A stretch of 63,553 bases of DNA, the filler included, from Intoshia linei (Eukaryota; Animalia; Orthonectida): NCBI GenBank assembly GCA_001642005.1. It is 8 parts of 8 records of this genome, joined end to end, with 100 filler letters (N's around TTAATTAATTAA, not from the genome) between each part and the next. Parts side by side here need not be neighbours in the genome. Positions count along the whole stretch, not along the records: positions 37,619 to 52,610 come from LWCA01000932.1; 7 more parts are not named here. One strand, 5' to 3'. A model generated the notes under the pieces. The model was not told the DNA's origin and did not search any database. It saw only the letters and a list, made by a program, of their open reading frames with translations. A program made the position numbers and the translations under genes. The number at the start of each line of letters is the position of its first letter. Within the stretch, counting starts at the first letter, position 1. Below, piece by piece: positions 1 through 63,553 of the stretch.

Positions 1-3000
1 TAATAACAAAACCACAGATTAATGACCTATTATGTTTTTTTATTATAATAAAAATATACCTTTTCTCATATTGCAGCTTAAAAATAAAATGTGAAACAAA
101 TAATATTGGCAAAATTGCAATAAATTGATGGGTTTTTTAGAAATGATTTACAACAATGAAAATACGTAGTGTATTTATGGTTTAATTATTAATGACTAAA
201 ACGCAACTACATAATCATAAATTTAGTTATTACTTACATTTGTGTATGTATAGTTAAGTAGATAATAAGGAAATAGTACAATAAGTTATTGTTTATTAAT
301 CTTTCAGATTAAGACTTAATTTGTAAAGTATTTAAGACCCTAATAATATATAACTAATCATTAATGATCATCTTATTGAACATATTTAAAATATTCCAAC
401 AAAGACGATTGGAAAGACAAACCTTATAGCATTAAAATCTAATGATCAGATTAACAATTGTTTATGACAAAACTACTAAAAATCTAAGAAAATTAAAATG
501 AAAAGGTTAAAATAAATAAATTATGTTTTAAAATAGAGTACATATGTTTATTTTTATAAAAGTTTAAATATTATTTTAAAAAATTAATTAGAGCCTGCAA
601 GTTCATTAGTATATAAAAATAATTTTTTTCAACGAATTAACACTTTAAATGTATATAAGCATCTAATTATTCCTGAGCGGCATTGCATTTAAGATACCGT
701 TGACACCCTAATGTATATTATATATATGCAAATGAGGAATAGTGATAAATATAATTTAAAAAGGTGATTTGACTATTAAAAAGATTTTTCATTACCACTA
801 CTACCAAATAATAATAATTACTTATATATTAATTTACTTCTTGGTTTATAATTTTCAACTAGAAGTGTAAATAGCTATTACATTTTACAAAATCGTACCA
901 CTTTCCATTCAATAAAAAACTATAATGAAATAATAAAAGTACCTGAAAAATCATTTTCATTCCAAAATTATCATTGCAAAGCTCACTAATTATCAGAGCC
1001 ATGTTATGAGAGTTGATAGGGTTACTAATAACGTAATCATCACTGGATAGGTGAGATCTGCTAATGGTTATATCCTTTCTCCTAACTAGAATGTTTCCTA
1101 TAGCGCTACCCAAAAATATCATTTGCATATTCAAAATACCAGCAGAATGTCTAAATCAAAATAAATACCAGTAAATTATGATATATTCATTTTAATTCAT
1201 GCTCGTCGAGGTCAAACTGTACAAGTTACAAAACTTCCATTATTTACTCAGACCCTGTCAATGATAAAAGTATGATCTCACAACGAATATTGAATAAAAA
1301 TTGAAAAAATTGATGATAAGATAATATATGATTAAATTCAACAAATAAAAGTTTTAAATAGGCCCATTAATATTGAATAACAGGTGGAAATGACTAAAAA
1401 TAAATGATATAAAATGCAAAAATTTAAATTCCATTAAAATACGTGCCTTATTATCCACCAAGCTTTTTTCTCGCACGCTTTTTCATGAAGACATTTAACC
1501 AAATCTTTAATAATATAGTTATTAAACTTTTCAACTTTACTATTTTCAATTTTCCAATCAAGGCCCCTAGAAGATACATTGTATTTTAAGAAAATTAAAT
1601 AAATTTAAAATTTAGAAAATTACATTTTAATGACCAAATAATGTACTATATCAGCTTGTTCCTGCAATATAGTGGTACCTGCCAATTGATAAATGAGATC
1701 AAATATGTCTACGTCATTAAACTTTTCCATACAAAACCTATTGTTCGAGTTTTGATAATCTAATTCACCGTCACCGCTAGAAATTGAAAGCAATAAGTCA
1801 CATTTGGATATATTCTGTTGTAATTTTTCTATACATAGTATGTAGTATATATTACATTTCTCATGTCCTACAGGGTGAATTTTATTAATTTCTAAAATTC
1901 GATCAAAAAAATTAACACTGTAATACATACTCTATATATTAAAAAATATATATAACCAATTACAAAATTCAAACCAACCCTATTTAAAAAAATCCAATAA
2001 ATAATACAAAAAGAAATCAGTAATTAACCAAGTGATGACAATACCTACACTTATTTTTGTAGTACAAAATACCATTTCGAGGCATAATGAACATTACATT
2101 TTATATAATCACCTGAATTGGCAGATTGAGATCTTTCGCTTTGAAACAAGGAAAGTTGTTTAATGATTCCACTGACAGTACTGCGTCTTTTACTCAATAT
2201 CGAAGTAGGAATTGGAGTATCCAGTATGTCGTTGGAAATATCCACGGAATCTTTGATGTCAGAAATATTTTTTTCCGTGTTTGTCACAAACATATTCATG
2301 CTGAATTCGTCCTCATACTTGGATATAGAATGTTGTAGTGCTAGCAGTAATGAATTGTATTACGTTTTGAATAAATTTTAACTCAAAAGATTTTTACGCA
2401 ACTGCCGCGTCAATTCATGAAATTCAATACATTTGATTATAATTACAGGTAGAATTTATCTTCAAACTTTTGGAATATTTCAAAATGACATGAACAAATA
2501 GTGTCAAAAAATATTAAATATTAAAAATAAAAACAACATGGATAAATATATACAATGTAATTTGAAGCAAAATAAATAAAAATAAAAACCTTCATTGGAA
2601 ATCACATGTGTTATATCACAATTTCTTACTTTATTGAGATAATTATTTAAATTTCCAAATTCGATTCTAAATATAAAATTACAATTATTTATAAAAATAA
2701 AATTAAATGTATGTGTGTTACCGTTTAATTAATAAATTAAATTAAACGTCCTAAAGTTTAAAATAATCTAAATTATAATATGGGTTTTCAGGAGTCATGC
2801 AGTATCGCAAATTTTATTATCAGCTAAACATTATTTATATTTAATTACTGTTGAGTTGCAGAACGTTTGTACATAGTTAAATAAATAAAATATTAAAAAA
2901 AAGAAAAGAAGGGTTTAAACTTTAAAGATATACGTTATCCTTATTATTTCGGTAAATATGCTATAAAAATCTGATAAAATTTCAAATTTTAAAGATTCCC

Positions 3001-6000
3001 GTCACCTTTTAAAAAATGAATAATCAAGATTTGAATAATTTAGGATGTGTAATTCCTATTCGTTATATAAACCAACTAAACCAATATACACTAATTACAC
3101 ATAAAATGTAAAATACACACGTATACAAAATTGTTAAGATTTAATGATACATATTTGTGATTGTTTTACCGTAAAATTAAGTATGATATAAATATATTAA
3201 CATTAATAAATATTAATGACATGCATATTACCAAAACTATTAGTTAATTATGTTATTTAAAGTAATAATAGCACAGTAAAACACCAACAATATGCAAGGA
3301 TGATACATAGATCATCTTTTTCGTCTGAATAAGCTGGTCAACTTGATATCAATATTATTTTTCAATCACGTCTAGATAATTTTAAATTGAGGTTAAAGTT
3401 ATAAAAATGGCCACAATGGGGGAATTTTAATCCATATTAAACACAATAAAAAACGCCTAGTATGTATTACATGCATCACAATACATGAATAATATATTAA
3501 TTAATGTCATACTATATTTTGTTATTAAAATATTGTTTAAAAAATATACATTAGTGTTATACATTTGATATTAATATAAATTTTACATTATTATTATACA
3601 TCATTGTTATTATTATTATATATTATTGTTATTCCAATATTATTACAATACATGAATATATAATATATTAATTAATTTCATACTATATTTTGTTAAAAAA
3701 TATTGTTTAAAAAATATACATTATTCTTCTTATTATTATCACTATTATATATTATTGTTATTATTATACATTACTGTTATTATTATTACACCTTTAACAT
3801 TATAATAATAATAAGAACAATAATGTATAATAATAACAATAATATATAATAATAACAATAAATGTATTTAATTATAATTATAACTAAAATATCTCAATAA
3901 TTACTCATTAAATTTTAAAAAAATTTTCGACTTTTTTTTTGTTTTAAAATTTTTGTTTTAACTAAAAAATATATAAAAACATGTGATACTTTTAGTGAGA
4001 TCGTTTTCTGAGTGTTTTTCAGTGTTATTATATTATGGTATATATATTAGAGCCATTCATAGAGCATATTTACTAGTTCACGTAACATTTTAATTACGCT
4101 CTTAAAGAAGTTTGCATCATTGCAAATTCAATTATGGCATCAATGATGCCGCATAATTGTGTTTATGATAAAGTTTAATAATTGTTGTGTTGTTGCTTAA
4201 CGACTTTAGAGCATAATAAAATCATAATACAATAAAAATGATTTAAAATTACAGTGATATCTCGTTCTCGTCATGTTCGATTACTTAATTTTAGTTTATT
4301 TAGAGTTAAATATAAAGCCAAAATTACATATCTATGATTGCAAAAAATATTTTTGGCTTGAAATTGTTTCTATCACTGTACAATGTACATTCAAATTGTT
4401 ACGTATTGTTGATTAACTATTTTAGAGCATAATGTGTGAATGGCTCTAGTTATTATACATAAAAAATACAAACCGAGCGCCATCAAATTGCCCGTCTTGA
4501 AAATGTTTCGTAGCTGACAAGATTTGATTAGATATATTATTTGTTTTATTATCTAAATTTCCAATAAAATAATTGTGAATTATAGCTTTAATATTCGCGT
4601 ATATTATTCAAACATAACTATAATCATTAATGAACGAGATTGAAGAGAATCACATTATGTTTACATTATTAACAGTGCGCGACAACATAATGTGAATATA
4701 CATTTCAAATACAGTAATCTCTCTATACCTTGTCATGGGTCTTATTCAGTTAAAGCTCACAATATAAACTCCATAAAATGTAATTGATCTATTATTTTTA
4801 TTGAGCTGACATCATATCAGTGACATGTAGCCTATGAATCTACCATGATGAAGGTCCACCCAAAAATCAAAAATAAGCCGCTATTTTTTTTTGTAAACGA
4901 TGCATTTTATATAACCCAAGCCAACTCTCTTATTTTATAATTTTTATAATAATTTTATTTAATTTGTAAAGAGAAAAATTTTGGAAAAATCAGACCCGAA
5001 AAGCAGTCTCGGTAGGCTTATATAGTAGTTAAATTCGGGTCTGTTATTGATATTTAAAATTTTATAAATTCAAAATTTTTGAAGTTAAAATTTTTTTTTT
5101 ATACAAAGAAAAAAAGTGTTTTAGAATTATATTTGTTTTTACATTGAAATTGTTTATATTTATAAACAATAGGGACAAAACTACACTATCTAGTTCAATT
5201 AAACACGAAATACCGACAATGTTAATATTTATGAGCATGTACCTAACCTATAATAATTGAATTCAATGATAAAATACTTCAAGTCACATTACATAATTAA
5301 ACATTACCAACATGTCGCATCCCACAACTCAAAAGTATTATAGGGGATTCTTTGTATGTCCAATTATCTCGCAGGAATAAAATTTTTGATCGTAATTGAT
5401 CAATTAGATAATAAGGATCTCTGGAAATGTAAGAAAAGCTAATATTCATAAACTAAAATAAATATTAATGCATCAAATGTATAAAATTACATGTGGATAA
5501 AATGCAAAAATTCTATTTTTTATTGTATACAATTTAGCAGTTTCTAGAATACCAATATTCTTTTCTTGTCTTCCAGTTAATCCCAATTTTTCATTATGAC
5601 CTATTATTTAACAAGATGAGTGTCATAACTAACATCATATGCACAAATAGCTTATATTTTATATTGAATTAATAAGGTATTACTATATCCTAGCTTATAT
5701 TCATCAATCACAAAATTTAATTACAAGATGAATATAAAAAAAATTTTTAAATTCTCAATTTGAAAATATAATGCCCTATTATAGTACATTTTCAAAAATT
5801 TGTCAAATATAATATATTATACATTACATTAATGTAGATAAAATTCAAAAATATTAAAATAAATTTATAACAATACCTATAGAAGACAACAAACATCCTA
5901 AGACAGTGGAAAAATAAATTTCAACAGGTTTTAAAGATTCTGTTGTTTCGACTACGATACCACTGTCCAAAAACATTTTTTTGATTGAGTCATGCAACGA

Positions 6001-9000
6001 AACGAGGCATACTAAATTATAAGATAATGATTTATCAGCATAACAATACATTATTACTACTATTATTGTATACTAAGGTGTCTCAAAAAAATAAAAAATT
6101 ATATTTTTAAACATCCTTAGGTATAATAGTGATAAAGTATAAAAAAAATTATATTTCCAAAATATTAATACATTTCAATGAATATTGAAGATAGCCTGAC
6201 CATTTAAAGTTTTCTATATATATATACTATATATTAGGAGTTATCCGAAAATATTTTACAATAGTTATTATTTTAGTAATACCATCATTTTAAGCCCTAA
6301 AGATATTTTTTCTAAATACCCAATTCCCATACCTTATTGTACACTAATAACACGGCAACATTCGGAAAAGGATTTTGATAAAATTTTGGCAAATTACTCT
6401 AACTTGTTCTATTAGATAATATACCAAATTTATATAAAATCCGTCGTGCAGTTAAAGAGTGCTGTTATCGGGTTTTAATTATTAAATATACAGTAATATA
6501 ATATGATTATAACAATAGAAAAGAATTAAGATATTAAAATCCAAATTCATATATTGATAGACAAATCAGGAAACATAAACGTATTAGTGGGTTGTATAAT
6601 ACTTACATATAGTACAAATTATCAGATATAAAAAAATAGTAAATAATGCGAGAATTTAGCAAACGGAACAAAATATACAAAAGGTTGCTGTTCCCTGATA
6701 AAATTAGCATTATAAATAAATTCAAACTAACAACTGGAGGAATTTCACTAGTATTTTTAAAGTTGTAGCATTGTAATGGATCCAAATTTTTTTTATTAAT
6801 GTATCCTGATCCAAGAAGTTTTCCAATAATATACATTGATTGACTCCATATATGTGGGAATTTTCCAGCTGCTTTTCTTATTGTAGAGCCCTTATTAGAT
6901 CGCTCCTGGTCGACCTATAATAATAATAATATTTGTGATGAAATAATAGTTTAAAAATATTAGATCAAAAGCATTTAATCCAATGGTTCCCGATTGCTAA
7001 ATGGATCCCATAGATCAGCGATTCCCAACATATTTCGCAGTTGGTATCCCTAAACTAAAAAAAAATAATTTGGTACCCCATAATAATTTCTATTTATTGT
7101 AACTATTATGAATTAAAAAAAATCAAATAAAATAAATAGTTAGTTAAACTCTACTTCATCAAAAATAGATAAATGACAAATCGAGAATTATTCATCTGAC
7201 AAAATAGATAATTTTCATGGTTGTAACAGCGACTATTAAATACACCTTTTTCGATTAAAATCAAAAAAGCTGACATTCAAATTAAAAAATTCAATATCAA
7301 TTTTAAAAAATATTTATAATTTATGAATCATAAAGTGTTCGTCATGGGATGAGACAAACCGGTACCCAATAAAAATTTATGGTACCTCTAGGGGTACCAG
7401 TACCCCCATTTAATAACCGCTGCCATAGACGTACAAAACTATATGCCTGGGCTCCGTGAGATTCAAATAAAATGTAATAAAAAATTTATCGATTTTTTTT
7501 TATTTTTATAGAATTTTTAATATTTATTAAAGAATTGTCATATGTTCGAAATTTATCCCAAAGCCTAGACGACCGCTACATTATTATTTCAAAAATTCCA
7601 CTTTTATCCCACCATTAATAAAATTTAATAAAGAATACTATTTCAATCCCTAACGGAAAAATTGACTTTTACCCATATTTATTTGAAAAATCAACTTAAT
7701 CAAACCACCAAATAAAAAATCTGATTTAATCAAATCTTATGAACCTCAAATTCTTAATTCAAAACCCAAAAAAAAAAATTTAATTTTACCAACACTTTAC
7801 TTAAAATAACTTTACTTTAATGATAAAAAATACCATTTCAAACCCTATGGGAAAAATCGATTTTTACCAATATTTTTTTGAAAAATCTACTTAATCTAAC
7901 CCCCAAAAAACAAACGAATTTTACCAACCCTTAAGGGAAAAATTAGATTTAACAAAATCTTCAGAAAAAAACTTAATTTTTAAAAAATACTTTATATTTC
8001 AGGTTTCCAATGGTGTCTAAAAAAAAATATCTAGAAATAGTGGTCCGTACACTATTCGGAAATCTATTATGAAACGGGAACCTCTGATTTAATCTCACCA
8101 TATCAAGTTCAACAGTATAACATTCCGGTAATGCATGTATAGTTGATCCTTTGGTGTTGATTGGTAGTAAAATTCTATATAAAAGAAACGTGTATTAAAA
8201 TTAATTACATATAGGTATAATTAGACGATGCCTAGCGCCATGACCCTTTCCAGCTGTGCCGATACCGACAGAAAATAGAAAAATAATAAATTTGATTATG
8301 TAAAATTATGATAAGACAAAAATGAATCATTTCAAATTTACTTTTCAAGGTAGTGCATATATAAATCATAAGAATCTTTTTCATTGTCAAAAATTGCATT
8401 AATACACATACATGCATAGAAAAGTGGCCATTCACATTCAATATTTTCAAATGTATGTAATTCATATTTTTCATAGTGGAGTCTATTTTGATCCTAAATG
8501 TTACATTACATACTAAATTCAAATAAAAATTTAATATAAATACTACTTCAAGTGGTGTTAAATATCCGTCTCTAATAAATCGTTTAAATCCATAATTTCC
8601 CTAAATTTATATAAATTAACCATTAAATTTAACGTTCAATTATAATTGTAACTAGGGATTGAAATTACTTGATAAAAAAAATTATTGAAAATAAAACTAA
8701 TTACTTGAAGGATTTTAACATTTTTTAATCGACTGAACAATGCTAACATCATAATGTTATGAAATTTTAGATTCCAAAGTACTCAGATATGATTTTTATG
8801 TACATTTTATGATAATATATATTACATTCAATTTTGAAACAATGCGTTCTCTGGTAAGATTAATAATTTCTTCACTTTGTACGGCAAATCCTGGAAAACC
8901 GATAACTAAAAAATAATGAACATCGTCTCATTTAAAAATTTTTAAATGAATAAAATTATGAAATTAAGAGTGAAATTACTCATTAACAGCCCAGCTCCAA

Positions 9001-12000
9001 TTTCCTAAAATTTAATTTTATCAGTTATCATGAATTAATTAACAATTTTAAATGGCGTACAGACTAATATTGCGTAAAATTTTTAATTTATTGATATTTT
9101 ATTTATTACCGTTAACAGTAAAAATATTATAATCATAAAATATTATCAAATTGAATCTAATTTAAAAAAATTAACTCCAAAAATAGTATAAAATTAAATA
9201 TTTCCACGTTTTATCGGGGTCCGATCTGTACCGAGACCTTTCATGGAATTGGAAATAATTATAGCTTAGTTAATACAAGATTTTAATATACTATTGAATT
9301 GTACCCAGGAGCTTCTCAATATAAAAACAAAAACTTTTTTACAGAGTTCAATAAAAGACCTCAAACTAAAAATTTCAAAATAAGCACTGCATATTCAATC
9401 AATTCACCTTTGATAAAGATTCTCGTGGCATCATTGATTCCAAAATTGCCTATTAGAATATACTATATACTAGATATATAATATATATGTATATATGTAT
9501 ATTAGGGCTGTTCAAAAAAAAATTAGCACATGGGCAGAGGGTATACTTTGATATGTGAAAAATAATATGCCGTTATTAAAAATTCTCAATTCTCAAAAAA
9601 CATTAAGCGGAATTCAATTAATAACTATAAAATTCTATATAATAGGTGATGTTAATTTTTAAACATTTAGTAGGTAACTAGCGTAATATTATTATACATT
9701 TAGAATCTAAATTTTAGTTTATATTGAAATTTAAACAACATAATTTTACATATTATCAGTCGGCATGCATATCGAGCCTCACTTCCATATTACTGAAATA
9801 AAATGATTAATATAATTAACAAAAACAATTACAAATATAAATGGACAAACTAAATAAAACCAAACAATTGTTAAAATTACACGATTAGCACTTTTAACAA
9901 GTTGATGAATAAACAAATAAGATAGATTTAAGATAGAATAAGATTTATAATTCTTCAATGACTTAAAATTGTGAGAAACAAAATTAAAGGAATGCTTGAT
10001 CATTTGGTCAAATAATAATAATTAACATTAAGTTATTGCAAAAGATTAGATAATTATTGGTGAATTAATAAACTAAAATTTCACTTTTATAATAACAGAA
10101 TTATTCGTTTCAATTTAAATTACTTTGAATTTCAACACCAATAATAATTGTTTGCATGATTAATCATTATTTTTTGAAAATAATAAAGTATTTTTGTCAT
10201 TTTTTGTGATTTCAATTAATTAAAACGCTGAAACTAATAATACAAAAAAAATTACTCACCTGTCACGAATCTGCATCACATTTTACGTATTATCATCCAA
10301 TTTTTATAAAAATTAATCAATTAGAATAAACAAAGTTCAATTTTTTAGCTCGGCTTCTAGAGAGTTCATATTACTTTTTTTCATTAAAATGTATTTAAAA
10401 CGTAAATAACTGAATTCCATAATGACACTCGAATTTTCACAGATAAAATAAACTTTGGTAATTATAAATTTTGGAATTTTTATATTTGACCAATATTACA
10501 AAAACCCCTTTTTATGGAAAAAACGCCCTGTGAGGTTAAATATTTCATTTTTTTACTCTAAATTTGGTATATATCTTAGTGGGTCGTACATTAATCTTAT
10601 CCATGTTTAAAATAAATTCATTGGTGCATATTAAGCAAAAGGGAAAAAAGCACGCGAAAACCTTAAAAAGGAAAACCGCTTAATGTTTTTACGGTAAATT
10701 TTTCTGAAAATATATTTTTAGGGGTTTTTAAGTACCCTCTTCAGCGTGGTATAGGTTATTTTCAACAAAACTCATTTTTTGGAAAAAACGAACAGCCCTA
10801 ATGTATATAGTACCATATGTATTTTATAAGTATACTATTATAATAGTTATTTAAACGTATATTTAATAATTACACATTAGTATGCAATTTTTAAAGATTA
10901 AAGAAATGTAAACAGTACAAATTACTAATGACACATCGCATAAATATGACAGTTTTTACAGCCATCAAATCTTATACTTAAAATAGAATAAATAAATAAC
11001 TAAAAAACCCTTCGCATTTCAAAATAAACACTTTAACTAACATCACTTTTCAATAAACAAGTTTTACAAAAATTTAATTATTAATTTTATTGAAATACTA
11101 GCTAGACCAGTTTTCCCAAACTTTTTCCACCATGGACCACTTTTCACACAAAAAAATGTGTGTGGACCACATAATTTTTTTAAAAAATCCCCTTAATCCT
11201 GAATACGTCACTAAAGTAATATTTTGAGTTTTTATTATATATTCCTCCTTAAATCGAAAATTTTACATTAATTTTGACAAGGTAGCTTCAATGGCGTAAT
11301 ATTTCAAACATACTTATTGCGAATTACCAGTGCCGTATGCGAGATCCCTCGATGGAAGGATCTCGACGAAATTTTTTTTAAAATGGAGGGTTGAATTAAT
11401 TAAATTGAGCATTAAAATAAATCTTGAATATCAACTAATTTGAATGTTAAATTTAAAATGTCAACTCAAGAGTCTTAAAAAAGTGGATAAAGTTATATGA
11501 CATTATAATTCGTTTAGAAAATTTTTTAATGAACTAATTTTTATTTTTGAAGTGGCGAAGGGCTTGCTAGGTTCGATTCCGGAAACTACAATCGAACTAA
11601 GTTAAATCATTACATAGATTAAATTTAACGTATGTTAAAATTATTCACGTTATTCAGTAAATTTTCATTTCATTTTGATTAAATGATGTTTACGTTCACT
11701 AATAATTATTATTATAATAATAAATGATCGATACAATTCTAATTTATCATTATTATTGTTAAAACAAGGTTATCTTCATTTTATTTAAAATTTTTCTTTC
11801 GGACCACCTATTATTTCCTATGGACCACTTTGGGAACCACTGAGCTAGAATTTTATGTACTTCGCACACACTGTAGCTAACTCTGCCCAGGGCACTTTAT
11901 TAATTCCACCCAATAAATAAATTCAATACTAAAATATTACATAAAAATTTCACTACTCACTATAATCAATCCTTTAAAGAAGTTTAAACTTTAAACTTGT

Positions 12001-15000
12001 TTCACCATAAACCGGTCATTTCACATTAAATTAAATTTAAAGTTAATTATTCATAATTCCACTTAATTTTATTTACTCAACGTTTGTGTAAGGAATTTTA
12101 AAAACAATTTTGTGATCCGACTTTTTTCATTTATAGTGAGAATAAGTTTATAATCTTTAGAGCTAAGTACGGTTTGTACGAAGTACATAACGTCAAGCTA
12201 GTTATACAATAAAAAATACTTTAATTACAAAAATTAATAAATATTTACTTTGCATTGGGCCATATGATCCTCATTGACGTACATTTTGGTAGTATGGGAA
12301 TGATCTTTCCCGAATAAATTTACATTTCGTATAGAACGAAGAGCAGCCTAAAATTTAATAAAATTTGTCATAACTTTAAAAATAATAATAAACATAAGCC
12401 ATTCCAATAGAAATTGTGTTTAGTTCGCATTTTCCCTGATTATTTTTGTCACCACGCTCCCAAATTCCATAATCCTAAAATTATGCAGACAAATATAAAA
12501 GTTTAAATTAGTAAAAAGATTCTAAAGCATGATTTTTATTCGCGTTTCCCAGAGCTAATAGTTATACGGATAACCTAACTGAGAAAATATATTTCTAAAA
12601 AGGGAACGGTAGACCAAATGATTTTGGAAACCCCTGCGGTAAAGTCTACCAGTCTAGCTCAGTAATGTAGTCTAGATGTACATTTTGAATATATTTTAGT
12701 ATTTTTAACCAAACTCTTATTTTTTCAAATTTTAAATTTAAATTTTGAATCAAACACCATAGTCTCTGCGAGCCAATACAGGAAACGCTAGTATAGATAA
12801 TATTAAAAAATACTGGAATTCGATAACAACATTCAATGTAAAAAATTAAGTTTTGAATAAAACTGACTTCATCTGTATCATAAATTACATTCAAGTCTAA
12901 AATATGTCACTATTATAATCATAAAATTAAATGTATTAGTTCGCAGTGTTAGATTTATAATGTTATATTTGCAGTTTTGTGAAAATTAAGATTATTGATG
13001 ACAAATGTACCTTATTTCACAATAAAAAAATTGAATTTAAAATCATTTATGTGATGAGAAACTAAATAATGTTCAGTGAACATTATATTTTATACACTAC
13101 AGTCAGACCTCTTAATGCCGCAATTTTGGTTTTTCGATATTTATGGCGGTATTGAGGGTTTTTTAATCTATAACTAAAATATAAATAAAATGTATATTAC
13201 ACTCATTATTTATATAATGATTATATACATGATTGAAAAAACTATTTCACTTTACATTTTCATTTCTTCAACACAAATACAATAAAAAAAAACACATTAA
13301 TATTTATCAATATATACATTTGAAAATACTTATATATTTGTCTGGTCAATGTAAAAATTTATCAAATAAACTCAAATTTGCTTGCTGCGCATCTGAACTC
13401 TACCCATGGCGAACCAATACACCGTGGCGTACCGGTTAAATCACTGATCTACATCGTAAAAAAATAATTTCCTCTACTTCGTAAGACACAATCCAGAATA
13501 ACAAAAAAGATTCTAAAAAACGACCTCAAGGCTAAACATTTTAAATTGACAACGATTCACTAAAATCATCACCAATACAGTCACACATATTGTTTCTTTT
13601 GGAAATTAAGTCTTAAAAAACCACCTTCCATGTATTATTTTTGGTAGTTTCACATTTTTTCATACAAATATCTAACAGTTAATCTGTATTGCAATATTAT
13701 TATGCCAAAATAAACATATTCGTCAATATTAACTTTTAAATTTTAAAGACAATTTATACTAAACTTTTTGCAAATAAAACACTATAAATCTCACTCTGGG
13801 ATTAATTAATTCATACTCGATTCAATCATTTGAGATAAAGTCAAAATGTAGAGTGAAATGGCGTCAAATTGTAAATGTCCCCAATCATTGTCTCCTACGA
13901 CAGTCTTAAAATCCGTGGAAGAGTATTTTGCCTAAATAAATTTTGTAAAAATAAAATTTATAGTTTCAAATAAATGGAAAAGGCACAAAATAAAAATATA
14001 TAACATCATGTTACATGTAAAGCATCAATGTTAGAATGAGATTTTGTAAAGTTTTCAACTTTTTTGACTTGCAACATAAAGCATATCAATAGACCTCGCA
14101 TAATTTTAACACATTTCTAAAATATAGATTAAATACATCAGTCAAAAATACACAGTAAAATATGTACATATTTATATAATAATGATTATTAAATAATGAT
14201 AGATATCATTATTATAAATGAATTTTAACCATTCTAAGTTCATAAGAACGAGATTTAGAAATGTTTTCTTCGTCGTTCTCGATATTATCATAAGCCATAC
14301 TCAATGACCACAAAGCCCATGCTACATAAATATTGTCTCGAACCCATGAATCATTATTATCTGAAGAATGACATACTAATCCAGTGACTATATTCTAAAT
14401 TTTTAGCATAAATAAAATTTTATAATATAAAAATATTCTACATTTAATTTTATTTACTTTTATCAAAATACATCAATAAAGTCGTTTCCCTACTTATATA
14501 AAATAAAAGTTGCTAAAATTGTATGTTTTACGTTACCATTTATTTAAAAACTCAATGTCCCTAAATTTTAAAACAAATTCTAAGTCAGTTTTATATTTTA
14601 AAAGTAAAACTCAAATCAATGTCACAATGTATATTATACACAGGGAAGTGTGAAATGCTGTTACCAGCGAAGAAGACTGCTGTACCGGCAAAGCAATGCT
14701 GTTTCCCCAGCATTTTATTTCATATATTATATTGAATTTCAGCACATTTATTTTATCGTAACCATAATTAATAAAATTAACTAAAATAAATCTGAATTTT
14801 TATAATTTTTTTTTTTAAATTTTAATTATTTTAGAACATGATTGTTTACCATTTTTCAAAACATTTTGCAAAAGGTGTATATTGCAGAGACGCAGTAAAT
14901 ATAATGATAGCTTTAAAAGTACAATATAACACTGAGGTTTTTGACAAGGCCAAAAAAAATTTTCGAGTTTTGACCACTAAAATGTGAGTTTCTGAAAATG

Positions 15001-16839
15001 AAATTTATTTTATTCTCCTCGATAAAATCTGACTTTAAATTTATTTTTGTTAAAATTCTAGGACTCTTATTTAATAAAATCAAGGTAATATACAGACAAA
15101 AAAGTTTTATATAATCTAGGATTTTTAGGGTAATTTTTTTTAAACTTCACATTTAAAATAACCTGTCCTAATTTCCATTGGTGTTCAAAACAATATGTTG
15201 ATTACAAAACTTTAAGCTATTTAATGGTATATGTTCAGGGGCTGATCCAAGAGGCTAGTTAATGGGGTTAGAGCGAAGCGAGCAATATATTTAACTTCGC
15301 CGAAGCCGCAAAAAATTTTAGAGGTGTCTCTTTTAATTTCATTTAAAGGTTTTTATACAATAGTTTCCAAATTTGTATTTTTCCACAAAAATAAAAAAAA
15401 TGATACACACAAAAAAAAAAAGAAATTAATTTTGTTCATTAAATAATCCTAATAATAAAATTATAGTCATAGTGGCAATTCATGAGAGCCAGTCCACATA
15501 GACGTACATAGTCATTGTTGATCTTAAAAAGGTTTTCAATCTTCTCAAAATACTAATGGAGCGTTGACATTCACATGTGGTGACTGGCATAGTTATCAAA
15601 ATAATTAAGAGTTGATGAATATTTGGAAATAAATTAGAATTGCAGCTTTCAATTAATTCTATGAGTGGTGTTTGAATCATCTTTTTTTCTCTTTTCTTCC
15701 TTCTAGTATATTCTGCTTTGAGATCTTCATCTAATGATATGCATGGTAAAAATAATTCATATTTTTCTGCTAAATCTTTTCAAACCTTCAAAATGACTCG
15801 TTTTGAAATAATTAATAAGAAAATTTTTTTTTAAATTTAGGGGTGCAACTGCACCTTATGCACTCCCTTGAATCCACCCCTGATGTTCCAGTAGATCTTT
15901 GGAAAAAAGTTTGATTTTGTTGTGATAATAGTGTTATAGTAATAAAGTTTATTTTTCAAAAAATTAATACAATCCATTTATTTAATTTTTATTGTCTATT
16001 TCATGACCATGTCTATTTTACCAAGTATAAAACATACAGGTAGGTAACCATACGTACATTTAAAAATTCTCAATAATATATGATATAATTGATAAATGTC
16101 TATATAACATATAGTATGCATAACGACTGCGAATAGTACTCAACTAATTTCAAGTGTATTGTATACAAATAATCAAAAGTACCTAAGTAAAATTATCCTT
16201 AAAAATAAAATTATTATAATAATTAATTTGCCTATAAACTCGTATTCAACTATATTAACATTAACCATGCGTAAAATTAATTATTAGAACAATAAATATA
16301 CAATACAAAAGTGACAATATACATTTCAGCAATAAAAAAAAATTATTTATTATGCATGTATAGTACGTTTCTTAAAGATTCTAATAATAGATATTTAAGA
16401 CTCATAAAAAAAAACATTAGTCTTAACCAAAATATTTTACTGGCTATCTACCATTTAACATACAATAATAATGTATAAAAAATTCGAATTTTCTATATTA
16501 TCGTATCGTATTCTCGTATATTATCAAATCATTGTCAAATGAATGTTTGACGCACTATTAATTGAAAAATACCATAAAACCAAAATATTAACATATTATC
16601 AATAAAAAAATTAATATAGTCTTAGTACTTATACTTACACTACTACTTAGTACTTACTTGGTTAGTACTTGCAGAATTTATCAATAAAATTATATAAAAA
16701 TTTATAAAATAAAATTATCAAAAATACCCGCTAAAATATATAAAATAATAATACATTTAAATTTAGAATAAACCTGCCGATGTAGAATACTTTTTTTTAT
16801 TATGTTATAATAATCATGCAAATCATCAATATCAAACAT
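1..16839 (-). CDS. PHKA: Phosphorylase b kinase regulatory subunit alpha, multi-exon; 3' end runs off the window start
   Basis: Spliced minus-strand exons: 16774-16839 [22 protein letters not shown]; 14230-14394 [35 protein letters not shown]; ~14015-14116 [23 protein letters not shown]; ~13815-13932 [35 protein letters not shown]; ~12813-12897 [23 protein letters not shown]; ~12395-12474 [19 protein letters not shown]; ~8550-8600 [18 protein letters not shown]; ~8343-8492 [11 protein letters not shown]; ~6730-6914 [18 protein letters not shown]; ~5490-5600 [20 protein letters not shown]; ~1440-1567 [10 protein letters not shown]; ~942-1150 SAGILNMQ. Motifs are colinear with PHKA1/2. Exons between ~2400-5250 and below ~940 are not fully resolved. 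Confidence 0.93.
3478..3860. repeat. AT-rich (TAT)n/(ATA)n region with a ~75 bp direct duplication and an internal inverted repeat
   Basis: acaatacatgaata...aaaatatacatta occurs at ~3478-3553 and ~3645-3722. attatatattattgttattattatacatta (~3744-3773) is the reverse complement of taatgtataataataacaataatatataat (3821-3850). Confidence 0.75.
4048..4448. mobile_element. Non-autonomous TIR element (hAT-like MITE)
   Basis: 12-bp terminal inverted repeat TAGAGCCATTCA ... TGAATGGCTCTA; no convincing TSD. Confidence 0.55.
6071..6230 (+). mobile_element. Tc1/mariner-like non-autonomous element end
   Basis: tactaaggtgtctcaaaaaa... aligns over ~160 bp with the reverse complement of 62660-62822, which ends ...gagacaccttactgTA. 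Confidence 0.55.
7016..7422. mobile_element. hAT (Buster-type) MITE in a PHKA intron
   Basis: Termini CAGCGATTCCCAAC ... AATAACCGCTG; 8-bp TSD ccatagat/ccatagac (NNNTANNN pattern). It appears nested in an older element starting caatggttccc at ~6981. Confidence 0.8.
7640..7980 (+). repeat. Degenerate ~30-bp minisatellite inside a repeat family
   Basis: Recurrent aattttaccaaccc(t)taagggaaaaat-like units; reverse-orientation relative at 17325-17495. Confidence 0.6.
9503..10800. mobile_element. hAT (hATm-like, TAGGG termini) non-autonomous element, 1298 bp
   Basis: TIR TAGGGCTGTTC / GAACAGCCCTA with perfect 8-bp TSD atgtatat. Its 3' half aligns with ~59040-59560. Confidence 0.88.
11097..12202. 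mobile_element. ACTAG...CTAGT-terminated non-autonomous element (Helitron/Helentron-like) with nested hAT MITE
   Basis: Removing the MITE at 11108-11842 restores actagctagaattttatgtacttcgcac...; right end agagctaagtacggtttgtacgaagtacataacgtcaagCTAGT; subterminal inverted repeats. The body aligns with 28923-29195 and, inverted, with 36385-36673. Confidence 0.65.
11108..11842. mobile_element. hAT (Buster-type) MITE
   Basis: Termini CAGTTTTCCCAAAC ... TTTGGGAACCACTG, repeated internal GGACCAC motifs, TSD agctagac/agctagaa. Confidence 0.85.
15236..15882 (-). mobile_element. Internally deleted hAT element carrying a transposase C-terminal dimerisation fragment
   Basis: TIR CAGGGGCTGATCCAAG / CTTGAATCCACCCCTG. 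ORF 15480-15680 [40 protein letters not shown] matches the hATC consensus. Confidence 0.85.
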
Positions 16840-17269
16840 TTTATTGATAAATCAAAATTTTTTAATAAAGTTTTCTAAATGTTTTGACAACATCTACTAC
16901 ATTTACAAAAATATCAATTTTTTTCATTTGAGTTGTTTTAACTCTTTGGCGTAATTTACATGTATACAAATAAAAATGAGACCATTAAAAACTTGAAATG
17001 TTTCTATACGTGTAAAAAATGAAGCTCTCTAAATTTTATTTTTGTGAATGCGTACAAATAAGAGGCGGTACAAACATTATAAATGAACTGATTATTTGTA
17101 TAGAATGTTACGTGAAATTTGACATTTTGATCTTATATAACAATTATAATTGTTACTAAATGTTATATAGGGCCTAAAATTAACATTTAAAAAATGTGAC
17201 ACTTTAATTTATTTTATACTTTTCAAGTATCCGATACTAAATTTAATTGTGTAATTGGCTTTAATTTTG

Positions 17270-17495
17270 TCACTTCGTGGTCGTGGGCTAAGCTCTGGGC
17301 CGGAACCCCTCTAAAATTTCGATTAAATTTTCCATTAAAGGTTGGTAAAAGTGGGTTTTCCCATAAGGGTTGGTAAAATTGGAATTTTTCCTTAGGGGTT
17401 TATAAAAGTGGATTTTTCCCTTAAAGGTTGGTAAAATTGGGATTTTTTCCTTAAAGGTTTGTAAATTTTTATTTTTAATAAAAATGGTTGGGTTT
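17270..17495 (+). repeat. TE end followed by a ~29-30 bp tandem minisatellite
   Basis: Repeated ttttcc(c)ttaa(a/g)ggttggtaaaa(g/t)tgg units. The leading cacttcgtggtc(g/c)tgggctaagc also occurs at ~52425. Confidence 0.7.
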
Positions 17496-18396
17496 AAGAA
17501 TATTCTCATTAATTATAATCAACCCAATACATGGTCGTTTAAATTTATATATTTTATATTCATTTATTTTATAAATCAAGCAGTCTGGGACATTATGTCC
17601 CTAGGACATTTTGTCCACACACCGTTATCATTCCATATGCACAATACAACATTATCCAAGCGTTCATTTGCCTTTATAATGGTTTATTAAAATAATAGTA
17701 GAGTAACTATATTGGTAGGGTTAATAGGTCCTGTGTACTACCCACCATTCAAAATCTTATCAACTTATCCACTGAATGAATTGTATGCGCACCAACAAGC
17801 CGAGGTAAACTTGTACTTGATAATAAAACATTTGAATCAATTATGTTTACACTTGTATATGCAGATACTTATTTTAACGTAATTAAAAAATGGATACATC
17901 ATGTTTATTGTCAGTATATTAGTGATAAAATTATAATCTTTTGGTTGGTATTGTCATAGATTTATAAGATTGAAAACTATTGATTTTTATCAATCGATGA
18001 ATTGTTGAATCAATTAATCTATCTTAAATGGCAAAATTTTCCTAACGTGCACTTGATAAACTAGAAAAATTTAAATTAAATTTCAAAAGTAGGGTAAGTT
18101 GTGCCAACATTTTTACATGCATTAAGTTGCAAAAATTTAAAAGCAAGATAAACATTTACATATCTGGGTTATGTTGATTAGATTTGCATACATTGTGTTT
18201 TAACAATATATTGATATTTGTAGTTAAATTAATTTAAATTGATATGTATACGAACTTGCAACGCATTTGTTAATGCCTGGTCCATTGAATTTAATCTCGT
18301 AACACTGTGTTCTATTCATTACTTATAATACTGCACTCAGTCCTATATATTATTGTTTCAGTATACTTCATTTCCGCATTTGTATCATATCATATC

Positions 18397-21300
18397 ATGA
18401 GTCGTTTTTTGGCGACCGCCGTGAATCTCCTAAAAATAAAGAGTTTACCTACGGACCCAGAAGTTAATTCTGATTGTTCCAATTATAAAACTGTTGACTT
18501 ATCAAGCAAAAAATCTGATAAATGGTGGAGGTTATTTGTTTTATTATTTAAATTTAAAATGATACATTAAAATGTACTTGAAATTAGATACGAAAGTTTC
18601 TAACCAATTAAAGGAAATGATAAAAACTGACATTTAAATATTATCTAATTAAATTCAAATCTCGAACAGACAACTCGATTAATTTGACCATTTTCGCTGC
18701 TCCAAATCTGTCTATTCCTTTTTATTTATTATAAACTTGATGAATTTAAAAATGACTTTTTCATAAGCAAATTCACATTTTTCAAAAATTTAAACTTTAT
18801 TGTATTGTTTACATGAAATTTTTTTATTCTTTTTGTTATTGCATAAATTGTGTATTTCAACAATCAGTAAAATAAACTAATGTGCCATTGATTGCAATAA
18901 TTTTTATTTTGTTCAATTAAAATGGATAAAATTCCAGAATATCTACGATACGGATTAGATTGGTTTGTTAGGTTTTGATTTAATTATTATTATGATAAAT
19001 GTGTTACATTAACAAACAAAATTTCGATTCCATTTAGTATCATTTGAAATTTGTTTGCCATTCTTGAAATATATCAATGTTTATTTTGTTATGTTAATAT
19101 TTTACCCATAAACTATTTGTGGCATTAAATTTACATGAAACGTTATTTTATCAAGTATGTACGATTCATTTACCATTTTTATTTTACATTTAGTCGCAAT
19201 AAAAGGAAAGAAAAGGATTTAAAGTTTTTACCAGTCAGTAATTTAAATGAAGAATCCGTGCAACCTGCCTTTTTAACTCAAACATTGACTAGTCGGCAAC
19301 TTAAAAATGTCAACTTTATTGATATAATTGTATCTCCCAATATTGATGAAAAGGAATGGATTCTTTCTAATCGTAATTTATATTAATTATAGAGTGTAAT
19401 TAATTTTTTAATATCGCTATAGATTTGAAATTTATAATTTTTATAGCCTTTTTATAGTGTATTTTATAAAAAATATACCGCTGTTTCTTTTGTATATTAT
19501 TATATGAAAATTTTATGTAGTCATGTGTTTTTTAGTTGATTCATTTTTATAAAATTTTTAAAAGCTTTTTTATTTTTTAGTTGTGGCTTTTGTTGGACTA
19601 ATGGATTCCGTTTACGAATGTTTTGATTCTTATTGTACTGATTCTTTATGCTCCAAATTAGAATTGCCTGTTCCAATGTGATTTTTTGTTATGTGTTATT
19701 TTAAATTGATTTATATGATGTATTATTGTAATTTTTTGTATGTCTTTTTTCGAATGCACTTTTTTTTGATAAATATCGTGTTGCCATTTCATTTAATATT
19801 CATATTCAATAATATACATACATAATTGAATTTCTGTGATGTGTGAGTATTATTGAATTTTGATAATGCACCAATCATTATTATTAACATTCTAAAGGTT
19901 ACAAATAACTGGAACGTTCATGGACCCAGATTTTGGTTAGTTAATAAAAGGCATCAATTGCTGAAATTATATGACAAAGTTATTAATTAATTTTTATTTT
20001 TAATTGTAAAAGATGTAAATTGGTTAGAATTACATTGTAAATTCATAAGATTGTATGTGGTAATTTAAAAAAATTATATTTTTGAATATCAGCAGGGGTT
20101 TTCAACCTTTTTGTTTTCGTGACCCCGTTTGAAAAATACTGATATACAGGTTATTTTGTATATTTGGACAAAATCTAATGTTTATTTTTCAGTTTTTTAA
20201 AAATTATTATTTTTAGGTATAATTGTATTAACCAGGGATGCCCAACCTGTCGATCGCTAAAATTAAAAATTATTTTATTTTAATAATACTCGTTATTAAA
20301 ATGATATATATTTTAATATTGTTAAAATTTGTACACATTTCAATAAATGCGATGTAACTTGTTTAAATCGTTATCTAATAAATAATTGAGTCCATTATTT
20401 CTTAAACTAAGTTTTGCCGATAATTTTCATTTATACAGCGAAATTGCTTGGAATTATTCCGAATTTTAATTTTTGTTTTCTACAATGACACTAAAAATAT
20501 TTAGTTAAACAATTTTTATTAGATTCTGCAAGGCTATTTTTTTGAAATAGGTTCCGATCAGAAACATTTTTCTAGCCAATGTATTAGTCGATTGCATCAA
20601 AAAAAGATTGGCACCCCTAATATAAACAATAATTATTGTTACTTTAATTGTAGTCTAAATTTACAGTCTAAAATTTAAGAGATTCAAATTTCTAATGCAG
20701 TGTTTCAATAGTGATGCATTATAGGAAATTTCATTTTCCAAAATGGAGTCCTTCAGGGTCAAAAACCAAATTTCCCCTTTTTTTAAATTAAATTAATTTT
20801 CTTTTAATATTAATATTTAATTAATATTAAATTATTATTAGTATAATGTTAATTAATAATAATGTATCATTTATATTAAAAAATTTAGGAAAATGTATTG
20901 GCCTAATGTGAATGACAATAGTAAGATTAGAACCACGTCTCCCAGATATATCGAGTATTTACTCTCATTTTGTTTTAGACTTATTGACGACAATAAGTGT
21001 TTTCCAGTAAGTTTATTTTTTATTATAATTTATAAATGACAAATTATTATTATTTTTGTATAATTAGTCATTAATTATATACTATATGCGCATTCACGTT
21101 CGTTAATCAACCGTTTTAATGAGTTTGGTACATTTCAACTTGATCAATAAATTTAAAATGTCAATTATAAACATATTTTCCAATATATTTTTTATAGTTA
21201 TTTGTTGATAGTCATTTTATTTTTATTTTTCTAATTTAAATATTTTCTTTCATTTTATCTTTTATTAAATGTAACAATTATATTTTATTTTTTTCGTGTT

Positions 21301-21839
21301 GAATAGTGTTAAAAAATGGAGTTGAAAATACCGCTTAAATTAAATTACTATTTTAGACAGTATTTGGACAACCGTTTCCTGTTGATACGTTTGATTTAAA
21401 TGTTAAAAAAATAGCCAAATGCTTAATTACAATAGTTGCTCATATCTATCATTCCCATTTATATGATTTAACAAACATTGATATGCTTTCGTATGTAAAT
21501 ACGTTTACTCTTCACATGTTTTTATTTTATGAACATTATAAATTATTTACATTCGATGAAGAGAGTGGTATGAAGGAGCTGTTGGGTCGGTTAAAATCTG
21601 CCCAAGTTGAAAATTCCGAATATGATGAAATTATACCAATAAACCAAAACGACGACGTCATTATGACGGATTCAACCTGTAAAATTCCCCAAGAAAATTC
21701 AAATACTTCAAAAACCAGTGTTCATAGCCAAAAAATTGGTTCAATTTTTTCATCTTCTAAACTATATACCAAATCTTCTACCAGCAAATTTAAATATAAT
21801 GTGCCTGATTTGTCTAAATCAGATACACCAAAGATTTAA
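18397..21839 (+). CDS. MOB2: MOB kinase activator 2-like protein
   Basis: Exons 19194-19372 (SRNKRKEKD...PNIDEKEWILSN), 19581-19677 (YECFDSYCTDSLCSKL), 20889-21006 (YWP...TSPRYIEYLLSFCFRLIDDNKCFP) and 21357-21839 (TVFGQPFP..FDLNVKKIAKCLITIVAHIYHSHL...VNTFTLHMFLF). They splice in frame and include the MOB Cys2/His2 zinc ligands. The first exon is ambiguous (see findings). Confidence 0.88.
20233..20619. mobile_element. hAT MITE in a MOB2 intron
   Basis: Termini CAGGGATGCCCAACC ... GATTGGCACCCCTA; degenerate TSD gtattaac/atataaac. Confidence 0.65.
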
Positions 21840-22259
21840 ATGATTGCATATATCTGTATATTAAAATTTAATTATATATTTTACTAATTCTTCAATCTGA
21901 TTAGTTAAATTTTATGAGTATGGTACTCGTGATCGTCTAGAGTAGGTACGGGGGAAGAGTTTAGTTTTCAGAAATGATTAATTAAAATTCGCATTCTAGT
22001 AAACATCGATCCATAATTTAAGTCTGTGATTCTCAAATTTTTATACCACAGAATGCACTTACATAAATTAAAAATTTTTGAAAAATTACTAAACATACAT
22101 TAATATATAATAAAATTTCAAAAAAGGACAATTTAGCTTTTTGACCAGTAAGATTTGAGTTTGGGAGGTTGCAATTTATTTTGCTAATTTTAATCGACCA
22201 GATTTTTTTCATAAGATTTCGTAAAATCGGATTTTTGAAAAGAATATCGGTGAAAGACA

Positions 22260-22512
22260 ATTTTTCCATTAAGTTTTGAAATGGTATTTTTGATTAAATT
22301 TTATTAGTGGTGGGATTTTTGAAATGGTAAATTTTAAATATTATAATATAATCATATTTTCATAGTAGTAACAAACATAAATCAAATACAGGTTTGTCTT
22401 ATTTTTTTCGGGAAATCCCTGGAAATTGTAAAAATACCGGGAAATTTAATGTCCCAAATTATTAAATATCCCGGAAATTTTGTCCCGGTTTTTTTCACCG
22501 GAACAATCACTA
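22260..22512. mobile_element. Right end of the hAT family also found at 35726-36380
   Basis: Over 200 bp are highly similar to ~36180-36380, ending ccggaacaatcacta. Confidence 0.75.
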
Positions 22513-23127
22513 GTTCCTAACTGAAACAACTTCACAACCCACTTTTTATTTAAAGTTAGAAAAATATATTTTTATTAACAAATAACAAATTGTAAATACA
22601 TGTAGGTTTGAATGTTCCTTTTTAAAATAATGTATTTCTAAAAAAATAATGAAATGTATATAAATGTAATATAAATATGTAAAAGTCGTAACCGACCTCT
22701 TGGGAACCGCTGGTTTAACGCTTTCCTACATATAGCAGGATATTAGTCTTTCATTGAAATCCAAAAGTTTCAAAGAGACAAGTCTATAAAATTAATTCTT
22801 AGACCATGATCAGTTGATATTATTGATAATTCCTCATCTTTTATTAAATTTAATAGTTTTTCACTTTAAGTATATACGAATCCCATCATCATTCTTCAAC
22901 ATTCAAGGATGGGAAATATGTATAAAATAAAATTTATTTTAGATGTCTCAACGCGCACTTGGCTTTTCTTAGAGCGCGCTGGCGCAGCTATTGAGAATCA
23001 CTGACCTGAGTTGTAAAGACCAAAAATATCTTTACCATTTGTTAAAACTTATATTATTTATATTATTTGTTATTATATAACTTGTAAAAACCAGGTAAAA
23101 ATTGAAAAATTAGTCAATTATCTATAT

Positions 23128-23190
23128 TTAAGTTCTGCAACACGAACTTCGGCTTGTGCTTCACGTGTTTCAGACAGTTGCAGAACTCTA
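23128..23190. repeat. Tiny hairpin/MITE
   Basis: agttctgcaac (23131-23141) ... gttgcagaact (23177-23187). The same head agttctgcaacacga recurs at ~56907. Confidence 0.5.
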
Positions 23191-24004
23191 ATATACAACA
23201 ATGGTTCTTAACATATTTCAAGAATTCCCATGAAACGAATAATTTATATATTGTCTTAACCAACATTATATTGTATAGTGTACATTACAAAAGTGTGACA
23301 CCTAGATCATTGGTTTTTATCTTTTAAATTTGTGCATCCTTCTGATTTTTTTTTCAAGTCAAATCTCAATACATAATGTAATTATAACACATACAATATT
23401 AGAAAAAAGTATTTTATTTGAATTAGTTTGATTTACAACAATTTACATGAATATCCCTGACATTAAAAAATTACATCTAAAGTTCTCATTTACAATAATA
23501 TAATTTAAATAGAAAATAAAATTAAAAAATATATACTTGACATATCACAATTGTACTTAATACAGCAGCTCTCACGGTTTTTAACAGTTTAAATAGTTAT
23601 GATATTAAAAAATAAAATTATCTTAAATGTTCATTGAGGTCCCTATATTAAAAAACTTCCTTTACCCTAAGAGGGTCAAGGATAAGATACCTTCGACTCT
23701 GCACAAAAAGTGTATAATAATATTAATTTTTCTTGTTTAAATTGGATAAGGCTGCCCGTGTATCCAGCTGCAAATCAGTATCGAATGCAAACTATTAATT
23801 GAAACTCGTCAAGGTTAACAAAATTGATATTAAAATGTTCTAACTATACCAAGTGATTTGATAATGCTGGTTACAAATTGTAAATGTACTCAATAAAATG
23901 TAAATGTTCTACAAACAAAATTTAAATTTGGGTAACCTAAAAATATAAACTTAAATATTTAAACTCGTTTGTTGTACAACACTACATTTGTATTTAAAAT
24001 CAAA

Positions 24005-25185
<1,181 letters not shown>

Positions 25186-25991
25186 GTAATTTTAACTACA
25201 ATATAATTATATTTATTTAAATTTCAAAAAAAATATAATGTAGTGATATATCGCTATCATACTAATCGAGATTCGAATATACACTTTTGATATAACTCAT
25301 TTATGATGTCAAACTGGCAGAGTGGTTATAGTCATATAATTGTTTTATAAAAACATAAATTAATTTTTACGCTCAAATTTTTTTTACGACTACACAAAAT
25401 GATATTTTCTACTACACAATTTACATTTACAATTACACACTTAAATAACCTCTGCTGGTTAACATGAACATTAGGATTTTAATGTTTATTTCAAAAAAAT
25501 TTACGGCCAATAGTAGAAACAGGCAATAATAGAGTCTTTATATGAAAAATGGTAAAAATAAATTTTTTTTGAGTAAATAATGGCATCAGCTAATAGTGGA
25601 GGTTCCACTGTATGAATTATTTTAATTAATCTTCAACGTACAATAAATATTCTAGTAAATTTCTACAAGCTATACCGAATTAGCTGACTTGAATAGGTTA
25701 CATAAAATCTTTATACAATTTTAATTAACGAACGATTAAATTGTTCCAAATATAATTTGACCATAAAATGTAATGTAATATCATTGAAATGAAGAGAAAA
25801 TATAAATATTGATGTAAATTTTTTAGAAAAAAGTAGAAGAATTCGGTATGGCAAAGGAGAATATGTTTGTTATGTGGGACGTAAGTTTTTTTATATGGTA
25901 ACGTATTTATATGGTACATATTTATTTATTTACATACTATTAGGTCGTTTCATAAGTAATGTCGTTTTTTTAACAAAATTAAAAAGTATAT

Positions 25992-26091
25992 NNNNNNNNN
26001 NNNNNNNNNNNNNNNNNNNNNNNNNNNNNNNNNNNTTAATTAATTAANNNNNNNNNNNNNNNNNNNNNNNNNNNNNNNNNNNNNNNNNNNN
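25992..26091. other. Artificial contig linker (44N-TTAATTAATTAA-44N)
   Basis: An identical 100-nt structure with stops in all six frames also occurs at 37519-37618, 52611-52710, 57350-57449, 59777-59876, 61006-61105 and 62308-62407. Confidence 0.97.
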
Positions 26092-26167
26092 TTTTTTGGT
26101 ATAATAAAAATGTGCCCTCGGCAGATCTAGGTGCTGTTTGTACGTAGTACAAAACAGTCAAGCTAGT
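26092..26167 (-). mobile_element. End of CTAG-family element
   Basis: 26092-26151 is the exact reverse complement of 28937-28996; ends gtacgtagtacaaaacagtcaagCTAGT. Confidence 0.75.
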
Positions 26168-26389
26168 AATACTATAAAATAGATGGCAAATTTTTAAATT
26201 AAATTATAGTAAAATAAGCAAATACAATGTACTTTTTTTATAAATAACTATCAAAATGTGGAGAGTTGTCATAATTGATAATAAGTTTCAATCAGCGCGA
26301 TTCTATAAAAAAAGATAAGGTGGTTATTTGAATGATAATTTGTCTGAACTTTGTCAATCATGAACTTTTAGCATGGATAATCATTTACA

Positions 26390-26790
26390 TATAAGTGGTT
26401 TGGGTTTCAAGAATCCAATTTGTTCATTCCAATAAAACTTATTATCCGTGACGAATAGAAAATCGTATAAAAAAAGATTTCTTTTCCTGCTTATTATCAT
26501 TCTTTCGTTTTTTTAAAAATGTTGACTTCATTTAATCTCAAAGAACCTTGTAAACATTTCCCCTTTACTGGTCCAGTGAATATGGTACAAATCTATAGCG
26601 TGTTTAAAATTAATACTCCATGGACCCTCTTTTTCAAAAATAATAATCATAATAATTTTGGAAGTATATTGTACTTTTGATCAATAATAAGCTTCATACC
26701 AATAACGGTCTTGCCAATTAATACACTTAACGATTTAATTTTGCCATATTTCATAGCTTAGTCTGGGTTAATCAATATTTCCATTTTGGT
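26390..26790 (-). pseudogene. Highly decayed hAT (Buster/SPIN-like) transposase remnant
   Basis: Minus-strand reading IDLYHIHWTSKGEMFTRFFEIK resembles LLYHxxVRWLSRGxxLxRFFEL; multiple stops. Confidence 0.4.
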
Positions 26791-27050
26791 TTACCCTTAA
26801 AAATCAAAATCCATGACTTTATATCTATTTTATACTTGCCATTTTTCAATTTTTTCAAATAGTCCATATAAAGTTTGTTTGTATAGTTTGTTAAAATATG
26901 TTAACAATAATAATAATTACATCATGATATCATCTGTATTATTTACTTTTCAATATGATTACATTGAGAAAAAATGGGTTCATTTCCATATAATTAGTAC
27001 AATAGTGTAATTATTTTAAATTTAAGTGTACATTGATTAATATTTAACAG

Positions 27051-28189
27051 ACTACTGATTATTGTGGTGAATGTGTGGCTGCGTTGGATTACATTAAATT
27101 GGAAAGTGATCACATTAAGGTACGTGCATATTTACTTAAATTATATATTGAAATGAATTTATTATTAGAATGAAATTGTCAAAGTGTTGGATGAAAAAAT
27201 TTGCAAAAATTCGATTAATGAATCTTATGTGAGATTCCATTTAATAGATTTACAGTAGATAACTGATTGTGTGGTTTATAAAGTTGTAAATTTCTATAAA
27301 ATATGCGTTTAATTCATCTATCTGAAAATCTTTAGTTTTTGATAAATTTCGAAAGACAGGTATCCATAAATTTTTGGAAAACTTTTAATTCTTAAACCGT
27401 GAAAATCAAAGATTCTTATCCGTTATGTGACACTTTTCAATTTTTCTAATGTTTTAGCAAAACATGTACAATGTACAAGTAGCTGCTGAATTTTGAGTTG
27501 AGTTAAACACTGATCAGTTAACGATGTTAAATTGTTGTAATAATTATTTTATTTAAAAAAATAGTGCAAAATGTTTATCAGTTACATTTCAACCATGGTT
27601 GAATCCTATCTCAAAGTGATGGTAATTTTTATTATAATTTTTCTATCAAATATTAGGAACCCAATCAAGTGTGTACAGAAATTGGCTTTTGCGGAGAAAT
27701 GAATAAAGTAATTTTTCGTATAAAAATGTTGACGTTTTTTAGTTAATGTTTAATCAACTAAAAATGAATCACGAGGCGATCACGGCTTACAAAACAAGTA
27801 AAAACATTTAATATTAAATTATTCCATTTTCACGTTTATAATAAACATTAGAAAAACTATCCAATTACACTCAATCCCTGTTTAAAAATTTATTAATCAT
27901 GTTGGGATGTGAAAATCCGGCCAAGGTACGATTATTATTTATTTAAATAAATTTGTACAGTGCAATTTACGAGACAAGGATGCTGCGAAAATTATCGCAA
28001 CAATTCAAAATATGGTAAGACTATTTTTATATTTTTAATAATTACTAATTATTGAAGGTTGAAAAAGGAATGTATAACGTACTAAACGGTTCAACTGTAA
28101 ACGATAGAGCCAAACAGATGAAGGAGGTATATATAGCTATTTTTGGGTTATCAACGTTTATCTATTTCTAGACTCTAAACTCAAATTAA
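27051..28189 (+). CDS. Saposin B-domain protein with a non-saposin C-terminal tail; 5' exon(s) not identified
   Basis: Phase-consistent exons: TTDYCGECVAALDYIKLESDHIK / NEIVKVLDEKICKNSINESY / CKMFISYISTMVESYLKVM / EPNQVCTEIGFCGEMNK (all six saposin Cys, with the P..VC...G.C signature), then LMFNQLKM... / ...LGCENPAK / CNLRDKD... / VEKGMY... / TLNSN*. Confidence 0.8.
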
Positions 28190-28922
28190 TTTGGATATAA
28201 TTAATAAATTTTCATTTTATAATTTTATTTTATGACATTTAATCAATGTTTCTCTAAATATTCCATTATTTTGTTTATCAATTCATTTTCAATTCAGTAT
28301 GAAATTTGCGATTTTAATCGTTTTAATTTTTACTTTGGTTTGCCACGTTTTGTCAAAAAATTCAAATGTGAGGCGAAATATTTGTCATCATCTCCAAAAA
28401 ATGTGTTCGACTTATCGGCATAAGTATTATGATGACAATTTCATCAAGATGAAGGAAAGATATAGTGCGTGGGGTTAGTTCATTTTTATGTTGTCAATCA
28501 CTGTTTATGTTCAATATTCAATAAATTAGTTGTCACATTTTAATTTATTTGTTTATTATCATTGATCAAATCATTTCAATTTGATGGATTTTACTGATTT
28601 GACATGTTTTCAAGTGATTTATTTTATTAATTAGTTTTTACTGGTTCATATATTTATTTTGTCTGATACTAATAATTAAAGTCCAACTCTTGATATGATG
28701 TGAAATTGTATATTATTATATTTTCAAAATTCCACAATATTATTTTCACGGTACATATTTGTATGTGTGTATAATCCTATTCTCAAAAACAGCACATTTT
28801 AATTATATTAGCGCATTTAACATTTGTCTTCGTAATGATGAGGGACATTGTCTGAATTATTGATATACGTTAGTGGAATACGATCGGTTATATTATAGAA
28901 ATTTTTTCCCATTATATACTAA

Positions 28923-29195
28923 ACTAGATTAACTTATGTACTACGTACAAACAGCACCTAGATCTGCCGAGGGCACATTTTTATTATACCAAAAAAATAA
29001 ATTCACGTTAAAAATCCTATTATTAACTATTATCAATTCTTTAAAGGAGTGGTTCCCAAATTTGTTTCAGGTGGAACCATCATATCATTACTTTTTACTT
29101 TAAAGTGAATTATTTGATCTTAATTTATTGTTTGTTGACATTTGCGTAAAGAATTTTAAAAACAATTGTTATACCATTTTTTTAATTTATTAGAC
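28923..29195 (+). mobile_element. CTAG-family element copy
   Basis: Starts ACTAG...tgtactacgtaca hairpin; body aligns with 11850-12140. Confidence 0.7.
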
Positions 29196-29526
29196 AGAAT
29201 TTGTGCATAATATTAAAAATAAAGTAAAAACATCATTTTTCTGGTGACAAACGCATTTTGTCTATTTTAATCGGTAAAGTCAAAAAATTTCTTAAGTATA
29301 CCAAAATTTCGATAACGATCAATTGCAATTTCCAACGGTTATTTTAAAAATTTAAAAAAAAAATTATAGGGGCCTATTGCTGGCTCTCCACGACCATGCA
29401 GTAAAGTACGACTGTATATTGATTTTATGTTAACACGTCTGATTTATACCTGTTTTTATTTAATTTTTGTTTTTAAAATAAAGTAACCAGACTGAACACA
29501 ACACTTCAGCATAGAAGATGGTTTAA

Positions 29527-30051
29527 CCCTTACGAGACTATTCATTTTTACAAAAATTTACATAACATTTTCACTTACACTTCATAAAGACTTCACTAAA
29601 CAAAAGCCAAACTATTTCATAAAATTATTTCGAAAGATTATTCAAAGTGTCAGTAATAAAATACAATACTTTATATTTTCTCTGAGCTATAAAATTGAGC
29701 CTTATTTAAGGCTGTATATAGCGAGCAAAATGATTTTTAAAAATATGCAATCTAAGCAATAATTTTAGACCCTTATTATATTTTAATTAACTAATTAATT
29801 AAATACTCATTGAAATGGATTTAAATTTAAATTATCGTCAAAATTATGTTAAGTTTACTCAGAATTAATTAATATTTAAATGATGTATAATATTGCGTAT
29901 CTATGTTATACAATGGAGTATAAATTTTATCTTGGATATTTTACTTTACGTTTTAGAAAATTTAATAATAAATAAAAACTTATGCCGGCAAACAATAATA
30001 AATTTATAATTGTACTTTTTTGCATGTATACGTGTTATTGTCTCGTAAGGG
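29527..30051. mobile_element. piggyBac-family MITE
   Basis: TTAA|CCCTTACGAGAC ... GTCTCGTAAGGG|TTAA: 12-bp perfect TIR with TTAA duplication. A related right end (cataagggttaa) lies at ~54895-54905. Confidence 0.9.
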
Positions 30052-30279
30052 TTAATTCAAAATCATTATAAATTCCACAAGAATAAAAGAATCAAATAAA
30101 ATTTTTCAGAAGTATAATTACAAATATATAATTGTAATCGTGAATTGCAATGTAAATTTTGAAATAACCAAATTTTTTAAATGATTTGTACAATGTATAT
30201 CTACGCTTAATAAATAGCGACCCAACAAAAAAACATTAAAACGCAAATAAATAGTATATTATACAACAAATTAAAATAT

Positions 30280-33200
30280 TTACTCAACTTTGATAATTTT
30301 TGATTCTAAAGGAATATCATCTATATCTTCGCGTTTCCGCTTAACCGATAATACGTGCTAAAATAATAATATATATGAATTACCAACAAAAATTACGTTT
30401 TTCTTAGTGGAATCTAAACTAGCATAATCGGAATTTTCACTAATTTCTTTTTCAATTATATTTATCAAAGAGTTACATCTACGTTGCAATTCCTACATAA
30501 AAAAATTGAATTATAAACAAAAATTAAATACCAAAGTATTGCGTGACTTAAAAAACCAATCAAAACGAAACTGCGATTCTTTACGAATTGCAGATTTGAT
30601 AATATCGTACACATTTTCCGTGTTAATGCCGAGTTTGTGAAGCATACATATCAAGTACCTATCTTCATCTTCACTAAAGAATCTGCCCTTATTAGCTCCA
30701 TAATTAAATTTTAGTTGATAGAAAGGTAATTTATATTGATTTATTTTATCAGCCAAAGCCTTTTTTATAGCCAATTTTCTATTAATTTTATATTCACTTT
30801 TTTCCATTTGACTTAAAATTTTTTCAGAATCGTGTAATTCATTTATTCGGTCCCAAAATACATCGTAGTAAATTTTGACCTAAACCTTGAATCATCATTT
30901 GAAAAAAAATTAATTACCTCCTTTTTAGTTTTTCCTTCAACGTTTCGGCAAATTTCATCAATGTTAGATTTTCCAAATCGTTCACAAGCTTTAAAAAATT
31001 GATTAAAATCTCGTCTGTTCCATGTATAAAAACCCTAATTAAAATTATAATATTGTAAAAGATTATTATATTAACCTGTGTCAACAATTCTTCTTTTAAT
31101 GCAACATCTTCTTCTGTGAGAGGTTCAGCATTTTTAATTTTATTTTGTTCATTAAACATGACAATTTTTGCTTGTTCAATTTCAGCTGTGGTAGCATTAG
31201 TTTCATGAACCAATGGTACTCTATATCCGATCGTTTTACGGTAATGGTAGATTTCTTTCTCTAGCAGTGGCAATAATTCACGAGGAAAAAATTGGTAGTC
31301 TTGTACATTTGGTTGTTTTGGTGGTCTAGGAGCCTAAAAGAGAAAAAATAATTACACAATTATTAGTATTTAAATTTATTGGGTTAAATTATACCCGAGA
31401 CATCCTGTGAAATGGACCTCTTTTTTAAAATTAAGCATTTAAAAAAATTAGTTTTTTTAATATCACAAGTTTATGGTGTGTCAAATTCAAATTGTCAATT
31501 TCAGAGCATGGATAGGTGGGTATATATTATGTATCGATTCCTAAAAAAATTAGGGCTAATTTTGATTTTCGAGTCGAAAATGGTAAATTCGACTGTGACA
31601 TATTATTGACCTATTGCTCCATAAAAATTTCCCTATCATAGAAAATACCTTTGTATAAGTTGGATTCATTATACTCAAAAACGACAAAAAACTTACAGAT
31701 AGAAATAAAAACCTTTTGATTTTTTGGTTCAACTACCCTTAAAGCATCGCGATAATATGCATCGACGGCATAATTATTTATTCGTCGTGTTCTTTTTGGA
31801 GGTTCAATCCAAAACTCTGGCAAACCATTGTCAGCTTTTTGTTTGGATCTATAATCCTGGCCTTCAAACGTATACACAGATTCTGGAACATCAAAAGTAA
31901 AATTTGAAAGATTATCCTCAGAGGTTGTCTTGATTTTAACACTAAGATCGTGCGTTTTTTTAACACCCTGTGCAATAATAGTGTCAATATCCAAATCTTG
32001 CATGTCTTTCATTTCCTTGTCTTCATCTTCGCGTTTATTTATAGCTTTATTAGCACCGTGACGAATCATATTGAGAACGGAACCTTTATCAAGTTTACTT
32101 TTTTCTTTATCAAGAAATCTACCCTGTTGAATAACAATCGAGTCTAAATGAAGCTTCATATCGGCTCTTTCAATAATTCGTTCTTCGACAGTGTTCTGCG
32201 TGGTAAAACGATAGACATAAACTTGTTTTTTTTGTCCAATCCGATGTGCTCGATCCATGGCTTGTAAGTCGCTTTGTGGGTTCCAATCAGAATCGTACAT
32301 GAGAACAATATTAGCGGTGGCTAAATTAATACCGAGACCACCGGCTCGAGTAGATAACAAGAATATTAATTTTTCACTACCCGGCGCATTGAAACTTTCA
32401 ATAGCTTCTTGTCTTTCTACGTGACTAGTTTGACCATCCAAACGGGAATATTTAACTTCTTTCCACATTAAATAATCTTCCAGAATATCGAGCACACGCG
32501 TCATTTGACTGAAAATTAACATTCGCGAACCTTCCTTTTTAATTTTCTCTAAAAGTTTTTCTAAAATAACCATTTTACCGCAATTATTGACAATATGCTG
32601 ATCGGTGGTAAACGGTGGACCTTCTTCTGCACCATCAAATAAATATGGGTGGTTACAACATTTTCTCAATTGCATAAGTATGTTGAGTAATCTTATTTTG
32701 TTTCCTTCTCCGCCATTCAAAACATCAATATCCTTCATCAGCAATTTACGATACCAGTGTCTTTGCATTTTAGACAGAGGAACATGAATTTTAATTTCAA
32801 TTTTAGGTGCTAAACTTTTTTCAACTTCCACTTTTAATCTTCTCAATATAAAGGGTCTAATTACAGTGTGCAAGCGTTTGACAAGATTTTCACTTTCAAT
32901 ACATGATGACGTATCGAACCAGCAATCAAAATCATCTGAAGAATTAAATACTCTAGGCAACAAAAAATTCAATAGAGCCCATAGTTCATGTAAATTATTT
33001 TGTAATGGAGTACCAGTCAATAGCAAACGATTCGAAGATTTTAATTTACGCACAAATTGAGATAATTTCGATTGGTCATTTTTAATTCTGTGAGCTTCAT
33101 CAATGATGATGTAACGCCAGTCAATTTTTTTCAAATGAGCACATTCTATAATCACCATTTCATAAGAACTAATACAAACGTCCCATAAAGTGGAATTTGC

Positions 33201-34043
33201 AATTTTCGAGAGTATATCCTTTCGTTCCAATTTATCACCAATTAAAACAATAGGTTTCAAAGAGGGACACCATCTCAAAACTTCATTATTCCAATTGTTT
33301 AGAGTTGATTTCGGAGCAATAACTAAATGCGGTCTGCCACGATTTCTATAAAATTTCATGTATCCGAGAAGTGCAATTGTTTGCAAAGTTTTTCCTAAAC
33401 CCATTTCGTCGGCCAAGATTCCATTTATACCATGCTGAAAAAGACTAATCATCCAATTTAACCCTCTAAGTTGATAATCACGCATTGTGCCGTTTTTTAT
33501 ATAATGAGGAGAAGTGTCGAAATAAGTAATTTGGGAAGATTTTTTTGAATCATGTATCAGAGCAGCATCTTCTTCTGTTTCAGCCATTCTGTGACGTACG
33601 TCATTTACTTTTTTTGTTGTCTTTTTTAATTCTTTCGAGTCTGTCAAATTGTTCAACATTCCCGTTGTAATGTATCGAGTATATGTTTCTGTCTGATTAA
33701 GTAATTTTTCCAATTTGATATCCAATTGTGGCATTTTTTTTGGGGTCGCTTCTTTCAAAGTTTCATCCAAGTTTTCGTCTGAGGGGTTTTGATTGTTTTC
33801 ATTTTCTGCATCTAAACTTCCTTCGTCCATTTCTACTGGAACAACTGATAATGAATCTGTTGAAGCTGCATCAGAAGATTCTAATGCTAAATTTTTTCTA
33901 CTGTCAAATACTACGCTTTCTGAATCAACGCTTTCTGCATTAGTACTACTATGTCCTTCCATGTTACTATTATCATCCTGACTACTTTCTTCAACATCTG
34001 ATGTTTCTACCGTCATTGTTGATATATTGTCATTTTTATCCAT
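30280..34043 (-). CDS. SMARCA5: ISWI chromatin-remodelling ATPase (SMARCA5/SMARCA1 family)
   Basis: [67 protein letters not shown]. Downstream exons encode HAND/SANT/SLIDE ([47 protein letters not shown]). Last exon ends [20 protein letters not shown]. Confidence 0.97.
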
Positions 34044-34933
34044 CTTTGTTATGCAAAATATAAAACTGTTTCTGTGACGAAATTATGAGAAAATGTATAC
34101 ATTAATATAAACATAAATTTATTGTTACTATTCATCGCACTTAAAATAAAAATTGTTAGTCATTGAAAGCGTTTGTTATATATCCAAGCAAAATTTTGTT
34201 TTCATTTGACATATGAATTAATTGCAATGTTTTGATTATGCAAAAAGTCAGAAATTACAATTAATAAAATTCATAAGGTAAATTGGTATATTGTAAACAC
34301 ATCGAAAATTACACTACTCAGGGAGCCTACCTTATGGATTTAGACAACATTTTATATTACTTACTCCAATATTTTTACAATACCACTACAATCAGCCTAG
34401 AAAAAGTTGAAAAGTAGGCCCACCTTAGGTGGGTCTCCAAAGTACAATATAATATTTTAAAACCAAAACAGACTGTTTAAAATTTTTCATGAACCTAAAC
34501 ACAACGAAATTGCACTACCCACTGGGCTATTCTTAATTAAATTGCTTAACTATACAATATTTAAGATACCGACTAGAAATTTTGAATCCTTACTTTTTAA
34601 TCCCTTAATTAGCGGTAGCCTAACGGCTGCGCCGAACCTTTATGTTTAATTTAGACGAACAATAAAAATAATCACTTGTGAGATATTTCGACATTCAGTA
34701 CTACAGGTTTCTACAAAGTTAGTGGTAACAAAATTTCTTAGTTTAAGTTAAAATATTTAATGAAATAAACTTGTGTTTCTATTTCTTAAACAGTTGTATC
34801 CTAACAATTTTGATTTATTGTTAAAATTTTGTAATCGTTTTGTATTCTCGTAAATATTGCAAACATGTTTCTTTGTGAATTTGATTATATTATTGTCTTT
34901 ATTTAAAACTTATACTTATTTAAAGGATAACAA

Positions 34934-35015
34934 GGTAGCGTGGCCGAGTGGTCTAAGGCGCTGTGTTAAGGCCGCAGTCTCTTTGGAGGCGTGGGTTCGA
35001 ATCCCACCGCTGCCA
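34934..35015 (+). tRNA. trnL-AAG: tRNA-Leu (anticodon AAG), long variable arm
   Basis: GGTAGCG/CGCTGCC acceptor stem, D-arm TGGCCGAGTGGTCTAAGGC, anticodon stem CTGTG/CGCAG with loop TTAAGGC, T-loop GGTTCGAATCC. Confidence 0.97.
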
Positions 35016-35021
35016 TTTTTT
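35016..35021 (+). terminator. RNA polymerase III oligo-dT terminator
   Basis: T6 run immediately after the tRNA discriminator base. Confidence 0.75.
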
Positions 35022-35725
35022 ATATTTTCAAAAAATAACTTAATAGAACAAAATGTATGTTTTGTGTTTGACTTTGTTCAAATAATCTTAAAATGATAAA
35101 AAATCAAGATCAATTGGAAATGTATTAGTTTTATATTAAAGTTTCTAAATTTGGTGCTTAAACGTTTTACGTTACGTACCCATAGGTTAAAGTAGTAAAA
35201 ATATGCTTGTCTGCACCATTTATTTAAATAACTGGGAGTCCCAGTCTGGGACTATCAGAGACAAATTGTAGTTCAGATTTCTCCTAAATGAAAAGACACA
35301 TTTAACTGTTAGAAATTTACAACTTCATAATAAAAATCACAATTACTCATTATTTTGAAAAATTAACGTAGTAATGAATCCAATTACAATTCAATTAAAA
35401 TTTTGTCATTTTCAAATACAATACTCATTTTCAAAACATTTTAGTCTAAAAAACTACAAAAACCCAGTACAAAGTACAACTTTGTTACATTTATGGTATT
35501 ATTTTTATATTTATTACAATGCTTTGCAATATTGGTAAAATTCATCTAAAATGTGTTTCTACAGCGCTAATTTCCTTATTATTATTGATACAAAATTGAT
35601 ATTTTGGAATCATCGAAAGCAGATACTGAATATATATTATCACATTGAAAATGACAAAATAGGTTTTTATTTTTTCTGGAATTTAAGTTATTTATGATAA
35701 TTTTTAGGATTTATACACACATTCT

Positions 35726-36380
35726 TAGTGATTGTGATTTCCCGGCAAATAAAAAATTTTTATTCATATATAATATAGAAGCATTAAAAATTTTAGGCAC
35801 CTTAATTAATTTTAGAAACAAAAAGAAATTTTATTTCATTACTAAATTGAAATTTACAAATTTAATTATATAAAAATTTATTTTAGATTGTTGAAAAAGG
35901 GTTTCAAAACACATAATATTGATAGGTTTGTCTTTTAAATGTGTTCTACGTTTTGTAACAAAATTAACAGCAGTAGAGAAATTTTTTTCATTTTGTGTAG
36001 ACGTAGGTTGAACGGTCATAAGGGTTTCCTTTGATTTTAACAATCTTGATGATAGCCTTTCAGTTTGTAACAACTCATAATATTTTTCAAAATAATATTG
36101 GAAAACAAGGATAATTCTTTCAAGCGTTAGTAATTGTGGTTGGAATAAGAGGTTTTTAAAAAAAGTATTTAAAAAAGGATATTTTTCCATGAGGACTTGA
36201 GATAGTATTTTTGACTAAATTTTATTAGTGGTGGGATTTTTGAAATGGTAAATTTTAAATATTATAGCATAATCATATTTTCATAGTAATAACAAACATA
36301 AATAAAATACAGGTATGTCTCAATTTTTTTCGGGAAATCCCGGGAATTTTGTTCTGGTTTTTTTTCCGGCACAATCACTA
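35726..36380 (-). mobile_element. Deleted hAT element with a transposase C-terminal fragment
   Basis: TIR TAGTGATTGTG/CACAATCACTA, TSD cacattct/cacatttt. ORF 35831-36190 contains LMTVQPTSTQNEKNFSTAVNFVTKRRTHLKD (hATC-like). Confidence 0.85.
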
Positions 36381-36384
36381 CACA

Positions 36385-36673
36385 TTTTGTCTTATAAATT
36401 AAAAAAATGGGATAACAATTTTTTTTAAAATTCGTTACACAAATGTAAACAAAATAAAATGGAATAATTGACTTTAAATTAAAATTTAATGTGATGTGAC
36501 GGTTCCACGTGAAACAAGTTTGGGAACCACTCCTTTAAAGGATTGATAATAGTGAATAGTAGCATTGAAGTTAAATTTTCTTATTTTTGTTAATAAATTT
36601 TTTTGGTAGAATAAAAATATGCCCTTGCCAGAGCTAGATGCTATTGGTACGTAGTACCTAACAGTCAACTAGT
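36385..36673 (-). mobile_element. CTAG-family element copy (inverted)
   Basis: Reverse complement aligns with 28923-29195; ends ggtacgtagtacctaacagtcaaCTAGT. Confidence 0.7.
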
Positions 36674-39500
36674 AATCTTATAAAAATAAAAAAATATTAG
36701 GTATATTTAATTAGTTCATTAGTTCACTAATTTAACTGTACAATGTATTCTAGTAATAATAATACAAACAAAAGAAAATATTTAATATCGTTTATTTGTC
36801 GTTGAGACATTTTCATCAACAAACTATTCAAAATAAAAGTAGAAGATATATCATTAATATATAATTATTTAATTTCAAACTACATTTTCGAATTATCATT
36901 CCATTATAATGACATAAGGTAATATATTTGAATATTAATATTTATTAATACATAATAGTGAATTTACTAATACACAAAAAAAAATAAAAATTTTGCTACA
37001 TTGTATTTTACTTTAATTTAAACTTAAGTTTAAATACTTAGGTTTACTGTAGTCTAAATCTTATGAATTTTCCATTTTATATTTTTGTGAATTGTCATTG
37101 TTTTATATTGTATGATTTGTAAATAAAAAAGTATACAATATAAATATGTATTCAATGTTGGATAATTATACATTATAATGTATAGTATCACATGTCTCAG
37201 AATGGTGATTGAATTTATTAGACAGAAATTATGCGATAAGTCAGTATCGATTCGATTGTAGTGCAAATTGTTCATATTTTCATGGCCATTGGCCAATACA
37301 TGAATACTTGATGAAATATAATAGGTCCCGAACTCGGTATATTTTACAATTATGAACGTTTTTTATGATAAAAATAAGTGATCTCATTAATTCTGTGTTT
37401 AGAAAATTTCTTAATTAATTTAAACAGTATCGAATTAATAAATTGGATCTTTTCTGTTAGATGCCTACCACACATGCTTATTCATGGCTATGAAATTTTA
37501 AACGACTACCAACATTGANNNNNNNNNNNNNNNNNNNNNNNNNNNNNNNNNNNNNNNNNNNNTTAATTAATTAANNNNNNNNNNNNNNNNNNNNNNNNNN
37601 NNNNNNNNNNNNNNNNNNACAGAGCGGCTTCGGATTATCGACCCTTGATTAGAGCTAAGAAGTGATATTTCCACTTAATGATCCATGGAATTAATGCTCT
37701 AATGATATACGCATGGCATATGTACCAAATGATTCATCAATGTAAAATGAAATTACAATTCACCTTACCTTACAATTACCTCAATTACAATTTCGAAGAA
37801 GCGTAGTTCTTGCTGCAATTACTACATCATTTTCTTCGCCCAACAACAGGGCCTCAGTTAAGAGTATCGACTTCATCTCGATTTGATGCAGTCGACCATG
37901 TACCTATTAGTACCAAGAAGATGTATTCTGTGTAAAAAGAATTGTCGCATAAAATGCAATAAATGCCAAAAAGCCTTACACATTAATACTTGTTTCCAAA
38001 ATTATCATTCAGAATTTGAATAATAAAATTTTATTTTAATGCTTTTGACTGTAATATTTTAATTTTGTTAATTACATTTCGATGTAGTAGTTAACTTAAC
38101 GGGGTCTACCGATGTATTCGTAATGATATAATTCAGCATGACAAGTTTTTAAATCTTTTGTAATAGAAAAATCATACCTTCAATGTTATTTACGATTTCT
38201 TTCAATTAATATTTTAGTCTTTGACATCTAGAAAATATCGGTTCAAACAACGATAGTGGATGAAATATAGATATACATACGAATATGAATAATTATGCAA
38301 ATGCTTGTAAATAAAATATAATACTTTATGACTAAATGAAAAAAATGATATTGAAAAGGTTACATTTTATTATTGACTTTAGTATACATTCAAATATATT
38401 ATTTTTTATGTTTGCGGCCATAAACGCAAAAATTGATGGAATTAACGGAAACTACAATAATTCCTAAAATGCTAAAGCAAACACCTAATGCTACTCCACA
38501 ATTAAATAATTGATTGTTATTTTCGTGCATGTCAATAACTAAATAGACAATTAAATAAAAATAAAAAGTTTGAAAAAAATAAGATAATTGTGTAGAGTCT
38601 TAATCATCAATATATTATAGTTGATTTATACGATTTTAAAATATTACGAGTTTGAGCACTGCATGCCAATAGAAAACTTAGAAAAAGTAGAAACGTATAC
38701 ATTTTATAACTATCTGCAAATGTAACTATGTATTTAAGGTCATAATATTGAATTTCGTATCGTATATATTTAATCTAGTTTCCATAAAAACTTTGTATTT
38801 AGCAGTCTTTGTAAACATTGATATAATTGTTGTTCTCTTAATATAAATAATATATTGATAAATTGCCCTATAATTATTGTAACAAGGTAAAGTCAAAGCT
38901 AGGCATTTATTCTTTCATTCATTTATTAGATAGAACAATTCTATAATTAATTTTCAATTTCATATATGAAACTTAACGATTTGTATTCTATGATACATGA
39001 TATGATATATGCAGTAAGATTATTATTTTTTTAACTTCTTATATCAGGGTTCTATACCTTTCTAAATAATACCCCTTTACGAACATACATGTTATATACG
39101 TTTTATTAATTCAAATATAATAAAATTTTATTTTGAGGTACTTTTTCATATTTTCATAAATAATGAATAATTTACTTTTTAAAAAAAAAGAAAGAATGAA
39201 AGGCACATAAAAACAATTGTTTAATCACAACAGAAACTTTTCTATTGACATTAGTAAAAAGTTCTATTTTATGAAAAAATATATAATTTATTGGTCGATG
39301 AACAATTATTTGAGATGTAAAAAAATGATTGCATTAACTCACTTAATGAAAATAATACATTATATCTGTAAATCACATGGAAACTCACGTCAACTTTAGG
39401 CATCCTCAGGGTTAGAGGTTGGTCAAGATTCTTAATTTTGATTGATTTAATTCAAAGTAATATATAATATCGCTCAAATTTAAATAAAAAATATATTGTC

Positions 39501-41682
39501 ATGATAAATGAAATTGATAATTTTGAAACCAACAATTGCATAGTTAATTATGCTCGAGGAACTTATGAATCTGCTGATTTAAATAATTATCTACGTGGAT
39601 GTAAATGGTAAAATCCAAAATACATTAAAGATTTGAATTAGAAAGTGGTTGATATAAAATTTATTTGCTAATATATTCCATATTTATGTGAAACCCAAAA
39701 AATATTAAAAAATATGATTTGTCATTCCCTTATCATTAAAAAAATTTACTCAAAGAAGTTTACTATGTTGACAGTGATAACAAAATATTAAATATAATTA
39801 CACGGAACTGGTGTCTGCCAATATCTGAATTTTGAATCTAGAAAAATATATGAGAAAATTTGATATATTTTCCATAAGATTCAATTTTTATATAATACTC
39901 TCTTTAATTCTAAATATAAGTTTTATTCACACCAATCACCAAATTTAATAATATTTTAGGTATTCTAAAGATTTTAATTACATTTCAACCAATTCAAATG
40001 ATCATAAAATTAGAATTTTTGAGTACACATCTGATGACAAACGAGAAATGGTAGTATTTATTTTGTATTCATATATATTTTTTTAGGAACCAATTTTTGA
40101 AATATTCGAGCCTCAACCCATTTACGATTTTGAATGGTGTCTAAATGAGTATGTTTTTTAAATCCATTAAAAATTAATTATTATAGAACATATTCCAATT
40201 CAAATTGTATTTATAATTTTTAAGTCTTTTTAATTACAACTCAAAAAATTATATTTGAGATGGAAAGATTTTTTTGTTGATACTTTTCATTTTTTCATCC
40301 CATTAATTCGAAAAAGACGGATACGTTTTATATTTACAATTTTAGACCAATATTGATGACAACTAGTAGATACGGTCCAGTGCATTGTTGGGATTTGAAA
40401 TCAGATTCACCAATCTTGACATTTAGCGAGCGTTGTCATCAAGATACTATATTGAGTGCATATAGTTTGAAATCGTCAAACTCATTCGGATACTGCGGAT
40501 ATAATGGATTTATAAGTTTAGTTGATTTTGAAACTGGAAAAAATAGGGAAAAGCGTATTTTAAAAGAAGGTAAATGCAAATAACAAATCAATCATGATTT
40601 TTATATTTTAAGTTACCAATTGCAAAATGACAATAATTTCGTCAATTAATGTAAACCCCGCAATGAATAGTGTTTACGCGTGCGGATCCTACACTGGCAA
40701 TATTTGTTTGTTTGCAGAACCTGATGGTACATTTATCTGTGGATTTGGTGAATATTCTAGCGGTATATCCCAAATAAAATTTTCAGATGATGGTCTTGTC
40801 ATTTATACTTGTGCTCGCAAGGTTATTTTAAATAATCTTACTCTAAAATTAAATTAAGTTTAATTAAATTGAAAGTTAAAGTATGTTTCTTAATACAATC
40901 GTAGTTTTTAAATACGACAATCATTGGCATATTTTTAGGACGACAGAATAATTGCATGGGACTTACGAAACCCAAAGACATTTTGGAATGTTTTTAATCG
41001 AAATTCCACCACCAACCAAACTATTGGATTTGATATTTTTGGGTAATTCATCTGTTTATAATATATAGAGAACCCAAAACTTTTTTACTATGGAAGGGAA
41101 AATTTCACATCCATTTTTCATCGACAACCTAAAATTTTATTGTTACCATCCATTACCATATTATGATTAAGATTTTATGTTTAGTTTAATATTAATAAAT
41201 GTCGTATTTCATAAGAATACATAAGGTTACATACATACAACCTATTTTTCGGTAAATCTGGTTTATATCAAAAAATAACAACCAGTAATAATAATAACCC
41301 GTTTAGTGATAAGTTGGTATCTGGAAGCACAGATGGATATGTACATTTATGGAGCCAGAACAAAGAAATGTACAAAAAACGCAAAATATGTCAGACTGTA
41401 GTTAACGATGTTAGGTAATTTTATAACTAACTTGTTTAATATTTTAATAGTTTCCACCCATCATTAGAGATAATATCGTGTTCTACTGGAAATCGGGCGA
41501 AAATGATGTTCATTGAATCAGACTCTGAAACAGAAACAGAAAATTCAACTGAAAATGTATGCATTAAATGCAAACAAAAGATAAATTCAAACAAATCCAA
41601 AGTTCCCACAAATTACAGCTTGTTTCAGGCTCAATTCCATTATCAAAATTGTTTATATTTAATTGATATCAATAATATATAA
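39501..41682 (+). CDS. WRAP53: Telomerase Cajal body protein 1 (WRAP53/TCAB1/WDR79), WD40 protein
   Basis: Spliced: NNYLRGCKW|YSKDFNYISTNSNDHKIRIF; IYDFEW; TTSRYGPVHCWD; IISSINVNPAMNSVYACGSY; GISQIKFSDDGLVIYTCARK; DRIIAWDLRNP...NRNSTTNQTIGFDI; LVSGSTDGYVHLW; VNDVSFHP...CSTGNR. Colinear with WRAP53 motifs. Confidence 0.93.
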
Positions 41683-42719
41683 AATTTTAAATGAAAAATA
41701 TTCGGCATATTTGATGATTGGTAACTGAATCGTTACAACAATTTCTGTATATGTAATTTGTAAAAAGAAAAAATGTAACAATTTTATTTATTTTTTATAT
41801 TGATTTTAATTTAAATTTAAACCAAATTACACAGTTGTTGAAGTAATTTTCGATATAAATATTTCTGAACAATACTTTTCTCGCAACAAATACGTTCAAA
41901 ACCCCTACTGTTAAGCACCATAACAAAGTTTGTATTACAGCGATGACCCGTATTAATTTTTTAACTTGTTGAGCTGACTCAAAAAAAATTATAGAAACGT
42001 TTCAAAAATTTTTTGCAATATTTCTCCGTTATTTAAAGAAGGTTAAATGGACTAACAGTGCACATTTCGAATGATAATGAAATTACAGATGATATGATGA
42101 TGTTGGTCTTGGGTTAAACTTTAATTTTAACCGTTAAAGTATACTGATATATACTAAACACTTTCCTATAAGTACTACCTGTCCAAGTAAACACATCTTC
42201 ATCATACAATTATTACAACAATAGTAATGACCAATTATTAGTTAACTTTTAATCATCTTTGAAATTTAAAGATTATAATTATAATAGAATTCCAACTTAG
42301 CCGTAGTACTGTAATCGAGTATGTATGACTTTTTTCAAGTGGTCGTTTAATGATCAATAATTTTAGTCGAAAATTCTAATATAATGCGTTCCTAACGATA
42401 GTACTGCTGAATTTTGTTAAATCTCACGTCATCTCTAGATAAGATAAGAGTTCGTCTCCAGCTTTAAACAACAATGAATTAAACATGATGGAACATATTA
42501 TGTATTCTTTGAGATTGTCATGACTCGTGAATCTAATATCCCAGTAACCGTGATATGTGTCAATATTTATAATATAGATGTATGGTTACATGGCGCAATC
42601 AGTGATAATCAGTATAACTTCTATACAAGGATACTTATACGTAAACAAATGCTTAACTATTCGAACAATTCATATTTTTCTAACATTATCCATATCGTTT
42701 GAATTCCTAATTAGCAACT

Positions 42720-43238
42720 ATGAGAACTTTAGAAATGGACCATCGTATGCAAAGTTTGCACCAATGCCAATCAGAATGTACATCAATTGAATTGGATGAC
42801 TATATACCACCTGATTTTACAGCACCACCTTTAAATTTTAATCAACGTCCTCCGGTTGCACCGGAATCTCAATATTCTTGTGATTGGATGCCTGGAGCAC
42901 ATCTTTACAATAAATGCAGATATTCATCATCGGAAAAAGATAACCTAATCTACCACTTTTATGGTTCACACATCAGATCAAGTTTTGTTCGACATGAATA
43001 TATTTGTTATTGGTAATAAATTTGATTATAAAAATATGTAAGTATGTAAATAACACAATTATTTTTTAGGCAGAATTGTACTAAACATGGAGAAACATTA
43101 GGTGATCTATGTGAATTGATGCAACACTGTCGCATTCATACCGGAGAAAAAATATTTAAATGTGATCATTGTAATTCAAGCTTTGTCACTTGGGAGGAAT
43201 TTATAAACCACTTGACCACGTACCACGTAATTTACTAA
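42720..43238 (+). CDS. C2H2 zinc-finger protein with Zic/Gli-type tandem CW fingers (3 fingers); true 5' end may lie upstream
   Basis: YSCDWMPGAHLYNKC...LIYHFYGSHI; intron 43013-43069; YICYW|QNCTKHGETLGDLCELMQHCRIHTGEKIFKCDHCNSSFVTWEEFINHLTTYH. Confidence 0.78.
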
Positions 43239-43922
43239 CCCTTTCTATTTCTGAGTCATTATTTGAGATGCTTTAGAAATTATAAATTAAAAAATTTTTA
43301 TACTGTTTTATTTATTATTTGAAACTTTGTAAAACGTTTTGTATTACCTTTGTCTTATAAGTTGTAAAATATAAACTAAAATAGTTTAAGATGTAATTAG
43401 AATCATAGAAAAAATTAATGTTCATTTAGGAAAATGTTCGGATACCTCGAGACCATATGTATTATGAATTGAGAAATATGGATATGCGATTGTATCCATA
43501 AATAAATACATTGTTTTACATATTAAATTTTTTTATATTTATTAAAAACTATAGATGCAAAGTTCCATTTATATTCTTTGCATATTCTCATCTTTTCTTC
43601 GTCATTCTGTCTAAAGTCTTGTGATTCATACAGATCTTTGAATAATATCAATTAATCATAAAGTGCATAATTTCCCCAAAAAGTTCTGGTTATATATAGC
43701 TGATATTCCTGATGTGAATAAAAAAATAAAATAATTTAAGAAAAAATTGAAACTATGCTATCGTTAAATAAATAACATTTTCGTCTAATAAATAACTCAC
43801 GAGAGTCTCGTCTCTTACAAGTTTCTATAAATATAATTGTTGCTGGAGCACCTAGAATATAAAAATTTAATAAATAATTCGTAATACCATATAGTCACTA
43901 CCCATGAACCTATAATATAGAG

Positions 43923-44091
43923 CAGGGTGTCAATTATGGAATTTGCTCCTGCGTTATAAAAAAAATTTTACATATTTACTTATGTTTTATTATATTTTAA
44001 TTAATTAAAACTGTTAGTTTAATAATGATTTGAGTAGAGATATTTTTTTGGTCACATTTGGCCGCGTAGCAAATTGAGTCTGACATCGCTG
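43923..44091. mobile_element. Short hAT MITE
   Basis: CAGGGTGTCAA ... CTGACATCGCTG; TSD atatagag/atgtagag. Confidence 0.75.
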
Positions 44092-45481
44092 ATGTAGAGT
44101 CCACATGTGAAAGTTGCATTTTAAACGTAAAATATTATTATTTACAAGATATTGAAAAATAAAAATTTTTTAAATGCTCAGTTTGATAAGATAAGGCCTA
44201 CATTTTACAAAAATTTATTTATGGCCCTAGGACTCCATAGGCTCTAGTACGGTAGTTTCAGTTGTGGGTTGCATGATGTTTTGTACGTTATAAACATAAT
44301 CAATTTTTCTTACGGAAATGCATATTTGAAATAATGCGAAGCGCATTTAAAAAAACATTAACACGATAATGTCCACTTATTTCCAATAAAACGCTCTTAC
44401 ATAAATAAACGTACATTTAGTTTACAATTAATAAAATAAACTTCAATAATTTAAATTATATTACCAATTTTTTATGACTATGAAACATACAAGTTGTTCG
44501 TTTAAATCAGTAGCAGTTTTTGCTGCATTATCATCTGTTACCGTTCTTTTCCTCAAATTTTCACACAGTAGTAATTTTCAAATTTTAGATAAAACTTAAA
44601 ATAGCTGTAACTACACCAAAAAGAATTAAAACATTAGTAGTTGTAACTTCATCATTATCATTGGCTACCTGGTAATGACATTTAATAATTATAATAGAAT
44701 ATCAATAAATTATACAGGGGATATTGTATTGGCAAAAAATACAAATCTAGTGATTTTTATATTAACAATCAATTAAAAAACTACTGTGCTAAAGAAACTG
44801 ACGAAATTAGAAAAGCTTTTGACGAGGACAATTAAATACAGTAACTTTGTAAATATAATTGTAAATTTTAAATTTATTAATAAAATACAAATCTATAAAT
44901 TTAAGAGTTGTAATATACTTTTTTGTAATTGTTCTGCTCCAACCTGTTCCTTTTCGATCAATATTTCTTCTAATATAAATTAATTAAATTTGTAATACAA
45001 TGTTTTACAACGCATTAATCTCAATAATTATCACTTTTACTATTCAGTTAAATTTAATCTATCCTATTTATACTCAGATTCAAATGTAAAATTCTTTTTT
45101 ACAAAACCTTAAAGAAAAAATTAAATTTCATTATCCCTTATTACAGTGTTTTTCAAATACGGGTCCGCGAACCAATACCAGTCCTCGAAAAGAATTTAAA
45201 ATTGTTAATTTTAATATTTAATATTATCACTCAATAGTTTATTTATAACGTTTTATATCAAAATTTTTTTAATTGTCTAATAATTTCGATTTAATGGCCC
45301 GCAATAAATTTTATAATTTATAATTGAAAGAGGTAAAAAAGTGTGAGACCCCTTTCATATCACATATTGTGTACTTATCTACCTTATTTGTAAGTTAAAA
45401 TTGATAAAACGAATTTTTTCATGTGCATGTATTAAAATAAAAAAGAATTATATTTTTATTTTCTACATATTAAAAATATTA

Positions 45482-48331
45482 CTTTCAGTGTCAGGATTTA
45501 TTTTTTCGCAGTTTTTTCCAATCCATCCAGGTAGACATTTACAATAATATTGACTTTGTAATTCGATACAAACTCCATTATTTTTACATGTATCATCTTT
45601 ACATATTTTTAAATAAATTTCACAGTATTCTCCTTTGAAATTATCGCGACAACAACAGCCTTGATCATAGCAATATCCGCCATTGAAACAAATTGTATTT
45701 TCAGAACAATGTTTATCTAAATCTTTGGAATTTTGATAATCTGGTGTTTTAATTTCACAATTTTCTCCAGTCCAACTTTCTAAACATATTTTTTCACCAC
45801 TATTTCCGTCGCATTTATAGTGACCATCGCATGTATCACTGGGTATACAGTAAATGTCACATTTCAATCCATAGAAATTGTCTGGACAGGGTAATCGACA
45901 ACCATAATTTGCTATTTCGTAACCTTCAAGGTTACACTCACAGTCAAAATACCCATATGCTGTTATTCTACATTTTGTCATATCACATTTTTCAATATTT
46001 TGACAGAAATTTATATCATCCCTAGTGATACTGCAATGCCGACCAAAGAATCTAAATACTCTATAACTCAATGAATGTACTAAGAATACCCAAAATTGCA
46101 AATGCATTGATATGTCCCATTATTTGGTTGACATGTACCATTTATACAAGGATTATCTTTGCATACATGGTGTGAACAAAATTCTCCGTAATAATCTAGA
46201 TACATTATAAATAGTAGATTTGATGAATATACCTCCCGGACAAGCACATTTGGTATCATCTGATCTATCACTATACCTTAAACATTGTCCATTGTTTTGA
46301 CAAGGATTGAAAATAATTGTGGAAACTAAATTTACAATAAATTACTTTTTAATAGTCAATATTACTTTTTGAAATGTATTTCTCAAATATTAATCTTGAG
46401 TTCACAGGATTTAATGAGTTATCAATTCCGCAAATACGATTAAATATTTTTTGTATTTCTTTTTTCACATTCTCCGATTGCGCAAAATCTTCTAACGAGT
46501 CAAATGAAATGACTAATGATGGATCAGTTGCCAAATTTTTCCAAAATACTGGATAACCATTAGGATGTAAATCAAATATTGTACTTTTAATTACAATGAC
46601 TATTAGGTTTTGGTTCATTTTTATTATATCCGCTTCTCGGTTAGCTTTCTCAATATCATACGGTTTTTCTCCATCTGTAATTATAATCAATACATTTGGT
46701 ATTGATTCATTTAGTACTATATTTTTATGTGGGTCTGGAGAATAATCATATTTAAAATTCCCAAATATATTATATCTAGTTTCGTTCAAGGCTAAACCAA
46801 TATTCGTCTCTTCGTTTAAAAATATTACTTCTTCTATGGCTGTGCTTATCAAAATATTTTTATGATCATATTCGCTAAAGGATTTAACTATGTCTAATTT
46901 TGTACCAAATGCTGAAAGGGCCCATTGTACGGATGGCTTACGACTAGGGAGTGTCGTGACTATTTGTCGAGCTAATTGTTGATAATAACCCCAACTTTTA
47001 GAAATATCATCTCCGTATTCCTGGACACTACCTATGTATATATAATCATGTTAAATTTTTTGTATTAATTGTAAATTGTGTATAGCAGGGTCGGAATCCC
47101 ATGACCCACAGAATAATTTTGGTAGCCCTTTGAGTAAATATGTAAATTTTTCAACTTTTCATCACTTTTCTACCATAATTAGCATTTTAACTCTGAATTT
47201 TCAATCACTCTGGATATTATTTTGTTGAATATACTAGAACCGTTTCACTTCAGTTAAAATTGAAATTTATCATGTGTAAATTTTCAAAAACGGGGCCTGT
47301 AGAGTTTTTTGATAAAAAGGTTTCCGACCTCTGGTGTATAGTGCCTATATTATTATAATTTTAAAGGATACACTACAAACTTTTAATTTGAATTAATACC
47401 TGAGCTATCTATCAATAAATCAATTTGCCATCGATTACATAAAACTAAATGTTATAAAAAATAAACACAATAAAATACATTCTTGGTTGTAAAATGGACA
47501 AATCTTATCAGTTTGAGAATTGCAATTTTCACCATTCCAATTATCTAAACATATTTTGCTCCCATTTGCATCACAATTATAATGCCCACTGACATCATTA
47601 ACATCCTTGCAGTATATTTTGCATTTTGGACCGTAATAGTTATCCTGACATTTAGTTTCCATCACAAATTGCAAATGACTTGTTTCGTTTCGTAAACCAT
47701 ATGCTGCCAAAATATGATCTTCCATTGGTCTATTAAGCCAAACAAACGGGGTTAAATCAAGGAATAAATTGTCTACTACTTCGTTTTCATCTTCTATGGA
47801 GATATTTATTGATAATATTAAATCCAAATTACCATTATTAATATTAAAGACTCCAATAGTTAATATGATACTGTTCTAAATGGAATTATTAAGCTGTTAC
47901 ATAAACAGTTACCATCAATTTGAAATGCATTTTAAAGTCAATTTCCAGGTCCTCTCGGTATAGCAATTCTTTTCTAAAATCAATATAATTTAGCAATTCC
48001 TCGGTGGGTCCTAATGTGTATTGTGTTTGTTTCATGTCGTCTTTTAAAAGTCTGTTAATTTATTGTTAAATATTTGACAAAATTTTTAATTACGTATAAC
48101 TTTCAGTTAAGGCAAAGTAAAATTTAAAACGACACACATCAATATCATCACAATTACTCAATCTGCAACATTGACCGTCAGCTTTTAATCCATTTTTATT
48201 ATCGTAGTTTAACAATTTTATTCGAATTTGAATATTAGAATATTCTTCTGCAAGAGTCACAAACTAAATTATATTTTAATATATTTTGTGTCAATTACAT
48301 AAAAGGTAAATAAAAGGCACAAAGTCTTCAT
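45482..48331 (-). CDS. Notch-ligand-like secreted or membrane protein: SP-MNNL(C2)-DSL-vWA-EGFx3-DSL-EGFx2; 3' exons (possibly to ~43550) unresolved
   Basis: Exon 48299-48331 MKTLCLLFTFY + FVTLA (signal peptide); IQIRIKLLNYDNKNGLKADGQCCRLSNCDDIDVCRFKFYF (MNNL); CQDNYYGPKCKIYCKDVNDVSGHYNCDANGSKICLDNWNGENC (DSL1); IDLLIDSSGS...ETNIGLAL...PNVLIIITDG (vWA); three EGF repeats; CPDNFYGLKCDIYCIPSDTCDGHYKCDGNSGEKICLESWTGENC (DSL2); two EGF repeats. Junctions are GT-AG and in phase. Confidence 0.88.
47086..47333. mobile_element. hAT MITE in the intron that splits the vWA DSS|GS motif
   Basis: CAGGGTCGGAA ... TTCCGACCTCTG with perfect TSD gtgtatag. Confidence 0.88.
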
Positions 48332-48857
48332 TTAGAAATTTGGATAATTGAAATATATTTTTTAAATTGTTTATGATTTTATTATTAAACTAAAGTATAG
48401 AGTTATTGTTGATTTATACTCATGTGTCTAGATATCGGTATATTCCAAGAATATTATGGGTATATTTTGAATTCTTCAACGTTAACCAACGGAACGTTAT
48501 GGAAATAAAAGAATATTATTCCATGCGTGACTAAATTTTTCAATATCTATTGTGATAGAAAAATTTACTATTTAGACATCTTAGTAATCGTATATTAAAA
48601 TAATTATTTCATACTTGAGAATACACGAATCGATAAAGATTTTATGAATTATATTCTATTTTTATTCTTGTATAAATAACAGCTATGAATTTTTGTCAGT
48701 TTAATCTTGACAATTCCATCTATATATAACAAAAACATTTCAGGTTTTATAATATAGACGTTCACGTCTATGAACAGAGATTGCGAGAATCAGGTGTATA
48801 TATGGTCTAGAGAGAGACTAGGGAAATAAAATTCTAAATTAATAGGTAATGTTAGAA

Positions 48858-48909
48858 AATTTTGTATGATCAATATAACATTTATATGTTATATTGATCA
48901 TACAAAATT
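48858..48909. repeat. Perfect 24-bp inverted repeat with a 4-nt loop
   Basis: aattttgtatgatcaatataacat-ttat-atgttatattgatcatacaaaatt. Confidence 0.95.
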
Positions 48910-51900
48910 CCATGTAAATTATTCGATCGGGCACACAATATCTTGTTAATTTAAAAATGTTGGTTTAATTGTAACCTCTGTGGATCCATTAAAACAAATT
49001 TATTTTACTAAATCTTACTAAATCAACTTAAATTAAAGATTAATAAAAGGTTAAAGTGTCCCATTTTTTATATGTAGGTCTTAATGTTCATGTAACCGAG
49101 CCTCTGATAACTCTACACGGTCCTGATTTTCTACTATTTTTAATTTGCTTTATAATAGTAAATAGGTTTGATTATTTATCATTGTGATATTATAATAATT
49201 TACGTATTTGTAATAATGATTTATATAATTATAATAATTACTAACAGTACAGGAATCACATTTAAAACAATTTTCATTTATTCTTTAAAACCAAGGCCTC
49301 TTATCAATTTTTACCTGCGAACCCTTGATTAATCAACGTTACGTTAAAATTAATATGCCGTTTGCATTGAAACAAACATGCACAAAAACTAAAACTTGTT
49401 ATGTCACTCTACCAAAATATTTATCAAAATAAATATTAATAGAATAATATTCTGCGAGAAATGTCGAATCAACTTTTGATAAACGAATAATGAAATTATT
49501 ACAATAAAGGACATCTCACATTTATATAGTGAAAACTCCAACAAAGATAATGTTAAAGAACGGTTGGCATCCCTATCTAAAACCAGGAAAATATAAACAT
49601 GATTTCTTCCCAAATTTTAAGGATATTTTTAAGTATGAACAAGTGGTTCGCTTTTTCAGACACCCGAAATTCTCCGGTTCTTACCCTCCCTGCATGTTAA
49701 AATGTTTAATTGTCCATCCGTACATCATTAAATTTTTTATTTGGTTACCATCCGTACTACATTAAAAATATCATTAATTAAAAAATTAATATGGCTCTTA
49801 TTCTAAAAACGTGACCATCCAATATGCAATTAAAAAAATATTGTGGTTTATATAAAATAAGTATTATATTATGGGTAATTTTGTAAAAGGGTTAGGAAAC
49901 ACTGATTTAGAACAATATTCAATGTTATCTTGTCATATATGACAGAATGTAACAATCGCATTAGTACTAAGAGCCAAAAAATAAAATTGATAAATTTGGT
50001 GGGCTGTATTTGAAAAACTTGAAAATTTTTAGTTTATATAAAGTTGAAAACTTATCAAATATACGATATCCTAAAATGCATTTGTTCTACATATACTAAG
50101 AATATTATAATCTTTTTATGTCAAAATAATTGAGTGGACGTTAAAAAAACAAAAATTATTCAATTGTCTTAATTATTAAAAAAAGTTATGAGTGTATGAA
50201 TTGACTAAAAACTGTCAATTTGATATGATATTTATACATGTCAATTTTAAGTAACATAATTAATGGGTAATTATGTAATCATAGAGTCATTATGGAGCCA
50301 CTCGGGTGAATAAATTGACGTTACATTGTAGTTATTTCGAAATCTCAGCATGATTTATGAATGTGGTACTTGTAATATGTTAGGGTCAGAATGCCACATC
50401 AAATGAGACAAAAATTTAAGATATACATTGGTTTTTTGTGGGATGATATATTAAATTTTAAAGTTGTATTGTTTTTTTTAAATAAAAACTTATGGTAGAC
50501 TTTAGAGCGTAGTGTCATTGAAAATTAGTGAAATGTCTTAATTAATCGTGGGGTAAATACAATAAACTCAACAAAAATTATTGGAGTGTTAAATTTTCTT
50601 TAGAAATGGCACGTGGCATTGACTTTAATGATTTGAAGAGTCCAATTTAATATACATTTGCAGCGAGTCAAAACGAAACTAAATAATTGAGTTATCAAAT
50701 TAATTTAATAAATGCAATTCAAGATATCTGTCAAAAATAAATGTTGTAATCGACCATTTACCAACTGCCTGTAGTAATGTACATTACATAACAATTTATT
50801 TAAATTACTATGAAAGTGTTTGAAATTACAATAGTCAATTTATAACCACACTGGGGAATTTTGTCCCCAAGCGAATTTCTTTTGACATTAATAAGAACAA
50901 GTACATATTTGTATTGTACATTGATTATGTTAATCTGTGATTATCAATTTTTGTTACATTCACGTGTTAATTTATTTATATCTTTTCTCAATATATTTGA
51001 TAATTTCATTATCCAACTGTCGCCAAATCATTGCACTTTTAGTTGATTTAATAAATGTGTTTTTATACGCCATTAAACACTTTGATGAAATTTTAATTTT
51101 CCAAAATAGTTTTGTCAATATTTACTTTACACATTAGCAATTTGTTTTATTTTAGGTTTAATAATAGAAAATGTTTAATATTTGACATTTTTAATTTTAT
51201 TTACAAATTTTAGGGTTAAAGGTTGTTTAAATCTTAAAAAAATGTCAATTTTTAAAAATAAATTGATAAACCTCTTTAGGTGTATCGAAATGTGTAACTG
51301 TTTCAAATAATAAATATACCACATATTGATAAATTGATGCAATCAACTTTCCAACAAGGACTACATTTCATTTTACTAAATATTTGTTTATTAATTGAAT
51401 TTAAAAAAAACTAAATTATTCTAAATTCATCTCGTATAATTGATGTAGTATTGAGGTAAATATCTCAAAAATACTAAAGATTTAATTTCGACAATATGAA
51501 TGCCACACATAACTAAATATCTTTTCATTTTTTTAATTAGAATTGACCAAGAAACTTTCAAATCTTAAAACTTATCTGAGTTCCGTATTACCTAAATATG
51601 CCGTATGCCTAAATATTACAATATAAATGTAAATGTATAATGTAATTAATGATTCAAAAATTAAAAAATAATTTAATAATAGTGTAACTTGATAACTGAA
51701 AGGAATTGTTCCCAATGTATTGATTGATATCCCATTAGCGTATAACACTATTCAAAATATGTTTTGTATTAGATTTATTTCTCTCAATATACTAATTGAC
51801 TATAATTGATTTAAGGATATGAAATTACATTATATGATAAAAAAATTTATTTCCACATGATTACTTTTCTGTTTTTTAAAATAGGTAACATTTTATGTAA

Positions 51901-52718
51901 AACATAATTTACATAAAATATTTATAAAAATTATATAAATTATAAATATTATATAACTTAGAAAAAATATTGGTAATTTTTAATTTTTGTTAAGTGGTTT
52001 CATTTTGTAAAAAACTTTTACATGAATTCGGGACTAAAATACATGAACTGCAATGATAGTACCTGTATTGTCAAATATATTGCAAGTCATCATTTGAAAG
52101 ATTTAAATGTTATATCATTACCACTCAATTACACCAGGGGTTTGAAAATGTCTTTATAAATCGGATAATATAATTCATAAACATTATCAGAATATGTAAA
52201 CACAGTAATATGGTTTAAATATAAATTGTATATAATCACTGTGGAATAAGTAAAAATTATGCGAATATAATAATGATCTATACCTTGATAATTTTTAAAT
52301 CAAATTTCATACCAAAGTGGAAATATATTCTTAACAGATTTAAAAACTTAAATCGATCGATTTTTGATTAGTGTTAGAATTATCAGTAATACTGACTCAG
52401 TATATTCCCAGAGCCGTCATAAGCCACTTCGTGGTCCTGGGCTAAGCAAAGGGTCGGGCCCTTTAAAATCTCTGTTTATAAGACAGGACATACTGTTGGT
52501 TGGAGACTTAGAGTCTTATTTCATTGAGTATTAATAAAAGCATTAAAAGCATTATGTTTTAAATTGAATAATTACCAGAACTTTGATTCTTTAAACTATT
52601 TTCTTTCTAGNNNNNNNNNNNNNNNNNNNNNNNNNNNNNNNNNNNNNNNNNNNNTTAATTAATTAANNNNNNNNNNNNNNNNNNNNNNNNNNNNNNNNNN
52701 NNNNNNNNNNAAAATATA

Positions 52719-54748
52719 CCTCCAACGCGTAATTGTTAAGCTCTGGAGATATTGGAACAATTATCGCTTGTCTCGGAGATATCCAAAATGGCCTAATTGA
52801 ATAATATATTAAAAAGATTAATCAAATGGTACCATTTACCACCAGTATGTTCGCATAAAATACCAAAAAATCTTTCAATCGAGCCCAGTATAGCCCTATG
52901 CACAATAACCGGTTCATTGGTAGCATTCATGGATTCGTCACTAAACACATTTAAACTAATTTAAAAAATAAGAAACTCTAAGTATTTCAAATCAAAATTT
53001 TTAGGCTGCTGAAAATCAACTTGGATAGTGGCACATTGATGTTCTCTTTTGAGAGCATCCTTGATTTTTATATCAATCTAAAACAGAAAATTGAAAAAAT
53101 AAACAAGTAATACCTTTGGTCCATAAAAAGCACCATCTCCATGATTAAATTTCCATTTTCCACCAAAGAGATTCAATGCTTCTTCCAAATGCTAAAATTA
53201 AAATGTATAAAATACTAAAATAAACTCTTACCTTTTCAGCAGAATTCCAATCTCCAAGACTTCCCATGTATTTTTCAGGTCTAGTAGACAGTTCCATAAA
53301 AAATTCAAATTCGAAAATATCATAAACTTCTTTAACAAAATCAATACATTCATTAATTACAGATTTCAACTGATTTAAAGTGCAAAATATGTGAGCATCA
53401 TCTTGTGCAAACCTCCGAACTCGAGTAAGTCCGTGTAGAGCTCCACTAAATTCATTCCTGTGCAAAGCACCAAAATCTGCAATTTTTAAAGGCAACTCTC
53501 TCCACGATCGCATACGCGATTTAAAAATTAAACAATGTGAAGGACAGTTCATTGGTTTCATCGAAAACATTTCATTATCCACCTTAAAGGAAAACATGTT
53601 ATCGTCGTAATGCTGGTAATGACCAGAAGTTTGAAACAATTTGGTATTAAAAATATTTGGTGTAATCACTTCTTTATAATTTCGTTTCCAATAAATTTTT
53701 CGTAAAAACGAAACTAACCTATTGTATATATGAGTACCGTGGGGTAAAAAAAATGCTGATCCAGGTGAGAGATCATTAAACATAAACAATTGCTGATCAC
53801 GTCCAATAACACGATGGCTTCGTTTATCAGCTTCTTCGCGAAATTTTTTCCATTCCACCAATTCCTTGCGAGATTTAAACGAGATTCCGTATAGTCTTTG
53901 TAATTGATCTAAATTTGGATTTCCCTGCCAATAAGAGCACCCACTTTTGTATATACATATAGAACCAATCAATTTATTGTTTGGAATATGGGGTCCGCGA
54001 CAAAAATCAATAAATGTACCACAACGGTAAACTGTGGATTTACCAGTCACTTTCTCATCAATGAATTTTGTCTTGTATTTATTATAACTGAAAAGTTCTA
54101 ATAATTGTTCTTTTGATAATTCTAAACGTTCAAACGGTTGTTTCTCACGAGTAAATTGAGTGAATAATTTTTCAATTTCTGGGTAATCAGTTTGAGTAAT
54201 ATTTCTAGTTTTACTTTGAAAATCGTAGAAAAATCCATCTTTTACAGGTGGACCATGAACAACATGGGCTTGGTAAAACATTTCGACACATTCTCCCATA
54301 ATATGAGCAGATGAATGCCAAAATACATCCATAGCTTCTTCGTGGTCCATTTTTAACAATTCTAAAGAACAATCTTTTTCTAAAGGTCTCATTAAATCCC
54401 ATTTTTCTCCATCAACTTTAGATAAAATTGCACTGGACGCCAAAGATTTACTGATTTGGAGAGCAATATCCATAGGTGTAGTCAAAAATGACGTTCCATA
54501 TTTCATGGAATCGTCTGGTAATTTTACCTGTATTTCTGTCTTTGGTAATTCTTCAATTTTTTTATCATAGTCTGCTTTCCAATTATTAAATAATTCATTT
54601 CTCTTTTTTATGTAGTCTGGTTGTGTTATAATCGAGTCCATTTTAGATAATTTTCTTATTAATTTCTATTAATTAAAGTTAAATAATTGGATATAATTAC
54701 ACAATATGGTATTCGACAATTGCCACGAGATATTAATAAACGTAGCAT
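52719..54748 (-). CDS. TARS: Threonyl-tRNA synthetase (eukaryotic type), C-terminus lost at the gap; upstream mini-exon 54701-54748
   Basis: TGS domain, [60 protein letters not shown]. Later exons give [44 protein letters not shown]. Confidence 0.97.
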
Positions 54749-56352
54749 AAATTTATTAATATTACTGTTGATATGACATAATTCTATTTACGTACTTTTT
54801 CATTTATGTGACATAAATTATGTCCACTAGGGTGTCACATGTATTTATAAATACGCCTAGTATACGTTTTTGCAATCTATACATGCAATTGTTTCATAAG
54901 GGTTAACATTAATTATAATTTATAGATGAATTAAAAATTGCTTAAATTTATGAAAAATCAGCACGTATTAAATTAATATCTTAATCCACTTCAATTTCCT
55001 GTTTACAAAGCTTTAAGAGGGGTTTTTTGAGAATTTTTTTTAACAAAACTTTAAGAGGAGTTTTTAAGATTTTTTTTGAAAATTGAAATTGATAAACTCT
55101 GTTAATATTATGTATCAATATAAATAAATTGATCGTAATCTTATTTCATAATTTAATCATTATTTAAATTATGAATAATGTTCGACCAACGGTTGGAGTA
55201 AACGGAGAGGCAACTTGCCCAGGTTAGTAGTAATTTGATATTTAGGTGTTTCACGCAGAGTTGTCCACGTATCATCAAAAAATCCAACCTACTTATTAAT
55301 TTATCAGGAAAAAACTCAACTGTGCAACAACATACCAATTTTTTGTATTTTTGCTTTACACTGAATTCATTTGTCAAATGAATGCTACCTTTTTTAAATT
55401 CTTTACTTATAATTAGGGCGGTTATTTTTTAATTAGGGCAAATTTTGATATCTTCATACGCATCAAATTACAATAAAAATGATAATAATTTTACGTGTAT
55501 TAATTGGCTAATTAAAATTTGATTAAGAATTAATTTTGTTTTATAAAATTTCGTTTTGTTTTGTACTTTTATTTTATGCATGATTGTAGTAAATAAACTT
55601 AATAATTTTTATATCATTCACTAAAAGCAGTTTTTATTTATTCTTAACTTATTTCTATTCACAATATAGGTAATTTAGCAATACTTTTATATCATTAATG
55701 ATTTTTTAAGCATGACAAAATTTTGATACCGTCTTCTGGGGCACTCGACAATATTTTTGTAAAATAGGGCCTCTTTTTTCTAAAGTGAGCATTATATTAT
55801 TGAATATCATGATTATTTTGGGTTTCAAATTTAAAACGTCAATTCAAGCGCCTTAGAAAGATGGCTAAGACTATATCATAACGCATCGATTGTGAAAAAA
55901 TTTACCGTACACGTTATCAGTACCTATATTTTTCATTTTCGTTGGCTTTGAATACGGTAGGTTTAACTCAGGGTGAACTAGTAGCCTACATATATGTATG
56001 TGGTTTATTTTAAGTAATAATGTAGTTGAGCTTTAAAATTTTCAATTTAATTGTATTATTCGTTGATAAAGTGTAAAAATATATTTTTATCGGGAATTTA
56101 AATTTTTGAGATTAATCTTTTATCTAAATTTTAGCGCTCTAAAAAACTGTATTGGAACATTTTTTTATTTAAATTCTATGACTGATAGTTTTTAAAATAA
56201 ACGGGAACACACATATATTCAATTCTATATGAGTAAAGATATTATAAATTAATTACCTGATTCATTAGTTTTTTTTGATTGTTTTTATATGTAAGTAAAA
56301 AATAAAAATAATTTTTTTGCAAAATTGAGTAAATGAACGTTCTTGCTTTATC

Positions 56353-56688
56353 TATATTAAATTGGTTGACTAATTGGTCTTAGTAATTGGCTTTGAAATA
56401 ATGAAATATAGGCTCGGCTGATTGTTTAAACTAAATTGAATTATGTATGCCATACTGTCTAAAATTAGGAAACTAATTATTATTCTTGCTCAATTNAAAT
56501 ATACCTCCAACGCGTAATTGTTAAGCTCTGGAGATATTGGAACAATTATATTAATTTGGTTGACTAATTGGTCTTAGTAATTGGCTTTGAAATAATGAAA
56601 TATAGGCTCGGCTGATTGTTTAAACTAAATAGAATTATGTGTGCCATACTGTCCAAAATTAATAAACTAATTATTATTCTTGCTCAAT
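56353..56688. repeat. Near-identical ~140 bp tandem duplication separated by a single N and a 53-bp copy of the ThrRS contig end
   Basis: 56353-56495 vs 56547-56688; 56497-56549 equals ~52712-52763. Confidence 0.85.
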
Positions 56689-57518
56689 TGGACACTCAAC
56701 ATCACTTGGATTATAATACATATAATAACACATGACACACTCCAACTACAAATTAACATGATTAGCGTATGTTTGATTGTTTCAATATTGAAACGTGTTG
56801 CAACTTGTAACTTACAAGTCAATTGCTGAAATGGAATTTTATTTTAGCAATTTTATAGTAGCAGTACTAGAATTTAAGATGATTATAACTGGCCTATGAG
56901 TATTATAGTTCTGCAACACGATCTGAAGCACTATGCTGTGTGATCCTAAAACGAATAGGATGGTGTTCGATCGAGTCGACGAAATTTTAATAGTACGTCT
57001 TCAATGCATACTATAAATACTCGAATTAATCTACGTTAAATACTGAATAATATTATAATCCTTACTTATATAATATGCTTTGTAATATTTGTTTGTGAGT
57101 GTTACTATTTATTTTAATAACTACCGATCCTAGAATTTTATAAAGTCCACATTTATTTACATTTTTTCCAGAATCTTAGCAAAATAAATTGCAACCTCCA
57201 ACTCACATCTTACGGGTCAAAAAGACCAATTGTCCTTTTTTTGAAAATTTTTATATTTATTACAATGCTTTGCAATATTGGTAAAATTCACCTTACATAT
57301 GTTTATAAAGTACTTATTCCGTTAATTATAAATACATAATTGGTATTTTNNNNNNNNNNNNNNNNNNNNNNNNNNNNNNNNNNNNNNNNNNNNTTAATTA
57401 ATTAANNNNNNNNNNNNNNNNNNNNNNNNNNNNNNNNNNNNNNNNNNNNTTATATTTTATATCAAATTTGTGTCACATATTATTTAAATATTATAATATA
57501 ATAATATAATGTAATATC

Positions 57519-58595
57519 AGGAAAATATATAACATTGGCGAAACGATTATCATTTTTGTATTACGGGAGGTTATACAAAATGTAATGCACCAAAATGCAG
57601 AAACCGTTCTCTCCGTACTTTCTTTGGACGATAAAACTATTCAAAGGCGCATTGACGAAATGGCCAGCAAAGGAAAAACAACTTTTGATTTAGTTTCAAA
57701 TGATTTTCGGAAAAATGATATCTCGTTAAATGATATATTTAGTTGTGCTACAGATGGAGCTCCATCCATGATTGGCCGATATAGAGGGTGCATATCTTAC
57801 TTAAAAAATGAAGTACCAAATGTACTGACAATTTATTATACAATACACAGGCAACATTTAAAATCTAAAAAATTAAGTTATCGATTGCATGAATCTTTAC
57901 AATTTGTAATTGATTCTGTCAATAAAATAAAGGCTAATTTTAAAAATAATCGCATTTTTACTCAGTTATGTTATGAGAACGATGAAAATTACAACAATTT
58001 ATTATATCATACTCAGGTTGGATGGTGTCAAAGGGTTTATGTCATAATAAATTTGGTAATATGTTCAATATTATATTATTCTTTTTTGAAGAAAACGGTT
58101 TTAGTACGTACAATAAGTTAAATATTTTAAAAAATGATATATTTTACCTCAGTGGCGTTTATCAAATGCTTAATAATATTAATCTCAAATTACAGAGAAA
58201 AATCTTAACCATGGTTGATTGCAAACGATATATAAAAAGCGTTATTGATAGAATTTATATCTTTCGAACTCGTTCCCTTCAACATACATGGTAGAATCTG
58301 CGTTTAGTTCAGTTTTAAATATACTCACTAAGCAGAGAAACCGATTAAATATTGTGAATTGTGGAGACCTGCGATTAAATCTAACTAATTTTAAACCGAA
58401 TATAAAAAAAGTTATTGCGAATCAGCAAGCCTAAGGTTTTCATTAAAAAATATTTATTTTAACTTGTAAATAAACATATTACGAATAATATGTTAGGTAC
58501 TCTATCACAAAGTTACCTTTTTTATTTATTATTTATGGATACTATATAATTTTTTATTTTGGGGGCGTTAGCTTAGAAAAGGTTGAGTACCCCAG
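57519..58595 (+). mobile_element. Decayed Buster/ZBED8-type hAT transposase with right terminus
   Basis: TIQRRIDEMA, CATDGAPSMIGRYRG, TIHRQHL, LLYHTQVGW + (frameshift) SKG; C-terminal ESAFSSVLNILTKQRNRLNI..GDLRLNLTNFKPNIKK; ends aaaaggttgagtaccccag. Confidence 0.88.
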
Positions 58596-58644
58596 TCTAA
58601 AGCTAACTAAACATAGCTAACTAATATTTAAAATATTATTTACT

Positions 58645-59580
58645 TAGTTCAGACAAATCTGCAGCTATAATTAATGCGTGCAAATTTTTTGTCGATTACT
58701 GGGCGCCTGCTTAGTTTACTTGTAGAAGACAAACTGAACCAATTGAATTATTACGAGTAATACTGGAAGGTGAAACATTGGAATGCTTTAATGGGAATTT
58801 TATATTGCGATCATATCCTATCAATGTGGATGTTACAAATGAAATATGTGAGAGATCTCTGGGATATGTAAAAAAATTTGTCGACCGTAATATTGTTGAC
58901 ATTGAAACAAAAATTACTGTTAAATTTTAACAAAATAAATATTTAAAATTTTAAAAACTATCGTTTCCATGATTTATCGTAATTTTTTCTAGATAATAAA
59001 GTATTTTCGTTTTTTTTCCTGATTTTAATTAATTAAAACAAAGAAACTAATAATACAAAAAAAACTACACTCAATTGCTTCGAATCTGCATAACATTATA
59101 CATAGCGTCATACAAAAATTATAAAAATTAATCGATTAGAACAAACATAGTTCAATTTTTTAGCTCAGCTTCTAGAGAGTTCATATTACTTTTTTTTATT
59201 AAAATGTGTTTAAAACGTTAATAACTGAATTTCAACATGGACACTCAGATTTTCATATTTAAAATAAATTTATCGTTATTATAAATGTTAGTATTTTTAA
59301 ATTTGACCAATATTACAAAAACCCCTTTTTAAAGAAAAACACCCTGTGAGGTTAAATATTACATTTTTTATGTCCAAATTTGGTATATTATGTCTTAGTG
59401 GGTCATACATTAATCATATCCATCTTTAAAAAAAAAAATGGCGCCAATTAAGAAAAAGGGGAAAAAGCGTGCGAAAACCTTAAAATTAAAAAAGGGTACA
59501 CATTTTTATGGTCATTTTTTCTAAAATTTTATTTTTATGGGTTTTAAAGTACCCTTTTCAAGGTAGGGGGTGGATTTTTT
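58645..59580 (+). mobile_element. hATm-like transposase remnant plus 3' arm of the 9503-10800 family
   Basis: Plus-strand reading CKFFVDYWAPA*FTC...VTNEICERSLGYVKKF (in-frame stop at an expected Trp), followed by sequence aligning to ~10230-10745. Confidence 0.65.
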
Positions 59581-60142
59581 TCGAATCGAAAATTTTGTTT
59601 CATTGGCAATAAATGTCAAAAACAATTTAGATAGTGTGTCCATAAGTACTCATAAATACCAGATAATTTTAGTCAATATTTTACTTGTAATTTTTCACTT
59701 TCTTAATAAAGTGAAGTTTTAAAAATTTATATTTTATATTTTATAAAAACACACTTTATATCGTTTAATTTGGATCNNNNNNNNNNNNNNNNNNNNNNNN
59801 NNNNNNNNNNNNNNNNNNNNTTAATTAATTAANNNNNNNNNNNNNNNNNNNNNNNNNNNNNNNNNNNNNNNNNNNNAGAAATAGGCAAGTATGTATTAAC
59901 TTCCCAAATTTTTGGAAAAATTGAAGCCAAAAAATTGGATCTCTTGGATGAAAAAAGAATCGGAATCGTAAAAATAGTCAACTTTTGCCGATACTGATAC
60001 CGATTTCTAAAAAAAGAACGACTCCAGCGATTCCCGATTCTGATTCCTTGGAATCGTCGCATCACTAGTTATATAACTAAATATTTTATATTAATAATAA
60101 TAATTATATTAATAGATATATTATATGAATGTATCAAATTAC

Positions 60143-61004
60143 CTCCAATTAATTTATTTTGATCTTGATTGTCCTGGTAATGATTCAAATCTATTTCAAT
60201 TTTCTCCAATATTGTCAAAAACATATCGGTTACATTTATTCTTTTCTTCAGTTTCATTCTGTTTGTTCCTTCGTTTTCCTCTGTTTCTTTAGCTTCTTCA
60301 CGATTTTTTCTTTCTTCACCATCGTTTCCGTCTTCATCGTTTTTTCCTTCTTCATCGTCTTTTCCTTCGTCATCGTTTTTTCCTTCTTCACCATCTTTTC
60401 TTTCTTCATCGTCTTTTTCTTCTACATCATTTTTTTCATCTTTATCGTCTTTTCTATTTTTATTGTCTGTTCCTTCTTCATTGTTTTTTCCTTCTTCACC
60501 ATCTTGTCCATCTTCATCGTCTTTTCCTTCTACATCATCTTTTTCATTTTCATCGTCTTTTCCATCTTTATTGTCTGTTCCTTCTTCATCGCCTTTCTCT
60601 TCTTCCTCACCATCTTTTCCATCTTCATCATATTTTCCTTCCTTATCCTCTTTTCCTACTTCATCTTCTTTTTCATTTTCATCGTCTTTTCTTTCTACAT
60701 CATTTTTTCCATCTTCATTGTTTGTTTCTTCTTCATTGTTTTTGCCTTCCTCACCATGGTTTCCTTGTTCGTCTTGATTATTTTCTGAATCCTCCCCTCT
60801 CTTTATAATCATTAATTGCCGTAGCTTCAAACGATTACGTTTTGAGATATTCCCATTAACCCTTTTTACAATAGAATCATATAAGAGATGTTCACCGTCA
60901 TTTAATTTTTTTGTTTCTTCACCATCTTTTTCATCTACCTCTTCTTTTTCATCTTCATCGTCTTTTCCATCTTCATCGCTTTTTCCTTCTTCATCGTCTT
61001 TTCC
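60143..61004 (-). CDS. Exon of a highly acidic E/D/K/G repeat protein (unidentified), open from the gap to a donor at 60142
   Basis: Continuous frame GKDDEEGKSDEDGK...RNRLKLRQLMIIKR...(DDEEGK-like 6-aa/18-nt units)...KLIG|gtaatt. Confidence 0.7.
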
Positions 61005-61269
61005 TNNNNNNNNNNNNNNNNNNNNNNNNNNNNNNNNNNNNNNNNNNNNTTAATTAATTAANNNNNNNNNNNNNNNNNNNNNNNNNNNNNNNNNNNNNNN
61101 NNNNNCGAATATGACAGTTTTTGGTTTCAGGTTTAAATTTTACAAAAAAATTTATTAAGCTCTTTTATTTAGAGCGGAATATTTTCCATTTTTTTGGTAT
61201 GAGAGGGTTTGTTAGGTAAGCTAAGTTACATCTTGTAACTTNTGGATTACACGAAATTTTTTGAATTAG

Positions 61270-61784
61270 ATTCTTCCATAAAACATTTCAAGTCTTATTT
61301 GGATCATAGGTTAAGAATATTTTACATTAATCTTTTAGTCATTAAAAATTTTAAATATAAAAATTTATTTAATTTACAGATTAAACCATTTTAACACTAA
61401 AAGTTCTTTTATTGTCTTTTAGTAAATTTTAACGAATTTTTAGAAATACAAAAAATTTTTGAGTTTATTTTGAAAAATTGCAATACTACCAAAATTTGAT
61501 GGCTACTCTATTAAAAACTTAAAATAAGCAATTTGGCATTAATTTAGTGTATTGATACATATCTATTTTCACTTTTAGATACTATTTTTCAATAGAAATC
61601 TTTAAACAAATGACTCGACATACTGAACATTTACCATTCTACCAAGAAAAATTAGACATGGTTGGAATTCATGGTTTCACGAATGCCCATAAAATTTATG
61701 GTATCCATGCTTATGAAGATGGAACTATAGAAGCTATTGAATGGTGTCCCGGAATTAAAAATATGTATCTTTTCGGAGAATTCA
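61270..61784 (+). CDS. GBE1: 1,4-alpha-glucan (glycogen) branching enzyme, N-terminal fragment (2 exons)
   Basis: 61270-61309 DSSIKHFKSYLDHR; 61579-61784 ...GIHGFTNAHKIYGIHAYEDGTIEAIEWCPGIKNMYLFGEF|gt, matching GBE1 [40 protein letters not shown]. Confidence 0.85.
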
Positions 61785-62659
61785 GTAATTATTTTTAATT
61801 TTGATTACGAATATGACAGTTTTTGGTTTCAGGTTTAAATTTTACAAAAAAATTTATTAAGCTCTTTTATTTAGAGCGGAATATTTTCCATTTTTTTGGT
61901 ATGAGAGGGTTTGTTAGGTAAGCTAAGTTACATCTTGTAACTTATAATAAGAAATATTGAATATTTATTATATATTTATATATCAAAAGACATTCAAAAT
62001 ACGAAATGTTGGGTCATTCCATTTGCACCTTGTTTTATATCAAAATAGCACATATAGTATATATTACATGCCATGTATGTTATACATAGTAGATACTGAG
62101 CGCAGTTTAATGTTTTGCAAAATGTTATGAATATTTTTGATTTTGGTTTAACAAAATTTAAAAATTGCGTAGCAATGAAAAAAATTCCAAAGGAATGAAT
62201 TCTATAGATTTTCACCCATATTTCTTTTTTGGAAATGTGTAGATGTTTAATGCACATTTTTTTTGAATTGTAGGATCAATATTTACATTTTCAATTTTTA
62301 TTTTACANNNNNNNNNNNNNNNNNNNNNNNNNNNNNNNNNNNNNNNNNNNNTTAATTAATTAANNNNNNNNNNNNNNNNNNNNNNNNNNNNNNNNNNNNN
62401 NNNNNNNTTATTTTTTTAAATTTGTTTCTAGCTCAATTTTTTTGGATTTTATTTTTTGTTTCAATAAAATTTAAATAATGTCAATAGCCAGAATTCGATA
62501 AATTAAATTGTTAATAAAATCTAAAAAATTGAGTAGAAACAAATTTTAAAAAACAAACAGTATAACTAAACATGGAGCAAATATTATAAAGTCGGTACCA
62601 CGTTTAAAAGATCAAAAGCCAATTTCCGTTATAATAAAGTTCAATTTTAATTTTTTAAT

Positions 62660-62822
62660 ATATAGTATATATATAGAAAAATTTAAATGGTCAGGATATT
62701 TTCAATATTTGTTGAAATGCATAAATACTTTGGATATATCATTTTTTTATACTTGATCACTATTATACCTAAGGATGTTCAAAAATATAATTTTTAATTT
62801 TTTTTTGAGACACCTTACTGTA
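62660..62822 (-). mobile_element. Tc1/mariner-like element end
   Basis: Reverse complement of 6071-6230; terminal ...ctgTA. Confidence 0.55.
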
Positions 62823-62872
62823 CAGCACAGTGTACGTTTGAATAAGTTCTAAGTTTGCCAAAAATTACTTAC

Positions 62873-63274
62873 TTGATCGTTATCTATTGAAAAATAATTG
62901 ATGGATTTTGAGAGGAGTATCTAATCTTTAAAATATTTAATGTTAAACCCCTTTTTGAATTGGAGAATTGTATTAAACTAACATAAATAAGTGATTTTGT
63001 TGAAATAAAATACAGTGTAGAAATGTAGTTTCGTATAAAATTATGATATGTGTAGAATATGAACGCTGTGTCCATTATTATTCTTTTTATGAAATGCTGA
63101 ATCAGTTGCTAATAGTCATTTGATAACTATCAAAAGAATTACTCTTATTTAAAATGTCATTTTTGTCGGCCTGTAATTGAATTCATCAGAATGACTGAAA
63201 CACCAAAAGGACGGTAACATATAGACATTTTATGCCCCGCTAACCCAGACCATTTGACATCGGTATGTCACTGC
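62873..63274 (-). CDS. Possible short exons of an unidentified gene
   Basis: AG..GT-bounded short open segments (AVTYRCQMVW; ADKNDILNK; ILLSKSINYFSIDNDQ|gtaagt) with ~35-nt spacing; no recognisable homology. Confidence 0.25.
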
Positions 63275-63553
63275 CTAATATATCCGTTCAAATATACGCG
63301 CGTTGAATTAAAATTAATTAATAATAATTAAATGTTTAATAATACACTTAAAATACAATTAATAGTAGCAATGAAAGTTACAATTTAACTTTCATTTATG
63401 TACGTTTTTCTAAATTATATTGATATTATAGATGTACAACAAGTATTTCCTAACCGTAGGACTAGGCCCACCGGTGGTATATCGTAAAATTGGTGGAATT
63501 TTCACTAATTAATTCAAATTTTTAAAAATTTAGATTAATTTAATGTTAATTTT

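Follow-up and report, generated by a model that had tools for sequence, protein, structure and literature searches.

Does the orthonectid Intoshia linei encode, in one protein, the head of a Notch ligand joined to a vWA domain and, if so, what might such a protein do? Few animal domain architectures are as constant as that of Notch ligands (C2 domain, DSL domain, EGF repeats and membrane anchor), and current models of Notch activation depend on the ligand anchor and on the DSL-EGF surface. The question is raised by a locus on LWCA01000932.1 of assembly GCA_001642005.1, which supplies positions 37,619 to 52,610 of the window, i.e., of the whole 63,553-nucleotide stretch of DNA that was analysed. 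On the minus strand of this locus lies one intact gene of 11 exons and non-canonical DSL-ligand architecture, encoding a predicted signal peptide, C2/MNNL, a first DSL (DSL1), a vWA domain with an intact metal-binding motif (MIDAS), three EGFs, a second DSL (DSL2), two further EGFs and a short, predicted tail. Its exons, for which Pfam was searched one by one and also with the whole public protein, are the following:

48299..48331, minus strand: exon 1, an ATG and 11 codons carrying the hydrophobic N-terminal end of a predicted signal peptide; missing from the public protein OAF66441.1.
48094..48263, minus strand: exon 2, the first C2/MNNL strands including a CC motif (Pfam MNNL E 0.0022; AF2 pLDDT 75-87).
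47913..48051, minus strand: exon 3, the middle of the C2 domain, with a low-confidence loop (AF2).
47833..47875, minus strand: exon 4, a C2 strand, followed by a 39-nt intron (47832-47794).
47479..47793, minus strand: exon 5, the last C2 strands, DSL1 (47516-47650) and a CP linker (Pfam DSL 2.5e-15; pLDDT 89-96).
47400..47444, minus strand: exon 6, a clamp cysteine and vWA strand beta1, with MIDAS D235 and S237 at 47409-47401.
46366..47031, minus strand: exon 7, the remaining vWA domain, with MIDAS S239 (47029-47027), T313 (46807-46805) and D357 (46675-46673) (Pfam VWA 2.5e-7).
46233..46325, minus strand: exon 8, EGF-a with five cysteines, the first EGF cysteine missing (Pfam EGF 2.2e-5).
46090..46195, minus strand: exon 9, EGF-b (Pfam EGF 2.9e-4).
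45483..46051, minus strand: exon 10, the cbEGF-like EGF-c, DSL2 (45751-45888; AF2 pLDDT 85-96), EGF-d and EGF-e (Pfam DSL 2.4e-11, EGF 1.3e-8).
44893..44969, minus strand: exon 11, a 25-residue C-terminal tail with a predicted helix, past a 513-nt intron (public prediction only).

Once joined, these exons form one open frame with no internal stops. All ten introns are of the GT..AG type and eight of them measure 34-42 nt, which agrees with the short introns published for this species (PMC6543705: a median of 57 bp, with most above 30 bp). The public deposit of this gene, OAF66441.1 (P0001; 740 residues, labelled "hypothetical protein, partial"), is the model given here minus exon 1, so that a start codon and a predicted signal peptide, the latter recognised by hydrophobicity, are added to a partial public gene model. 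Exon 1 ends at a GT donor at 48298, is followed by a 35-nt intron and leaves the joined frame open. Neither OAF66441.1 nor the combination of DSL with vWA is mentioned in the literature searched, which did not include the I. linei genome paper.

A first-pass annotation made from the sequence had placed a single gene at 45482-48331, with these domains in this order. The order is borne out by Pfam matches to individual exons, by cysteine pattern and, for C2/MNNL, by predicted structure, and every motif that had been quoted is present (DSSGS, TNIG and ITDG; KDVND and IPSDT). That this is one gene is upheld by the open joined frame, by identity with the public model apart from exon 1 and by a collinear open reading frame, P0049, described below. 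The exon structure proposed stands overall, with small corrections. Each of the three junctions lies within 1 nt of its revised position (47479/47444, 47400/47031 and 46366/46325), and one further intron has to be removed, the 39-nt intron at 47832-47794, which the public model P0001 also removes and at whose position P0049 has no 13-residue insert. The donor after the second EGF is at 46089 rather than 46080, which gives this EGF a regular end and avoids an in-frame stop. The public model ends in a further exon (44969-44893), beyond the range first given, and the alternative to this exon is that exon 10 is read through to a stop at 45465-45463. A C-terminal motif that P0001 and P0049 seem to have in common lacks significance, its score being reached in 1592 of 5000 shuffles, and it lends exon 11 no support. 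The 368-nt intron at junction 47400/47031 was considered as a possible MITE and rejected, since its ends carry no significant inverted repeats and the piece contains no second copy of it.

The head of the protein resembles that of a Notch ligand, more clearly in structure than in sequence. Pfam MNNL scores below its cut-off on the exon (E 0.0022; 17.9 bits against 22.5) and is absent from the whole protein. The AF2 model of residues 10-211, however, superposes on Jagged2 (5mw5) with a Z of 15.4 and an rmsd of 2.8 A over 178 residues (VIA), and reaches Z 13-14.4 with DLL4, Jagged1 and fly Delta, as against about 10 with generic C2 domains; the alignments behind the model included Notch ligands, which favours such a match. 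The C2 (MNNL) assignment thus rests on predicted structure more than on sequence. DSL1 is recognised directly, by Pfam and by a PDB phmmer match to Jagged-2 (1.1e-12), and the alignment, to DLL4 as well, extends from the last C2 strand across the DSL. Both DSLs have the conserved DSL cysteines, and DSL2 carries a seventh. What they mostly lack is the Notch-binding face conserved in human Jagged1, formed by F199, R201, R203, D205 and F207 (PMC3415683), the F207A mutation of which abolishes Notch1 binding (PMC3888931). At these five positions DSL1 has Y, K, V, D and S, and DSL2 has Y, I, S, T and D, the F207 position thus being Ser and Asp, respectively. This bears out the first-pass annotation, which had noted that neither DSL keeps the PRDD arginine, but the loss is less special than it implied, because the canonical face is absent from most DSLs of the multi-DSL proteins sampled (kept in only 9 of 99).

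Past DSL1 no EGF follows. Strand beta1 of the vWA domain is reached after 21 residues containing two cysteines, so that, as first proposed, the vWA domain occupies the position of EGF1. Pfam VWA (PF00092; cut-off 23.8) reaches 31.5 bits with exon 7 and 34.6 with P0001, and the MIDAS is complete (DxSxS, T and D, formed by D235, S237, S239, T313 and D357), aligning with mollusc and Owenia vWA domains. The structural neighbours of the domain in the ESM Atlas are matrilin, collagen VI and VWA2 (TM 0.73-0.75); Foldseek gave collagen VI N2 (TMt 0.61) and VIA gave NorD (Z 9.3). The vWA part of the AF2 models is of low confidence in both Intoshia and P0049 (pLDDT 27-59), with the expected alternation of strands and helices in the Intoshia model, and a PDB phmmer search with the vWA exon returned no match. 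In BLASTP, a single alignment covers the vWA and first EGF of the mollusc vWA-EGF protein P0153 (9e-7). There are five EGFs in all, the third and fourth recognised by cysteine pattern only, and DSL2 is followed by an 18-residue linker and the last two of them. No transmembrane segment is present: no 19-residue Kyte-Doolittle mean exceeds 1.08, the 1.1 kb scanned downstream contain no hydrophobic ORF piece, and the segment is absent whether the protein ends with exon 11 or by read-through. The C-terminal helix predicted at residues 712-739 has a pLDDT of 48-58, and Pfam finds no Matrilin_ccoil match in the protein.

That the two halves belong to one protein is indicated by the exon that begins the vWA domain. 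Exon 6 has a same-frame stop at 47454-47452 and no ATG of its own, and it can therefore be reached only through splicing from exon 5 over a 34-nt GT..AG intron. In P0049, moreover, the junction of C2-DSL and vWA lies inside one uninterrupted ORF. With an exon that has no start codon and a collinear ORF as its basis, the fusion is almost certainly real rather than an artefact of gene prediction.

P0049 is an uninterrupted ORF of 846 residues on the 3,025-nt environmental contig Ga0393294_004385 (JGI sample 3300036111; 41% GC). It aligns with the Intoshia protein from C2 to DSL2, collinearly, over 607 columns at 23% identity (BLASTP 7e-32), shares the order of Pfam domains, and for its predicted C2-DSL the match to Jagged1 reaches a Z of 12.7. 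Like the Intoshia protein, it consists of a signal peptide (here a signal-peptide-like leader upstream of the called start), C2, DSL, CP linker, vWA, EGFs and DSL, with no transmembrane segment. It differs in its long Ser/Thr-rich linkers and Ser/Thr-rich tail, in a degenerate MIDAS (QSSKN, V, D) and in a DSL2 with RPRD-type residues (F199, R201 and R203 are kept), and two C-terminal helices are predicted in it (814-827 and 833-845; 10-residue block means about 71-93). As the MIDAS is degenerate in this sole collinear relative, cation-dependent binding is not conserved across the family. The residues kept in the P0049 DSL2 mean that the family may still bind Notch. Pairwise identities among DSL1 and DSL2 of both proteins all fall at 41-59% and give no sign of positional orthology between the two. 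Since a relative of the same order occurs in another organism, the two proteins form a small, undescribed family, proposed here as C2-DSL-vWA-EGF-DSL, of which they are the only known members. Metagenome scans for further relatives of P0049 found none, and in a search for further DSL proteins of Intoshia in the top 150 amino-acid-composition matches, none of the 10 clusters checked was named Intoshia. The homologue search with whole P0001 returned nothing beyond a Delta-like protein of a fluke and two vWA-EGF proteins of molluscs; the last exon gave no match and residues 222-460 matched only themselves, blanks that the length window and word index of the search make uninformative.

With the canonical DSL ligands (Delta, DLL1/4, Serrate/Jagged) the Intoshia protein shares the C2 (MNNL) domain joined straight to a DSL, and EGFs. 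It departs from them in having a vWA domain in place of EGF1-2 after DSL1 (in canonical ligands EGF1-2 are part of the receptor-binding surface), a second DSL and only five EGFs, in having no transmembrane segment or cytoplasmic tail, and in a Notch-binding face that is mostly replaced. The secreted DSL proteins of C. elegans (e.g., DSL-1) likewise have no membrane anchor and can signal; they are short, with one DSL and one or few EGFs, and are not known to carry a C2 or a vWA domain. DSL, EGF and vWA also meet in one annelid protein, CAH1774350.1 of Owenia fusiformis (P0060; 3,394 aa, automatically named 'Delta-like protein'), whose DSLs have, as in Intoshia, an extra cysteine at the Jagged1-206 position and a CP motif about 9 residues past the DSL. 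This protein, which may be a merged gene model, differs in its 15 Pfam EGF matches and three DSLs, with the vWA about 570 residues beyond the last DSL, lacks a Pfam MNNL match and is not collinear with the Intoshia protein. The comparison also points to an eight-cysteine DSL variant common to annelid and mollusc proteins. Matrilins, VWA2 (AMACO), collagen VI-type proteins and the mollusc proteins P0153 and P0154 share with the Intoshia protein a MIDAS vWA, a terminal cysteine clamp and an EGF directly after it, but contain neither C2 nor DSL, and no matrilin coiled coil was detected in Intoshia (no Pfam match, and a low-confidence C-terminal helix). Copines (C2-C2-vWA) also combine C2 and vWA in one chain (BON1, PDB 6kxk; Foldseek 1.4e-6). 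They are cytosolic, lack DSL and EGF and superpose poorly overall (rmsd 23.8 A), and the likeness is one of design, with no evidence of kinship.

What the protein does can be approached from these modules. The reading preferred here, to which we give about an even chance on the basis of domain content, is that it would be an adhesion- or matrix-type secreted DSL protein built from ligand modules, and not a canonical, endocytosis-driven Notch activator. Without a membrane anchor or cytoplasmic tail the receptor cannot be pulled by endocytosis, and it is this absence, together with the loss of key Notch-binding residues from both DSL faces, that points to an adhesion or matrix protein; the suggestion that this is not a normal ligand is strengthened by the missing transmembrane segment. 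The protein would be secreted and would work extracellularly as a matrix- or surface-bound bridge. Its vWA and EGF part, of collagen VI/matrilin type, would tether it to a partner outside the cell (in Intoshia, probably by way of a cation at the MIDAS), and its C2-DSL head would touch a membrane, or an EGF-repeat receptor, of an adjacent cell. Lipid binding by the C2 domain and cation-dependent adhesion, both proposed by the first-pass annotation, may be properties of this protein and are regarded as putative.

A role in Notch signalling itself, whether as a secreted agonist immobilised on the matrix by its vWA or as a soluble decoy or antagonist that would occupy the receptor but exert no pull, seems unlikely but keeps appreciable weight. 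As a unit, the head resembles that of a Notch ligand, both in its alignment to Jagged and DLL4 and in being closer to solved ligands than to generic C2 domains, DSL1 keeps D205 with F199 and R201 conservatively replaced, and the P0049 DSL2 retains the F, R and R. The gene has, in addition, been kept intact in a genome of reportedly fewer than 10,000 genes (PMC11521371). Against such a role stand the residues at the F207 position, Val (DSL1) and Ser (DSL2) at the R203 position, the replacement of EGF1-2 by vWA and the missing anchor; Notch genes in orthonectids are not mentioned in the literature searched, the I. linei genome paper not being part of it.

It is very improbable that the protein is a parasite-specific host-interface factor, secreted by the plasmodium for adhesion to host tissue or for interference with host Notch or integrin-type signalling. 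Predicted secretion, a very divergent sequence and an endoparasitic organism would suit this function, which had been among those first suggested. However, Intoshia is not alone in having this architecture, which recurs in P0049 on a contig of 41% GC at 23% identity (a source that could also be a parasite), and DSL and vWA are found together in one protein of Owenia, a free-living annelid. The design is therefore older than Intoshia, which counts against a parasite-specific invention. Hardly credible at all is that the fusion is a gene-model artefact or one of two products, a short C2-DSL protein and a separate vWA-EGF-DSL unit: retention of the 34-nt intron 5 would end the frame after 13 further, mostly hydrophobic codons, giving a hydrophobic tail, and the unspliced ORF 47435-47827 does have a hydrophobic end, but the beta1 exon lacks an ATG and has a stop shortly upstream in frame, intron 5 matches its neighbours in size and ends, and the equivalent junction of P0049 lies within a single ORF.

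The interest of this protein lies in what has been kept and what exchanged: the C2-DSL head remains, the adjoining EGFs have been swapped for a matrix-type vWA and the anchor has been lost, a design retained in at least two distant organisms and thus a natural test of the C2-DSL head alone, one that could also show whether endocytic pulling is replaceable by matrix tethering. A rather improbable extension is that the C2-DSL-vWA proteins constitute a conserved class, so far undescribed, of Notch ligands or modulators anchored in the matrix, in which vWA-EGF anchorage would replace ligand endocytosis as the resistance that opens Notch. Were it true, this design would have survived in an animal of a few hundred cells whose genome is strongly reduced.

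The DSL-vWA gene of Intoshia linei is real, and its protein is already public as an unnamed hypothetical one. The piece carrying it (window positions 37619-52610) has a GC content of about 26%, and the gene comprises 11 exons, read from the sequence and script-checked, on the minus strand within 48331-44893:

48331-48299, minus strand, exon 1
48263-48094, minus strand, exon 2
48051-47913, minus strand, exon 3
47875-47833, minus strand, exon 4
47793-47479, minus strand, exon 5
47444-47400, minus strand, exon 6
47031-46366, minus strand, exon 7
46325-46233, minus strand, exon 8
46195-46090, minus strand, exon 9
46051-45483, minus strand, exon 10
44969-44893, minus strand, exon 11 (as predicted in the public model)

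All 10 introns have GT..AG borders and the joined frame contains no internal stop, the exons having been searched one by one and concatenated only for the stop count and the comparison with the public protein. GC is 31% in the exons versus 14-27% in the short introns. Eight introns measure 34-42 nt, which fits the published I. linei intron sizes (median 57 bp, majority >30 bp; PMC6543705), and the other two are 368 nt (47032-47399) and, at the end of the gene, 513 nt (44970-45482). The 368-nt intron interrupts the MIDAS DxSxS motif, part of which is encoded on either side, and showed no sign of a repeat or transposon. Among 1.84 billion representative proteins, the C2/DSL1 exon matches P0001 (740 residues) best; this protein is NCBI OAF66441.1, "hypothetical protein A3Q56_05849, partial [Intoshia linei]". 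It is encoded on LWCA01000932.1 (14,992 nt, GCA_001642005.1), exactly the piece at 37619-52610, and is identical to the 11-exon model without exon 1. This exon is an addition to the public model; its 11 codons, followed by a 35-nt intron, bring in an ATG and the first, hydrophobic part of a predicted signal peptide. Exon 11 gains no support from P0049, an environmental relative, since the similarity between the two tails is not significant.

On the plus strand, public annotation places a 378-residue WD40 beta-propeller protein (39501-41682) and a 216-residue C2H2 zinc-finger protein (42720-44835), the latter gene ending only ~60 nt from exon 11 on the opposite strand. The 4.2 kb upstream of the DSL gene (48400-52610) hold no called gene, tRNA or Rfam match; their GC is 19-27%, with one strong GC-skew window (+0.33 at 50119-50618).

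Pfam matches of the Intoshia domains, obtained on single exons.
MNNL: E 0.0022 (17.9 bits vs cut-off 22.5)
DSL1: E 2.5e-15
VWA: E 2.5e-7 (31.5 bits vs cut-off 23.8)
EGF-a: E 2.2e-5
EGF-b: E 2.9e-4
DSL2: E 2.4e-11
last EGF: E 1.3e-8

The third and fourth EGFs were identified by cysteine spacing only. Because the MNNL call is weak by sequence, P0001 was folded with AF2 from a 26-sequence alignment (mean pLDDT 57.9 overall, 75-96 for residues 8-210 and 85-96 for DSL2). Foldseek against the PDB placed Notch-ligand heads on top, first DLL4 N-EGF1 (4xl1_B, E 1e-14), and VIA-align superposed model residues 10-211 on Jagged2 5mw5 chain residues 27-243 with Z 15.4 (rmsd 2.8 A over 178 residues), compared with Z 13.7-14.4 for Jagged1, fly Delta and DLL4 and ~10 for unrelated C2 domains. 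In addition, DSL1 and the preceding C2 strand align to Jagged-2, Jagged-1 and DLL4 (phmmer, PDB sequences, 1.1e-12 to 6e-9). On these predicted-fold matches and this alignment we take the C2-DSL head to be real, with the reservation that Notch ligands were among the sequences aligned for folding.

The vWA domain is very divergent: its AF2 pLDDT is low (27-59) and its exon has no phmmer match among PDB sequences. Its identity is supported by a score above the Pfam cut-off, by alignment of the vWA and next EGF to the mollusc vWA-EGF repeat protein P0153 (9e-7, 281 columns), by an ESM Atlas model of the region (TM 0.73-0.75 to cartilage matrix protein, matrilins, collagen VI, VWA2 and vitrin) and by Foldseek matches to collagen VI N2, integrin I domains and the mussel byssus protein PTMP1. 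The intact MIDAS proposed by the first-pass annotation is confirmed (D235, S237, S239, T313, D357) when the domain is aligned with its mollusc and annelid counterparts. Cysteines lie directly before strand beta1 and after the last helix, with counterparts at matching sites in P0153 and P0049; matrilin-type vWA domains are closed by a disulphide from such a pair.

The hybrid C2/MNNL-DSL-vWA-EGF-DSL order in one gene, originally read from the DNA, is borne out by the GT..AG exons, the open frame, Pfam and collinearity with P0049. The 45-nt exon 6, which codes for vWA strand beta1 and the initial residues of the MIDAS, contains no ATG and is preceded by an in-frame stop three codons upstream. It can be translated only if spliced to the DSL1 exon, and intron 5, which separates the two (34 nt, GT..AG), resembles its neighbours. 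P0049 (846 residues, JGI sample 3300036111) lies on a 3,025-nt contig as a single unbroken ORF flanked by untranslated sequence. Its alignment to P0001 starts in C2 and continues over DSL1, CP linker, vWA and EGFs as far as DSL2 (7e-32, 23% identity, 607 columns), and its Pfam order is the same. Its leader is signal-peptide-like, provided that an upstream ATG is used, and its predicted C2-DSL head matches Jagged1 (Z 12.7). It lacks the 13 residues removed as a 39-nt intron in the public Intoshia model, which supports that intron. Judged from exon 6 splicing and this independent join, the fusion is real. When the 150 best DSL matches were scanned with a local HMM made from vWA segments, only two proteins other than the query proved to carry a vWA: P0049 and Owenia fusiformis P0060 (3,394 residues), whose three DSLs, one vWA and 15 EGFs matched by Pfam stand in a different order.

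Following a long stretch rich in Ser/Thr, P0049 ends in two predicted helices (residues 814-845; 10-residue block mean pLDDT ~71 to 93), and the 3' flank of its contig (L002:2600-3025) has a long inverted duplication that may be an assembly artefact. In Intoshia, retention of the 34-nt intron 5 would let the frame continue (within 47435-47479) through 13 mostly hydrophobic codons to a stop, giving a short C2-DSL product with a hydrophobic end as a possible minor isoform.

The protein departs from canonical ligands in that DSL1 is followed by no EGF: a stretch of 21 residues containing two cysteines leads to the vWA, which sits where EGF1 is expected. No hydrophobic segment was found in either C-terminal alternative, exon 11 or read-through of exon 10 to the stop at 45465-45463 (best 19-residue Kyte-Doolittle mean 1.08), nor a transmembrane-like exon in the next 1.1 kb downstream. 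The Notch-binding face of human Jagged1 (F199, R201, R203, D205, F207; PMC3415683), in which F207A alone abolishes Notch1 binding (PMC3888931), reads Y, K, V, D, S in DSL1 and Y, I, S, T, D in DSL2. The claimed loss of this face holds for most of the residues but is less telling than it seemed, since only 9/99 DSLs sampled from the match list keep the aromatic-basic-basic-aromatic set at these positions, and the second DSL of P0049 retains F, R, R. At the position of Jagged1 residue 206, an additional cysteine occurs in Intoshia DSL2, both P0049 DSLs, all three P0060 DSLs and altogether 17/99 domains (matches sampled including P0049, P0060 and P0071), the named proteins being from an annelid and molluscs; a CP motif often follows the DSL by ~9 residues in P0049 and P0060. 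This cysteine may define an eight-cysteine DSL subtype. Cnidarian proteins with 6 to 13 tandem DSLs and little else (P0002-P0010; e.g., 11 in Nematostella XP_032232843.2, auto-named 'protein draper', and 13 in one from Sanderia malayensis) rank above true Delta/Jagged among matches of the C2/DSL1 exon because their DSL scores add up.

Canonical Notch activation needs an endocytic pull by the ligand, which a protein with neither anchor nor tail cannot supply, and a matrix or adhesion role, suggested by the anatomy, is therefore put first, as about an even call. The protein, presumably secreted, would bridge two partners, its matrilin/collagen VI-type vWA and EGF part binding a matrix or surface component, in Intoshia probably via the MIDAS cation, and its C2-DSL head binding a membrane or EGF-repeat receptor. 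The P0049 MIDAS is degenerate (QSSKN, V, D), which rules out cation-dependent binding as the core property conserved across the family. A part in Notch signalling, either as an agonist tethered to matrix or as a soluble antagonist, ranks second and seems rather unlikely: the F, R, R of P0049 favours it, but the missing pull and the replaced face residues, with S/D at the F207 position, count against it. A parasite-specific form of the host-interface role suggested at first is improbable, being weakened by the environmental P0049, which could itself come from a parasite, and by the Owenia protein (CAH1774350.1). That the gene model is mis-joined, or that intron retention yields a product ending hydrophobically, is very improbable given exon 6, its ordinary upstream intron and the P0049 ORF, and conceivable only as a minor isoform. 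In the literature searched, with the I. linei genome paper outside its scope, there was no statement on Notch, CSL or canonical Delta in I. linei and no mention of OAF66441.1 or the DSL-vWA architecture. Although the protein itself is already in the public record, its architecture, its second member P0049 and the ways in which it departs from the ligand family appear undescribed.
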